Assembly (NCBI RefSeq): GCF_032444005.1 | Contig: NC_091291.1 | Span: forward strand, 138,012,001 to 138,076,000 | Reading direction: 5' to 3' | From: Ranitomeya imitator | Lineage: Eukaryota | Length of the DNA stretch: 64,000 nt | Part shown: in pieces, positions 1-64,000 of the stretch | How the letters are laid out: each line of letters starts with the position of its first letter | Position numbering within the stretch: position 1 is the first letter of the stretch | Made by a program: the position numbers and the translations under genes | The notes under the pieces: generated by a model | The model's database searches: none | Told to the model about the DNA's origin: nothing | The model's input: only the letters and a program-made list of their open reading frames with translations

Positions 1-479
1 TGCAAGGATTGACCTCAACCCCAAAATCCCATTAGCCCAATTTCCACTGCACCAGGAAAATCGGGAAGAGCCGAAGTTAAGGGACAAAATTTGCGCACCT
101 AATGTATGGCCCTTCCCAACCTATTATCAGCCCGTAGCTGTCTGCTTTCCTTAGCTGGTTATTAAAAAAAAAAAAGAGGGGGACCTCATGTAATTTTTTT
201 TAAATTATTAATTTTACATTGTCCCTACGCTAATCAGAGCAAAAAGGCGGCCTCATCCGAGATCCGGTGTTTATACAGACTGGTCACGTGTTACACTGGC
301 TCATCACAGCCATGTCAGTACTTGGCTCTGCAAGTGCCCACTGCCTAAAAGCTTCATCCACTGCTGAACTCGAACAGTAAAATGGAGATCTGTGAAAAAG
401 TCCGTATTTGGAATTCCGTACCAGACACTAGATATCTGTATGAACCCCAAACTTTACAGTTCGTGTTCACTCATCCCTA

Positions 480-695
480 CTAATGACCACAGCCGCAGAG
501 CCGGCACTGCATCAGGGCCGGGGTGCAGAGGTAATGACCACAGCCGCAGAGCCGGCACTGCAACAGGGCCGGGGAGCAGAGGTAATGACCACAGCCGGGG
601 ACTACATCCCTACTAATGACCACAGCCGCAGAGCCGACACTAAATCAGGGCCAGGGAGCAGAGGTAATGACCACAGCCTCAGAGCTGACACTACA
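480..695. repeat. 51-bp minisatellite, left block (unit ~GAGGTAATGACCACAGCCGCAGAGCCGACACTACATCAGGGCCGGGGTGCA)
   Basis: Tandem units are visible and translate as the 17-aa repeat MTTAAEPTLHQGRGAEV. The same array resumes at 6980 and 15685. Confidence 0.95.
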
Positions 696-1348
696 TGTCA
701 CGCCGTGAGCGGCGATAAAGGGGCAGGACAGCGTACTGGGACCCGAACCTGTCCCTACCACTAAAATGGGGCCCTGGCTTTCCCTTATCTCAGGGGTACC
801 TATGATGGTTAAGAGACCTGAGCCGCCAACGTATCCCTGTCTCCTGAGCAGGCCCTATCAGTGGCGCCCTCTCCCCCCAAAGGAGGTGGACTGCACCAGT
901 GTAATAATACAACAAATAACAGGGTATACAGACAAGGTAACTAAAAGTCTCAAACTCACCAAATGCTCACACAACCACAGAGGGTACACATAGAAGGGAA
1001 GAGAAGGAGAAAGCTAGGAAGGAAAACAGGTTTAACATGCAACCAAAACAGCAGACACCAATCTCTAAATAAACCTCCAACACTAAGCTCCTTCAACCTC
1101 CAAGCCAGGCAGTAGAACTGATCACTGACAATAGCTGAAGTCAGGACTGGGTCTATATACAGGATCAGATTACAAAATCCACTTCAGCTGAGAGAGATCC
1201 AGCTCTCAGCAATAAGGTTAACTCCTGCACTGCTGGCACAAAGCAGCCAGGTCAGAATATAGGTGAAGAGCTTCTGTTCACTGTGTGTGAACGAGGCCCA
1301 GAGCGCTGCGGTTCTCTGGAACCTCTCTGTCGCGGTAGCCCCGTGACA
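696..1348 (-). repeat. 3' LTR of the Gypsy element (653 bp)
   Basis: Direct repeat of 6313-6979 with scattered substitutions and small indels; TGTCAC...GTGACA termini. Confidence 0.95.
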
Positions 1349-1349
1349 G

Positions 1350-4300
1350 TAACCCCTTCTACGAGGGACCTCTGGAACCTCAGGACCAGGTTTCTCAGGA
1401 TGAGCTGTATGAAATGCCCGAACCAACCTAACCGCATGGACATCGGCAGCAGGTACCCACGTCCTCTCCTCAGGACCCTACCCTCTCCAGTGTACCAGAT
1501 ATTGTAGGGATAGACTAAACGAGAATCCATAACCTTGGAAATCTGGAACTCGAGATTTCCATCAACAAGGACCGGAGATGGAGGTGAAGGGGACTGATTG
1601 GATGATGCCACAACCTTTCTGAGTAAGGAGCGATGAAAAACATGGATCTTAAATGACTGAGGCAAAGCCAGCCGAAAAGCAACAGAATTCACGACGGCCA
1701 CAATCCTATAAGGGCCAATGAACCTAGGGCCCAATTTCCACGAGGGAACTCTCAGCTTAATATTTTTTGAGGACAACCAAACCCAATCACCCAACCACAG
1801 GTGCGGACCTTCCACACGTCTCCGATCAGCTGCATTCTTATATCTGGAACCCATCCTCTTTAATTTATCAAGAACCCCTTGCCAAACGGACGTGATGGAT
1901 GAAGAAAACCTCTCCTCTTCAGGAACACCTGAGGAATCCCTCCTATTGAATGAACTAGATTGAGGATGAAAACCATATGCCCCGAAAAATGGGGACTTAC
2001 CAGTAGACTCATGAGTACGATTGTTTATAGAAAATTCAGCTAGCGGTAAGTGTTTAACCCAGTCCTCTTGATTCTCTGAGATGAAACACCTGAGATAAGT
2101 CTCAAGATTTTGATTTACGCGTTCAGTCTGACCATTGGATTGAGGATGAAAAGCTGAAGAAAACGACAAATGAGTCCCCAGCCGGCTGCAGAAAGCCCTC
2201 CAAAACTTAGAAATAAACTGCACCCCCTGGTCTGAGACAATATCTGAAGGAACACCATGCAGTCTCACAACCTCCTTAATAAAGACCTGTGCCAGAGTCT
2301 TAGCATTTGGTAATGCGGGGAGCGCAATAAAATGAGACCTCTTGCTAAATCTATCAACTACGACTAAAATAACTGTATTACCCTCCGAAACCGGTAAGTC
2401 AGTGATGAAATCTATTGACAAATGAGTTCAAGGTCTATTGGGAATCTCCAAAGGTTGAAGAGACCCAGACGGGCGAGAACGAGAGGACTTGGAACGCGCA
2501 CACACACTGCAGGCAGCGACATATTCCTGTACATCATGTCTTACCCCAGACCACCAAAAACGCAGAGCGAGTAGGTCCGCGGTAACCTTACTTCCAGGGT
2601 GTCCGGCCAGAACCGAGTCATGATGCTCATTTATGACCCTGTGATGGAGATTAGCTGGAACAAAAAGTTTACGGACAGGCTGCTGGGGCGTCCCCCTGTG
2701 CCTCTACCACCTCTTTCTGAAGATCAGAATTAATTGCGGCGACTACTACACCCTTCTTCAGTATAGGACCTGGTTCACAATTATCCCCATCCCCCGGGAA
2801 ATAACGGGATAACGCATCAGCCTTGACATTCTTATTTCCTAGCCGGTGCGTAATGTAGAAATTGAACCTGGTGAAGAACAGAGACCACCTTGCCTGCCTA
2901 GGTGTAAGACGCTTTGCAGATTCTAAGTACAACAGAATTTTGTGATCTGTGATCACTATGACTGGGTGAAGTGCTCCCTCCAAAAAATGGCGCCATTCCT
3001 CAAATGCCCATTTAATTGCCAACAGCTCCCTGTTACCAATGTCATAATTCTTCTCCGTAGGAGATACTTTTCTCGAGAAAAATGCACACGGACGCCACTT
3101 ACTCGGAGAAATCCCCTGAGACAATACAGCTCCCACCCCTACCTCAGAGGCATCCACTTCTACCACAAATGGCTGAGTGATGTCAGGCTGTATTAATATG
3201 GGTGCAGTGGAAAAACACTTTTTTAAAGTTTCAAAAGCTTTACTGGCCGCACTGGACCATACGGAGAAATCCGTGCCCCTCTTGGTCATGTCAATGGTTT
3301 GGCTACCACTGAAAAGTCTTTAATAAATTTGCGATAGAAATTTGCAAAACCTAAAAACCTCTGTAAAGCCTTAAGGTCCTCAGGACGATCCCACTCCAAA
3401 ACCGCCCTGACCTTAGCCGGATCCATACGAAAACCTGTGGAGGATAAGAAATAACCCAGAAACGGAATCTCTTTGACCGCGAACATGCATTTCTCAAGTT
3501 TGGCAAACAGTTTATTGTCCCTGAGTACCTGAAGGACCTGCCGTACATGATCCTGATGAGACTCGAGGTCAGGGGAATAAATTAAAATGTCATCGAGATA
3601 TACCACCACAAACCTACCTATTAAGTGACTAAGTATATCATTGACAAAGTGTTGAAACACAGCAGGAGCATTACTTGACCCAAAAGGCATAACCAAGTTC
3701 TCGTAATATCCCTCTGGAGTATTAAACGCCGTCTTCCATTCATCCCCTTCCTTCATCCAAATGAGATTATATGCCCCCCTGAGGTCTAATTTGGAGAACC
3801 ATTTAGCCCCCACAATTTGATTAAAGAGGTCCGGAATAAGAGGGAGCGGGAAAGAATCCCGGACCGTAATTTGAATCAATTCACGGAAGTCTAAGCATGG
3901 GCGTAACCCCCCGTCCTTCTTTACAAAGAAGAACCCAGCAGCAATGGGTGATGACGAGGGTCTGGATATGACCCTTGGCCAGACTCTCCGTGATATAGTC
4001 CTTCATGGCCTGTCTCTCTGGGGCTGAGATGTTGTATAGCCTACTTTTAGGCAATTTAGCACCAGGAATGAGATGTATGGCGCAATCATAAGGACGGTGT
4101 GGAGGTAGCTCTCGACTCCCCTCCTCAGAGAATACATCCTCAAAATCTGAGCTGAACTCTGGCAAAACCTGAGAACTCAACCCGGCCAGCCGAGTGCCCA
4201 GGCAATGTCCCTGACAAAACTCACTCCATCTAGTAATCTCCCGAGTCTGCCAGTCTAACACCGGGTTGTGTAACGTGAGCCATGGTAAACCGAGAACTAC

Positions 4301-4645
4301 AGGCGACGGCAAACCCCCCAACACAAAACAATCTATTGACTCAGAGTGCAATTCCCCTATTTGTAGGCTCACCCCATGGACGATCTGAGTGAAAGTCCCC
4401 TGGCTCAAAGGTGCGGAATCAATGGCAATTATAGGTATGGGTCTAGACAACTCTTGAGTCTTAGGCCCATGTGCCTGAACAAACCCAGCATCAATTAAAT
4501 TAAACCCTCCCCCAGAGTCCAGAAAGGCAGAGATATTGAACCTATTTTCACCAAGACGAATCTCGGCTGGTAGGAAAAATTGTGGTTTACCTAAGGAAGA
4601 AACTAGTACACCTGAGTTGCCAACCTCCCCGCAACCCGGGCTCAA
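1350..4645 (-). pseudogene. pol: Gypsy pol: aspartic protease, RT, RNase H, integrase with GPY/F motif and partial chromodomain; frameshifted
   Basis: FLDSGG protease motif (3881-4645), [11 protein letters not shown] (3286-3879), [11 protein letters not shown]...DALSR RNase H (2669-3289), DFITDLP/SDQGVQF/ERVNQNLE integrase and GPRFIGPY (1252-2421). Domains are split over several frames. Confidence 0.93.
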
Positions 4646-6277
4646 TAGTTTTCCGGCGGGTGTCTTCTAGAAGGACACACATTCACATAATGACCCCTTC
4701 TGCCACAAAAAAAACGTGCACCTTCCTTACGCCGTACTACTGCAGCCCCCTTAGAACGAGAAGCGCCACCCAACTGCATAGGTTCTCCTAGAGCCTCAGA
4801 TTCTGGTGAGTCCAAATCTGAATTACCCTTGAATAGCGGCGATTCATTAAGTCTCTGGCGCAGGCGGCGGTCCACACGGATCGCAAGAGACATAGCTGCC
4901 TCCAGTGTGGTTGGTGTCTCCTGTAGAGCGAAGTCATCTTTTACTTTATCAGATAGGCCCTGATAAAATTGACTGCGGAGTGCAGGGTCATTCCACATTG
5001 TGTCAGTAGCCCATCTCCGAAACTCAGAGCAGTACTCCTCTACTGGCCGGTCTCCCTGTATAAGATGGCTTATTGTGGACTCAGCGAGGGAGACTGTTAT
5101 GGACCTGGTGGTTAGGAGCACCCGGAACGACCTGATGGTTAAACTCACACAGGACAAGCTCTGGGTAGTGGGAGCTCTGCTGACCGCAACCCCTAATCCT
5201 ATCACACAACTAGAAATAGCCGTGGAGCGTACCTAACTCTACCTAGACGCCTCTTCACAGCCTAAGAGCTAACTAGCCCTAGAGATAGAAAATAAAGCCT
5301 ACCTTGCCTCAGAGAAATTCCCCAAAGGAAAAGGCAGCCCCCCACATATATTGACTGTGAGTAAAGATGAAAGTCACAAACACAGAAATGAAACAGGTTT
5401 CAGCAAAGGGAGGCCAGACTTACTAAACAGACTGAGGATAGGAAAGGTATCTTTGCGGTCAGCACAAAAAACTGCAAAAAGACCACGCAGAGTGTGCAAA
5501 AAGACCTCCGCACCGACTCACGGTGCGGAGGTGCCACTCTGCATCTTAGAGCTTCCAGCTAGCAAAGCAAAATCATGATAGCAGGCTGGACAAGGAAACA
5601 ATGAACAAATAATTAACTAGCAGGGACTTAGCTTCTGCTGGAGTAGACAGGTCACCAGAAAGATCCAAGAGCGAACAGAACCAGTACAAGAACATTGACA
5701 GCTGGCATGGAGTAACGATCAGAGTGGAGTTAAATAGAGCAGCTAGCCTAAGACTAAACTAGGTCACCTGTGGAAGGAACCTCAGAACCAGCAGCTCCAC
5801 TCACAGCCACCAGAGGGAGTCCATGAACAGAACTCGCCGAAGTACCATTCATGACCACAGGAGGGAGTTCGATAACAGAATTCACAACAGGAGACGCGGT
5901 CAGGATCATACACTTGACCTAAGGCTCGAAAAAACTCCTCCACGGTCCGTAACGGCAAAGCGTCAGCGGGAAGTGAAAATGCCCAGGCCTGAGGGTCACC
6001 TTGTAGGAGCGATACTACAATTCCAACCCTCTGCTCCTCTGAACCTGAAGTGTGAGGACGCAACCTAAAATACAATTTACAGGCCTCCCTGAATGTAACA
6101 AATTTGTCACGCCCCCCTGAAAACCTGTCAGGTAATGCAATTTTAGGTTCCAGCAAAGCTTGTGGAGGTGTAGCAACCCCTGCAGTGGCCACTGGAGTGC
6201 ACTGTCCAACCGCCGAGCGGAGGTCAGCCACCTCTAGACTGAGTTGCTGCATTTGTCCAGCTAAAGCAGCAATCCAT
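4642..6277 (-). pseudogene. gag: Gypsy gag, interrupted by a solo LTR
   Basis: EPKIALPDRFSGGRDKF...QVYDPDRVS, then after the insert LIQGDRPVEEYCSEFRR...EPMQLG and a decayed CCHC knuckle (RFFCGRRGHYVNVC). Confidence 0.9.
5095..5889 (-). mobile_element. Solo LTR of a second LTR family, inserted in gag
   Basis: TGTTATGG...CACAACA termini, 6-bp TSD GGAGAC (5089-5094, 5890-5895). Its ends are the reverse complement of the ends of 44138-44715. Confidence 0.9.
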
Positions 6278-6312
6278 ATTGGACCAAGAAAAATTTTCAA
6301 GGTCAGTGATAC

Positions 6313-6979
6313 TGTCACGCTGTAAGCGGCGATAAAGGGGGAGGACAGCGTACTGGGACCCACACCTGTCCCTACCACTATAATGGGGCCCTGGCTTTCC
6401 CTTATCTCAGGGGTACCTATGATGGTTAGGAGACCTGAGCCGCCAGCGTATCCCTGTCTCCTGAGCAGGCCCTATCAGTGGCCCCCTCTCCCCCAAAGGA
6501 GGTGGACTGCACCAGTGTAATAATACAACAAATAACAGGGTATACAGATAAGGTAACTAAAAGTCTCAAACTCACCAAATGCTCACACAACCACAGAGGG
6601 TACACATAGAAGGGAAGAGAAGGAGAAAACTAGGAAGGAAAACAGGTTTAACATGCAACCAAAACAGCAGACACCAATCTCTGTAAATAAACCTCCAACA
6701 CCAACACTACGCTCCTTCAACCTCCAAGCCAGGCAGTAGAACTGATCACTGACAATAGCTGAAGTCAGGACTGGGTCTATATAGAGGATCAGATTACAAA
6801 ATCCACTTCAGCTGAGAGAGACCCAGCTCTCTCAACTCAGCAATAAGGTTAACTCCTGCACTGCTGGCACAAAGCAGCCAGGTCAGAATACAGGTGAAGA
6901 GCTTCTGTTCACTGTGTGTGAACGAGGCCCAGAGCGCTGCGGTTCTCTGGAACCTCTCTGTCGCGGTAGCCCCATGACA
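6313..6979 (-). repeat. 5' LTR of the Gypsy element (667 bp), TATA box at 6778-6783
   Basis: Direct repeat of 696-1348; lies upstream of gag on the minus strand. Confidence 0.95.
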
Positions 6980-7230
6980 CTACATCAGGGCCAGGGAGCA
7001 GAGGTAATGACCACAGCCGCAAAGCCGACACTACATCAGGGTCGGGGAGCAGAGGTAATGACCACAGCCGCAGAGCCGACACTACATCAGGGCCGGGGAG
7101 CAGAGGTAATGACCACAGCCACAGAGCCGACACTGCATCAGGGCCAGGGAGCAGAGGTAATGACCACAGCCGCAGAGCCGACACTACATCAGGGCCGGGG
7201 TGCAGAGGTAATGACCACAGCTGCAGAGCC
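6980..7230. repeat. 51-bp minisatellite, middle block
   Basis: About 5 units between the Gypsy and Penelope insertions. Confidence 0.95.
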
Positions 7231-8733
7231 AAGGTAAGAAAATGACAGCGCTCCATCCAGGTGTAATCCAAATAAGCAAATTTATTCAAGCCATCAAACA
7301 GCAACGTTTCGACCCTGAGGGTCTTTATCAAGCATACCCTGCAGTGCACACGTCCGGCTATAAATAGCATATGTGCCACACAGGGCACCAATCACTAGCA
7401 AGCCGCCCACCACCACATAATTAACATCTTACAAAAGTTAAAACAAACATCAAACATATACCTATTAAAAATCTCCCAGCCCTAGTATTGAACATGTATA
7501 CATAAGGTAAATATTCCCCACTATTATATATAAATGCGCCATAAATCGTAGAGACTCCAGCTGTCAAGATCAGGTGACGCGGTCATCATGGCTATATCCT
7601 CCAATCGTCTCTCCTCCACATGGAAATGTAAACACCACGCTGCCAATCAATCCCAGGCTTTCATATGCGTCATGGAACATACCGACGCAATCAGAAGACT
7701 CCCTTATCCGGAAGTATCTTCGCAACCAGTTGGAGGACCTGTAACAAAAAACAGTGCACCCCTAGGTCATAACTAAGACGCCTCTAGCCACCAACTACAA
7801 CGATCGGAGAGCGCAGGCGCATCACCGCTCAGGCCAGCCCCCCACATGTGACCACGTCGGGGACCAATCAAGAGCAGAGAGCGTCACACGCCCACCTCAC
7901 GAAGAGTACGGGGCCGAGCAGAAGCATTGCCAGGACAACCGCAATGCTAGCACCATGTTACTCGTGCGTCCAACAACCAGCTAAACCCGGCGATGCAGCG
8001 ACGAGGCAGCGCACACGGATCACCGCCTAGATCAGAACTCCACATGAAACCGAGTGGGGAACCAATCAAAAGCAGAGCCCGCGATGCACCCACCTCGCGC
8101 GGCGCACAGGATAAACAGCAGCGTTGCCAGGTCAACCACAACCTCGGCATTATGCGTACAGCGCCGGAATCCTCCAACCAGGTGATCCATGCAGAAGTAT
8201 CTGGGAATCTCGGCGACCAATCCAGCTATTTGTATATGGATACAAAAAGGGGGGCATAAAGATGCAGGGGAAAGATACAACATATAGATAATAAATGAGT
8301 ACCATCAATTCCACCGTATCTCACAACCCCATCACCATATTAGCTACCCCCATTTTCTTCCCCCCGGAGACCCAAACCAGAAGAATCACAAAATCTAACA
8401 ACAAACCTACTATTAGTATTAATACAAATGTAGAAAAACAGTCGACTAGCATACTGTCACCAATGTGCAACAGTCGAAGGGCACAGGGAAGGGAACCCAA
8501 TGTGGTCTCACATCACAGGTAAAATAGAAGTACACGAAATATCCCATCCTATTGACCGTCGACTAGCAGAATTCACCTAAGCACATAAAGAAAAACAATG
8601 GAACAAAAGAAAAAAATCAGGGAATATGAAACACACAATACATCACATGACCTAACTAGGCGACGGAGATATTAAAAACAGATACCGACGATAATAAGCC
8701 CACAATCCTACCGAACACAAGCATGTAAATTAA

Positions 8734-9178
8734 AGGGAACCTGTCACCCCGTTTTTTCAGATTGAGCTATAAATACTGTTAAATAGGGCCTGCACTGTGC
8801 GTTACTATAGTGTATGTAGTGTACCCTGATTCCCCACCTATGCTGAGAAATACATTACCAAAGTCGCCGTTTTCGCCTGTCAATCAGGCTGGTCAGGTCG
8901 GGTGGGCGTGTTCACAGCGCTCTTTTCTTCCCCAGCTTTCCGTTGGTGGCGTAGTGGTGTGCGCATGTCCAAGTTCCGAATTCCCTGCGCCCACGTGAAG
9001 ACAGCGCGCGATCTGCGCTGTCATCCCTTTCATCGGTGGGGGCGGCCATCTTCCTGGGGCCGCGCGTGCGCAGATAGAGTGCTCTGCTGCACGGGGCTTC
9101 AGGAAAATGGCTGCGGGATGCTGCGCGTGCACACAAGAGATCGCGGCGGCCATTTTCCCAAAGCCGAGTTTGCATCTA
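8734..9178. mobile_element. Truncated TTAA-targeting MITE (T2/Kolobok-like) inside the PLE
   Basis: TTAA|AGGGAACCTGTCA terminus at a TTAA of the PLE. The right end and ~950 bp of PLE (present in the other arm) are missing. Confidence 0.65.
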
Positions 9179-9187
9179 AAAATGTGT

Positions 9188-10490
9188 CTAAAAATTGTCT
9201 AAAAATTGTATCTGTGTCGTAGAATGAGTCAGAGCGAATTGTAGTTCAGGGTATATTTGGTTCAAAGCCACATGGAAGGCCTCTAACTCCACGGAGGCAC
9301 CCTCCCATACCACAAAAATATCAATGTATCGCCACCAGGCTCTGACGTGGCGCCAGAGGCTTGATTGGTACACGAACCCATCCTCCAGTACCGCCATATA
9401 GATATTTGCATAGGTAGGGGCCACATTGGACCCCATGGCGGTACCTCTCAATTGCAAGAAAAACTCATCCCCAAACAGAAAAAAATTCCGCCTGAGGATG
9501 AATTCAAGCAATGTGAGGATGAGTCGTGCACTCTCCGGGGCCACGTCAGAGCCCGATAGCATACATGAGACCGCTTCAAGCCCTTTATCATGTTCAATGG
9601 AGGTATATAAAGATACCACATCAAATGAAGCCAAAATGGTGGACTCAGAAATAATAACATTTTCAATCTTATTTAGAAAGTCCCCCGTGTCCCGGATATA
9701 GGACTTTGCTGATGTAGCGTACGATCTCAATACACGGTCCAAAAAGATTGCAACATTATTAAAGAGGGAGCCCCTCCCCGACACGATAGGTCGCCCCGGG
9801 GGATTGTAAAGATCTTTATGTATTTTTGGTAATACATATAGTACCGGGACTACCGGAGCCTCAATCATCAAAAAATCAGCCAGCTTGTGGTCAATGAGTC
9901 CCATGTCAAGGGAGTCACTGACCACAAGCTGTAATTCCCTCTGAAACTGGAGAGTTGGGTTACATGGCAGTTTCTCATAGACCGCCCCATCGTCCAATTG
10001 TCTCAAGATTTCTGCCCTATATTTGGCACTATCCATGACCACCACCGCCCCACCTTTATCAGCTGGTTTAATTGTTATTAGAGTATTATCAGCCAGAGCC
10101 TTTAGTGTGTTTCTTTCAACCAATGTCAAATTCTGAGCTGTGGTAGATTTAAAGTCCTTCTTCAATTTTTCAATATCCCTACGTACCAATTCAACATAAG
10201 ACTCCACAAAATGATTTCTATTAGGTGGTTGAAAATTGCTTTTACAATATAGGCCCACCCCTTTCAGAGTAAAGCCATTCTCAATATTGTCTGTAGCGGT
10301 ACTAGGGAGTTCAGGACTTTCTATTTTTTCAGAAAAAAAAGGTAGATAGTCTTAGTCTTCTGAAAAACGCTGGTAAATCTACCTCCAGTGAAAACCAGTC
10401 AGGGTTATATGAGGGGCAAAATGATAACCCTTTGGACAGTACCTTAATCTCAACATCAGATAAAGCAATAGACGAAATATTCACCACCAA
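9188..10490 (-). pseudogene. PLE reverse transcriptase, N-terminal part and core
   Basis: LVVNISS...VLSKGLSFCP (~10400-10490), IKPADKGGAVVV, YVLPKIHK, PGRPIVSG, SFDVVSLYTSI, GTAMGSNVAPTYANIYM, WRYIDIF (YIDD decayed). Confidence 0.9.
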
Positions 10491-10504
10491 CTTCTTACTG
10501 TCAC

Positions 10505-11452
10505 TCAGTTGTCCTTCATGTTCCTTGTTCTCATTGTGGCATTCCGTCCAGGTCGTTGCTCCCGAGATGTCCCTCCACTTCTTATGTTTACGGCCCCCTC
10601 TCCGACCGCGTCTCCGGGGGTGGTTTTGTCCACCTTCTCTTTGGATAAAAAATGCTGACGCTGTTGTGTCTGCTTGGACGCTCCAACATTCGAGTCATCC
10701 GTTGATTCTGAGTCGGCAGTAGTGAAACCAAAATTAGTCTGTTTTCTTACTTGTGGTCTTCTACGCCTCCTGGTTCCATTAGTCCTCTTGTTGCCATTAT
10801 TTGAATACTGGCCCGGTCCCATCTGCCACGAGAAGACACGGCCCACCTTGTAATCGTCCACATCCCGGAACCATTTGGTTCTTTTAGTGGTCTCTATATC
10901 ATTCCTGAACTTCATCAGGTTCTCCTCCATTTTAGTCTTAAGGGGGCCCCAATCTTGAACTGACAGCTGGGCCTTCACCTGCTCCTCCAGTTCCGTGATA
11001 CTCTTCTTCATGATAATCATTTCTGCCTTCAAAAATTCAATGTTTAACAACATGACATCAAAAGCATACTTGTTGGTTATCGATTCAAATTTCATACAGA
11101 ACTGGATATTTTCCGGTAGCAGAGTAGGTCTAAGATGTGGCCGCAGCCCCCGTGGGATCCTCCGTGCTTTAAAATACTCAGTCAGAGTTATGACATGCAA
11201 TTCAAAGGAAATCAATCTCCTCCTCTCGTTTTCCAATTTTCTCCTCAACATTTCAATAGTGGGTTTGCTGAGAAATCCAGTATCAGTACTTGCGCCAGCC
11301 AAAATACAAGCCGCATCGTCATCGGTATATGAGAAGGTAATGGCATTCTCCAATTCACCCACCTCTGGAGTCATAGATCCTTCCGCCATAGCGGTGCAGT
11401 GCAGGTCAACCAGGTTCCAACAGTCCAAAGCAAACAAGATGGTTAACCGCAC
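10505..11452 (-). CDS. PLE N-terminal ORF (315 aa, coiled-coil and basic), upstream of RT
   Basis: Open frame with HVITLTEYFKARRIPRGLR and KRTKWFRDVDDYKVGRVFSW, resembling N-terminal regions of vertebrate PLE proteins as I recall them. It lies inside the TSD-bounded element. Confidence 0.7.
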   Translation of the reverse strand: MRLTILFALDCWNLVDLHCTAMAEGSMTPEVGELENAITFSYTDDDAACILAGASTDTGFLSKPTIEMLRRKLENERRRLISFELHVITLTEYFKARRIPRGLRPHLRPTLLPENIQFCMKFESITNKYAFDVMLLNIEFLKAEMIIMKKSITELEEQVKAQLSVQDWGPLKTKMEENLMKFRNDIETTKRTKWFRDVDDYKVGRVFSWQMGPGQYSNNGNKRTNGTRRRRRPQVRKQTNFGFTTADSESTDDSNVGASKQTQQRQHFLSKEKVDKTTPGDAVGEGAVNIRSGGTSREQRPGRNATMRTRNMKDN

Positions 11453-12600
11453 TTCACAAGCCGGAGCGCCCGTCCAGGTCCAGGGAACCCACTAGGACCG
11501 TCGAAGGCTCAAGGTAAGAAAATGACAGCGCTCCATCCAGGTGTAATCCAAATAAGCAAATTTATTCAAGCCATCAAACAGCAAACAGCAACGTTTCGAC
11601 CCTGAGGGTCTTTATCAAGCATACCCTGCAGTGCACAGGTCCGGCTATAAATAGCATATGTGCCACACAGGGCACCAATCACTAGCAAGCCGCCCACCAC
11701 CACATAATTAACATCTTACAAAAGTTAAAACAAACATCAAACATATACCTATTAAAAATCTCCCAGCCCTAGTATTGAACATGTATACATAAGGTAAATA
11801 TTCCCCACTATTATATATAAATGCGCCATAAATCGTAGAGACTCCAGCTGTCAAGATCAGGTGACGCGGTCATCATGGCTATATCCTCCAATCGTCTCTC
11901 CTCCACATGGAAATGTAAACACCACGCTGCCAATCAATCCCAGGCTTTCATATGCGTCATGGAACATACCGACGCAATCAGAAGACTCCCTTATCCGGAA
12001 GTATCTTCGCAACCAGTTGGAGGACCTGTAACAAAAAACAGTGCACCCCTAGGTCATAACTAAGACCCCTCTAGCCACCAACTACAACGATCGGAGAGCG
12101 CAGGCGCATCACCGCTCAGGTCAGCCCCCCACACGTGACCACGTCGGGAACCAATCAAGAGCAGAGAGCATCACACGCCCACCTCACGAAGAGTACGGGG
12201 CCGAGCAGAAGCGTTGCCAGGACAACCGCAACGCTAGCACCATGTTACTCGTGCGTCCAACAACCAGCTAAACCCGGCGATGCAGCGACGAGGGAGCGCA
12301 CACGGATCACCGCCTAGATCAGAACCCCACATGAAACCGAGCGGGGAACCAATCAAAAGCAGAGCCCGCGACGCACCCACCTCGCGCGGCGCACAGGATA
12401 AACAGCAGCGTTGCCAGGTCAACCACAACCTCGGCATTATGCGTACAGCGCCGGAATCCTCCAACCAGGTGATCCATGCAGAAGTATCTGGGAATCTCGG
12501 CGACCAATCCAGCTATTTGTATATGGATACAAAAAGGGGGGCATAAAGATGCAGGGGAAAGATACAACATATAGATAATAAATGAGTACCATCAATTCCT

Positions 12601-13807
12601 CCCTACCTATGCAAATATCTATATGGCGGTACTGGAGGATGGGTTCGTGTACCAATCCAACCTCTGGCGCCACGTCAGAGCCTGGTGGCGATACATTAAT
12701 GATATTTTTGTGGTATGGGAGGGTACCTCCGTGGAGTTAGAGGCCTTCCATGTGGCTTTGAACCAAATATACCCTGAACTACAATTCACTCTGACTCATT
12801 CTACGACACAGATACAATTTTTAGACACTCTGGTTTATAGGTGTGGTAATAAATTAGAGACTGACATTTTTATTAAAGAAACGGACAGGAACGGGTTATT
12901 AGCTTTTAATAGCAATCACCCGAGAAGAATGGTTGGTTCCCTTCCGTGGAGTCAGCTCTTGAGAGTGAGGCGTATTGTGTCTGATGAGGAACAAGTGGAT
13001 CTGAGACTTAGCGAGATGTGCAATAAATTCATCTCTAGGGGATATCTGGTAAGGGAGGTAACTAGGTATAAGAACAAGGCTGCTAGTTGCTCCCGTGTGA
13101 GTATCCGGAATAAGACTCGTGTCGAGTCTACAAATGACAGGATTCCTTTTGTATCAACTTACAATTCAGCAAGTAATCGTGTTGGGAATATACTGAGACG
13201 ACACTGGACCCTGCTACAACGTGGTCTTCCTTTAGTTCCTAGTTTTGAGACTTTCCCCATGATGTCATTTAGAAGGGGACGCAACTTTAGAGATAGACTT
13301 GTGAAATCTGATATTGGGACCTCTAAAAGATCTATTCAAAGAACCTTAAGTTCAGTTAAACATGGGAATTTCCCATGTTTAGGCTGTTCTTGCTGTAACA
13401 ACATGCTAAAGGGGGAGTTTTTTCACCACCCGCATACTGGAAAGAAGATTTTTCTTAAGGAGAGATATACTTGTGCTTCAAGTTATGTTGTATACATAAT
13501 TGTGTGCCCTTGTGGACTCACCTATGTTGGTGAAACAACCATGGAGGTAAGGGCACGCATTAACAAACATAAGAGCACAGTGAGAACAGGGCTCACGGAA
13601 TTGCCAGTCCCTAAACATTTTGTCGATAATAGACATTCAGTGAACCAACTTAGGTTTAGGGTGATAGATAGTGTCCCAATACTCAGGAGAGGAGGCAATA
13701 GACTACAAATTCTCAAGACTAAGGAACTTCGATGGATCTACACTTTGGGGTCATTACAACCTAAGGGCCTCAATATTGACTTTAATTTAAATGCTTGTGT
13801 TCGGTAG
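12601..13807 (+). CDS. PLE RT C-terminus plus GIY-YIG endonuclease (5'-truncated, open frame)
   Basis: WRYINDIF, QIQFLD, CLGCSCC zinc-binding linker, YVVYIIVCPCGLTYVGETT (GIY-YIG), RINKHKS, KELRWIYTLGSLQPKGLN. Confidence 0.93.
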
Positions 13808-14771
13808 GATTGTGGGCTTATTATCGTCGGTATCTGTTTTTAATATCTCCGTCGCCTAGTTAGGTCATGTGATGTATTGTGTGTTTCATATTCCCTGATT
13901 TTTTTCTTTTGTTTTTTTGCATTGTTTTTCTTTGTGTGTTTAGGTAGATTCTGCTACAGTCGACGGTCAATAGGATGGGACATTTCGTGTACTTCTATTT
14001 TACCTGTGATGTGAGACCACATTGGGTTCCCTTCCCTGTGCCCCTCGACTGTTGCACATTGGTGACAGTATGCTAGTCGACTGTTTTTCTACATTTGTAT
14101 TAATACTAATAGTAGGTTTGTTGTTAGATTTTGTGATTCTTCTGGTTTGGGTCTCCGGGGGGAAGAAAGTGGGGGTAGCTAATATGGTGATGGGGTTGTG
14201 AGATACGGTGGAATTGATGGTACTCATTTATTATCTATATGTTGTATCTTTCCCCTGCATCTTTATGCCCCCCTTTTTGTATCCATATACAAATAGCTGG
14301 ATTGGTCGCCGAGATTCCCAGATACTTCTGCATGGATCACCTGGTTGGAGGATTCCGGCGCTGTATGCATAATGCCGAGGTTGTGGTTGACCTGGCAACG
14401 CTGCTGTTTATCCTGTGCGCCGCACGAGGTGGGTGCGTCGCGGGCTCTGCTTTTGATTGGTTCCCCGCTCGGTTTCATGTGGGGTTCTGATCTAGGCGGT
14501 GATCCGTGTGCGCTCCCTCGTCGCTGCATCGCCGGGTTTAGCTGGTTGTTGGACGCACGAGTAACATGGTGCTAGCATTGCGGTTGTCCTGGCAACGCTT
14601 CTCGGCCCCGTACTCTTCGTGAGGTGGGCGTGTGACGCTCTCTGCTCTTGATTGGTTCCCGACGTGGTCACGTGTGGGGGGCTGACCTGAGCGGTGATGC
14701 GCCTGCGCTCTCCGATCGTTGTAGTTGGTGGCTAGAGGCGTCTTAGTTATGACAGTTATGATAGTTATGAC

Positions 14772-14888
14772 GGGCAGCACGATGGCTCAGTGGATAGCAC
14801 TGCAGCCTTGCAGCGCTGGGGTCCTGGGTTCGAATCCCACCCAGGACAACATCTGCAAAGAGTTTGTATGTTCTCTCCGTGTTTGCGT

Positions 14889-14919
<31 letters not shown>

Positions 14920-15050
14920 ACATTCCAAAGACATACTGATAGGGATTCTAGATTGTGAGCTCCATTGGGGACAGCGATGATAATGTGTGCAAACTGTAAA
15001 GCGCTGCGGAATATGTTAGCGCTGTATAAAAATAAAGATTATTATTATTA
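14772..15050 (+). mobile_element. tRNA-derived SINE inserted in the PLE plus arm
   Basis: A box TGGCTCAGTGG, B box GGTTCGAATCC, central GGTTTCCTCCGGGCACTCCGGTTTCCTCCC, (ATT)n tail, TSD TTATGAC. Absent from the other two copies of this PLE region. Confidence 0.92.
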
Positions 15051-15489
15051 TTATGACCTAGGGGTGCACTGTTTTTTGTTACAGGTCCTCCAACTGGTTG
15101 CGAAGATACTTCCGGATAAGGGAGTCTTCTGATTGCGTCGGTATGTTCCATGACGCATATGAAAGCCTGGGATTGATTGGCAGCGTGGTGTTTATATTTC
15201 CATGTGGAGGAGAGACGATTGGAGGATATAGCCATGATGACCGCGTCACCTGATCTTGACAGCTGGAGTCTCTACGATTTATGGCGCATTTATATATAAT
15301 AGTGGGGAATATTTACCTTATGTATACATGTTCAATACTAGGGCTGGGAGATTTTTAATAGGTATATGTTTGATGTTTGTTTTAACTTTTGTAAGATGTT
15401 AATTATGTGGTGGTGGGCGGCTTGCTAGTGATTGGTGCCCTGTGTGGCACATATGCTATTTATAGCCGGACCTGTGCACTGCAGGGTAT

Positions 15490-15522
15490 GCTTGATAAAG
15501 ACCCTCAGGGTCGAAACGTTGC
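15490..15522 (+). ncRNA. Minimal hammerhead-ribozyme-like motif (U3-A8 variant) in the PLE pseudo-LTR; also at 7301-7333 and 11588-11620 on the minus strand
   Basis: TTGATAA-A-GACCC TCA GGGTC-GAAA-CGTT with a palindromic stem III. Stem I looks weak. Confidence 0.6.
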
Positions 15523-15684
15523 TGTTTGCTGTTTGCTGGCTTGAATAAATTTGCTTATTTGGATTACACCTGGATGGAGCGCTGTCATTTTCTTACCTTG
15601 AGCCTTCGATGGTCCTAGTGGGTTCCCTGGACCTGGACGGGCGCTCCGGCTTGTGAAGTGCGGTTAACCATCTTGTTTGTTTTG

Positions 15685-18600
15685 CACAGCTGCAGAGCCG
15701 ACACTACATCAGGGTCGGGGTGCAGAGGTAATGACCACAACCGCAGAGCCGACACTGCATCAGGGCCGGGGTGCAGAGGTAATGACCACAACCGCAGAGC
15801 CGGCACTCCATCAGGGCCGGGGTGCAGAGGTAATGACCACAACCGCAGAGCCGGCACTCCATCAGGGCCGGGGTGCAGAGGTAATGACCACAGCCGCAGA
15901 GCCAGCACTACATCAGGGCCGGGGTGCAGAGGTAATGACCACAACCGCAGAGCCGACACTGCATCAGGGCCGGGGTGCAGAGGTAATGACCACAGCCGCA
16001 GAGCCGGCACTACATCAGGGCCGGGGTGCAGAGGTAATGACCACAGCGCAGAGCCGACACTACATCAGGGCCGGGGTGCAGAGGTAATGACCAGAGCCGA
16101 CACTACATCAGGGCCAGGGAGCAGAGGTAATGACCACAGCCGCAGAGTCGGCACTACATCAGGGCCGGGGTGCAGAGGTAATGACCACAACCGCAGAGTC
16201 GGCACTACATCAGGGCCGGGGTGCAGAGGTAATGACCACAGCGCAGAGCCGACACTACATCAGGGTCGGGGTGCAGAGGTAATGACCACAACCGCAGAGC
16301 AGACACTACATCAGGGCCGGGGAGCAGAGGTAATGACCACAACCGCAGAGCAGACACTACATCAGGGCCGGGGTGCAGAGGTAATGACCACAACCGCAGA
16401 GCCGACACTGCATCAGGGCCGGGGTGCAGAGGTAATGACCACAGCCGCAGAGCCGACACTACATCAGGGCCGGGGTGCAGAGGTAATGACCACAGCCGCA
16501 GAGCCGACACTACATCAGGGCCGGGGTGCAGAGGTAATGACCACAACCGCAGAGCCGACACTGCATCAGGGCCGGGGCGCAGAGGTAATGACCACAGCGC
16601 AGAGCCGACACTACATCAGGGCCGGGGTGCAGAGGTAATGACCACAACCGCAGAGCCGGCACTACATCAGGGCCGGGGTGCAGAGGTAATGACCACAGCC
16701 GCAGAGCCGACACTACATCAGGGCCGGGGTGCAGAGGTAATGACCACAACCGCAGAGCCGGCACTACATCAGGGCCGGGGTGCAGAGGTAATGACCACAA
16801 CCGCAGAGCCGGCACTACATCAGGGCCGGGGTGCAGAGGTAATGACCACAGCGCAGAGCCGACACTACATCAGGGTCGGGGTGCAGAGGTAATGACCACA
16901 ACCGCAGAGCAGACACTACATCAGGGCCGGGGTGCAGAGGTAATGACCACAACCGCAGAGCCGACACTGCATCAGGGCCGGGGTGCAGAGGTAATGACCA
17001 CAGCCGCAGAGCCGACACTACATCAGGGCCGGGGTGCAGAGGTAATGACCACAACCGCAGAGCCGGCACTACATCAGGGCCGGGGTGCAGAGGTAATGAC
17101 CACAGCCGCAGAGCCGACACTACATCAGGGCTGGGGTGCAGAGGTAATGACCACAACCGCAGAGCCGACACTACATCAGGGCCGGGGTGCAGAGGTAATG
17201 ACCACAACCGCAGAGCCGGCACTACATCAGGGCCGGGGTGCAGAGGTAATGACCACAGCCGCAGAGCCGACACTACATCAGGGCCGGGGTGCAGAGGTAA
17301 TGACCACAACTGCAGAGCCGGCACTACATCAGGGCCGGGGTGCAGAGGTAATGACCACAACCGCAGAGCCGGCACTACATCAGGGCCGGGGTGCAGAGGT
17401 AATGACCACAGCGCAGAGCCGACACTACATCAGGGTCGGGGTGCAGAGGTAATGACCACAACCGCAGAGCCGGCACTACATCAGGGCCAGGGAGCAGAGG
17501 TAATGACCACAGCCGCAGGGCCGACACTACATCAGGGCCAGGGAGCAGAGGTAATGACCAGAGCCGACACTACATCAGGGCCGGGGAGCAGAGGTAATGA
17601 CCACAGCCGCAGAGCCGACACTACATCAGGGTCGGGGTGCAGAGGTAATGACCACAGCCGCAGAGCCGACACTACATCAGGGTCGGGGTGCAGAGGTAAT
17701 GACCACAGCCGCAGAGCCGACACTACATCAGGGTCGGGGTGCAGAGGTAATGACCACAGCCGCAGAGCCGACACTACATCAGGGCCGGGGTGCAGAGGTA
17801 ATGACCACAACCGCAGAGCCGGCACTACATCAGGGCCGGGGTGCAGAGGTAATGACCACAGCCGCAGAGCCGACACTACATCAGGGCCGGGGTGCAGAGG
17901 TAATGACCACAGCCGCAGAGCCGACACTACATCAGGGCCGGGGTGCAGAGGTAATGACCACAGCCGCAGAGCCGGCACTACATCAGGGCCAGGGAGCAGA
18001 GGTAATGACCACAGCCGCAGAGCCGGCACTACATCAGGGCCGGGGTGCAGAGGTAATGACCACAGCCGCAGAGCCGACACTACATCAGGGCCAGGGAGCA
18101 GAGGTAATGACCAGAGCCGACACTACATCAAGGCCAGGGAGCAGAGGTAATGACCAGAGCAGACACTGCATCAAGGCCAGGGAGCAGAGGTAATGACCAG
18201 AGCCGGCACTACATCAGGGTCGGGGTGCAGAGGTAATGACCACAGCCGCAGAGCCGACACTACATCAGGGCCGGGGTGCAGAGGTAATGACCACAGCCGC
18301 AGAGCCGACACTACATCAGGGCCGGGGTGCAGAGGTAATGACCACAGCCGCAGAGCCGACACTACATCAGGGCCAGGGAGCAGAGGTAATGACCAGAGCC
18401 GACACTACATCAAGGCCAGGGAGCAGAGGTAATGACCAGAGCAGACACTGCATCAAGGCCAGGGAGCAGAGGTAATGACCAGAGCCGGCACTACATCAGG
18501 GTCGGGGTGCAGAGGTAATGACCACAGCCGCAGAGCCGACACTACATCAGGGCCGGGGTGCAGAGGTAATGACCACAGCCGCAGAGCCGACACTACATCA

Positions 18601-19727
18601 GGGCCGGGGTGCAGAGGTAATGACCACAGCCGCAGAGCCGACACTACATCAGGGCCAGGGAGCAGAGGTAATGACCAGAGCCGACACTACATCAGGGCCA
18701 GGGAGCAGAGGTAATGACCAGAGCAGACACTGCATCATTGCCGGGGAGCAGAGGTAATGACCAGAGCCGGCACTACATCAGGGTCGGGGTGCAGAGGTAA
18801 TGACCACAGCCGCAGAGCCGACACTGCATCAGGGTCGGGGTGCAGAGGTAATGACCACAGCCGCAGAGCCGGCACTACATCAGGGCCGGGGTGCAGAGGT
18901 AATGACCACAGCCGCAGAGCCGACACTACATCAGGGCCGGGGTGCAGAGGTAATGACCACAGCCGCAGAGCCGACACTGCATCAGGGTCGGGGTGCAGAG
19001 GTAATGACCACAGCCGCAGGGCCGGCACTACATCAGGGCCGGGGTGCAGAGGTAATGACCACAGCCGCAGAGCCGGCACTACATCAGGGCCGGGGTGCAG
19101 AGGTAATGACCAGAGCCGACACTACATCAGGGCCGGGGTGCAGAGGTAATGACCACAGCCGCAGGGCCGGCACCACATCAGGGCCGGGGTGCAGAGGTAA
19201 TGACCACAACCGCAGAGCCGACACTGCATCAGGGTCAGGGTGCAGAGGTAATGACCACAGCCGCAGAGCCGACACTACATCAGGGCCGGGGTGCAGAGGT
19301 AATGACCACAGCCGCAGAGCAGACACTGCATCATTGCCGGGGTGCAGAGGTAATGACCACAGCCGCAGAGCCGACACTACATCAGGGTCGGGGAGCAGAG
19401 GTAATGACCACAGCCGCAGAGCCGACACTACATCAGGGTCAGGGTGCAGAGGTAATGACCACAGCCGCAGAGCAGACACTACATCAGGGCCGGGGTGCAG
19501 AGGTAATGACCACAGCCGCAGAGCCGACACTACATCAGGGTCAGGGTGCAGAGGTAATGACCACAGCCGCAGAGCAGACACTACATCAGGGCCGGGGAGC
19601 AGAGGTAATGACCACAGCCGCAGAGCCGACACTGCATCAGGGTCGGGGTGCAGAGGTAATGACCAGAGCCGGCACTACATCAGGGTCGGGGTGCAGAGGT
19701 AATGACCACAGCCGCAGAGCCGACACC
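15685..19727. repeat. 51-bp minisatellite, main block (~80 units, with 43-bp variant units)
   Basis: Continuous tandem array; 282-bp higher-order periodicity around 18100-18800. Confidence 0.97.
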
Positions 19728-20635
19728 ATCAAGGTAGTAAAAATGGATCTTTATTCCATAGAAGACAATTACAAGGTGTTTTGGGGTCTGGATTTTAACC
19801 CCCTCGTGACTGAAGCCGCTCAGTGACCACAAGGATAAAAAAAATAAATAGATTTTTTGCACATGATTTACATAATTCGGAGCGTTGTGTTGTGTGAACG
19901 GTGGCGATAATCAGGGATCATCAATTCCCCACATTAAAAAAATCCATGCAAAAGTTTTTTTCCCTTTCTCCGGGTGACAAGTGATATGGCGACTATCACT
20001 GCTCGTGCGGGGGTTGTCACAGCTCGTCAGAGACCCTTGGATGTAAAATCTGCCTTAATTTCTATGTATTGTGGGAAGCCCCCCTCATAAAGCAGCGTGT
20101 AGCAATGTATCCCCCTCGCTGTGTACTCGGCTGCCACTATGGCCACCACCGCGGCTCCTACAGATACAGTCCGCTATTATTATTATTTTACACCCAGAAA
20201 CAGCGCCCCTCTTTGGCTATGGGCTGTTGCGGTATTGCAGCACTTTACACTGAAATACCAGACACAGCCGCCTGTCCAAGGTTAAGCTGTTTCTGAGAAA
20301 ATATAAAGAGCCTTTAAAATGTCAGACTGCCCCTTTAAAACATGTCTGCTTTCTTGCAGATACAGCGCCACACAGGTACACAGGCTTAGTCTGGTATTGC
20401 AGCTCAGATCCATTGTAGAGGATGAGACTGAGCTGCAGTACCACACTCAACCAGTTGACAGAGGTGGCGCTATTTCTGGAAGAAAGCAGTTGCACAGTGT
20501 TTCCCACCACCCCGTCCCCCTGTAAGTCAGGACTCTGGGAAAGCTGGATGACAACCCCTGCAGGCGTCGAGCAGTTTTTCTGCTACCGCTATAAAATAAT
20601 GGGATAGAAGTTGTAACCAAAGCTGACATTTTTCT

Positions 20636-20641
20636 TTTATT
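20636..20641 (-). terminator. Candidate NPPA polyadenylation signal (AATAAA)
   Basis: AATAAA on the minus strand about 75 nt after the exon-3 stop. Confidence 0.6.
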
Positions 20642-20713
20642 TTTGGGGGGGTTGATTGTCCCATTAAGGTGACGGCGCGGCCCCCCGCAGTCGTCCCCGG
20701 TCGTCTCTTAATC

Positions 20714-20746
20714 CTACGCTTGTTGAGCTTCGCTTTCTCTTGAAAA
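20714..20746 (-). CDS. NPPA: Atrial natriuretic peptide precursor, exon 3 (FSRESEAQQA-stop)
   Basis: Strong acceptor CTTCTTCTTTCCACAG, nearly identical to the NPPB exon-3 acceptor. Phase 0, first codon TTT (Phe) completes GCGRRF; AATAAA follows. Confidence 0.75.
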   Translation of the reverse strand, partial: FSRESEAQQA

Positions 20747-21284
20747 CTGTGGAAAGAAGAAGAACAAGAAGGTTTTACTGAATGCACATGAAGCACAATG
20801 GGAGACAGGAAAGCGGGGGCGACGCTGCGCAGACACTGGGGGGGCTTCTCGGAGGGGATTGATTTACCCCTCGCTCATCATTGTGTCTAATAATGAAACA
20901 CATAGAAAAACGCAGAAATAAAGGTCTAATGAAGAACATCGATTATTGTGCGCGGCATCTCCATTGTTGACGCCTCTAACCACAGTCAATATATATAGAT
21001 AAATATATATATATATGTGTGTGTGCAGCGGGGGATGGTAATCGCCTCAGGGAGCTTTCTTTATGTAGTAGTAACTGAAGTATGCCTTAAGCCTTTGATT
21101 TCCCCCTTAAGTGGTCAGAAATCTACAGCTGCGGCCTTCAACTGTCATGGCATGCTAGGGGTTGCAGTTTCACAGTATCTGGAGAGTGATAATTTCTAGA
21201 CTACGGTACTTTATTAACTTCTCTGCTGATTCTTTTCAAATATGTCTGAATCTTGTATTTCTTTTTAACTTGAAAGACGTGAAA

Positions 21285-23215
21285 TTACCCCCTAGTGGTG
21301 GCTGTATAAATCTGTATGTAGTGAGCTCCCTCTAGTGGTGACTGTATAAATCTGTATGTAGTGAGCTCCCTCTAGTGGTGACTGTATAAATCTGTATGTA
21401 GTGAGCTCCCTCTAGTGGTGACTGTATAAATCTGTATGTAGTGAGCGCCCTCTAGTGGTGACTGTATAAATCTGTAAGTAGTGAGCTCCCTCTAGTGGTG
21501 ACTGTATAAATCTGTATATAGTGAGCGCCCTCTAGTGGTGGCTGTATAAATCTGTATGTAGTGAGCTCCCTCTAGTGGTGACTGTATAAATCTGTATGTA
21601 GTGAGCTCCCTCTAGTGGTGACTGTATAAATCTGTATGTAGAGAGCTCCCTCTAGTGGTGACTGTATAAATCTGTATGTAGTGAGCTCCCCCTAGTGGTG
21701 ACTGTATAAATCTGTATGTAGTGAGCTCCCCCTAGTGGTGGCTGTATAAATCTGTATGTAGTGAGCTTCTCCTGGTGGTGGATGTATAAATCTGTATATA
21801 GTGAGCGCCCTCTAGTGGTGGCTGTATAAATCTGTATATAGTGAGCGCCCTCTAGTGGTGGCTGTATAAATCTGTATGTAGTGAGCTCCCTCTAGTGGTG
21901 ACTGTATAAATCTGTATGTAGTGAGCTCCCTCTAGTGGTGACTGTATAAATCTGTATGTAGAGAGCTCCCTCTAGTGGTGACTGTATAAATCTGTATGTA
22001 GTGAGCTCCCCCTAGTGGTGACTGTATAAATCTGTATGTAGTGAGCTCCCCCTAGTGGTGGCTGTATAAATCTGTATGTAGTGAGCTTCTCCTGGTGGTG
22101 GATGTATAAATCTGTATGTAGTGAGCTCCCTCTAGTGGTGGCTATATAAATCTGTATGTAGTGAGCTCCCTCTAGTGGTGGCTGTATACATCTGTATGTA
22201 GTGAGCTCCCTCTAGTGGTGACTGTATAAATCTGTATGTAGTGAGCTCCCTCTAGTGGTGACTGTATAAATCTGTATATAGTGAGCGCCCTCTAGTGGTG
22301 GCTGTATAAATCTGTATGTAGTGAGCTCCTTCTAGTGGTGGCTGTATAAATCTATATGTAGTGAGCTCCCTCTAGTGGTGGCTGTATACATCTGTATGTA
22401 GTGAGCTCCCTCTAGTGGTGGCTGTATAAATCTATATGTAGTGAGCTCTCCCTAGTGGTGACTGTATAAATCTGTATGTAGTGAGCTCCTTCTAGTGGTG
22501 GCTGTATAAATCTGTATGTAGTGAGCTCCCTCTAGTGGTGGCTGTATACATCTGTATGTAGTGAGCTCCCTCTAGTGGTGGCTGTATAAATCTGTATGTA
22601 GTGAGCTCCCTCTAGTGGTGGCTGTATACATCTGTATGTAGTGAGCTCCCTCTAGTGGTGACTGTATAAATCTGTATGTAGTGAGCTCCCTCTAGTGGTG
22701 ACTGTATAAATCTGTATATAGTGAGCGCCCTCTAGTGGTGGCTGTATAAATCTGTATGTAGTGAGCTCCTTCTAGTGGTGGCTGTATAAATCTATATGTA
22801 GTGAGCTCCCTCTAGTGGTGGCTGTATAAATCTATATGTAGTGAGCTCTCCCTAGTGGTGACTGTATAAATCTGTATGTAGTGAGCTCCTTCTAGTGGTG
22901 GCTGTATAAATCTGTATGTAGTGAGCTCCCTCTAGTGGTGGCTGTATACATCTGTATGTAGTGAGCTCCCTCTAGTGGTGGCTGTATAAATCTGTATGTA
23001 GTGAGCTCCCTCTAGTGGTGGCTGTATACATCTGTATGTAGTGAGCTCCCTCTAGTGGTGACTGTATAAATCTGTATGTAGTGAGCTCCTTCTAGTGGTG
23101 GCTGTATAAATCTGTATGTAGTGAGCTCCCTCTAGTGGTGACTGTATAAATCTGTATGTAGTGAGCTCCCCCTAGTGGTGGCTGTATAAGTCTTTATGTA
23201 GTGAGCTCCCCCTAG
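21285..23215. repeat. 40-bp minisatellite in NPPA intron 2 (~48 units; GTGAGCTCCCTCTAGTGGTGACTGTATAAATCTGTATGTA)
   Basis: Tandem array. The minus strand of each unit reads CCACTAGAGGG(A/C)GCT. Confidence 0.97.
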
Positions 23216-23753
23216 TGTTGGTTGCAGATAACTGTTATGGTGTTGTCAAGCAGAGAAAGTAATTTAAAGCACAGTTTACAATCAGTGAATTTTAAAGGAA
23301 CCTGTCACATCCAGAAAAGCTTTTTACTTGAAGGTATCGCATTAATCTGGAGGAAACCTTCACATTCCCCCTCCAGTAATTTTATATCTGCAAGTAAATA
23401 GCGTTTGAGAACCTGAATAGATTGCAACTTGTCAGAGCTGAGGATTTGTTACAAGTGTATCCAGTCTGTGAGACAAAGTGGTATCTCCGTTGTCCAGGTT
23501 GTGACATTGTATCAGTGCAGGCAAATTGTATCACAAATGATTGTGTCAACTGTAGCAAACCCCCAGCTGTGAGAAATATTGGCCACGGATGAGATTACAA
23601 CCCCGGATACAAAGAAGAATTCGTTATAATTGGCTTTGAGTTTTCAGGAAAGTTTCCCAACGATTCTAGATCTCGACTTCCCTCACTTGCTACTGTGTCA
23701 CTGTGGATATTAGGAGGGGGCATTATGGCGTTTAAAGACCCCCTGATCCTTAC

Positions 23754-24077
23754 CCGGCGGCCGCAGCCCATGCCACTCTGAGAGCCAATCCTGTCAATCC
23801 GAGAGCCGAAGCAATCTGAAGACCTCCGCATGCTCCGGGGGGCATTGAGCAGCTCGCGCAGCTTGTTCTTCAGTGGAGAGATCTTCTCAGGCGGAGTCCA
23901 GGACCCTCTGCTGTAGCCCATGTCTGCGGGGGGCCGGGCGGCTTCTCCAGCCCATGATGGAGCTGAATTAGAAGACTGGAGGGGATCGGACGAATCATAG
24001 TTTCCAATAAACAAGTCTTGACCTTGGACTTCTGGTTCTTCTACGGGAAGTTTATCTTCTAAACGTTCTAGGAGACC
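23754..24077 (-). CDS. NPPA: Atrial natriuretic peptide precursor, exon 2
   Basis: TTTCTGTAG|GLLERLEDKLP...RELLNAPRSMRR-SSDCFGSRIDRIGSQSGMGCGRR|GTAAGG. 324 nt, 17-aa disulfide ring, closely resembles frog ANP. Confidence 0.97.
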
Positions 24078-24325
24078 CTACAGAAAAAGAAACGTGTCCA
24101 CGTCACACACCGCTGCCGCCTGATAGAACCGGTGACTTCTATGGTAGCGTCACTTTAAGAGGCAAACACAGGAGCCTCGCTTTGTAGCCATCTTACTGGG
24201 GAATTGCCTTTTCAGCGATTTCCTTATTTATAGCTACTGGCGGAGTTGGAATTTTCCCGCAGCCACCCAGTGGGAATGATCAGAGAGGCTGATACATTGT
24301 GCACCGCTGCAATATCGGGGATCAT

Positions 24326-24880
24326 AGTATAAACACTTAGAGAATGTCCTGGATATAAATAGTAAGGACAAAAAACTCCGGATAATATAGTACCAACAAT
24401 GGGTGAGAAAAATACACCAACAAAAAGAGTGTAATCCTATAAATAAGGAAGTCTCGACGAAACGTGCGTTGGGGCGGCAGGGACCAACCTGATACCGGCA
24501 CTTTGCTCTTCATTCTATTTGTGAGTATATCATGCCTCCATTTGCAGCTTAGCACCGCACTTTATGACCTTATTTTGGCCTTCATTTTTGAGGCACTATG
24601 CACTTTGCGTCTTGATGCAATGTCTTTAGCTGTAAGAAATTTATATATGGACATATGTTGTCCTGCTATACGTTACGGTCACTCTATGGAGCATTGAATT
24701 CCTACTTATTTGCTGTTTAGGGCATTAGGGGCTGGCCAGGTTTGTGTCCTGTTACTGGTTTCCAGTGGTTCTTATTTTATGTCTGTATTTTTATGTATTT
24801 ATATTCTTCTCGGTGTACAATAAAATTATTTATAGGATTATACTCTTTTTGTTGGTGTATTTTTCTCACACATTGTTGGT
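24326..24880. mobile_element. Short PLE-like insertion with an inverted arm, in NPPA intron 1
   Basis: 15-bp TSD AATATCGGGGATCAT (24311-24325, 24881-24895). 24392-24446 is the reverse complement of 24826-24880. Truncated hammerhead-like GGA-A-GTC TC GAC-GAAAC at 24447. Confidence 0.75.
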
Positions 24881-25477
24881 AATATCGGGGATCATTCAAG
24901 CAATTGCTAATATTGCAATTCCCCAATATAAGATGTAGACCTGATTCCCATTAAGCCACTTATATACAATAAAATATGGACTAAAGGTCATAAAAGGCGC
25001 TGATGACTTTGGAGTTTTGGGGTCCCCAGATAATTTCTCACCCCCCTTGTAGCACACCATATAATCACTGGGGCTTTGTCTGCTGCAGAAATAGGGGCCT
25101 TAGCCACCCTGGTGGGTTACAGATACCAGCAGGGAACACTTCTCTCAGCTCCATAACCCCCATTACTTCTATGGAGAATGACCTTGCAGCTCGTTGTGGA
25201 GGTCCCATTTGCAGGGTCAGAAGGAAAGACCCCCAAACCATCACATGCACATGACATTTATGGCATCGCTGTCCTATTGTAGTGAAGGGTCTCCATCAGA
25301 GGTTTGGGCAGCTGTCACCGCTGATCCCCCCCATAAGCACCAGCAGGTTGGCATCTACAGTGGGCACAGGATCACTTATCCTGCAGACTATAGACAGGAG
25401 CGAGAAGATGAGCTCAGAGTCTGTCCACAATGTCCACGTGCAGAAAACTTATTGCAAATTTCAAAGTTTTTCAATGA

Positions 25478-27850
25478 GGCATGGAGATGAGTGGTACCAA
25501 AGGGAATGGAGATGAGTGGTACCAAAGGGAATGGAGAAGAGTGGTGCCAAAGGGAATGGAGATGAGTGGTACCAAAGGGAATGGAGATGAGTGGTACCAA
25601 AGGGAATGGAGATGAGTGGTACCAAAGGGCATGGAGAAGAGTGGTGCCAAAGGGAATGGAGATGAGTGGTACCAAAGGGCATGGAGAAGAGTGGTGCCAA
25701 AGGGAATGGAGATGAGTGGTACCAAAGGGAATGGAGATGAGTGGTACCAAAGGGCATGGAGATGAGTGGTACCAAAGGGAATGGAGATGAGTGGTGCCAA
25801 AGGGAATGGAGATGAGTGGTACCAAAGGGAATGGAGATGAGTGGTACCAAAGGGAATGGAGATGAGTGGTACCAAAGGGAATGGAGATGAGTGGTACCAA
25901 AGGGCATGGAGAAGAGTGGTGCCAAAGGGAATGGAGATGAGTGGTACCAAAGGGAATGGAGATGAGTGGTGCCAAAGGGAATGGAGATGAGTGGTACCAA
26001 AGGGCATGGAGATGAGTGGTACCAAAGGGCATGGAGAAGAGTGGTGCCAAAGGGAATGGAGATGAGTGGTACCAAAGGGAATGGAGATGAGTGGTACCAA
26101 AGGGCATGGAGATGAGTGGTACCAAAGGGAATGGAGATGAGTGGTGCCAAAGGGAATGGAGATGAGTGGTACCAAAGGGCATGGAGAAGAGTGGTGCCAA
26201 AGGGAATGGAGATGAGTGGTACCAAAGGGCATGGAGAAGAGTGGTGCCAAAGGGAATGGAGATGAGTGGTACCAAAGGGAATGGAGATGAGTGGTACCAA
26301 AGGGCATGGAGATGAGTGGTACCAAAGGGAATGGAGATGAGTGGTGCCAAAGGGAATGGAGATGAGTGGTACCAAAGGGAATGGAGATGAGTGGTACCAA
26401 AGGGAATGGAGATGAGTGATACCAAAGGGCATGGAGAAGAGTGGTGCCAAAGGGAATGGAGATGAGTGGTACCAAAGGGAATGGAGATGAGTGGTACTAA
26501 AGGGAATGGAGATGAGTGGTACCAAAGGGCATGGAGATGAGTGGTACCAAAGGGCATGGAGATGAGTGGTACCAAAGGGAATGGAGATGAGTGGTACCAA
26601 AGGGAATGGAGATGAGTGATACCAAAGGGAATGGAGATGAGTGCTACCAAAGAGCATGGAGATGAGTGATACCAAAGGGAATGGAGATGAGTGATACCAA
26701 AGGGAATGGAGAAGAGTGGTGCCAAAGGGAATGGAGATGAGTGCTACCAAAGGGCATGGAGATGAGTGATGCCAAAGGGAATGGAGATGAGTGATACCAA
26801 AGGGAATGGAGATGAGTGGTACCAAAGGGCATAGAGATGAGTTGTACCAAAGGGCATAGAGATGAGTGATGCCAAAGGGAATGGAGATGAGTGCTACCAA
26901 AGGGCATGGAGATGAGTGGTACCAAAGGGAATGGAGATGAGTGGTAACAAAGGGCATGGAGATGAGTGCTACCAAAGGGCATGGAGATGAGTGGTACCAA
27001 AGAGAATGGAGATGAGTGGTACCAAAGGGAATGGAGATGAGTGGTACCAAAGGGAATGGAGATGAGTGGTACCAAAGGGAATGGAGATGAGTGGTACCAA
27101 AGGGTATGGAGATGAGTGGTACCAAAGGGCATGGAGATGAGTGGTACCAAAGGGAATGGAGATGAGTGGTACCAAAGGGAATGGAGATGAGTGATACCAA
27201 AGAGAATGGAGCTGAGTGGTACCAAAGGGAATGGAGATGAGTGGTACCAAAGGGAATGGAGAAGAGTGGTACCAAAGGGAATGGAGATGAGTGGTACCAA
27301 AGGGCATGGAGATGAGTGGTACCAAAGGGAATGGAGATGAGTGGTACCAAAGGGCATGGAGATGAGTGGTACCAAAGGGCATGGAGATGAGTGGTACCAA
27401 AGGGAATGGAGATGAGTGGTACCAAAGGGAATGGAGATGAGTGATACCAAAGGGAATGGAGATGAGTGATACCAAAGGGAATGGAGAAGAGTGGTGCCAA
27501 AGGGAATGGAGATGAGTGCTACCAAAGGGCATGGAGATGAGTGATGCCAAAGGGAATGGAGATGAGTGATACCAAAGGGAATGGAGATGAGTGGTACCAA
27601 AGGGAATGGAGATGAGTGGTACCAAAGGGCATGGAGATGAGTTGTACCAAAGGGCATAGAGATGAGTGATGCCAAAGGGAATGGAGATGAGTGCTACCAA
27701 AGGGCATGGAGATGAGTGGTACCAAAGGGAATGGAGATGAGTGGTAACAAAGGGCATGGAGATGAGTGGTACCAAAGGGCATGGAGATGAGTGGTACCAA
27801 AGGGTATGCCAATAATTGGTACCACAGGGCATGGAGATGAGTGTACCAAA
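25478..27850. repeat. 25-bp minisatellite in NPPA intron 1 (~95 units; AGGGAATGGAGATGAGTGGTACCAA)
   Basis: Tandem array, purine-rich on the plus strand. Confidence 0.97.
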
Positions 27851-28002
27851 GTGCAAGCTCAGCTCTGCTGCATCTCTATACACATCCATATGTCACCATA
27901 GATTGTACAAAAGCACAGGATAAATTTCACTGGCAATCTCAACTCTGCTACATCTGCTCATAGGATAAAGCCATCTAACATGTCAGTCTGTCTTGGTCTT
28001 AC

Positions 28003-28119
28003 CTTTAGATCGGACAGGTCTGATGATATCATGGAGCTGTACGCTGGACCTCCATGGACCTTGGTCAACGCCAGAAGAAGCAGAAGGCAAGTAAAGTCCC
28101 CAAGGATTGAAGTCCCCAT
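28003..28119 (-). CDS. NPPA: Atrial natriuretic peptide precursor, exon 1 (signal peptide)
   Basis: ATG MGTSILGDFTCLLLLLALTKVHGGPAYSSMISSDLSDLK|GTAAGA. 39 codons, phase 0, joins exon 2 in frame. Confidence 0.95.
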
Positions 28120-28214
28120 GGCTAGTTAGTTCTCCAATCTAGTAGCCGGTCCCTTCCTTTATGTGTCCTGTTTGTATTGTGCCCTGTCTGTGCAACAACC
28201 ACAACACTGCTTGG

Positions 28215-28364
28215 TTATATATGTGCCGGGCATGAACTCATCCACATTCTAGCACTTCCGAAAGATAAAGAGGCCGCTCTCAGGCCAGGAGAAGATTCCC
28301 TTTTAAAGTTATCCTTCCCTTGCCATCGCTGCGAGCCCTCCGAAGAGCCAACTTGCCCACTTGA
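28215..28364 (-). promoter_or_regulatory. NPPA proximal promoter: TATA (28215-28221), GATA plus SRE-like GATAACTTTAAAAGGG (28298-28313), NKE TCAAGTG (28358-28364)
   Basis: Motif matches upstream of the ATG. The GATAACTTTAAAAGG module is the one I recall from mammalian Nppa promoters, at a similar distance from TATA. Confidence 0.8.
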
Positions 28365-29254
28365 CCCCATGGCTGCTGGCCGCCTGACATTCCTGCCATA
28401 AGAGGCTTCTCGCCTCTTTCTCATGGAAAATCAGAGAATCCAACCTTTTGACCAATCCTCAGGATGTGCCGATGCCAATGGAATGAGGACAATGTGACCC
28501 AACTTCTTGCACTATTCCTGTACATCACATGGTTATTGGTGATATCGCAGCCAAAACCAGATGACCATAAACAGGCTAGAAGAGCAATGGAGGAGGGGGT
28601 AACTGCACCTAAATCTGAAGATCATAGTCTAAAGGAAACGGTTGTTAATGAGTGGTAATTGCCATTGGGTGGCGATTAGTGATGAGCGAATATACTCGTT
28701 ACTCGAGATTTCCCGGGCACGCTCGGGGGTCCTCCGAGTATTTTTTAGTGCTCGGAGATTTAGTTTTTCTTGCCACAGCTGAATGATTTACATCTGTTAG
28801 CCAGCATAAGTACATCAAATTTGTGTATCATTCAGGGCAGGATCATATATACCCAGAATGGCTGAACGCCCCCTCGGCTCTTGGGGCATGTGCACTCCAC
28901 GGACCCTGCTATGTGGCGGCTATGATAGCGGAGGTGTCAATCTGGGGGTGGTATTGAGTTTTGCATTACTGCGTAGATACCTAGTGTGGGGACAATGTGT
29001 CGGAATATAATTTGGGTTATATTCTGCATCATTAGGTTTGGAAACTTAGACACAACATTGTCTTAAAGCAACCCTGCAATCAGTGGCGTAATGACTGCCC
29101 AATGGGCCGTGGTGCAAAATTTGGACCTGCCCCCCTTCTCCACCCCTTCATGTTGGTCAGATGTATGGGCCCTTGTAGCATTCTAAATCCTGTTAAGACA
29201 TGCATGTTGCCCCTTCCCATTATATAGTAATGTTTACCATCTTGTACTAAAGCC

Positions 29255-29710
29255 CCCCATCCTGGCCCCTTCCTGGTATATATGCCCCCATCCTGGGCCA
29301 ATTCCTGGCATATATTCCCCCTACCATGGGCCCCTTCCTGGTATATTTGCCCCCATCCTGGGCCCCTTCCTGGTATATATGCCATCCATTCTGGGCCCCT
29401 TCCTGGTATATATGCCCCCACCCTGGGCCCCTTCCTGGTATATTTGCCCCCATCTTGGGCCCCTTCCTGGCATATATATGTCCCCCATCTTGGGCCACTT
29501 CCTGGTATATATGCCTCCCATCCTGGGCCACTTCCTGGTACATATATGTCCCTCATCTTGGGCCCCTTACTGGTATATATGCCCCCCATCCTGGGCCCCT
29601 TCCAGGTATATATGTCTCCCATCCTGGGCCCCTTCCAGGTATATATGCCCCCCCCCCATCCTTGGCCCCATCTTGGTATTTATGTCCCCGTTTCTGGTAT
29701 ATTTGTCCCT
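29255..29710. repeat. Degenerate ~32-33-bp tandem repeat (GCCCCCATCCTGGGCCCCTTCCTGGTATATAT), possibly inside a hAT-like MITE starting CAGTGGCGTA at 29081
   Basis: Visible periodicity; the host element boundary is uncertain. Confidence 0.75.
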
Positions 29711-30304
29711 CATTCTGGTATAGACAGTGAGGGGGAGGGGCAATGGACCGTGGTTAGCATTTTTACAATATCTCACTTTGACCAAGTGCTGAGTATTTTT
29801 TTTTTAAGTATTCACCCCCTTTTTCATTATGTTACGATTTTGCATCACTATCAATTTTACTTTTTTCAATCACAAAAAATAGGTTTAAAAGAGGTGAATA
29901 AAAAACCTTAAAAATTGAACCAATTTGCATCTACAGCTGCCATGCAAAGCTGTGTGTCTCCATGGTAACAGACTACAGACAACCCCTGTGTAGTCTGATT
30001 CTGCAGCTATGCTTTTTCCTTCTGCCCACTAGTATTGATAATTTACATTCTGTAGGGGTAAATAGATAACAGATTGACAGGATGCCAGATATGCACAGGA
30101 TCCGACTACATAGGGCTGGTTTGTAGTCTGTTACCATGGAGATAAATAAGTCTGCATAGCAGCTGTATTCACAAAATAGCACAAATGTTAGAAAGGTTTT
30201 CCTTGTTTTGTATAGATGAAGCTTCATTCCGGACCTAATACAGTATATACTCACTGCCATCTGCTCCATGTATTGATGCGTGTGGGAGTGTATATATATA
30301 TATA

Positions 30305-30559
30305 CTGTACAGAGCAAGAGTGCAAAGAATGCCAAGAGTGTGCAAAGCAGTCATCAAAGCAAAAGGTGGCTACTTTGAGGAACCTGGAATATAAGACATA
30401 ATTTCAGTTGTTTCACACTTTTTTGTTAAGTACCGTATATAATTCCACATGTGTTAATTCATAGTTTTGAGTTTTGATGCCCTCAGTGTGAATGTACAAT
30501 TTTCATAGTCCTGAAAATACAGAAAAATCTTTAAATGAGTAAAAGTTTGCTCTGTACTG
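30305..30559 (+). mobile_element. Internally deleted Tc1 element
   Basis: Near-perfect terminal inverted repeats (CTGTACAGAGCAA / TTGCTCTGTACTG), TA flanks, and the transposase C-terminus MPRVCKAVIKAKGGYFEE. Confidence 0.8.
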
Positions 30560-30560
30560 T

Positions 30561-30562
<2 letters not shown>

Positions 30563-30608
<46 letters not shown>

Positions 30609-30626
30609 TGGTATATATATATATAT
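30563..30626. repeat. (TA)n microsatellite
   Basis: Direct reading; one short interruption. Confidence 0.95.
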
Positions 30627-31087
30627 TCAAAAGGGAAATTATCACATACAGAATTGGTGCTTGGGCTTCCATGTTACAGAACTGTAGGCACTGTTCTTAC
30701 AAGTAACATCACTATAATGTCGGAGGGAGTAAAGAAATGCAAGTCCCACCCCTGGTTCCTCGTGGGCGTGTCTCTAACTCAGCTAAGGGCCTCCTACTTT
30801 TGAGTAATGATGGGCATAATCTCACCCTTTTTTTAGCTTAGGACGGTCTCAATTTGATCTGACTATTTAGAAAATCAGGACAAGTCCTCCAAATTTTAGA
30901 TCATGGTAGAGTCCAGAAGCAGTGTACAGATGCCATTTTATGGATATGTACAATGTGACCTATCAATTACCCCTGAGCCTGGGCCCTTATTGCCCTCTAG
31001 ATATCATGTACAGCAGATAAAAGGGTAACTTTAATCTTTTAGGCCTCAAAGCAAAATTTATAACCTGGCCCTGAAGTATGATGCATC

Positions 31088-31740
31088 TGTCACAGGGTTA
31101 CCGCGACAGTGTGGAGCCAGAAGACCGCAGCGTCTGATTGCTCCTACTCCAGCGCTGAGAAGAAGCACTTTATTTCTTCTGGCATAACAGGGGTTAATCG
31201 GCCATGTTGGGAATCCCTGTGCTCACAGCTGAGCTTGGTTAGCCACTCCCTTCCCCTTTATAACCTGGGCTCTGTTACTAATCCTTGACAGAGCTAGCAT
31301 TTGCTGCATGGCTAATGGTGGGAGAGGAGCACATATGAGGAGAGTTGAAGGAGTTATCTTAGACTGTTGCTTGGTTTGTATGCGTGGTAATTCCTTATCC
31401 ATCTTTGTTTTTTGTTTATTCCCTTACCTCTATGTCGTGGAACATTCCTCTGTTACATGTGAGTAAATCATTTGTATTCCTGGAGTTTTCTGTTAACCCT
31501 TGTTTGTGTTGCCTTGTTTGTCAGGTTAGTTTACTGCGGTGCAAAATAGCACCCCCTCTTCCCTGGGTGTGGGAACAGAACAGACGGAGGGCTAACTCAA
31601 GAGATAGGGCAAGAATGGTGGCCCCGGCATCTTCACCTTCAGAAGTATCCCGAGGAATAGGGTGAGCTAGGGCGCCCCTTAGTGTTAGAGACAGGGAAGG
31701 AGCCTCTGGTCCCAGGTCACCCGACAGCTGTGTTGTGACA
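31088..31740 (+). mobile_element. Solo LTR related to the Gypsy LTRs at 696 and 6313
   Basis: TGTCACAGGG...TTGTGACA, 653 bp, 5-bp TSD GCATC. The 5' terminus resembles the reverse complement of the Gypsy LTR. Confidence 0.88.
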
Positions 31741-31903
31741 GCATCATTTTTAATATTGCTCTTCTTTTTGGGACCCCTGGAGCTGCAGGGCCCGATGTGA
31801 CTGCAGTTTCCCCCTTCCCATTATAGTTATGCCATGGTCAATGGTAACATAATAAAATAATGGCCGTCTTACTACAACCCCTTCCAAAATATCCAACAAA
31901 AGG

Positions 31904-32035
31904 TTTATTTTGTATAATTCTGTATCATTTACGGACATCATAGACGGAAGGAAAGTGTCATATTTATTATGATCTATGAAGTGTTAGAAATTACAATTAT
32001 AAAACATGAAATAAATACATATAAATAAATAAATA
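31904..32035 (-). promoter_or_regulatory. NPPB 3' UTR: AU-rich elements (TATTTATTTATTTAT, ~32011-32035) and AATAAA (31904-31909)
   Basis: Clustered ATTTA motifs on the sense strand. AREs are a known feature of BNP mRNAs. Confidence 0.7.
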
Positions 32036-32130
32036 TGAGCGGGATCCTCGGAAATAGAAAAGTAATGTTCCGGTGAGTCGTCTTGGGAGGGTCCTCAAGC
32101 AGCCCGAGATTCTCCCACAGCCCCATCGTA

Positions 32131-32147
32131 TCAAAACCGTCTGGATC
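32131..32147 (-). CDS. NPPB: B-type natriuretic peptide precursor, exon 3 ((G)SRRF-stop)
   Basis: Acceptor TTCTTTTCTTTCCACAG|GA TCC AGA CGG TTT TGA completes the phase-1 Gly from exon 2. Confidence 0.88.
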
Positions 32148-33218
32148 CTGTGGAAAGAAAAGAAGAATTATAAAACAAAACTGGGAAAAAGAAGGAGGAA
32201 GAAACCGTCGCTACGGAGGAAACCGTGTATGAAGGGGCCTTAGCAACCAATCTGACCTCAGCTTTCATGTTCTAAGCTGCATTGGTTGCTATGGGAAACA
32301 AGGTCCAGGTGGAGGCAGCCATTTTGACTGTACACCCCATCATTAATAATGGTCTATCTGGCAAAATATCTGCCACCAATGTGTGGGGAGGTGATTGTGC
32401 ATCCATGTACAATACATTTGGGACTAAAATTGTCCTGGTGATAAAAATGGCCACCAATAATGATAACATGGCCACCATTGATGATAGCGTGGCCACCATT
32501 GTCGATAACAACCGTTCAGAGTGCGGAATGTAAGCTGGTTGCTATGGGCAACAAGGTTAATCAGGGTATGAGGCCTACTGGTGGTCACGCTGACGTGGAG
32601 AGTACCGTATATACTGTATGTATATATATATATACACATAGTGTGTGTGGTGAAAGCTACTTAAAAGAAAATGGTGGAAATCATGAGGTAATTTGTATCT
32701 ACAAAGGAATTTGTTGAAGTACTTGACAAATACTGATGACATGGAGGTCATTTTCTCCTGAACTACGATACGTCTTTATCTAATACATATGGCGCTATTA
32801 TTCAGCCATGCTCAGACATAGCAGAGCTGTGTTTGCCATCTGGCTCAGCTCATGGTGACATCGTCATGTCTTTTACATAGGACTGCAGGATACAACAAAT
32901 TCAGCTCTGCGACCTTTGTATCTACACGACATATATCATTATAATGACTATTCTCTCCAGGTCGTGGTCTATATCATGTAACAGGCGCTCTGCCAGCTGC
33001 TGCTGGGAAACTACAATTCCTATCATGCCCTATTGGGATATGCTGGGAGTTGTAGTTTGCATTGGGAACTACCCAGAACACAAAACACACAGGACCCTAC
33101 GTAGCAAGTCGAGTCATGTATATCTGTGCAATGGCTGGAGCAGGACTCCCAGTATCCCCTGGCTGGGACTTGTAGTTCCCCTTGTGACAACAGAACAATA
33201 ACATTGCTCTCCTCTTAC

Positions 33219-33510
33219 CGTTACAGCCCAGTCCACTGAAGGAATCGATTCTGTCAATCCTTCTCCCGAAGCAGCCTGAACCCCTCATCATCTTGGGGCT
33301 CTGCAGCGATCGCAGCCCTTTGAGGAAGGAGTCGTTGATGGAGATGGTCTTGCCGGGGTTCGCCCCTCTGGACTCTGGTAACTGGGCTCCAGCCTCTTCT
33401 GGGGTCATCGCTTGAGTGCGATCGTCCAGTCTGGTCTCCAGGACACTGGGATTTGATTGTTGTAAATCTTCAATGGCTGACAGCTTCTCCTCCAATCTCT
33501 CCAGGACGTC
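33219..33510 (-). CDS. NPPB: B-type natriuretic peptide precursor, exon 2
   Basis: ATACACAG|DVLERLEEKL...GLRSLQSPKMMRGSGCFGRRIDRIDSFSGLGCN-G|GTAAGA. The SPKM motif before the ring is BNP-like. Confidence 0.96.
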
Positions 33511-34480
33511 CTGTGTATGATAATAGAGAATATATCATATTCTGCAGGGTCCCGGTCCCCCCAAATATCACAAAAAGGCTGTGTCTGTATAATGCAACAT
33601 CCCATACAATCATAATACCATTCCTACTAACGGAGCTGGTAGCCGGGAACTACAATGCCCAGCAAACCCAATGATTGACAGTTGTATGGATACGTGCAAT
33701 GCTCTTGCCCATATATTGTGGCACTACAAAAATCAGCATGCCCTGCTCTTTTTAAATGTTCACCATTGATCTGTGCATCCTTTCTATGCTGTTCACTACA
33801 ACTCTCATGATCTATCCATCTCATGCATAACATAAGTGGTTTTAGAGCTACTACTCTCATCATTTCCCTCCATTACGCCTATACCATGCTCTATCAATTT
33901 CCATAACCGCATTTACAGTGTTTTTAGAACTACTACTCTCAACATACTCCACCATTACAACTATGCCATGCACTGTTCCTGTCATCTCATATATAAGCAT
34001 TGATTGTAGAACTACTACTCACAGCATTCCCTATGAATACAAATTTGTATGTATCATTTGTTTCCTATGTATAAGTATGATCTGAACTACCACTCTCAGC
34101 ATGCCCCATCCTCACAACCATGCTTTATCCATCTGTTTCCATTGCCCCATGTATAAGCTGTGGTTGCAGAACTACTACTCTCAGCATGTTTTGCCCTTAC
34201 AACTATGCCATGCATTGTTTCCCATGATCAGAACTACTACTCTCAGCATGTTTTACTCCTATAAATCTCTGTCTAATCTGCTCCATTGTCCTGCATCCTC
34301 CATAAAGATTTATCGCTTGTATAAATATGGTGTAGAACTAAAAGTCACAGCATGCCACACATTACCTCTACAGATCCCAGACTCTCTAACCTGTTCCTAA
34401 CACCCATTCATTGCCCTGAGCTATGAAGTGTAGGACTACAACTCCCAGAAATCTCCGTTTCCTTGCAGTCTACTGCTTAC

Positions 34481-34591
34481 CTTGAAGGAGTCCAGTTCCC
34501 TGCCAGTGTCTGCTATGGGGTGGGCAGTGGTGGGCAGCAGCTGCAGGGTGGCCCAGAGCAGGGTGCAGCAGGCATAGAGCTTCCTCTCCAT
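34481..34591 (-). CDS. NPPB: B-type natriuretic peptide precursor, exon 1 (signal peptide)
   Basis: MERKLYACCTLLWATLQLLPTTAHPIADTGRELDSFK|GTAAGC. 37 codons, phase 0; full precursor 139 aa. Confidence 0.93.
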
Positions 34592-34745
34592 GGTGGGCAG
34601 GTGGTGTAGTGAGCTGGTGCTGTACACTGAGAGCTGGTGCTGTATACTGAGAGCTGGTGCTGTATACTGAGGTCCCTGCAGCTGCTGGTGACTCCCTCTC
34701 TCTATTCCCCCAGTGATCTGCAGCCTGGACCAAACCCCTCTCCCA

Positions 34746-34948
34746 TTTATACCCCCTACCCTGTGACCTGATCTCTGCAGCCTTATCTAGCCAGATTTCT
34801 CCAGACAGCAGTGTGTGCATGGAAGATTCCCATAAAGGGTCCTGCTGGTGGAATGTGCCCCCTCCTCACTACTACGCCCCCCATTCTCCATCCTGTGATG
34901 TGCCCCCTCCTCACTACTACGCCCCCCATTCTCCATCCTGTGACACCA
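34746..34948 (-). promoter_or_regulatory. NPPB proximal promoter: TATAAA (34746-34751), AGATAA (34783-34788), M-CAT CATTCC (34850-34855), T-box-like GGTGTCA (~34941-34947)
   Basis: Motif matches upstream of exon 1. GATA and M-CAT sites are known BNP promoter elements. Confidence 0.65.
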
Positions 34949-35551
34949 TCACTTCCAGGTGCTAATCCCCAAACCCAATAGATTAGTGTTCAGAGGAAAT
35001 GATTGATGTCTCCTCACAGCTTCCCATAGACGGTAGATGCAGCCCTCATTGACGTCTATGGAAGCAGCAATCAGCAGAGAAAGCCGAGTGACCTCACTCC
35101 CTTATACGGCGAAATGGACGGAATGTCCCCGGAGTAGATCCGGATTATTGTCCCCATCCGTATTTATCTATTTAGTCTGGAACTGAACACTTCGGAAAGA
35201 CTCCGGGCTCACCGGTGATTTTCTCCCTATCAGATCCGAGTTTCATCAGTATTTGGTCCGTGCGTCACTTTTTACCATCAGAATTTCATCACTTTTTCTC
35301 ATACGAAAAAAAAAACCATAATGGCGATTTCTCAGTCATGGCATCTGAGTGATGTCCGATTTTTTTTTTTTTTCTCACTGACCCATTGACTTCCATTGGG
35401 GATGTTGATCTGACACCTGGATCAAAATCCGACATCTCCGTGACTCTGCGAGGACCCAAAAATACGAACATGTGACCAGCCCCATAATAATAGGGACCCT
35501 GATGTCTGACTATAGAGCGGTCCAGTTATTGTTCCTTTTTGGCCTCTTTTA

Positions 35552-35910
35552 GGGTGTGCGCACAAGTTGCGGATTTTGCTGCAGATCCGCAGTGGATTGG
35601 CCGCTGCAGATTCGCAGCTGTTTTCCATGAGGTGTACAGTACCATGTAAACCTATGGACAACAAAATCCGCAGTGCCCATGGTGCGGAAAAAAACGTGCG
35701 GAAACGTAGCGTTGTTTATTCCGCAGCATGTCAATTCTTTGTGTGGATTCCGCGGCGGTTTACACCTGATTTTCAATAGGAATCCGCAGGTGTAAAACCG
35801 CAGGTGGAATCAGCGCAAAAAAAGTGAAAAAAACTCGGTAAATCCGCAGTGCGGATTTCCCGCAGATTTACCAAAATCCACAGAGTAATCCGCAACGTGT
35901 GCATGTGGCC
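35552..35910. mobile_element. PIF/Harbinger-like MITE
   Basis: Imperfect TIRs GGGTGTGCGCACAAGTTGCGG / CCGCAACGTGTGCATGTGGCC; TTA TSD. Confidence 0.75.
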
Positions 35911-37396
35911 TTAGAATGCGTGAAAAAAGGATCATTTTTCATCAGTGTTTCGGATCAGATTTTTATCGCTGTTTGGTCCATGTTTCAGTTTTTTTCCTTA
36001 ATAATTTTCTCATAAGCCATAAAAGTAAATAACAATGGGAAAGTTGCTGATACCCATTCCAATGATAATCATGGACAGCGCACAGATGGTCTCCGCGTCC
36101 GTTCTGTGATTTTTATGGACCCATAGATTTTAATGTGATCCGTGTCGCCATAATTTTTTTTATTTTTGAGATACACAACAAAAAACACGGACGTGTGATT
36201 AAGGAGACTATTAAGGGCGCGTGTTCTGTCTATGAAACACATGTACTGATAGCACATGTACGTCTGAATTAGCACTAACAAGATCTCACCAGATTTTCTC
36301 CGATTTTTATTGCATTTTCCCCATATTCTGAAAAACATATTTTGTGACTTTTTGCGATTTTATGCCACTTTTTCCACTTTTCAAAGTTCAGCTATTCTAA
36401 TGATGGCTTGGCCAGAATTGCAATTTTCTTAAAAAGTCGCAAATCATTCCAAGCAGGTGAAGGTTGTGTAATAAGCGCAGTAACGTAATATCCAATGATG
36501 CATCATATCGATCAAACATTGTGCAGCACTTCCATAATTATGATGCGAATGACTGTAGGGATCTCAAAGAAGAAGTGACAGTCCGCTCGTGATATCTTCC
36601 CCCCGTCAGACATGTGATGGAGGAGCTGGTGTATACACAATATACGGCCATATTGCTTGGATCCCGCGTTCTGTACGATTCTTTGAAATGCAAACCGATC
36701 CTGAGCCAGAACTTACTTTTGATCCGGTGTCTTTGAAATCTCTTGCTAACGCCACACACAGCTCCGCTGACCTTGGAGACGCCTTGATATTGAAATCTGA
36801 CATCCAGTGGACATTCCTTATTCTGCTGCTTCTTTATGTCATTGTATCGCTGCGTCCTAATCATTTATTGATGAAAGTCCCAGTCATTTACATATGAAGA
36901 CCTTCTATTTCATTGGCTACTGGAGTGTAGGTGATAGGACGTTACTTGGGCCTTGTCAGGACGATACATAAGAAACGATACTCAACGAGACCTGGCGATT
37001 TTCTCGCTTGTCTTAATGAGCCGAGTGTTGGAGTCAGAGAATCCTGATTCATTAAGAGGCACGCGACCATTGATGGATCAGGAGCATCTGACGAGCGGCG
37101 AGCGCCTCCATGTGCCGCCCCAGAAATCTTACTCTCGTCAGGTTCTGAAGGAAGATTTCTGGTGTAAGGTGCACAATGGCTCGTCATCAATTAGACATGA
37201 TGTGGAGTCCCCGTCCTGACCCAACTTCACCCATTTTGGCGGAGCTGGCGAAACTGGCGTGAAAGCGACAAAAGTTACATAGCAATACATGCAGCTGAAC
37301 ACTCCGATCTGATTGCCAGCGGCAGTGTTGCGTATTGACAGGCAAGACTCATCTGAGTTTCTCCCAAGTGAGTAGGAGCCCTTATACTGAGGCTAA

Positions 37397-37760
37397 GGGT
37401 ACGTGTCCACCTTCAGGATGGCCGGCGGTTTGGTTGGAGCGGCAAACCCGCTCCGCGCTAAGCTCCGCCCCCTTCTGTGACGCGATGATGTCGGATGTGT
37501 TCATAGCACACATCCCGAATCATCGCACCCCACACATAGGGCCCCGTGTTATACCTTGCGGCAGCGCAGCGTCGCCACAAGGTACACGGACATGCTACGA
37601 TCTTAAAAGATGTGCCGCATGTCCAGAATCGCAGGGCCGCCGCGTGCATGTTACCACGCATAGTGGACACGTGATTTCATTAAATCCCCTCCACTATGCT
37701 GTAACATCTGGACGCTGCAGCGTCAAACACGCAGCGTTTCCTGCACGTGGAAACATACCT
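37397..37760. mobile_element. PIF/Harbinger-like MITE
   Basis: TIR GGGTACGTGTCCAC / GTGGAAACATACC with TAA/TTA-like flanks; shares inverted segments with 37957-38272. Confidence 0.7.
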
Positions 37761-37956
37761 TTAGGGTTTGCTAATGCCTTCACCCATAATAACGTCCTAG
37801 AGGGCTATGTTTATTTATTGTGCTTTGCTTATATACCGCTATCATATACCGCAACGCTTTATGCTGAAGACTTACCTGCTCCCCGTCTTCTCGTTTGTGT
37901 TTGTCATCGTCACTCCGCCAGAATCTTCCCCGGCGAGGCTCTTCAGCCTGCTCTTA

Positions 37957-38272
37957 GGGTATGTTTTCACGTTCAGGAAACTCTGTGTTTTTGACGCTGT
38001 GTTGAGCCGCAGCGTCAAAAACGCAGCGTCCAGATGTTACAGCATAGTGGAGGGGATTTAATGAAATCCCGTCCTCACTATGCAGGAAGAAACGCATGCG
38101 GCAGACCCGCGAAAACGCCTTTTAAGAACGCAGCATGTCCTTACATTGCAGAAAAAGCGCAAGGTCAGCGCAGGTGACCTGCCAGTGACCTTAGGTGCAG
38201 ATTTGGTCAGGATTTTACCTGCATAAAATCCTGACCAAATCCTGATGCAATCCTGAACGTGGACACATACCC
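37957..38272. mobile_element. PIF/Harbinger-like MITE
   Basis: TIR GGGTATGTTTTCACGTTCAGGA / TCCTGAACGTGGACACATACCC; TTA TSD. Confidence 0.8.
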
Positions 38273-39167
38273 TTATGGGGGAATAAGTTCCACCTGATAA
38301 AGGAGAATTACTTCTTACAACTCACAGAGAGTGGCCTGGATATGGTAAATCCCGAGATTTGAGGGGGTCGGAAATTGTCTCCTGAGTTGTCAGCAGGAAG
38401 AGTCCATGGAAAATGTTATGTATTATTGCTGGGAAGAAAGGGAAATATGGATGGAAGTGTTAAAATCTTATGATTGCAGTCCCTGAAGTATCCTGACGTC
38501 ATCTATGGTCTCCCATCAGGGTAACATCAGCATGGGAACCCTGTATCTGAAAACCACCAATATTAACCCTGACACACAGGAACCCGAGAATCCATACACA
38601 GCGAGCTCGTCCTTCATATGGCTGCCATTGACCAAATAGTGTCCGACCTCAGGTGGATAGAATCAGCAGATAACAGGAAGAAGCAGAGTGCGGGCTCGGT
38701 CACGTGAGTGAATAACACGGCCAAGTGCTGTGCGATGTTTTATCAGATCGCAATGGGACCAATGTAATTGTATGGGGCAGTGCCGACCAGCCGAGAGAAA
38801 ACTGCAGAATGCTGCAATGTGCAGTGCAAGTCGATTCGCACACACCCGGAGAAATCTGTGGGTGCGCGGAAATAATTGAGCTGCACTCTGACGTCCGAGT
38901 GCAGTCCGATGTCCACAGACTCACAGAATGGAGAAGATGGAGAATTTTTTTTTCGGCATCTTCTCCTCCCCTGTGCTATGATCCTCTCATTCCAGATAAT
39001 CAGATCACAGTAATCCGGCACTTTGCTCAAACTGATCAGAGTATGAACTGAGTGTCATTAATATAATCGATCTGATCCCCTCGGAGGATAGAATATATGG
39101 TCGCATGACCCCGGCTGTCACGATTCATTATGGCATTCATGGCAACTCTGGTTCTGCTGAAAGTTAA

Positions 39168-39520
39168 GGATATGTGCACACGTTCCGGATTTTTTGCGTT
39201 TTTTTTGCGGATTTTCCTGATAAAAATGCTATAAAATCGCATAAATAATGCAAACATTATGCATCCTATCAATTAGAATGCATTCCGCATTTTTTGTGCA
39301 CATGTTTGCGTTTTTTTCCGCAAAAAAAAAACGCATTCCACAAAAAGAAGTAGCATGTTCATTATTTTTGCGGATTTTTTGCGGATTTCCCATTAAATTG
39401 GAATGTCCGGAAAAGAAAACGCACAAAATACGCGCAAAAAAACGCATGTGGATTTCTGGCAGAAATGTCCGTTTTTTGTCAGGAAATTTCTGCAAGAAAT
39501 CCTGACGTGTGCACATAGCC
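39168..39520. mobile_element. PIF/Harbinger-like MITE
   Basis: TIR GGATATGTGCACACGT / ACGTGTGCACATAGCC; TAA TSD. Confidence 0.82.
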
Positions 39521-39539
39521 TAAATGTTGTTTTTTTCCT

Positions 39540-40000
39540 TTTGCTCCAGCAAGAGTTAATGTCAGTCTCCTGCTGGCTGTTCTTTTAGGCTGGTCAGGTG
39601 ATGTTAGTTTGTGACCACTCCCTCCTTCCTTTATATAGTCACATGACCCTTCAGCTGATCATAGAGTTCTTATATGCAGACCAGCTAGGGGTGTGGAGCT
39701 CTCCTGTTTCGGTGGTGTTGCTGCTTTGAGAGTTCAGATTCCCGCTGTTGTTTTTATGCTGCGGTGGAGCTTGGCAGCAGAGCCTGAAGCTGAGTATTTC
39801 TTCCTTTTTCTTTGTCTGTCCCATGTTTTTCTCTTCCCCTGTGTAATATCATTTGCAGTGGCAAGGCTAGCGTCCTTGCTGGCCAGTGCACTAGCCACAC
39901 TCCATTGAGTTGACAATAAGGGACTAGGCACATGACGGCAGCGGAGGGAAGGACCCGCAAAGGGCTTTATGGGAGCTTAGGGACAGGCACAGGTTGGTGT
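39540..40000 (+). mobile_element. Probable degraded LTR fragment
   Basis: Organisation similar to the other solo LTRs (GAGTTAA near the 5' end, TTTATATAG, pyrimidine-rich middle); termini not resolved. Confidence 0.45.
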
Positions 40001-40490
40001 CATTATCAAGCTGAAAAATGGCTCTTGGCCATTTCTTTTTTGAGAAATGACTGTATCACTGAATCCATCACCAAATCAATGTAATAATGATAGTGTCTCT
40101 GGATTGAAGATAAGAGGGAGCCGGTTACCGTATATTATGCCACCCCACACGATAAACCGAAGTTGGACCATTGTGACATTTCCTTGTGAAGACTTCTTCG
40201 CTGCCCTTATGCCGCTTCTCTAAAAAGCTACTGTATCATGGTGCAGAGATAGAGAGCAATGGAGGCTGGAATAGAGGTCTGTCCTCTTCAGTGTTGAGTC
40301 CCATTTTTGTCTTGGATGTAATGATAGCTGGAGATTGGTCTGTAGACCATGTGTGCAACGCCATCGAGAGGCCTTCCTGAGGCAACATGAAAGTGTCCCA
40401 GAAGCTATGATTCAAAACGAGAACGCAGGGTTGCATGTTCCTCTCGCTACTGTGAGCAGCTTTCAAGACATTACCGTGCTATCATGACCT

Positions 40491-40866
40491 GCAGCATCTC
40501 CGGACTTGTCTTCCGTGGCTGCAGCATCTCTGGACTTGTCTTCCGTGGCTGCAGCATCTCCGGACTTGTCTTCCGTGGCTGCAGCATCTCTGGACTTGTC
40601 TTCCGTAGCTGCAGCATCTCCGGACTTGTCTTCCGTGGCTGCAGCATCTCTGGACTTGTCTTCCGTGGCTGCAGCATCTCCTGACTTGTCTTCCGTGGCT
40701 GCAGCATCTCCGGACTTGTCATCCGTGGCTGCAGCATCTCTGGACTTGTCTTCCGTGGCTGCAGCGTCTCCGGACTTGTCTTCCATGGCTGCAGCATCTC
40801 CAGACTTTTCTTCCGTGACTGCAGCATCTTCAGACTTGTCTTCCATGACTGCAGCATCGCCGGACA
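40491..40866. repeat. 30-bp minisatellite (~12 units; GCAGCATCTCCGGACTTGTCTTCCGTGGCT)
   Basis: Tandem array. Confidence 0.95.
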
Positions 40867-41232
40867 GATTTATACAGCCACCACTAGGAGGAGCTCACTA
40901 CATACAGATTTAGATATATAGTCACCACTAGGGGAGCTCACTACATACAGATTTATACAGCCGCGACTAGAGGGAGCTCGCTACATATAAATGTATACAG
41001 CCACCACTAGGAGGAGCTCACTACATACAGATTTATACAGCCGCGACAAAAGGAGCTCACTACATACAGATTTATACAGCCGCGACAAAAGGAGCTCACT
41101 ACATATAAATGTATACAGCCACCACTAGAGGGAGCTCACTACATACAGATTTATACAGCCACGACAAAAGGAGCTCACTACATATAAATGTATACAGCCA
41201 CCACTAGAGGGAGCTCACTACATACAGATTTA
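40866..41232. repeat. ~9 units of the same 40-bp family as NPPA intron 2, in opposite orientation
   Basis: CCACCACTAGAGGGAGCTCACTACATACAGATTTATACAG is the reverse complement of the 21285-23215 unit. Confidence 0.92.
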
Positions 41233-41780
41233 CAGATAGCAGCGACGTTACACCGACGCCCTCCTACTTCTGGATGCATAGGCTTAGCCGCTACTAGGTG
41301 ACGTTAGTCTACTTCCGGTTTGCGGTAACACACGGACTATAAAAGACGGCACACATGTATTTACGGCATGCCCCCTGAGGAAGGTTTCGTTAACCGAAAC
41401 GCGCATCGGGGTCAACGGTGGACGGCGTGGTGACTGGCCTGTACATTTTGGTATGTTCTTTACTACCTTTTTATGCTATTAAACTTTCTGCCTTATTTTG
41501 ACTGTCACCGGGATAACTAACTATGGGTATACATCTGTCAATGGCTGTGCGGTGCACTAGCCGTGATGCATCTACCTTTGATGGAACTCTTTTATATATT
41601 TGATGTATGTTCCGTCCACTGTTTTCATTGGGCACTTTTTGTGTCGCATTGTTTCATGTTCCCCCTTGTTTCCCTTAAACCTGTTTAATAATTGTATGAT
41701 AATAAAGCATTTTTTGATATTTTGGATACAAAAACTGTTGTTGGTGCTCTTGGTTTTTTTCTTATCTCATTTCCTGCGGA
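41233..41780 (+). mobile_element. PLE pseudo-LTR-like fragment with a hammerhead motif at 41371-41411
   Basis: CCCC-CTGAGGA-A-GGTT TCGTT AACC-GAAA-CGCGCATC-GGGG, followed by T-rich sequence and AATAAA; boundaries approximate. Confidence 0.6.
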
Positions 41781-43211
41781 TGCTGGATTTTTGCGCTTTG
41801 CCGCTTGCTCTATCTGTGGACATGGGGTGTAGATGAATGAAACAAATGTGACTGCATTGTGTAGAGAACTAATCTGATCTATAGGATGAAGTTTTGCATA
41901 ATTACCATACACATTTGTAGGTATAAATTAAATAAATCAGACCATTTTCAGGCTTCTGTGCGTAACACTAAAAGATTTTATTACCTGCTGGTTATAACAA
42001 CTGCTTCTCGCTGCATTTGATGAAGTCAGGCTCGGGCTATACGGGCGACCCTGGCCGCTGTCCGGGGTGCTGACATATTAGCCTGGAGTTACAGTGCTGC
42101 TCCCATCATCGCCTTTCCTGATGTCTCTTATTATATAGGTTATTTATATACAAGTACTACAGTATTAAAGGGATCACGTCACAAGGGCAAGATCACTTAC
42201 TAATAGGCCATGAATGGTGATCTAGCACGATATCGCCCTCTACTGGCTCTGTCAGGTCCCTACTGGGGGTAAGAAGATGTGGGATTTGCCTTGAAAACAC
42301 GGCGTCCCCAATTAATCAGTCTTGGCATTGATTGATCTACCTTTTGAACATTGATCTCCAACATTTTGGCTGTTTCATAAATACAGTTTCCCAGCATGCA
42401 CTGATAGCTGTAATTGATCTAAGGCAAAAATGTGCCTAGTGTCGCCCAGGTTTTGGGGTTCGTGGCCCACCAGCTTCATCGGAAGGAATAGAGGGCCGTA
42501 TATTGTGTCTGCCGTCGTGTGGCTTTGCCCATCTCTGCCAGCTTGGAGTTGCAGGGCTTTGGTTACTTTGCCTTTTTTGCTGCTTTCTGGTCATAGATGA
42601 AGAGTTCTGGAGCCCGGAGGACACACTGACCCCGATATCCAGCAGCGTGCTCCGCCACAGGTCCTGAACACTGCCCCAGATCGGCTGTAATGGATGAAGA
42701 GGACGATTGTCTCCAGATTTATGGGCTGAATCCTGTTGATGAAAAACGAAAATAGATACATTTACTTCCTTCGGAATGGTAAACAATCAATTCTCAGGTG
42801 CCGAATTCTGGAAATTCTTGATGTTATAAATACAATCTGTGAAAGAACCGTGACCGATCAGAGAATGTTTCTCCAAAAATGTTTTTCTTTGGACTTAGTA
42901 ACACTGTATCCGTGTCACGACACAGCTGTCGGGTGACCCGGGACCAGGGGCTCCTTCCCTGTTCCTATCACTAGGGGGCACCCTAGCTCGCCCTATTCCC
43001 CGGGATACTTCTGAAGGTGAAGATGCCGAGGCCGCCACTCTTGCCCTATCTCCTGAGTTAGCCCTCCATCTGTTCTCTTCCCCCACCCATGGAATATGGG
43101 CCAGTATACCAACCCAACAAACAAGGCAACACAAACAAGGGCTAACAGTAAACTCCCAGGCATACAAAATATTCACTCACATATAACACAGAAATGCAGC
43201 GGGGCGTGGAG

Positions 43212-44057
43212 TGTTGTGAATTCCGCTCTTGGGCTCCCTCCGTTGGTTGTAAGTGGCACTTTTGTGAGTTCTGCTCTTGGGCTCCCTCCAGTGGTTGTAA
43301 GTGGCACTTTTGTGAGTTCTGCTCTTGGGCTCCCTCTGGTGGTTTTAAGTGGTATGGCTGCTCCTTGGATTTAGCAGTCTGCAGCTGCTTCCACTGATTG
43401 TCTTTCTGCTCGGCTATTTATGCCTGGCTCTTCCCTTCAGCCAGTGCCACTTGTCAATGGTTCCTGGTTGGATTCACATCTCTCTTGGATTTCCCTGATA
43501 TCCTGACCAGTTCACCAAAGATAAGTCCTTGCTTTGCTCTTTTCTGTCCACATGTTGTGGACCTATTCGTTCTGTGCATTCTATGTTTTGTCCGGCTTGT
43601 CAGTATGGATTAATTCAGTTAAGCTGGAAGCTCTGGGAAGCAGATTTACCCTCCACACCTTTAGTCAGGTGTGGAGATTTTTGTAAACTCTGTGTGGATT
43701 TGTGTAGTTTTTAATACTGACCGCACAGTATTCCGTCCTGTCCTATCTATCTAGCTAGACTGGCCTCCTATGCTACATCCTGGTTTTGTTCTGTGTATGT
43801 CTTTTCCCTCTCCACTCACAATCATTACTTGTGGGGGGCTATCTATCCTTTGGGGATTTTCTCTGAGGCAAGATAGTTTTCCTGTTTCTATCTTTAGGGG
43901 TAGTTAGTTCTCAGGCTGTGACGAGGTGCCTAGGGAGTGACAGGAGCATTCCACGGCTACTTCTAGTGTTGTGTTGAGCTTAGGGACTGCGGTCAGTACA
44001 GGTACCACCTCCTTCAGAGCTCGTCTCATGTTGCTCCTAAACCACCAGATCATAACA
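43212..44057 (+). mobile_element. Nested solo LTR (846 bp)
   Basis: TGTTGTGAATT...GATCATAACA; 6-bp TSD GTGGAG. Confidence 0.9.
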
Positions 44058-44137
44058 GTGGAGGTAGGGGAATAAACAAAAGTAGAGAAGGGAATTACCA
44101 CGCATACAAACCAAGCAACAGTCACAGATAACTCCTC

Positions 44138-44715
44138 TGTTGTGAATTCTGTTGTCGAACTCCCTCCTGAGGTCGTGAATGGTACTTCGGCGAGTTCTGT
44201 CCATGGACTCCCTCTGGTGGCTGTGAGTGGAGCTGCGGCTTCTGAGGTTCCTTACACAGGTGACGTGATTTATCCTTTGTAAAAGAAAACAGCAACCCGC
44301 ACCACCGATCACCCACTGTGGTCACTTCCTGGTCAGATCACCTACGCTGGATCGCAGACCTCGGGTGCTAATAGCCTGAAAACATGCCATGTGGAGTATA
44401 AACGAAAAGAAAGCGGCAGCACTCACCGGTCTTCTTGCAGGTTATTTATTGGTGAGAAAAATCTTCACGGCACGGGGGGGTGTGGTTACAAAGACATGTG
44501 GGGGCTGAACGACAGCCGTTTCGCACCTCCCAGGTGCTTCAACGGGGAGCTGTGAAGAGGCGTCTAGGGAGAGTCAGGAACGCTCCACGGCTATTTTTAG
44601 TTGTTGTGATAGGATTAGGGCTTGCGGTCAGCAGAGCTCCCACATCCCAGAGCTTGTCCTGTGTGAGTTTAACTATCAGGTCGTACCGGGTGCTCCTAAC
44701 CACCAGGTCATAACA
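44138..44715 (+). mobile_element. Nested solo LTR whose middle is replaced by a ~280-bp PLE-like fragment (~44280-44550)
   Basis: TGTTGTGAATT...GGTCATAACA; 6-bp TSD CTCCTC. The ends match the reverse complement of 5095-5889 but the middle does not. Confidence 0.85.
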
Positions 44716-45412
44716 CTCCTCCAAAACTCCTTCTCACATCCTCTTCCTCCTGAAGCCATGCAGCAAATGCTAGCTCTGACATAGATTTGAATCAGATTAT
44801 AAAGTGAAGGGAAGTGGCTGACTGAGTTCAGCTGAGAGCTCAGGGTTTTCCAACATGGCCGATTAACCCCTGATCTGCCAAAAGGAATAAACACCATTAA
44901 AATGAAGTAGAAGTGCTGCTTCTCAGCGCAGGAGTAGGAGCAATCAGACGCTGTGACCATCTGGCTCCTCTCGGTTGCAGAAACCCCATGACAATCTGTC
45001 TGGGAAAACTGGCGACTTATAAAGGGGTGGTTGGAAAAAGAGTGACAGCATAAGAGTTTTGGTGTATGAAGAACTGTATACCAATACATGACCCTCCTAA
45101 CAACTCTGTCTCTTAAAGACATGCCCTTTGGTACAGGTCCTGTGCCAATGACCAATTCAGCAACCAGATTAATAGCCAGCCCAGCATCATCACCCACTGA
45201 TTACTCATAGTCTCAGAGACAGGGTGGAGAGACAGCCCCCTACTCCAAATTTACATAGCTATCTGCAACAAGGAGGTGTATTTGCCATTCAGGAGACATG
45301 GAAAGCTGTGAGACACCCTATGTGGAAGCTGAAAGTATTCTATTCTTTTCTGGTACAAAGTAACACATCCTTTGTATAACCATAAAGATACAGCTGCGAT
45401 ATTCCAGGCGAC

Positions 45413-45502
45413 CTGCAGCCACCACTAGGGGGAGCTTGTGAGTTTACCGCATACTGTGTTACCAGTGAACCTGCAGTCAGCTCCCCCTAGTGGTGGCTGC
45501 AG
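45413..45502. repeat. Perfect 24-bp inverted repeat pair (CTGCAGCCACCACTAGGGGGAGCT), probably MITE-internal
   Basis: 45413-45436 and 45479-45502; same core as the 40-bp minisatellite. Confidence 0.85.
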
Positions 45503-47537
45503 GGAGTCAATCCTTTATCTTTCCTGCCTAACTCTATAGGATTTAAACCTCTGCACACTAAAAAAAAGAAAACGACTTAGATCTGGCCTGTAAATGATAT
45601 TGCATTACAAAGTGGACCTTCAAGTATTAAGGATGTTACACAGAAAGATGTTCGTCATGTCTACTCCATAGACCCCCTTTAAAAAAAAAAACCCTAGATT
45701 CCCCCAAAGCCCACTTTCAAAAACTCTATGAAAATATTCAGTGTATCTGTGAGCATAACCTTGACGTCATCCGTCAAGATACTGATACTTCTGTATATTT
45801 CACTGCAGGCATAAAATAATGATGTTACAAACTGGCAAAGCAATAAGCACAGAGAAATAAACCGGAGGGGAGGCATGGAGGGCGCGTAATAAGATCTGTG
45901 CTCCGTAATGTCCATATAATTGTCCGATCAGGGACTGTGCGAGGTCCTGGACCCACAGCACCTCTTGTAGCACAATCCTACAGCGCCAGATATCGGCCCC
46001 ATTTATCAAGAGAGGATTTTTAATAAGTAGAAGGATCTTGTTTTCCTGTTTGTTTGACTCATCCATTACTGGAAGCGGCTTCGTTATAATCTCGCCGCGT
46101 TCCTGGTAATACGTGTAATGTCGGGGGTCGTGCAGAGGGCGGCGGACGGTCGCTTCATGGCGATTTCGGCTCTTTCTGCAAGGAGCAGGGTCACTTTAAT
46201 AAATGAAAGTCTAATAATAGGGAAACTGATTCATTTAATATGAGATCTCCCTGCATGGATCTAGATGGAGAGCTGTAGACAGACGTCTGTGTATACGAAG
46301 CATGCAAAGTGCTCCCTCTGCTGGCAGCTGCAGGGAATGAGAATTTGATCTTTTCACCTCTGCTTTGGAGGAAGATTTGGAGTTCTGTATCCTAAAAATA
46401 AAGCTTCAGCCGCTATGAAGATATATTTAAAAAATTAATCAGATATATTAAGAAATTAATCAGATATATTAGGAAATTAATCAGATAGATTAAGAAATTA
46501 ATCGGCGCAGTTTTATTAAAAGGACAGGATAGGTGATAACTTGCTGATCGCTGTGGAGTCCGACTGCCGGGACTATCCTGAGAACGGGGCTCTCTGATGC
46601 CCAGTCAGATTTCATGCTCCCGTTCTATTCATTGCCGGTGATGAAAAAAATTGCGCACTGTCCTCATCTAATGGCGCATTTTTCTTGGGGGTCAGTTAGC
46701 TCTCCGGGGTCAGAGCGCTAGCGATCATATTTTCCAGATAGGAATGACCCTTTATATAATGAACAGTTCTGCAATGTTCTAATATATTTAGTGTATTTCA
46801 GGATCTCTGCTTGCTGTCAGTTAATGGAAACTGTACAGCACCATGGAATTAATGGTGCTATATAAATAAATAATAAATAATTATTATTGTTAATGGCTGA
46901 CAACCACTAGAGGCTTAATCATGCTAATATTATGTGTAAAGGGTTATTATAAAAAAAAAAAAAAAAAAAGTCAGTTCTCCCCTACCAAGGGATAGAAGAA
47001 AACGTGTCTGCCTGCAGCACTGGTGGACGCAGATGGAGACGGCCCCTGCGCAGTAACATTATATGCGCCCTTTGTAGTGCAATATTCCCCATGCTGTGGA
47101 GCCGGGCATGGGCCTCTTACTTCTTGAGTTGCACCAATGGTTTGTCCATCCCTGGATTACAGGATCCCCAGGAGATCCTGAGATCCAGGGTCTGATTCCC
47201 AGATCAGGGGTTTGCAGCCCCATCCTGAATGTAGCAGATTTGCTCCTGCACAGTCCAGTATATCGCTCTGCTATTTCTCAGGAGTCCCATAGACAATGAA
47301 CAGCCAGGAGGCCGTACATGTGCACCTCCGCTACAGCCAGGACAGGGCTGGAATGTCCAGTTTTGGGGGTTTCAGAGCCCCTGAGCTAAGGATTACTGGG
47401 GAAGCCAGCAGCTGTAACCCCAAATTATCCACGATCCTATAAATAGGGCTTGACTTAACTTCATTTTTGTTACTAACCTTTTCTTCTGGACAATCCTTGC
47501 TCCAGGATGTCACATTATTATCAGACTAATGCAATGT

Positions 47538-48088
47538 AACAGATTAATAAGAGAGAAGGAGCTGCTGTGTTAGGATGGGAGACAGATTACTAAGAGAGAA
47601 GGAGCTGCTGTGTTAGGATGGGAGACAGATTACTAAGAGAGAAGGAGCTGCTGTGTTAGGATGGGAGACAGATTACTAAGAGAGAAGGAGCTGCTGTGTT
47701 AGGATGGGAGACAGATTACTAAGAGAGAAGGAGCTGCTGTGTTAAGATGGGAGACAGATTACTTAGAGAGAAGGAGCTGCTGTGTTAGGATGGGAGACAG
47801 ATTACTAAGAGAGAAGGAGCTGCTGTGTTAGGATGGGAGACAGATTAATAAGAGAGAAGGAGCTGCTGTGTTAAGATGGGAGACAGATTACTTAGAGAGA
47901 AGGAGCTGCTGTGTTAGGATGGGAGACAGATTACTAAGAGAGAAGGAGCTGCTGTGTTAGGATGGGAGACAGATTAATAAGAGAGAAGGAGCTGCTGTGT
48001 TAGGATGGGAGACAGATTACTAAGAGAGAAGGAGCTGCTGTGTTAGGATGGGAGACAGATTACTAAGAGAGAAGGAGCTGCTGTGTTA
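47538..48088. repeat. 43-bp minisatellite (~13 units; AGATTACTAAGAGAGAAGGAGCTGCTGTGTTAGGATGGGAGAC)
   Basis: Tandem array. Confidence 0.95.
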
Positions 48089-48619
48089 CAGTATACAGTA
48101 TACAGTGGGATCATTCAGGAGGAGTCATTAGATGCTGCCCATAACTGACACCCTGTGAAGATTCCCGCGGGACCCCTGCAGCTGTCAGTCCTGGGGGAGA
48201 ACATCTCGGCTCCTTACACTGAGCCATTGGGACTCTTCTTATAGTGTTGATTAGAAAAAGAGACAAAACCGAATCTCCATCCTTCATTCATCCATCCTTC
48301 ATTGTGACCCCCTCTAATTCTACCGGGACGCAGGGAAAGCCATAACCTCCGCCGATGAGCCGGACCACCCTCCTGACATTCCCACTGATCAGACTTCATT
48401 GTTTTACCCTTTCCTACAGAGCTGCTTAGGGCCTCAGAGAGAGGGGCCACATGTAAGAACCTGTTCAGGACTCTCCTCTATAATTGAGTTATTGTATGGA
48501 TCTGAGCAGGAGAATAGGAGGAGATCCCTGGAGATCTCAGACCACCAGAGACCCCAACAGACAATGCAGCGAGCACAGCTGCACCCCAACACTATGGTCC
48601 TGGAAAAAGAAACCAGAAC

Positions 48620-48790
48620 TACAAACATAGAGAAAGCTTTATTGTCACATCTACGACACACAGACCAGAGTCCAAAACATCCAGAATAACGACCATTCTG
48701 TGCCGATGGGAACAAAGATGGCAGCCATGGGTGGAGCAGGGTGTGGAGCAGAATAATGGCCGCCATGGGAAGCTATGAGACATATGTAAC
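48620..48790 (-). other. Candidate non-coding terminal exon (3' UTR) of the CNP3-type gene
   Basis: Strong acceptor CCTGTTTTTCTTCTTACAG|G at 48791 and AATAAA at 48638-48643. A donor sits 9 nt after the CNP stop. An alternative acceptor lies at 50183. Confidence 0.5.
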
Positions 48791-48857
48791 CTGTAAGAAG
48801 AAAAACAGGAGGAGAAGTGTTAGGATTAGAGCAGGTCGTACCGGGGGGGAAGGGGGG

Positions 48858-49986
48858 ACATCTAACTAGTTTAGCTCTGCTACATCTGACTAGCTTACCT
48901 CTGCTACATCTCACTAGTTTAGCTCTGCTACATCTGACTAGCTTAGCTCTGCTACATCTGACTAGTTTAGCTCTGCTACATCTGACTAGCTTAGCTTTGA
49001 CAGGGAGAAGGACTTGGGGATCCTAGTTAATGATAAACTTACCTGGAGCAGCCAGTGCCAGGCAGCAGCTGCCAAGGCAAACAGGATCATGGGGTGCATT
49101 AAAAGAGGTCTGGATACACATGATGAGAACATTATACTGCCTCTGTACAAATCCCTAGTTAGACCGCACATGGAGTACTGTGTCCAGTTTTGGGCACCGG
49201 TGCTCAGGAAGGATATAATGGAACTAGAGAGAGTACAAAGGAGGGCAACAAAATTAATAAAGGGGATGGGAGAACTACAATACCCAGATAGATTAGCGAA
49301 ATTAGGATTATTTAGTCTAGAAAAAAGACGACTGAGGGGCGATCTAATAACCATGTATAAGTATATAAGGGGACAATACAAATATCTCGCTGAGGATCTG
49401 TTTATACCAAGGAAGGTGACGGGCACAAGGGGGCATTCTTTGCGTCTGGAGGAGAGAAGGTTTTTCCACCAACATAGAAGAGGATTCTTTACTGTTAGGG
49501 CAGTGAGAATCTGGAATTGCTTGCCTGAGGAGGTGGTGATGGCGAACTCAGTCGAGGGGTTCAAGAGAGGCCTGGATGTCTTCCTGGAGCAGAACAATAT
49601 TGTATCATACAATTATTAGGTTCTGTAGAAGGACGTAGATCTGGGGATTTATTATGATGGAATATAGGCTGAACTGGATGGACAAATGTCTTTTTTCGGC
49701 CTTACTAACTATGTTACTATGTTACATCTGACTAGTTTAGGTCTGCTACACGTGACTAGTTTAGCTCTGCTACATCTGACTAGTTTAGCTCTGCTACATC
49801 TGACTAGTTTAGCTCTGCTACATCTGACTAGCTTACCTCTGCTACATCTGAGTAGCTTAGCTCTGCTACATCTGACTAGCTTAGCTCTGCTACATCTGAC
49901 TAGCTTAGCTCTGTTACTCCAGACTAGCCTAGCTCTGCTGCACCTGAAAAGCTTACCTCTGCTACATCTGACTAGCTTGGCTCTGT
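48858..49986. repeat. 24-bp minisatellite (TTAGCTCTGCTACATCTGACTAGC) split by a CR1 insertion
   Basis: Units at 48858-48997 and ~49720-49986. Confidence 0.9.
48999..49724 (+). mobile_element. CR1 LINE 3' fragment (5'-truncated)
   Basis: [50 protein letters not shown]; (ACTATGTT)n tail. Confidence 0.95.
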
Positions 49987-50234
49987 AACATCATTATAGG
50001 TTAATTAAGTGATATTCTTTTTGCAAATCCCTCATTTAACCCTTCCCAGCAGGGGCAGCTGAGGGGGCACCACATGGCTTCAGCACCCTGGACAGCGGTA
50101 ATTGCTCAGATCTTCCCATCAGGCTGTCAGTTACTGCTAGAAAGGGAAAATCACCTAGAAAGTCTGTGAGAGATCAAGGAGGCTGGAGAGATACAGACAT
50201 CTGGTGATATGGGAGAGAAGCAAAGAGCCCGGAT

Positions 50235-53200
50235 CAAACACCTACTGCCCGCCGCACTACACCAAACACCTACTGCCCGCTACACTACACCAAACACCTA
50301 CTGCCCGCTACACTACACCAAACACCTACTGCCCGCTACACTACACCAAACACCTACTGCCCGCTACACTACACCAAACACCTACTGCCCGCTACACTAC
50401 ACCAAACACCTACTGTCCGCTACACTACACCAAACACCTACTGCCCGCTACATTACACCAAACACCTACTGCCCGCTACACTACACCAAACACCTACTGC
50501 CCGACGCACTACACCAAACACCTACTGCCCGCTACACTACACCAAACACCTACTGCCCGCTACACTACACCAAACACCTACTGCCCGCTACACTACACCA
50601 AACACCTACTGCCCGCTGCACTACACCAAACACCTACTGCCCGCTACACTACACCAAACACCTACTGCCCCCTACACTACACCAAACACCTACTGTCCGC
50701 TGCACTACACCAAACACCTACTGCCCGCTACATTACACCAAACACCTACTGCCCGCTACACTACACCAAACACCTACTGCCCGCTACATTACACCAAACA
50801 CCTACTGCCCGCTACACTACACCAAACACCTACTGCCCGACGCACTACACCAAACACCTACTGCCCGCTACACTACACCAAACACCTACTGCCCGCTACA
50901 CTACACCAAACACCTACTGCCCGCTACACTACACCAAACACCTACTGCCCGCTACACTACACCAAACACCTACTGCCCGACGCACTACACCAAACACCTA
51001 CTGCCCGCTACACTACACCAAACACCTACTGCCCGCTACACTACACCAAACACCTACTGTCCGCTACACTACACCAAACACCTACTGTCCGCTACATTAC
51101 ACCAAACACCTACTGCCCGCTACACTACACCAAACACCTACTGTCCGCTACACTACACCAAACACCTACTGTCCGCCGCACTACACCAAACACCTACTGC
51201 CCGCCGCACTACACCAAACACCTACTGCCCCCTACACTACACCAAACACCTACTGCCCGCTACATTACACCAAACACCTACTGCCCGCTACACTACACCA
51301 AACACCTACTGCCCCCTACACTACACCAAACACCTACTGCCCGCTACACTACACCAAACACCTACTGCCCGCTACACTACACCAAACACCTACTGCCCGC
51401 TACACTACACCAAACACCTACTGCCCCCTACACTACACCAAACACCTACTGCCCGCTACACTACACCAAACACCTACTGCCCGCTACACTACACCAAACA
51501 CCTACTGCCCGCTACATTACACCAAACACCTACTGCCCGCTACACTACACCAAACACCTACTGCCCCCTACACTACACCAAACACCTACTGCCCGCTACA
51601 CTACACCAAACACCTACTGCCCGCTACACTACACCAAACACCTACTGCCCGCTACACTACACCAAACACCTACTGCCCGCTACATTACACCAAACACCTA
51701 CTGCCCGCTACACTACACCAAACACCTACTGCCCGCTACACTACACCAAACACCTACTGCCCGCTACACTACACCAAACACCTACTGCCCCCTACACTAC
51801 ACCAAACACCTACTGCCCGCTACACTACACCAAACACCTACTGTCCCCTACACTACACCAAACACCTACTGCCCCCTACACTACACCAAACACCTACTGC
51901 CCGCTACACTACACCAAACACCTACTGCCCGCTACACTACACCAAACACCTACTGCCCCCTACACTACACCAAACACCTACTGCCCGCTACACTACACCA
52001 AACACCTACTGCCCCCTACACTACACCAAACACCTACTGCCCGCTACACTACACCAAACACCTACTGCCCGCTACACTACACCAAACACCTACTGCCCGC
52101 TACACTACACCAAACACCTACTGCCCGCTACACTACACCAAACACCTACTGCCCGCTACACTACACCAAACACCTACTGCCCCCTACACTACACCAAACA
52201 CCTACTGCCCCCTACACTACACCAAACACCTACTGCCCGCTACACTACACCAAACACCTACTGCCCCCTACACTACACCAAACACCTACTGCCCGCTACA
52301 CTACACCAAACACCTACTGCCCGCTACATTACACCAAACACCTACTGCCTGCCGCACTACACCAAACACCTACTGCCCCCTACACTACACCAAACACCTA
52401 CTGCCCCCTACACTACACCAAACACCTACTGCCCCCTACACTACACCAAACACCTACTGCCCGCTACACTACACCAAACACCTACTGCCCCCTACACTAC
52501 ACCAAACACCTACTGCCCCCTACACTACACCAAACACCTACTGCCCCCTACACTACACCAAACACCTACTGCCCCCTACACTACACCAAACACCTACTGC
52601 CCCCTACACTACACCAAACACCTACTGCCCGCTACATTACACCAAACACCTACTGCCCCCTACACTACACCAAACACCTACTGCCCCCTACACTACACCA
52701 AACACCTACTGCCCGCTACATTACACCAAACACCTACTGCCCCCTACACTACACCAAACACCTACTGCCCCCTACACTACACCAAACACCTACTGCCCGC
52801 TACATTACACCAAACACCTACTGCCCCCTACACTACACCAAACACCTACTGCCCCCTACACTACACCAAACACCTACTGCCCCCTACACTACACCAAACA
52901 CCTACTGCCCGCTACACTACACCAAACACCTACTGCCCCCTACACTACACCAAACACCTACTGCCCGCTACATTACACCAAACACCTACTGCCCCCTACA
53001 CTACACCAAACACCTACTGCCCCCTACACTACACCAAACACCTACTGCCCCCTACACTACACCAAACACCTACTGCCCCTACACTACACCAAACACCTAC
53101 TGCCCCCTACACTACACCAAACACCTACTGCCCGCTACATTACACCAAACACCTACTGCCCCCTACACTACACCAAACACCTACTGTCCGCTACACTACA

Positions 53201-53988
53201 CCAAACACCTACTGCCCCCTACACTACACCAAACACCTACTGCCCGCTACACTACACCAAACACCTACTGCCCCCTACACTACACCAAACACCTACTGCC
53301 CCCTACACTACACCAAACACCTACTGCCCCCTACACTACACCAAACACCTACTGCCCGCTACACTACACCAAACACCTACTGCCCGCTACACTACACCAA
53401 ACACCTACTGCCTGCCGCACTACACCAAACACCTACTGCCCGCTACACTACACCAAACACCTACTGCCCGCCACACTACACCAAACACCTACTGCCCCCT
53501 ACACTACACCAAACACCTACTGCCCCCTACACTACACCAAACACCTACTGCCCGCTACATTACACCAAACACCTACTGCCCCCTACACTACACCAAACAC
53601 CTACTGTCCGCTACACTACACCAAACACCTACTGCCCCCTACACTACACCAAACACCTACTGCCCCCTACACTACACCAAACACCTACTGCCCGCTACAC
53701 TACACCAAACACCTACTGCCCGCCACACTACACCAAACACCTACTGCCCCCTACACTACACCAAACACCTACTGCCCCCTACACTACACCAAACACCTAC
53801 TGCCCGCTACATTACACCAAACACCTACTGCCCCCTACACTACACCAAACACCTACTGTCCGCTACACTACACCAAACACCTACTGCCCCCTACACTACA
53901 CCAAACACCTACTGCCCGCCACACTACACCAAACACCTACTGCCCCCTACACTACACCAAACACCTACTGTCCGCTACACTACACCAA
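50235..53988. repeat. 28-bp minisatellite (~134 units; TACACTACACCAAACACCTACTGCCCGC) directly 3' of CNP exon 2
   Basis: Tandem array; three units give the 28-aa repeat in the ORF track. Confidence 0.98.
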
Positions 53989-54021
53989 TTCTTGTGATTT
54001 TTACCAACTCACCAGGAAACG

Positions 54022-54321
54022 TCAGCAGCCGAGACCACTGAGTGATCCGATCCTGTCCAGCTTCACCCCGAAGCATCCCCTGGAGAAGCCCTTCTTGCTC
54101 CTCTGCCGCAGCCTCCTGGTGCCGCCCGCCGGGTCGCTGAGCAGCTGCTGCAGGGTGACTTCATTTAAGTGGGAACCTTCCCTCTGCTCGGCCCGGTTTC
54201 TGTTCCACTGGTTTTCGGGGTTCGGCTGGTCCAGCAAGTCAGTTGGTACCAACTCCCCATGATCTGCTTCGTCAGACCCATAGGAGCGGTCAAAATTGTC
54301 CTCCAGTAACCTGGACAAACT
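54022..54321 (-). CDS. NPPC: C-type natriuretic peptide precursor (CNP3 paralogue), exon 2
   Basis: CTCTTGTAG|[11 protein letters not shown]...[28 protein letters not shown]-stop, a CNP-22 with no C-terminal tail. Tandem linkage with NPPB/NPPA indicates the CNP3 lineage rather than the mammalian NPPC (CNP4) orthologue. Confidence 0.95.
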
Positions 54322-54949
54322 CTACAAGAGCAAATGGTTAACATGTAATGATACCACCATCGTATCCTGTACCGATGTAGCAGAGCTGAGGCTGTCCTCT
54401 AACTGCATCACTAGATTACGTGCAGTCCTATGTAATATCACAGGAGTTACGTGGAATAACTGACTCTTGTATGGCAGCTTACACACACAGCTCTGCTACA
54501 TCTGCAGACAGAAGACCAGATATGAATCCAATATATAAAAAGGATTTGTTGTCGCCCATTACCAATAACCGTATGATCGCCCTCATGAACGCCGAAACCT
54601 CGCTTTATCTGCACCACAATGGGGGTCCGAATATTGAAATGTATCCGTAGATCATGGCGCTGCGACACGGCTTCACTATAAGCCGCCATAGTTGGCTGCT
54701 CGGATCACAGTTGCGGTTTTCAATCTGCGGCTCTCTAGCGTTTGTGAAACTACAACCTTTGATTGTAGGGATCATTGCTGGGAGTTGTAGTTTCCTAACT
54801 GCTGGAGAGCCACCGATTGGAGAACACAAGGACTATAAGGACTACTAAATATTTCTCTCCTTCTTCTCAGTTCAGGACTGTTAGGAAGATCCGGATACGA
54901 TATGTCTAGAATTGGCGGTGACCTATAATGGGCGGCACGGGGCTCTCAC

Positions 54950-55042
54950 CTGCAGGCTGCTCATCGGTTTGGCTCTCGCTTGCTCCTTGGAGAAGACGAG
55001 GATCAGGAGTAATCCCAGGCAGGCGCTGCGCTTGTAATCCAT
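54950..55042 (-). CDS. NPPC: C-type natriuretic peptide precursor (CNP3 paralogue), exon 1 (signal peptide)
   Basis: MDYKRSACLGLLLILVFSKEQARAKPMSSLQ|GTGAGA. 31 codons, phase 0; precursor 130 aa. Confidence 0.92.
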
Positions 55043-55107
55043 CTCCTGCTTCTCCTGCCCTGGTGAGTCTCCTACGCTTCCTTCCAGGACTCTGCTATAG
55101 TCCTCTC

Positions 55108-55166
55108 CTTATATCTCGTGCCCCTCCGGTGCCAACCCACTCACTCTGCCCATTGGCTGCTTATCA
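55108..55166 (-). promoter_or_regulatory. CNP proximal promoter: TATA-like ATATAAG (~55108-55114), CCAAT (55152-55156), GATAA (~55161-55165)
   Basis: Motif matches about 70-120 nt upstream of the ATG. Confidence 0.55.
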
Positions 55167-55562
55167 TCTCAGCCACAATTTCCAGATTTCCTGTGTATTG
55201 TATCGATTGTATACCGGGATGATACTCTGACACCAGTTCATTAATAATATTAATATTATTAGTAATATTCTATATATTCTTTCTGTTACCTCCGCTAATC
55301 CTGTTTTTTCCTTTCCCCCTATCACTTACTCTAGTCCAGTGCCAGGGTGCCAAACTGGGCACCTGCCCTTCTCCCAAGAAATGGTATCCTAATAATATAA
55401 ATCTTCTCTGTCCGGAGGCTTTATCAATATCTTGGAGTTTGCCATTAACCCTTCACAACTATTTTGACAAAGAAGGACAGTTTTATGTAAAAAATATTAT
55501 TACTACTTAAGTTGACTTGTGTTGAGGGACATAACAAGTAACAACGGGACACCTTAGTTAGA

Positions 55563-56935
55563 CCATAAGCACTTTTAGGCTCTACCATGAGCACCATGAA
55601 ACTCTATCATGTCCATGTAGGCTCTAGAATGAGCATCTTTATCCTCAACCATGAGAACCTTTAGCCTTAACCGAGAGCATCTTTTACGCTCTACTATGAG
55701 CACTTTTAGGCTCTAACGTGAGCACCATGATTCTATACAATGAGCATGTAGGCTCTAGAATGAGCATCTTTATCCTCAACCTTAAGAACCTTTAGCCTTA
55801 ACCGAAAACATCTTTTACGCTCTACTATGAGCACCTTTAGGTTCTAACATGAGCACCATTATTCTCTGCAATGAGCATGTAGGCTCTAGAATGAGCATCT
55901 TTATCCTCAACCACGAGAACCTTTAGCCTTAACCGAGAGAATCTTTTACGCTCTACTATGAGCACTTTTAGGTTCTAACGTGAGCACCATGATTCTCTGC
56001 AGTGAGCATGTAGGCTCTAGAATGAGCATCTTTATCCTCAACCATAAGAACCTGTAGCCTTAACTGAGAGCAATTTTTACGCTCTACTATGAGCACCTTT
56101 AGGTTCTAACATGAGCACCTTGATTCTCTGCAATGAGCATGTAGGCTCCAAAATGAGCATCTTCATCCTCAACCATGAGAACCTTTAGCCTTAACCGAGA
56201 GCATCTTTAACGTCTACCATGAACACCTCTAGGCTCTACTAAGAGAATCTTACTGCTCAATCAGGAGTGCCTTGTTTATCTACCATGATCACCATTACGC
56301 TCTAAAATAATCACCAGAATTCTCTACCATGAGCCTCTTTAGGCTGTGCCATAAGCAGCAAGATTCTGCACCATGAGCACCATGATTCTTTGCCATGAGC
56401 ACCATGATTTTCTACCATAAGCCTCTTTAGGGTCAACCATAAGCACGATGATTCTCTAAAATGAGCCTCTTTAGACTTTTCCATGAGCACTATGATTCCA
56501 TACCATGAGCACCTTTTGGCTCTACCGTGAGCACCGTTATCCTCAACCATGAGATCCTTTATCAATCTTTATCTCTACCGGGAGTACCATGATTCTCTAC
56601 CATGAGCATGATGATTCTCCACCATGAGCACCTTCAGGCTCTACCATGGGCACCATGATTCTCTACCATGAGCACCTTCAGGCTCTACCATGAGCACCAT
56701 GATTCTCTTGTATGAGCACCTTTATCCTCAACCCAGAAAACCTTTAACCTATACCATGAGCATCTTTAAGCTCTACAATGAGCACCATGATTCTCTACCA
56801 TGTGCATCTTTGTCAACTATGATCACCTTTAGCCTTAACCATGAGCATCTTTAACCTCTGACATGAGCATCTTTGACCTCTGCCATGAGCATCTTTGACC
56901 TCTGCCGCAAGCAGCTTTAGGCTCTATAATGATAA
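55563..56935. repeat. Degenerate satellite of ~21-bp subunits (CTCTACCATGAGCACC...) with a 131-bp higher-order period
   Basis: TGAGCATGTAGGCTC recurs at 55741, 55872, 56003 and 56134. Confidence 0.85.
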
Positions 56936-57517
56936 TCTTTAACATTTGCCAAGCTAATTATTGTTTTGATCTCTGCTACATATTTTTGTTCCTTTTTTCT
57001 TTTGTACATCAGTAGATTGCAACCTGTGAATCTTCAGCTGATGAGCAACTACAACTCCCAGCATGATTCAATAAGTGCCTTCATTTATGGATTGAATCAT
57101 GCAATATTCTACCATTAAACAGAACTATTCCATATTGTGATACTGTGAAGGCTGCAGCCCAACAAGGACCTAATGCTAGTTGACTGCAGTTCTCTAGAAA
57201 CATAACAATGCCATATGACCACCATGAGACACAGCACCAGGAACGTCGCCAATCCAGGAGGTAGGTGGCTTTTATATTATCTAACTTCATAGCATTCAAA
57301 AATGGGGTTGAACAGAAGAAGGAAATCGAGAGGTTTATATTCACCTTTTTCAAATCTATATGAGAAGACACAATATAGAAAAGAAATGAAAAATGTAAAG
57401 AGAAGGAAAGCATGAGGGGAGGTACAGCAGGACAAACAGCCTAGAATAGCAGCACAACGTAAAGAGGTCAATGTGGAGGATCAGAACATGCAGAAGAGGA
57501 GCAGAGCGTGGATGATA

Positions 57518-59071
57518 CACTGCGTGCAGAATTATTAGGCAAGTTGTATTTTGATCACATGATACTTTTTATACATGTCGTCCTACTCCAAGCTGTTCAG
57601 GCTTGAGAGCCAACTACCAATTCAGTAAATCAGGTGATGATCATCTCTGTAATGAGGAGGGGTGCTGTCTAATTACTTCCAAAACCCTATATAAGGTGTG
57701 CTTAATTACTAGGCAACTTCCTTTCCTTTGGCAAAATGGGTCAGAAGAGAGATTTGACGGGCTCTGAAAAGTCCAAAATTGTGAGATGTCTTGCAGAGGG
57801 ATGCAGCAGTCTTGAAACTGACAAACTTTTGAAGCTTGATCACTGAACAATCAAGCGTTTCATGGCAAATAGCCAACAGGGTCGCAAGAAGCGTGTTGGG
57901 CAAAAAAGCCGCAAAATAACTGCCCATGAATTGAGGAAAATCAAGCGTGAAGCTGCCTAGATGCCATTTGCCACCAGTTTTGCCATATTTCAGAGCCGCA
58001 ACGTTACTGGAGTAACAAAAAGCACAAGGTGTGCGATGCTCAGGGACATGGCCAAGGGAAGGAAGGCTGAAAAACGACCACCTCTGAACAAGAAACATAA
58101 GAAAATGTCAAGACTAGGCCAAGAAATATCTTAAGACTGACTTTTCAAAGGTTTTATGGACTGATGAATGAGAGTGACTCTTGATGGGCCAGATGGATGG
58201 GCCGGAGGCTGGATCAGTAAATGGCAGAGAGCTCCACTCCGACTCAGACGCCAGCAAGGTGGAGGTGGGGTACTGGTATGGGCTGGTATCATCAAAGATG
58301 GACTTGTGGGACCTTTTCGGGTTGAGGATGGAGTGAAGCTCAACTCCCAGACCTACTGCCAGTTTCTGGAAGACAACTTCTTCAAGCAGTGCTACAAGAA
58401 GAAGTCGGTATCGTTCAAGAAAAACATGATTTTCATGCAGGACAATGCTCCATCACATGCCTCCAACTACTCCACAGCGTGGCTGGCCAGTAAAGGTCTC
58501 AAAGAAGAAAAATAATGACATGACCCCCTTGTTCACCTGATCTGAACCCCATAGAGAATCTGTGGTCCCTCATAAAATGTGAGATCTACAGGGAGGGGAA
58601 CAGTCCACCTCTCGGAGCAGTGTCTGGAGGCTGTGGTGGCTGCTGCACGCAATGTTGGTCGTAAACAGATCAAGCAACTGACAGAATCTATGGATGGAGG
58701 CTGCCGAGTGTCATCATAAAGAAAAGGGGCTATATTGGTCACTCATTTTTGGGGGTTTTGTTTTTGCATGTCAGAAATGTTTATTTCTAAATTTTGTGCA
58801 GTTATATTGGTTTACCTGGTGAAAATAAACAAGTGAGATGGGAATATATTTGGTTTTTATTAAGTTGCCAAATAATTCTGCACAGTAATAGTTACCTGCA
58901 CAAACAGATATCCTCCTAAGAAAGCCAAATCTAAAAAACCCCACTCCAACTTCCAAAAATATTAAGCTTTGATATTTATGGGTCTTTTGGGTTGATTGAG
59001 AACATAGTTGTTCATCAATAATAAAAATAATCCTCTCAAATACAACTTGCCTAATAATTCTGAACACAGTG
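57518..59071 (+). mobile_element. Tc1/mariner DNA transposon (1554 bp), transposase with stops and frameshifts
   Basis: TIRs CACTGCGTGCAGAATTATTAGGCAAGTTGTATT and complement; TA TSD. ATG at 57736; WTDE, MQDNAPSH and SPDLNPIENLW motifs. Confidence 0.95.
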
Positions 59072-59975
59072 TATTGGGGAGAACAACATATAGTGTGGAG
59101 GAGGCCAAAGAAGCCATAATGTAGTTGAACATACAATGTGGAGGAAAAAACATACAAAATGGAGCAGAAGATGAGTTAATGTAGAAGAAATTAACATATA
59201 CTACAGTGGAGAAGAAAAAACATAAGATATGGAAGAGAAGCAGATATATACCCCTACTGATCAAGACTAGGGTTTTTTTATGCCTTATATTCTTAATGAA
59301 CGGAGTGCTGGAGTAAGAAGCACATAATTCATTAAGAGGTGTGTGCATCTTATAACTGTTGTGCGCCTCTACCCGAAGTCTTGCTCCTGCCAGGGGCTCG
59401 TATACATTTCTAGAGTAATTCACGCCTCTTTTGTGGACTAAAGTATGATGAATTTGTTGGGGTGGAATTGACCATTACCTATCCTGCCCCAGCTTTGCCC
59501 ACTCAAAATGTTGGCGGAGTTGGCCAGGACTGGCATAAAAATGCCAAAGATCACAACATTTGCGCACAATTTTAAGTTGTGTGTAAAAGTGGAGAAGATG
59601 CTTGAACACTTTCTCTGAAGTCTCCAGAATGTATATTTTATGTGATCTGTTTGTTTCATATGATTATTCCTCCAATAGGCTGCAGTTTTCCTGTGCACAG
59701 GGTTAACTGTAAGGCTAGCCCATCGTTTGAGGTAGAGTAAAGGGAAATGGGAGTTAGTTCCTCTTATTCAACTACATAGTGGATGCTTTCCTGAAACGGA
59801 AAGTACTTGCAAGCAGCATAATACAAAGAATAGCAGGTTTACCCAGAATCCTTTGCAGTAGGCGGAGCTATGCAAATCATCTCTTTCCACCCCAGTCTAA
59901 TCCACAGCGCTTGGAACCGCCAAGCGTGCAATGCTGTGGATTAGTTTCTAAATTTACACAGCCAACCAATTCCTA

Positions 59976-60019
59976 CCTGTGGACACATGTTTCGGGCTTT
60001 AGGCCCTCATCAGCACAGG
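59976..60019 (-). ncRNA. Type I hammerhead ribozyme, canonical core
   Basis: CCTGTG-CTGATGA-GGGC CTAAA GCCC-GAAA-CA TG TG-TC^CACAGG. Stem I has 6 perfect pairs, and a further 15-bp perfect helix closes it. Confidence 0.85.
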
Positions 60020-60107
60020 GCTGGAATTGGTTGGCTGTATGGAGTGGGGCAAAAGGTGGCTAGCATGTATGTATCGCTTGCTCACCGAGCCCCAGAGTGC
60101 AGAGGAA

Positions 60108-60900
60108 CAAGATGCAATAATTTGTAGAAAAAAAAGAACCTACAAAGTGGAGGAGAGCAAGATACGATAATTTGTAGAATAGAAGAACCTACAAAGTGGA
60201 GAAGAACAAAATACGATAATTTGTAGAATAGAAGAACCTACAAAGTGGAGGAGAGGAAGATACGATAATTTGTAGAATAGAAGAACCTACAAAGTGGAGG
60301 AGAACAAGATACGATAATTTGTAGAATAGAAGAACCTACAAAGTGGAGAAGAACAAGATACGATAATTTGTAGAATAGAAGAATCTACAAAGTGGAGGAG
60401 AACAAGATATGATAATTTGTGGAATAGAAGAACCTACAAAGTGGAGGAGAGGAAGATACAATAATTTGTGGAATAGAAGAACCTACAAAGTGGAGGAGAG
60501 GAAGATACAATAATTTGTGGAATAGAAGAACCTACAAAGTGGAGGAGAACACGATATGATAATTTGTAGAATAGAACAACCTACAAAGTGGAGGAGTGGA
60601 AGATACAATAATTTGTGGAATAGAAGAACCTACAAAGTGGAGGAGAGGAAGATACAATAATTTGTGGAATAGAAGAACCTAGAAAGTGGAGGAGAACACG
60701 ATATGATAATTTGTAGAATAGAAGAACCTACAAAGTGGAGGAGAGGAAGATATGATAATTTGTGGAATAGAAGAACCTACAAAGTGGAGGAGAGCAAGAT
60801 ACGATAATTTGTAGAATAGAAGAATCTACAAAGTGGAGGAGAGGAAGATATGATAATTTGTGGAATAGAAGAACCTACAAAGTGGAGGAGAACAAGATGT
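60108..60900. repeat. 49-bp minisatellite (~16 units; GATAATTTGTAGAATAGAAGAACCTACAAAGTGGAGGAGAACAAGATAC)
   Basis: Tandem array, with degenerate AG-rich relatives on both sides of the Tc1 element. Confidence 0.92.
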
Positions 60901-62027
60901 AATTATTTGTTGAACAGAAGAATATACAATGTGGAGGAGAAGAAAATAAAGCAAAAATAAACCAGAGATGGAGGAGAAAAATCGCTAATATGAATGAGAC
61001 AAACGTACAGTGCAGAGGAGCGTGTAATGAAGATGAGTAGAACACAATGTATAAAAATAGAATGCAATATGAAGAATCACTACATTCATGTGAAAAGGCC
61101 CCATGCGAGTAATGTAGAGACGATATGAAGGAGCAGAGAATGCAGTGGAGAAGCAGAACTGAGACTGAGAGAGAAAATACGTAGCATAACATACGATCTC
61201 AAGACAAAGGATGAGCATTCAAGGAATTCAGCAGTATCATGTGAGGGAGCTTCTACCCAGAAGTTTCTGATAAATATCTGTATAGATACAAAACTTAGGT
61301 ATGAATGATTAAACCTTCAACTTATTTGTACAGTCCGATAGTCTGGAACGTTGATTTTTCTGAGTGTTTAGGATTCTACGTTGTCCCTTTGCTCGTTTTC
61401 TGTTCTTGGTCGGAGCAGTCGGGCAGCAGTAGGAACCTTCTGAAATCTGTTTGTTATATCCTGATAGGAAATGTCTTTATTCCACATCCTCGGGCGTTAT
61501 GTGTCAAAGGGAATTAATAATGAACAGAAGACAACTGTAAGATATTCCTCGAGGAGGTAAGATATTGAAGATACTCAACATACGAAGACAAGACCTTCCT
61601 GAGCTTCTATTCGGCCATGCAGCAATTTAGTATATTGAGCCCTGCAAAGGATATGGTGAAGAGGATCCACGGCTCAGATACGCAGAATTGGTGCATGTCC
61701 CGTTTGATGCATAATGTCATCATTGGACACATAGGTTGAGAAGGGTTAACAGGCTTGGAAATAACCCAAAAATTCTAAATTAGAAAAGTAAATGACCTGC
61801 AGATCCAGAAACACTAAAAGATCCCTTGTCCTCTAATAGATTGCATCACTCCATCATTGAGATTGAGATTATATAGGTCCGTCGTCAGGCTTCTTTTAGT
61901 GATATGTTCTACATTGAATGGATTTTATTAGTGTGAAAACCATTTTCTGATATGTCACCTCGATCCTGAGATATGAATGTTTGAAGTTACAGACCCATGG
62001 CCTGAGGCTGCACTACTGAGAGATGTT

Positions 62028-63098
62028 GGGTGGTTATAAATGGTATAGTCTCTAACTGGGTCGCTGTGACCAGTGGGGTACCGCAGGGGTCAGTATTGGG
62101 ACCTGTTCTCTTCAACATATTCATTAATGATCTGGTAGAAGGTTTACACAGTAAAATATCGATATTTGCAGATGATACAAAACTATGTAAAGCAGTTAAT
62201 ACAAGAGAAGATAGTATTCTGCTACAGATGGATCTGGATAAGTTGGAAACTTGGGCTGAAAGGTGGCAGATGAGGTTTAACAATGATAAATGTAAGGTTA
62301 TACACATGGGAAGAGGGAATCAATATCACCATTACACACTGAACGGGAAACCACTGGGTAAATCTGACAGGGAGAAGGACTTGGGGATCCTAGTTAATGA
62401 TAAACTTACCTGGAGCAGCCAGTGCCAGGCAGCAGCTGCCAAGGCAAACAGGATCATGGGGTGCATTAAAAGAGGTCTGGATACACATGATGAGAGCATT
62501 ATACTGCCTCTGTACAAATCCCTAGTTAGACCGCACATGGAGTACTGTGTCCAGTTTTGGGCACCGGTGCTCAGGGAGGATATAATGGAACTAGAGAGAG
62601 TACAAAGGAGGGCAACAAAATTAATAAAGGGGATGGGAGAACTACAATACCCAGATAGATTAGCGAAATTAGGATTATTTAGTCTAGAAAAAAGACGACT
62701 GAGGGGCGATCTAATAACCATGTATAAGTATATAAGGGGACAATACAAATATCTCGCTGAGGATCTGTTTATACCAAGGAAGGTGACTGGCACAAGGGGG
62801 CATTCTTTGCGTCTGGAGGAGAGAAGGTTTTTCCACCAACATAGAAGAGGATTCTTTACTGTTAGGGCAGTGAGAATCTGGAATTGCTTGCCTGAGGAGG
62901 TGGTGATGGCGAACTCAGTCGAGGGGTTCAAGAGAGGCCTGGATGTCTTCCTGGAGCAGAACAATATTGTATCATACAATTATTAGGTTCTGTAGAAGGA
63001 CGTAGATCTGGGTATTTATTATGATGGAATATAGGCTGAACTGGATGGACAAATGTCTTTTTTCGGCCTTACTAACTATGTTACTATGTTACTATGTT
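62028..63098 (+). mobile_element. CR1 LINE 3' fragment with an open RT C-terminus (62030-62986)
   Basis: GVPQGSVLGPVLFNIFINDL, FADDTKL; (ACTATGTT)n tail; near-identical to 48999-49724. Confidence 0.96.
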
Positions 63099-63144
63099 AA
63101 AGGCAACACATCTTCTGATTTTGACTCAGAAAGAGGGTAGGAAA

Positions 63145-64000
63145 GGTACAATGGCTGGATGTTCTAAGGAGCACAAATGTCCAAGAATGATGGGAGATAT
63201 TGCTAAATGAAATTCTCACTGTACAAGTGGTAATAATCCCAGAAAGAATTAAGAATTGGAAGCATTTCAATTGTCCAGGATGGATAAACACAGAACTTAA
63301 TCACTTGTTAAAAAGGAAAAAAAGAACTGTATATCAAATGAAAAGAAGGGGGCCATATCTAATGAAGAATATAATGCTGCAGGGCAAGCATTAGAAGAGC
63401 TAAAGCCAGTAATGAAGTGAGGCTTGCAAGGGAGACCAAAAGCAGTAAAAAACGATTTTGGGAGTATGTCAAAAGAAAAGTCAAAGATGCTATAGGATTT
63501 TTGCAGGATGAAAAGGGTGAAGTGGTTACAAATTATGTTAAGAACGCCGAACTTTTAAATTCCTGTTTTACATCTGTGTTCTCTAAGAAAACAAATATAA
63601 CATCAACTGAACTTCACTGTGCCATCGAAGGAATAAAAGAATCCACACTATGTATAAACAGAGTGATGGTGAGGGAACACTGAGCTAATTTACATGAATT
63701 TTAAATCTCCTGGTCCAGATAAATTACATCCTTGGGTACTGAATGAGTTAGCATAAGAAATTGGAGAACAGGAGAAGTCCCAGAAGATTGGAGTAGGGCA
63801 AATGTTGTCCCTATATTCAAAAAGGGGAAGAAGATGGAGCCAGAATAATACAGGCCAGTGAGCCTTACTTCTAAACCAGGGATAATCTGTGAACAAATTA
63901 TTAAACAGCATGTAAGTACTTGGATAAGAATACAGTAATTAACCAGGACATGGGTTGTAGCAAACAAGTCATGCCAGACTCATTCATCTAATTTACTTAT
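63145..64000 (+). mobile_element. Older, degraded CR1 ORF2 fragment running off the window end
   Basis: KRFWEYVK, AELLNSCFTSVF, KSPGPDKLHP, PEDWSRANVVPIFKKG and YRPVSLTS remnants with stops. Confidence 0.85.

What the first reader, a model, noticed from the sequence alone, without database searches (positions are those of the whole stretch)
20714..20746. Predicted ANP carries a 9-residue C-terminal extension (...GCGRRF-SRESEAQQA)
Exon 2 ends in phase 0 after CGC CGG. The only convincing downstream acceptor opens TTT TCA AGA..., so the codon after Phe is TCA, one base from TAA or TGA. Frog ANPs I recall end at GR(R)F. Tail length affects natriuretic peptide receptor binding and clearance (long-tailed VNP and DNP, and the frameshift-extended human ANP). 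RFSR is an R-X-X-R convertase-type site, so the tail might be trimmed. The exon choice and the novelty are inference.
Basis: partly seen in the sequence, partly recalled or inferred. Interest (0 to 1): 0.75.

Follow-up and report, generated by a model that had tools for sequence, protein, structure and literature searches.

The report
Frog ANP tail from stop-codon loss
The heart-hormone (ANP) gene of this poison frog really does encode nine extra residues at its end, but the same tail, made when a stop codon was lost long ago, occurs in all 13 frogs of its superfamily (Hyloidea) examined and is already in public databases.

Summary
On the minus strand, NPPA exon 2 ends at 23754 (...GCGRR). The acceptor at 20746 opens TTT TCA ... 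and reads FSRESEAQQA, then TAG at 20716-20714.

Spliced contigs from three public runs (three studies) carry exactly the 23754|20746 junction. The three exons translate without a mismatch to RefSeq XP_069597886.1, "natriuretic peptides A [Ranitomeya imitator]".

The tail is not new.
- All 13 hyloid frogs examined (7 families) end ...GCGRRF-SRES[EQ]..., with tails of 8-11 residues. They include a Rhinella marina GenBank record (AAL27433, taken here to be a cloned cDNA).
- No non-hyloid anuran has this tail.
- Outgroup DNA reads TTT/TAT TGA (Xenopus, Spea, Mixophyes) where hyloids read TTT TCA/TCC. The tail therefore arose from a TGA>TCA stop loss read into the old 3'UTR.
- The codons for F-S-R-E-S differ only by synonymous changes (4 of 4, P about 0.001). 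The distal part is loosely conserved.

The one feature specific to this genome is a CAG>TAG change at 20716 that removes the last two residues. One nearly identical RNA contig still reads CAG, so the change may be polymorphic.

Whether the tail is clipped at the invariant RRFSR|ES site or kept on the hormone is untested. The feature is real, ordinary and already databased. The natural parallel to human extended ANP (MANP) gives it modest interest.

The parts
28003..28119 (-). NPPA exon 1 coding part (Met to ...SDLSDLK, 39 residues: signal peptide and start of the pro-region)
   Evidence: tblastn of P0030 (RefSeq R. imitator NPPA), residues 1-39, 100% identity
23754..24077 (-). NPPA exon 2 (108 codons, phase 0 at both ends): pro-region and the ANP ring, ending ...GMGCGRR
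   Evidence: Translation. Pfam PF00212 ANP, 42.1 bits against a cut-off of 27. 100% identity to P0030 residues 40-147.
23754..23822 (-). Exon-2 part of the predicted hormone, SSDCFGSRIDRIGSQSGMGCGRR (17-residue ring between the two Cys)
   Evidence: Read. The N-terminal boundary is set by analogy with frog ANP-24, from my own knowledge, not tested here.
20747..23753 (-). Intron 2 (3007 nt, gt...ag). It holds a minisatellite of 40 nt x 48 copies at 21288-23221.
   Evidence: Sequence. TRF. No contig lies on 20762-21270.
20714..20746 (-). Coding part of exon 3: Phe, the nine-residue tail SRESEAQQA, and the TAG stop
   Evidence: Translation. The junction is seen in contigs of runs X1, X7 and X8. 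Matches P0030 residues 148-157.
20741..20743 (-). TCA (Ser) codon at the position of the ancestral TGA stop: the stop-loss site
   Evidence: Xenopus, Spea and Mixophyes have TGA and Mantella has TAA at this codon. Four hyloid genomes have TCA or TCC.
20732..20746 (-). Codons F-S-R-E-S. With the two Arg at the end of exon 2 they form the invariant RRFSR|ES motif (an R-X-X-R site; the Ser also fits S-x-E).
   Evidence: Invariant in 13 of 13 hyloid proteins. The four nucleotide changes among four hyloid DNAs are all synonymous, P about 0.001.
20714..20716 (-). TAG stop, derived from CAG (Gln). The base at 20716 (+ strand A) reads G in runs X1 and X8.
   Evidence: table 3. Other dendrobatids and all other hyloids with this position have Q here.
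20708..20710 (-). TAA, the ancestral hyloid stop, two codons past the new TAG
   Evidence: Aligned with the TAA of Dendropsophus, Leptodactylus and Eleutherodactylus
19733..20713 (-). 3'UTR. AATAAA at 20641-20636 (72 nt after the stop) and at 19755-19750. Contigs run through the first signal, and one ends near 19731.
   Evidence: table 8 (record lengths and coordinates). (polyadenylation signal scan). The 3' end itself is inferred.

Best explanation
This is the NPPA (atrial natriuretic peptide) gene of Ranitomeya imitator. It has three exons on the minus strand, and the small last coding exon adds Phe plus a short acidic tail to the hormone precursor.

Shown here:
- The 23754|20746 splice exists in RNA-derived contigs.
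- The tail is shared by all hyloid frogs examined and is absent from other anurans.
- It arose when the ancestral TGA stop after the terminal Phe/Tyr became TCA (Ser), so translation ran about 11 codons into the former purine-rich 3'UTR to a TAA.
- The first tail residues (RRF-SRES) are held by selection on the amino-acid sequence. The distal residues drift and have shortened several times.
- In this genome a CAG>TAG change removes the last two residues (nine instead of eleven). The change is young and may be polymorphic.

Inferred, not shown:
- The invariant stretch R-R-F-S-R|E-S is a proprotein-convertase-type site (Arg at P1, P4 and P5), like the RAPR|S site that I recall furin using on proBNP in cardiomyocytes.
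- I think it most likely (about 50%) that the acidic distal piece is clipped in the secretory pathway and the exposed Arg is removed. The hormone would then end ...GCGRRFS(R).
- The next most likely reading (about 35%) is that the whole tail stays on the circulating peptide.
For: Junction: contigs of X1 (depth 573), X7 and X8, from three studies, lie on 20300-20747. They continue with 30 letters that occur once in the window, at + 23755-23784. There is zero coverage of the intron side 20762-21270.

Identity: exons 1, 2 and 3 translate with 100% identity to P0030 = XP_069597886.1. Pfam ANP domain. BNP-like and CNP-like exons lie upstream on the same strand.

Distribution: the tail SRES[EQ]... 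is found in Ranitomeya (2 species), Dendrobates, Phyllobates, Anomaloglossus, Rhinella, Bufo (2 species), Leptodactylus, Engystomops, Hyla, Dendropsophus and Rhinoderma. It is also in Eleutherodactylus coqui genomic DNA at L006:14488-14517. Pseudophryne, Mixophyes, Hyperolius, Mantella, Spea, Pelobates, Ascaphus and Xenopus end at ..R[FY].

Stop loss: TTT TGA in Xenopus and Spea, TAT TGA in Mixophyes, and TTC TAA in Mantella, against TTT TCA/TCC in four hyloids directly after a conserved acceptor.

Selection: 4 of 4 changes in the F-S-R-E-S codons are synonymous, with 2.67 synonymous sites out of 15, P about 0.001.

TAG is derived: X1 (1 difference in 448 nt) and X8 read CAG, X7 reads TAG. All other hyloids with this position have Gln.
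Against: Nothing contradicts the gene structure or the stop-loss origin. The functional half is untested. No peptide data were found, and the open literature searched holds nothing on the hyloid tail. The R-X-X-R site has no basic P2 and has Glu at P1', so its cleavage is not assured. Human extended ANP (MANP) circulates uncut (PMC9219923). The runs are coded, their kind is only guessed as RNA, and the tissue is unknown. Only the spliced form shows that the contigs come from RNA. Contigs drop rare isoforms, and I did not lay reads across the repeat-bearing part of the intron, so minor alternative last exons are not excluded. The selection test rests on five codons in four species.
Confidence: 0.85

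Rival explanations
1. The full tail stays on the secreted hormone. Hyloid ANP would then be a naturally long-tailed natriuretic peptide (13 residues after the ring, against 4-5 in other frogs and mammals) that still activates its receptor but is degraded or cleared more slowly, like the human 12-residue-extended MANP.
For: MANP binds GC-A and NPR-C like ANP but resists neprilysin and lasts longer (review PMC9219923). No hyloid examined has a tail shorter than 8 residues. The tail has been kept as an open frame across seven families.
Against: Only the proximal SRES is demonstrably constrained, and the distal part varies and shortens. That pattern fits a recognition site better than a bulk protective tail. 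The expected number of nonsense hits under neutrality is too low for the kept length to prove selection (my estimate). No peptide evidence was found.
Confidence: 0.35
2. The tail is a tolerated passenger of a stop-codon loss with no function of its own. Its conservation would reflect constraint on the RNA (a purine-rich exonic splicing enhancer just after the acceptor of a tiny coding exon, or a 3'UTR element) rather than on the peptide.
For: The purine-rich stretch right after the acceptor is already present in the 3'UTR of Xenopus and Spea. Hyloid conservation continues some way past the stop. The distal tail drifts and has been truncated four times without the reading frame being lost.
Against: All four changes in the F-S-R-E-S codons fall on synonymous positions (P about 0.001). 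RNA-level constraint does not predict this. SRES is invariant in 13 of 13 species from 7 families.
Confidence: 0.1
3. The exon 3 choice is a gene-model artefact, and the real transcript ends with Phe plus a stop elsewhere, or reads into intron 2.
For: Automatic models of some other frogs do read into the intron or splice to unrelated exons. Examples are bullfrog isoform X1 P0011, Logan P0014, the older R. imitator model P0001, and the Rhinophrynus and Pelodytes models.
Against: Three spliced contigs from three studies show the junction. No other acceptor gives F/Y plus a stop. The same exon is found in four hyloid genomes, and the same tail is in the Rhinella marina GenBank protein record.
Confidence: 0.02

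Closest known systems
RefSeq XP_069597886.1, natriuretic peptides A [Ranitomeya imitator] (P0030)
   Same: Identical to the three exons of the window, including the ending ...GCGRRFSRESEAQQA.
   Different: Nothing. It is the public annotation of this very gene. An older model of the species (CAJ0937033.1, P0001) is chimeric with a dispersed repeat.
Rhinella marina (cane toad) ANP precursor, GenBank AAL27433 / UniProt Q90X61, and NPPA of other hyloids (Bufo, Hyla, Dendropsophus, Leptodactylus, Engystomops, Rhinoderma, Dendrobates, Phyllobates, Anomaloglossus)
   Same: Same gene, same hormone region, same tail start RRF-SRES, and an acidic, Gln-rich continuation.
   Different: These tails have 10-11 residues (...AQQ[AV]Q[DNEK]). 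The window's is cut to 9 by CAG>TAG. E. coqui has 8, through a deletion.
ANP of non-hyloid frogs (Xenopus, Spea, Mixophyes, Mantella models here; Rana ANP-24 from my own knowledge)
   Same: Orthologous three-exon gene, same ring, and a last coding exon that begins with the terminal Phe/Tyr codon.
   Different: A stop (TGA or TAA) follows directly after Phe/Tyr, so there is no tail.
Human mutant ANP (MANP, frameshift in familial atrial fibrillation). Also, from my own knowledge, the common stop-to-Arg variant rs5065.
   Same: Loss of the normal stop extends ANP at its C-terminus into 3'UTR-encoded residues, 12 in MANP (PMC9219923).
   Different: The human alleles are rare or polymorphic, MANP is disease-linked, and its tail sequence is unrelated. 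The hyloid tail is fixed in a whole superfamily, partly under purifying selection, and carries an R-X-X-R motif.
Long-tailed natriuretic peptides: DNP from mamba venom (15-residue tail, PMC9219923) and eel VNP (my own knowledge)
   Same: A ring followed by a long C-terminal tail.
   Different: These are different paralogues and the tails are not homologous. Their tails are shown to be on the mature peptide, which is unknown here.
C-terminal trimming of rodent proANP (two terminal Arg removed; my own knowledge)
   Same: A precedent for precursor residues after the hormone's last residue that are removed before secretion.
   Different: Only two basic residues are removed, by a carboxypeptidase. 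No endoproteolytic step is needed.

Membership tests
Natriuretic peptide family (Pfam PF00212) / NPPA orthologue | 17-residue ring C-F-G-x-x-x-D-R-I-x-x-x-S-G-x-G-C, and a Pfam ANP hit above the gathering score | tested here: met
   CFGSRIDRIGSQSGMGC in exon 2. PF00212 42.1 bits against a cut-off of 27.
Natriuretic peptide family (Pfam PF00212) / NPPA orthologue | Best matches are annotated NPPA of related species, with identity over the full length | tested here: met
   100% to R. imitator NPPA P0030 over three exons. 64-98% to NPPA of 25 other anurans.
Natriuretic peptide family (Pfam PF00212) / NPPA orthologue | Three-exon structure with a last coding exon that carries only the terminal residue(s) | tested here: met
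   Exons at 28119-28003, 24077-23754 and 20746-20714. Junction 2/3 is seen in contigs. Junction 1/2 was not checked with reads.
Natriuretic peptide family (Pfam PF00212) / NPPA orthologue | Linkage with NPPB (and CNP3) in one cluster | tested here: met
   BNP-like exon at 33507-33211 and CNP-like exon at 54153-54019, both on the minus strand
Natriuretic peptide family (Pfam PF00212) / NPPA orthologue | Expression in the heart | not testable with these tools
   Runs are coded and their tissue is unknown. One spliced contig has depth 573.
Hyloid tailed ANP precursors | Ser codon (TCN) in place of the stop after the terminal Phe, followed by R-E-S | tested here: met
   TTT TCA AGA GAA AGC. The same is found in 13 of 13 hyloids.
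Long-tailed mature natriuretic peptides (VNP, DNP, MANP) | The long tail is present on the secreted, circulating peptide | not testable with these tools
   Only the precursor is known. No peptide data were found.
Proprotein-convertase substrates (R-X-X-R site) | Motif R-X-X-R present and conserved | tested here: met
   R-F-S-R, with a further Arg at P5, invariant in 13 of 13 hyloids
Proprotein-convertase substrates (R-X-X-R site) | Cleavage after the P1 Arg actually occurs | not testable with these tools
   Needs peptidomics or in vitro digestion

The most novel reading that the evidence does not exclude
For tens of millions of years, hyloid frogs have carried a fixed, selected counterpart of the human stop-loss ANP (MANP). 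The tail, or a regulated fraction of it, would stay on the hormone. The invariant RRFSR|ES stretch would then work as a switch: convertase cleavage, possibly tuned by phosphorylation of the S-x-E serine, as I recall for the furin site of FGF23. That switch would set how long-lived the circulating ANP is. As far as the open literature searched goes, the stop-loss origin and its restriction to Hyloidea have not been described.
Probability: 0.25. Interest if true: 0.55.

Novelty: already known. Interest (0 to 1): 0.3.

Why it matters
For genome annotation it does not matter, because the gene and its tail are already in RefSeq.

The comparative result has modest value.
- It dates a stop-codon loss in a major cardiovascular hormone to the base of one frog superfamily.
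- It shows that the first residues gained from the 3'UTR came under protein-level selection.
- It offers a natural counterpart to MANP, the extended human ANP now developed as a long-acting drug.

If the tail is retained, hyloid ANPs would be ready-made test cases for how tail sequence affects neprilysin resistance and NPR-C clearance. If it is clipped, they show how a new processing site can neutralise a stop-loss.

There is also a practical lesson for annotation. Several frog NPPA models miss or mis-join this tiny exon: E. coqui P0008, R. imitator P0001 and bullfrog isoform X1.

Tried and rejected
1. Another exon 3. I scanned all 366 AG dinucleotides from 23753 down to 19000 on the minus strand. 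None gives Phe/Tyr plus a stop, and 20746 has by far the best pyrimidine tract. Rejected.

2. Exon 3 DNA of the closest relatives. R. variabilis, D. tinctorius, Phyllobates, Pseudophryne and the older R. imitator assembly were listed without DNA because the files are too large. The CAG>TAG change therefore rests on protein models and on the contigs.

3. Reads across the whole intron. I laid the runs on 20300-21270 only and read the junction from the loose ends.

4. Literature. Five searches of the open library found no paper on a toad or hyloid ANP tail. The comparative-endocrinology papers on Bufo ANP that I recall are in subscription journals and could not be checked.

5. The older R. imitator model P0001, with its 55-residue continuation after ...AQQA. 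That part maps to a dispersed repeat present three times in the window, so the model is chimeric.

6. Extensions in the Rhinophrynus, Pelodytes, Sphenodon and bullfrog X1 models. They are unrelated in sequence to the hyloid tail and found in one species each. The bullfrog and Sphenodon tails begin with Val (GTN) right after the last exon 2 codon, which looks like intron read-through. This is inference and was not checked.

The identical database protein P0030 was used instead.

8. No structure prediction was run. A 9-residue tail on a small peptide would give nothing reliable.

Full report
**Observation**

On the minus strand the window carries an ANP-type exon, 24077-23754. It has 108 codons in phase 0 at both ends and finishes ...SSDCFGSRIDRIGSQSGMGCGRR, followed by gtaagg. 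It hits Pfam PF00212 with 42.1 bits against a cut-off of 27.

About 3 kb downstream, after ttcttctttccacag, the sequence reads TTT TCA AGA GAA AGC GAA GCT CAA CAA GCG TAG GAT TAA, which translates to FSRESEAQQA and a stop.

**Is that exon used?**

- Of the 366 AG dinucleotides scanned from 23753 down to 19000 (intron 2 and the region downstream), the one before 20746 has the best pyrimidine tract (90%). No other AG gives Phe/Tyr followed by a stop.
- Intron 2 is long only because it holds a minisatellite of 40 nt x 48 copies at 21288-23221. This was also noted by an earlier entry of the scan (s1-312596).
- I searched public runs with exon 2. I then laid four of them on 20300-21270, keeping off the minisatellite because the tool turns long repeats away.
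- In three runs from three studies (X1, X7, X8), one contig each covers 20300-20747 and nothing covers 20762-21270.
- Each of these contigs then continues with the same 30 letters. Those letters occur once in the window, at + strand 23755-23784, directly next to the exon 2 donor.
- The one-base overlap (C on the + strand at both 20747 and 23754) is resolved by the GT-AG rule. The junction 23754|20746 is therefore real.
- A contig lacking the 3-kb intron can only come from RNA, although the runs' kind is on record only as a guess.

**Identity**

- Exon 2 is 99% identical to R. imitator protein P0001 and 98% identical to R. variabilis P0002.
- The cluster of the R. variabilis protein holds P0030 = XP_069597886.1, "natriuretic peptides A [Ranitomeya imitator]", 157 residues, ending ...GCGRRFSRESEAQQA.
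- tblastn places P0030 on the window without a mismatch: residues 1-39 at 28119-28003, residues 40-147 at 24077-23754, and the tail at 20743-20717.
- BNP-like (33507-33211) and CNP-like (54153-54019) exons lie upstream on the same strand. This is the usual natriuretic peptide cluster.

**Distribution of the tail**

| Group | Species or genera | Ending |
|---|---|---|
| Dendrobatidae | R. variabilis, Phyllobates | SRESEAQQAQD |
| Dendrobatidae | D. tinctorius | SRESEAQQVQD |
| Aromobatidae | Anomaloglossus | SRESEAKQAQD |
| Bufonidae | Rhinella marina (GenBank AAL27433 / Q90X61), Bufo bufo, B. gargarizans | SRESEAQQVQN |
| Hylidae | Hyla sarda | SRESEAQNVQD |
| Hylidae | Dendropsophus | SRESEAQQAQK |
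| Leptodactylidae | Engystomops | SRESEVQQVPE |
| Leptodactylidae | Leptodactylus | SRESEGQVQN |
| Rhinodermatidae | Rhinoderma | SRESQAQVQE |
| Non-hyloids | Pseudophryne, Mixophyes, Hyperolius, Mantella, Spea, Pelobates, Ascaphus, Xenopus laevis and X. tropicalis | end at ..R[FY], no tail |

- These endings come from the protein sequences returned. All follow ...GCGRRF.
- The partial E. coqui model (Eleutherodactylidae) lacked exon 3. I found the exon in its genome at L006:14488-14517, after ttcttcttttcacag, reading FSRESQVQE and a stop.
- That makes 13 of 13 hyloid species, in 7 families, with the tail.
- A few non-hyloid models carry unrelated, single-species extensions (Rhinophrynus, Pelodytes, bullfrog isoform X1). 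They look like read-through or mis-joined models and were not checked.
- Superfamily assignments follow NCBI taxonomy.

**Origin**

| Species | Group | Start of exon 3 |
|---|---|---|
| X. tropicalis | outgroup | TTT TGA AAG AAA GAA |
| Spea | outgroup | TTT TGA AAG AAA |
| Mixophyes (Myobatrachoidea) | outgroup | TAT TGA CAG GAA GAG |
| Mantella | outgroup | TTC TAA |
| Ranitomeya, Leptodactylus, E. coqui | hyloid | TTT TCA AG[AG] GAA AG[CT] |
| Dendropsophus | hyloid | TTT TCC CGG GAA AGT |

- These sequences were obtained and aligned.
- A single G>C change in the stop codon, in the hyloid stem lineage, explains the tail.
- The purine-rich sequence now read as R-E-S-E was already present behind the stop in the outgroups.
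- All four hyloid genomes end at the same TAA.

**Constraint**

- Among the four hyloid DNAs, the five codons F-S-R-E-S show four nucleotide changes: TCA>TCC, AGG>AGA, AGG>CGG and AGT>AGC.
- All four are synonymous. Only 2.67 of the 15 sites are synonymous, so P is about 0.001 if the changes were placed at random.
- The distal residues change (E/Q, A/G/V, A/V, D/N/K/E), and the tail length is 8, 9, 10 or 11.
- Only the proximal stretch, R-R-F-S-R-E-S, is demonstrably protected at the protein level.

**What is specific to this genome**

- Where the other hyloids that keep this codon have CAG (Gln), the window has TAG, with the old TAA two codons on.
- In one search the base at 20716 (+ strand A) reads G in two runs. 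These are X1, whose contig differs from the window at this one base in 448 and whose exon 2 words match fully, and X8 (11 differences).
- X7 has no differences and keeps the TAG.
- The nonsense change is therefore young. It is either polymorphic in R. imitator or separates it from a very close relative. The run labels are coded, so I cannot tell which.
- The older R. imitator model P0001 stops using exon 3 exactly before this codon. It then continues with 55 residues that map to a dispersed repeat found three times in the window. This fits a TAG in that assembly too (inference).

**3' end**

- The contigs run on beyond 20300.
- AATAAA occurs 72 nt after the stop (20641) and 958 nt after it (19755).
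- The X7 contig ends near 19731 by my arithmetic, which fits the distal signal.
- Contigs cannot show how much the proximal site is used.

**Mechanism (inference)**

- The invariant stretch has Arg at P1, P4 and P5 of a possible cleavage R-R-F-S-R|E-S. That is a minimal furin-type R-X-X-R site, comparable with the RAPR|S site that I recall being used on proBNP in cardiomyocytes.
- Frog ANP-24, as isolated from Rana heart (my own knowledge), starts after RSMRR, so basic-site cleavage of proANP does occur in frogs.
- The tail serine also fits S-x-E and R-R-x-S kinase motifs.
- A conserved site followed by a drifting acidic spacer is the pattern of a processing signal. I therefore lean (about 50%) to clipping plus removal of the exposed Arg, leaving ...GCGRRFS(R).
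- The main rival (about 35%) is retention of the tail. By analogy with human MANP, that would leave receptor binding intact but slow degradation by neprilysin (PMC9219923).
- A neutral passenger tail (about 10%) is disfavoured by the synonymous-only pattern.
- None of this can be settled without peptide chemistry.

**Comparison and novelty**

- The gene is a plain NPPA orthologue. All the family features I could test are met.
- The tail is present in RefSeq for this species and in a Rhinella marina GenBank record, so the feature is already known at database level.
- I found no paper in the open library that discusses it. The subscription literature on toad natriuretic peptides could not be read.
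- The stop-loss origin, its restriction to Hyloidea and the selection on SRES may not have been spelled out before. They are modest comparative points.

**Limits**

- The runs are coded and held as contigs only, so tissue, expression level and rare isoforms are unknown.
- DNA of the nearest relatives was not obtainable.
- The selection test is small.
The identical database entry P0030 was used instead.

Noticed in passing
window 21288-23221: Minisatellite inside NPPA intron 2: 40-nt unit, 48.3 copies, 94% matches. It makes up about two thirds of the intron. It was already noted by the scan (s1-312596) as an array of CTCF-like motifs. I did not test that reading.
   Followed up: partly
window 18503-19726: Second tandem array: 51-nt unit, 24.8 copies, 90% matches. 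It starts just beyond the distal AATAAA of the NPPA 3'UTR, and the transcript contigs end at about its edge.
   Followed up: no
window 20716: The T of the TAG stop (A on the + strand) reads as C in the contigs of runs X1 and X8, giving CAG (Gln) and an 11-residue tail. X7 keeps TAG. X1 differs from the window at this single base in 448. This may be a stop-gain polymorphism.
   Followed up: partly
window 12024-11860 (-), 7737-7573 (-), 15086-15250 (+): Three copies of a dispersed repeat that encodes the 55 C-terminal residues of the older R. imitator 'NPPA' model CAJ0937033.1 (P0001). That model is a chimera of NPPA exons 2-3 with this repeat.
   Followed up: partly
window 20360-20490: Many unrelated contigs from all four runs match 40-60 nt here with 6-9 mismatches (table 8). 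This is probably a fragment of a common interspersed repeat inside the NPPA 3'UTR.
   Followed up: no
window 33211-33507 (-) and 54019-54153 (-): A BNP-like exon (ring GCFGRRIDRIDSFSGLGC, tail NGKR) and a CNP-like exon (ring ends GLGC followed directly by a stop) lie upstream of NPPA on the same strand. Together they form the CNP3-NPPB-NPPA cluster.
   Followed up: no
L006:14488-14517 (Eleutherodactylus coqui, CM034091.1): The annotated E. coqui NPPA protein (P0008, 'partial') lacks its last exon. The exon lies about 2.5 kb downstream of exon 2 and encodes FSRESQVQE and a stop, the shortest hyloid tail seen.
   Followed up: yes
P0011, P0014 (bullfrog), P0027 (Sphenodon), P0021 (Rhinophrynus), P0022 (Pelodytes): These NPPA models have long C-terminal extensions unrelated to the hyloid tail. 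The bullfrog and Sphenodon extensions begin with Val right after the last exon 2 codon, as expected from reading into the GT of the intron. They are probably retained-intron or mis-joined models.
   Followed up: no
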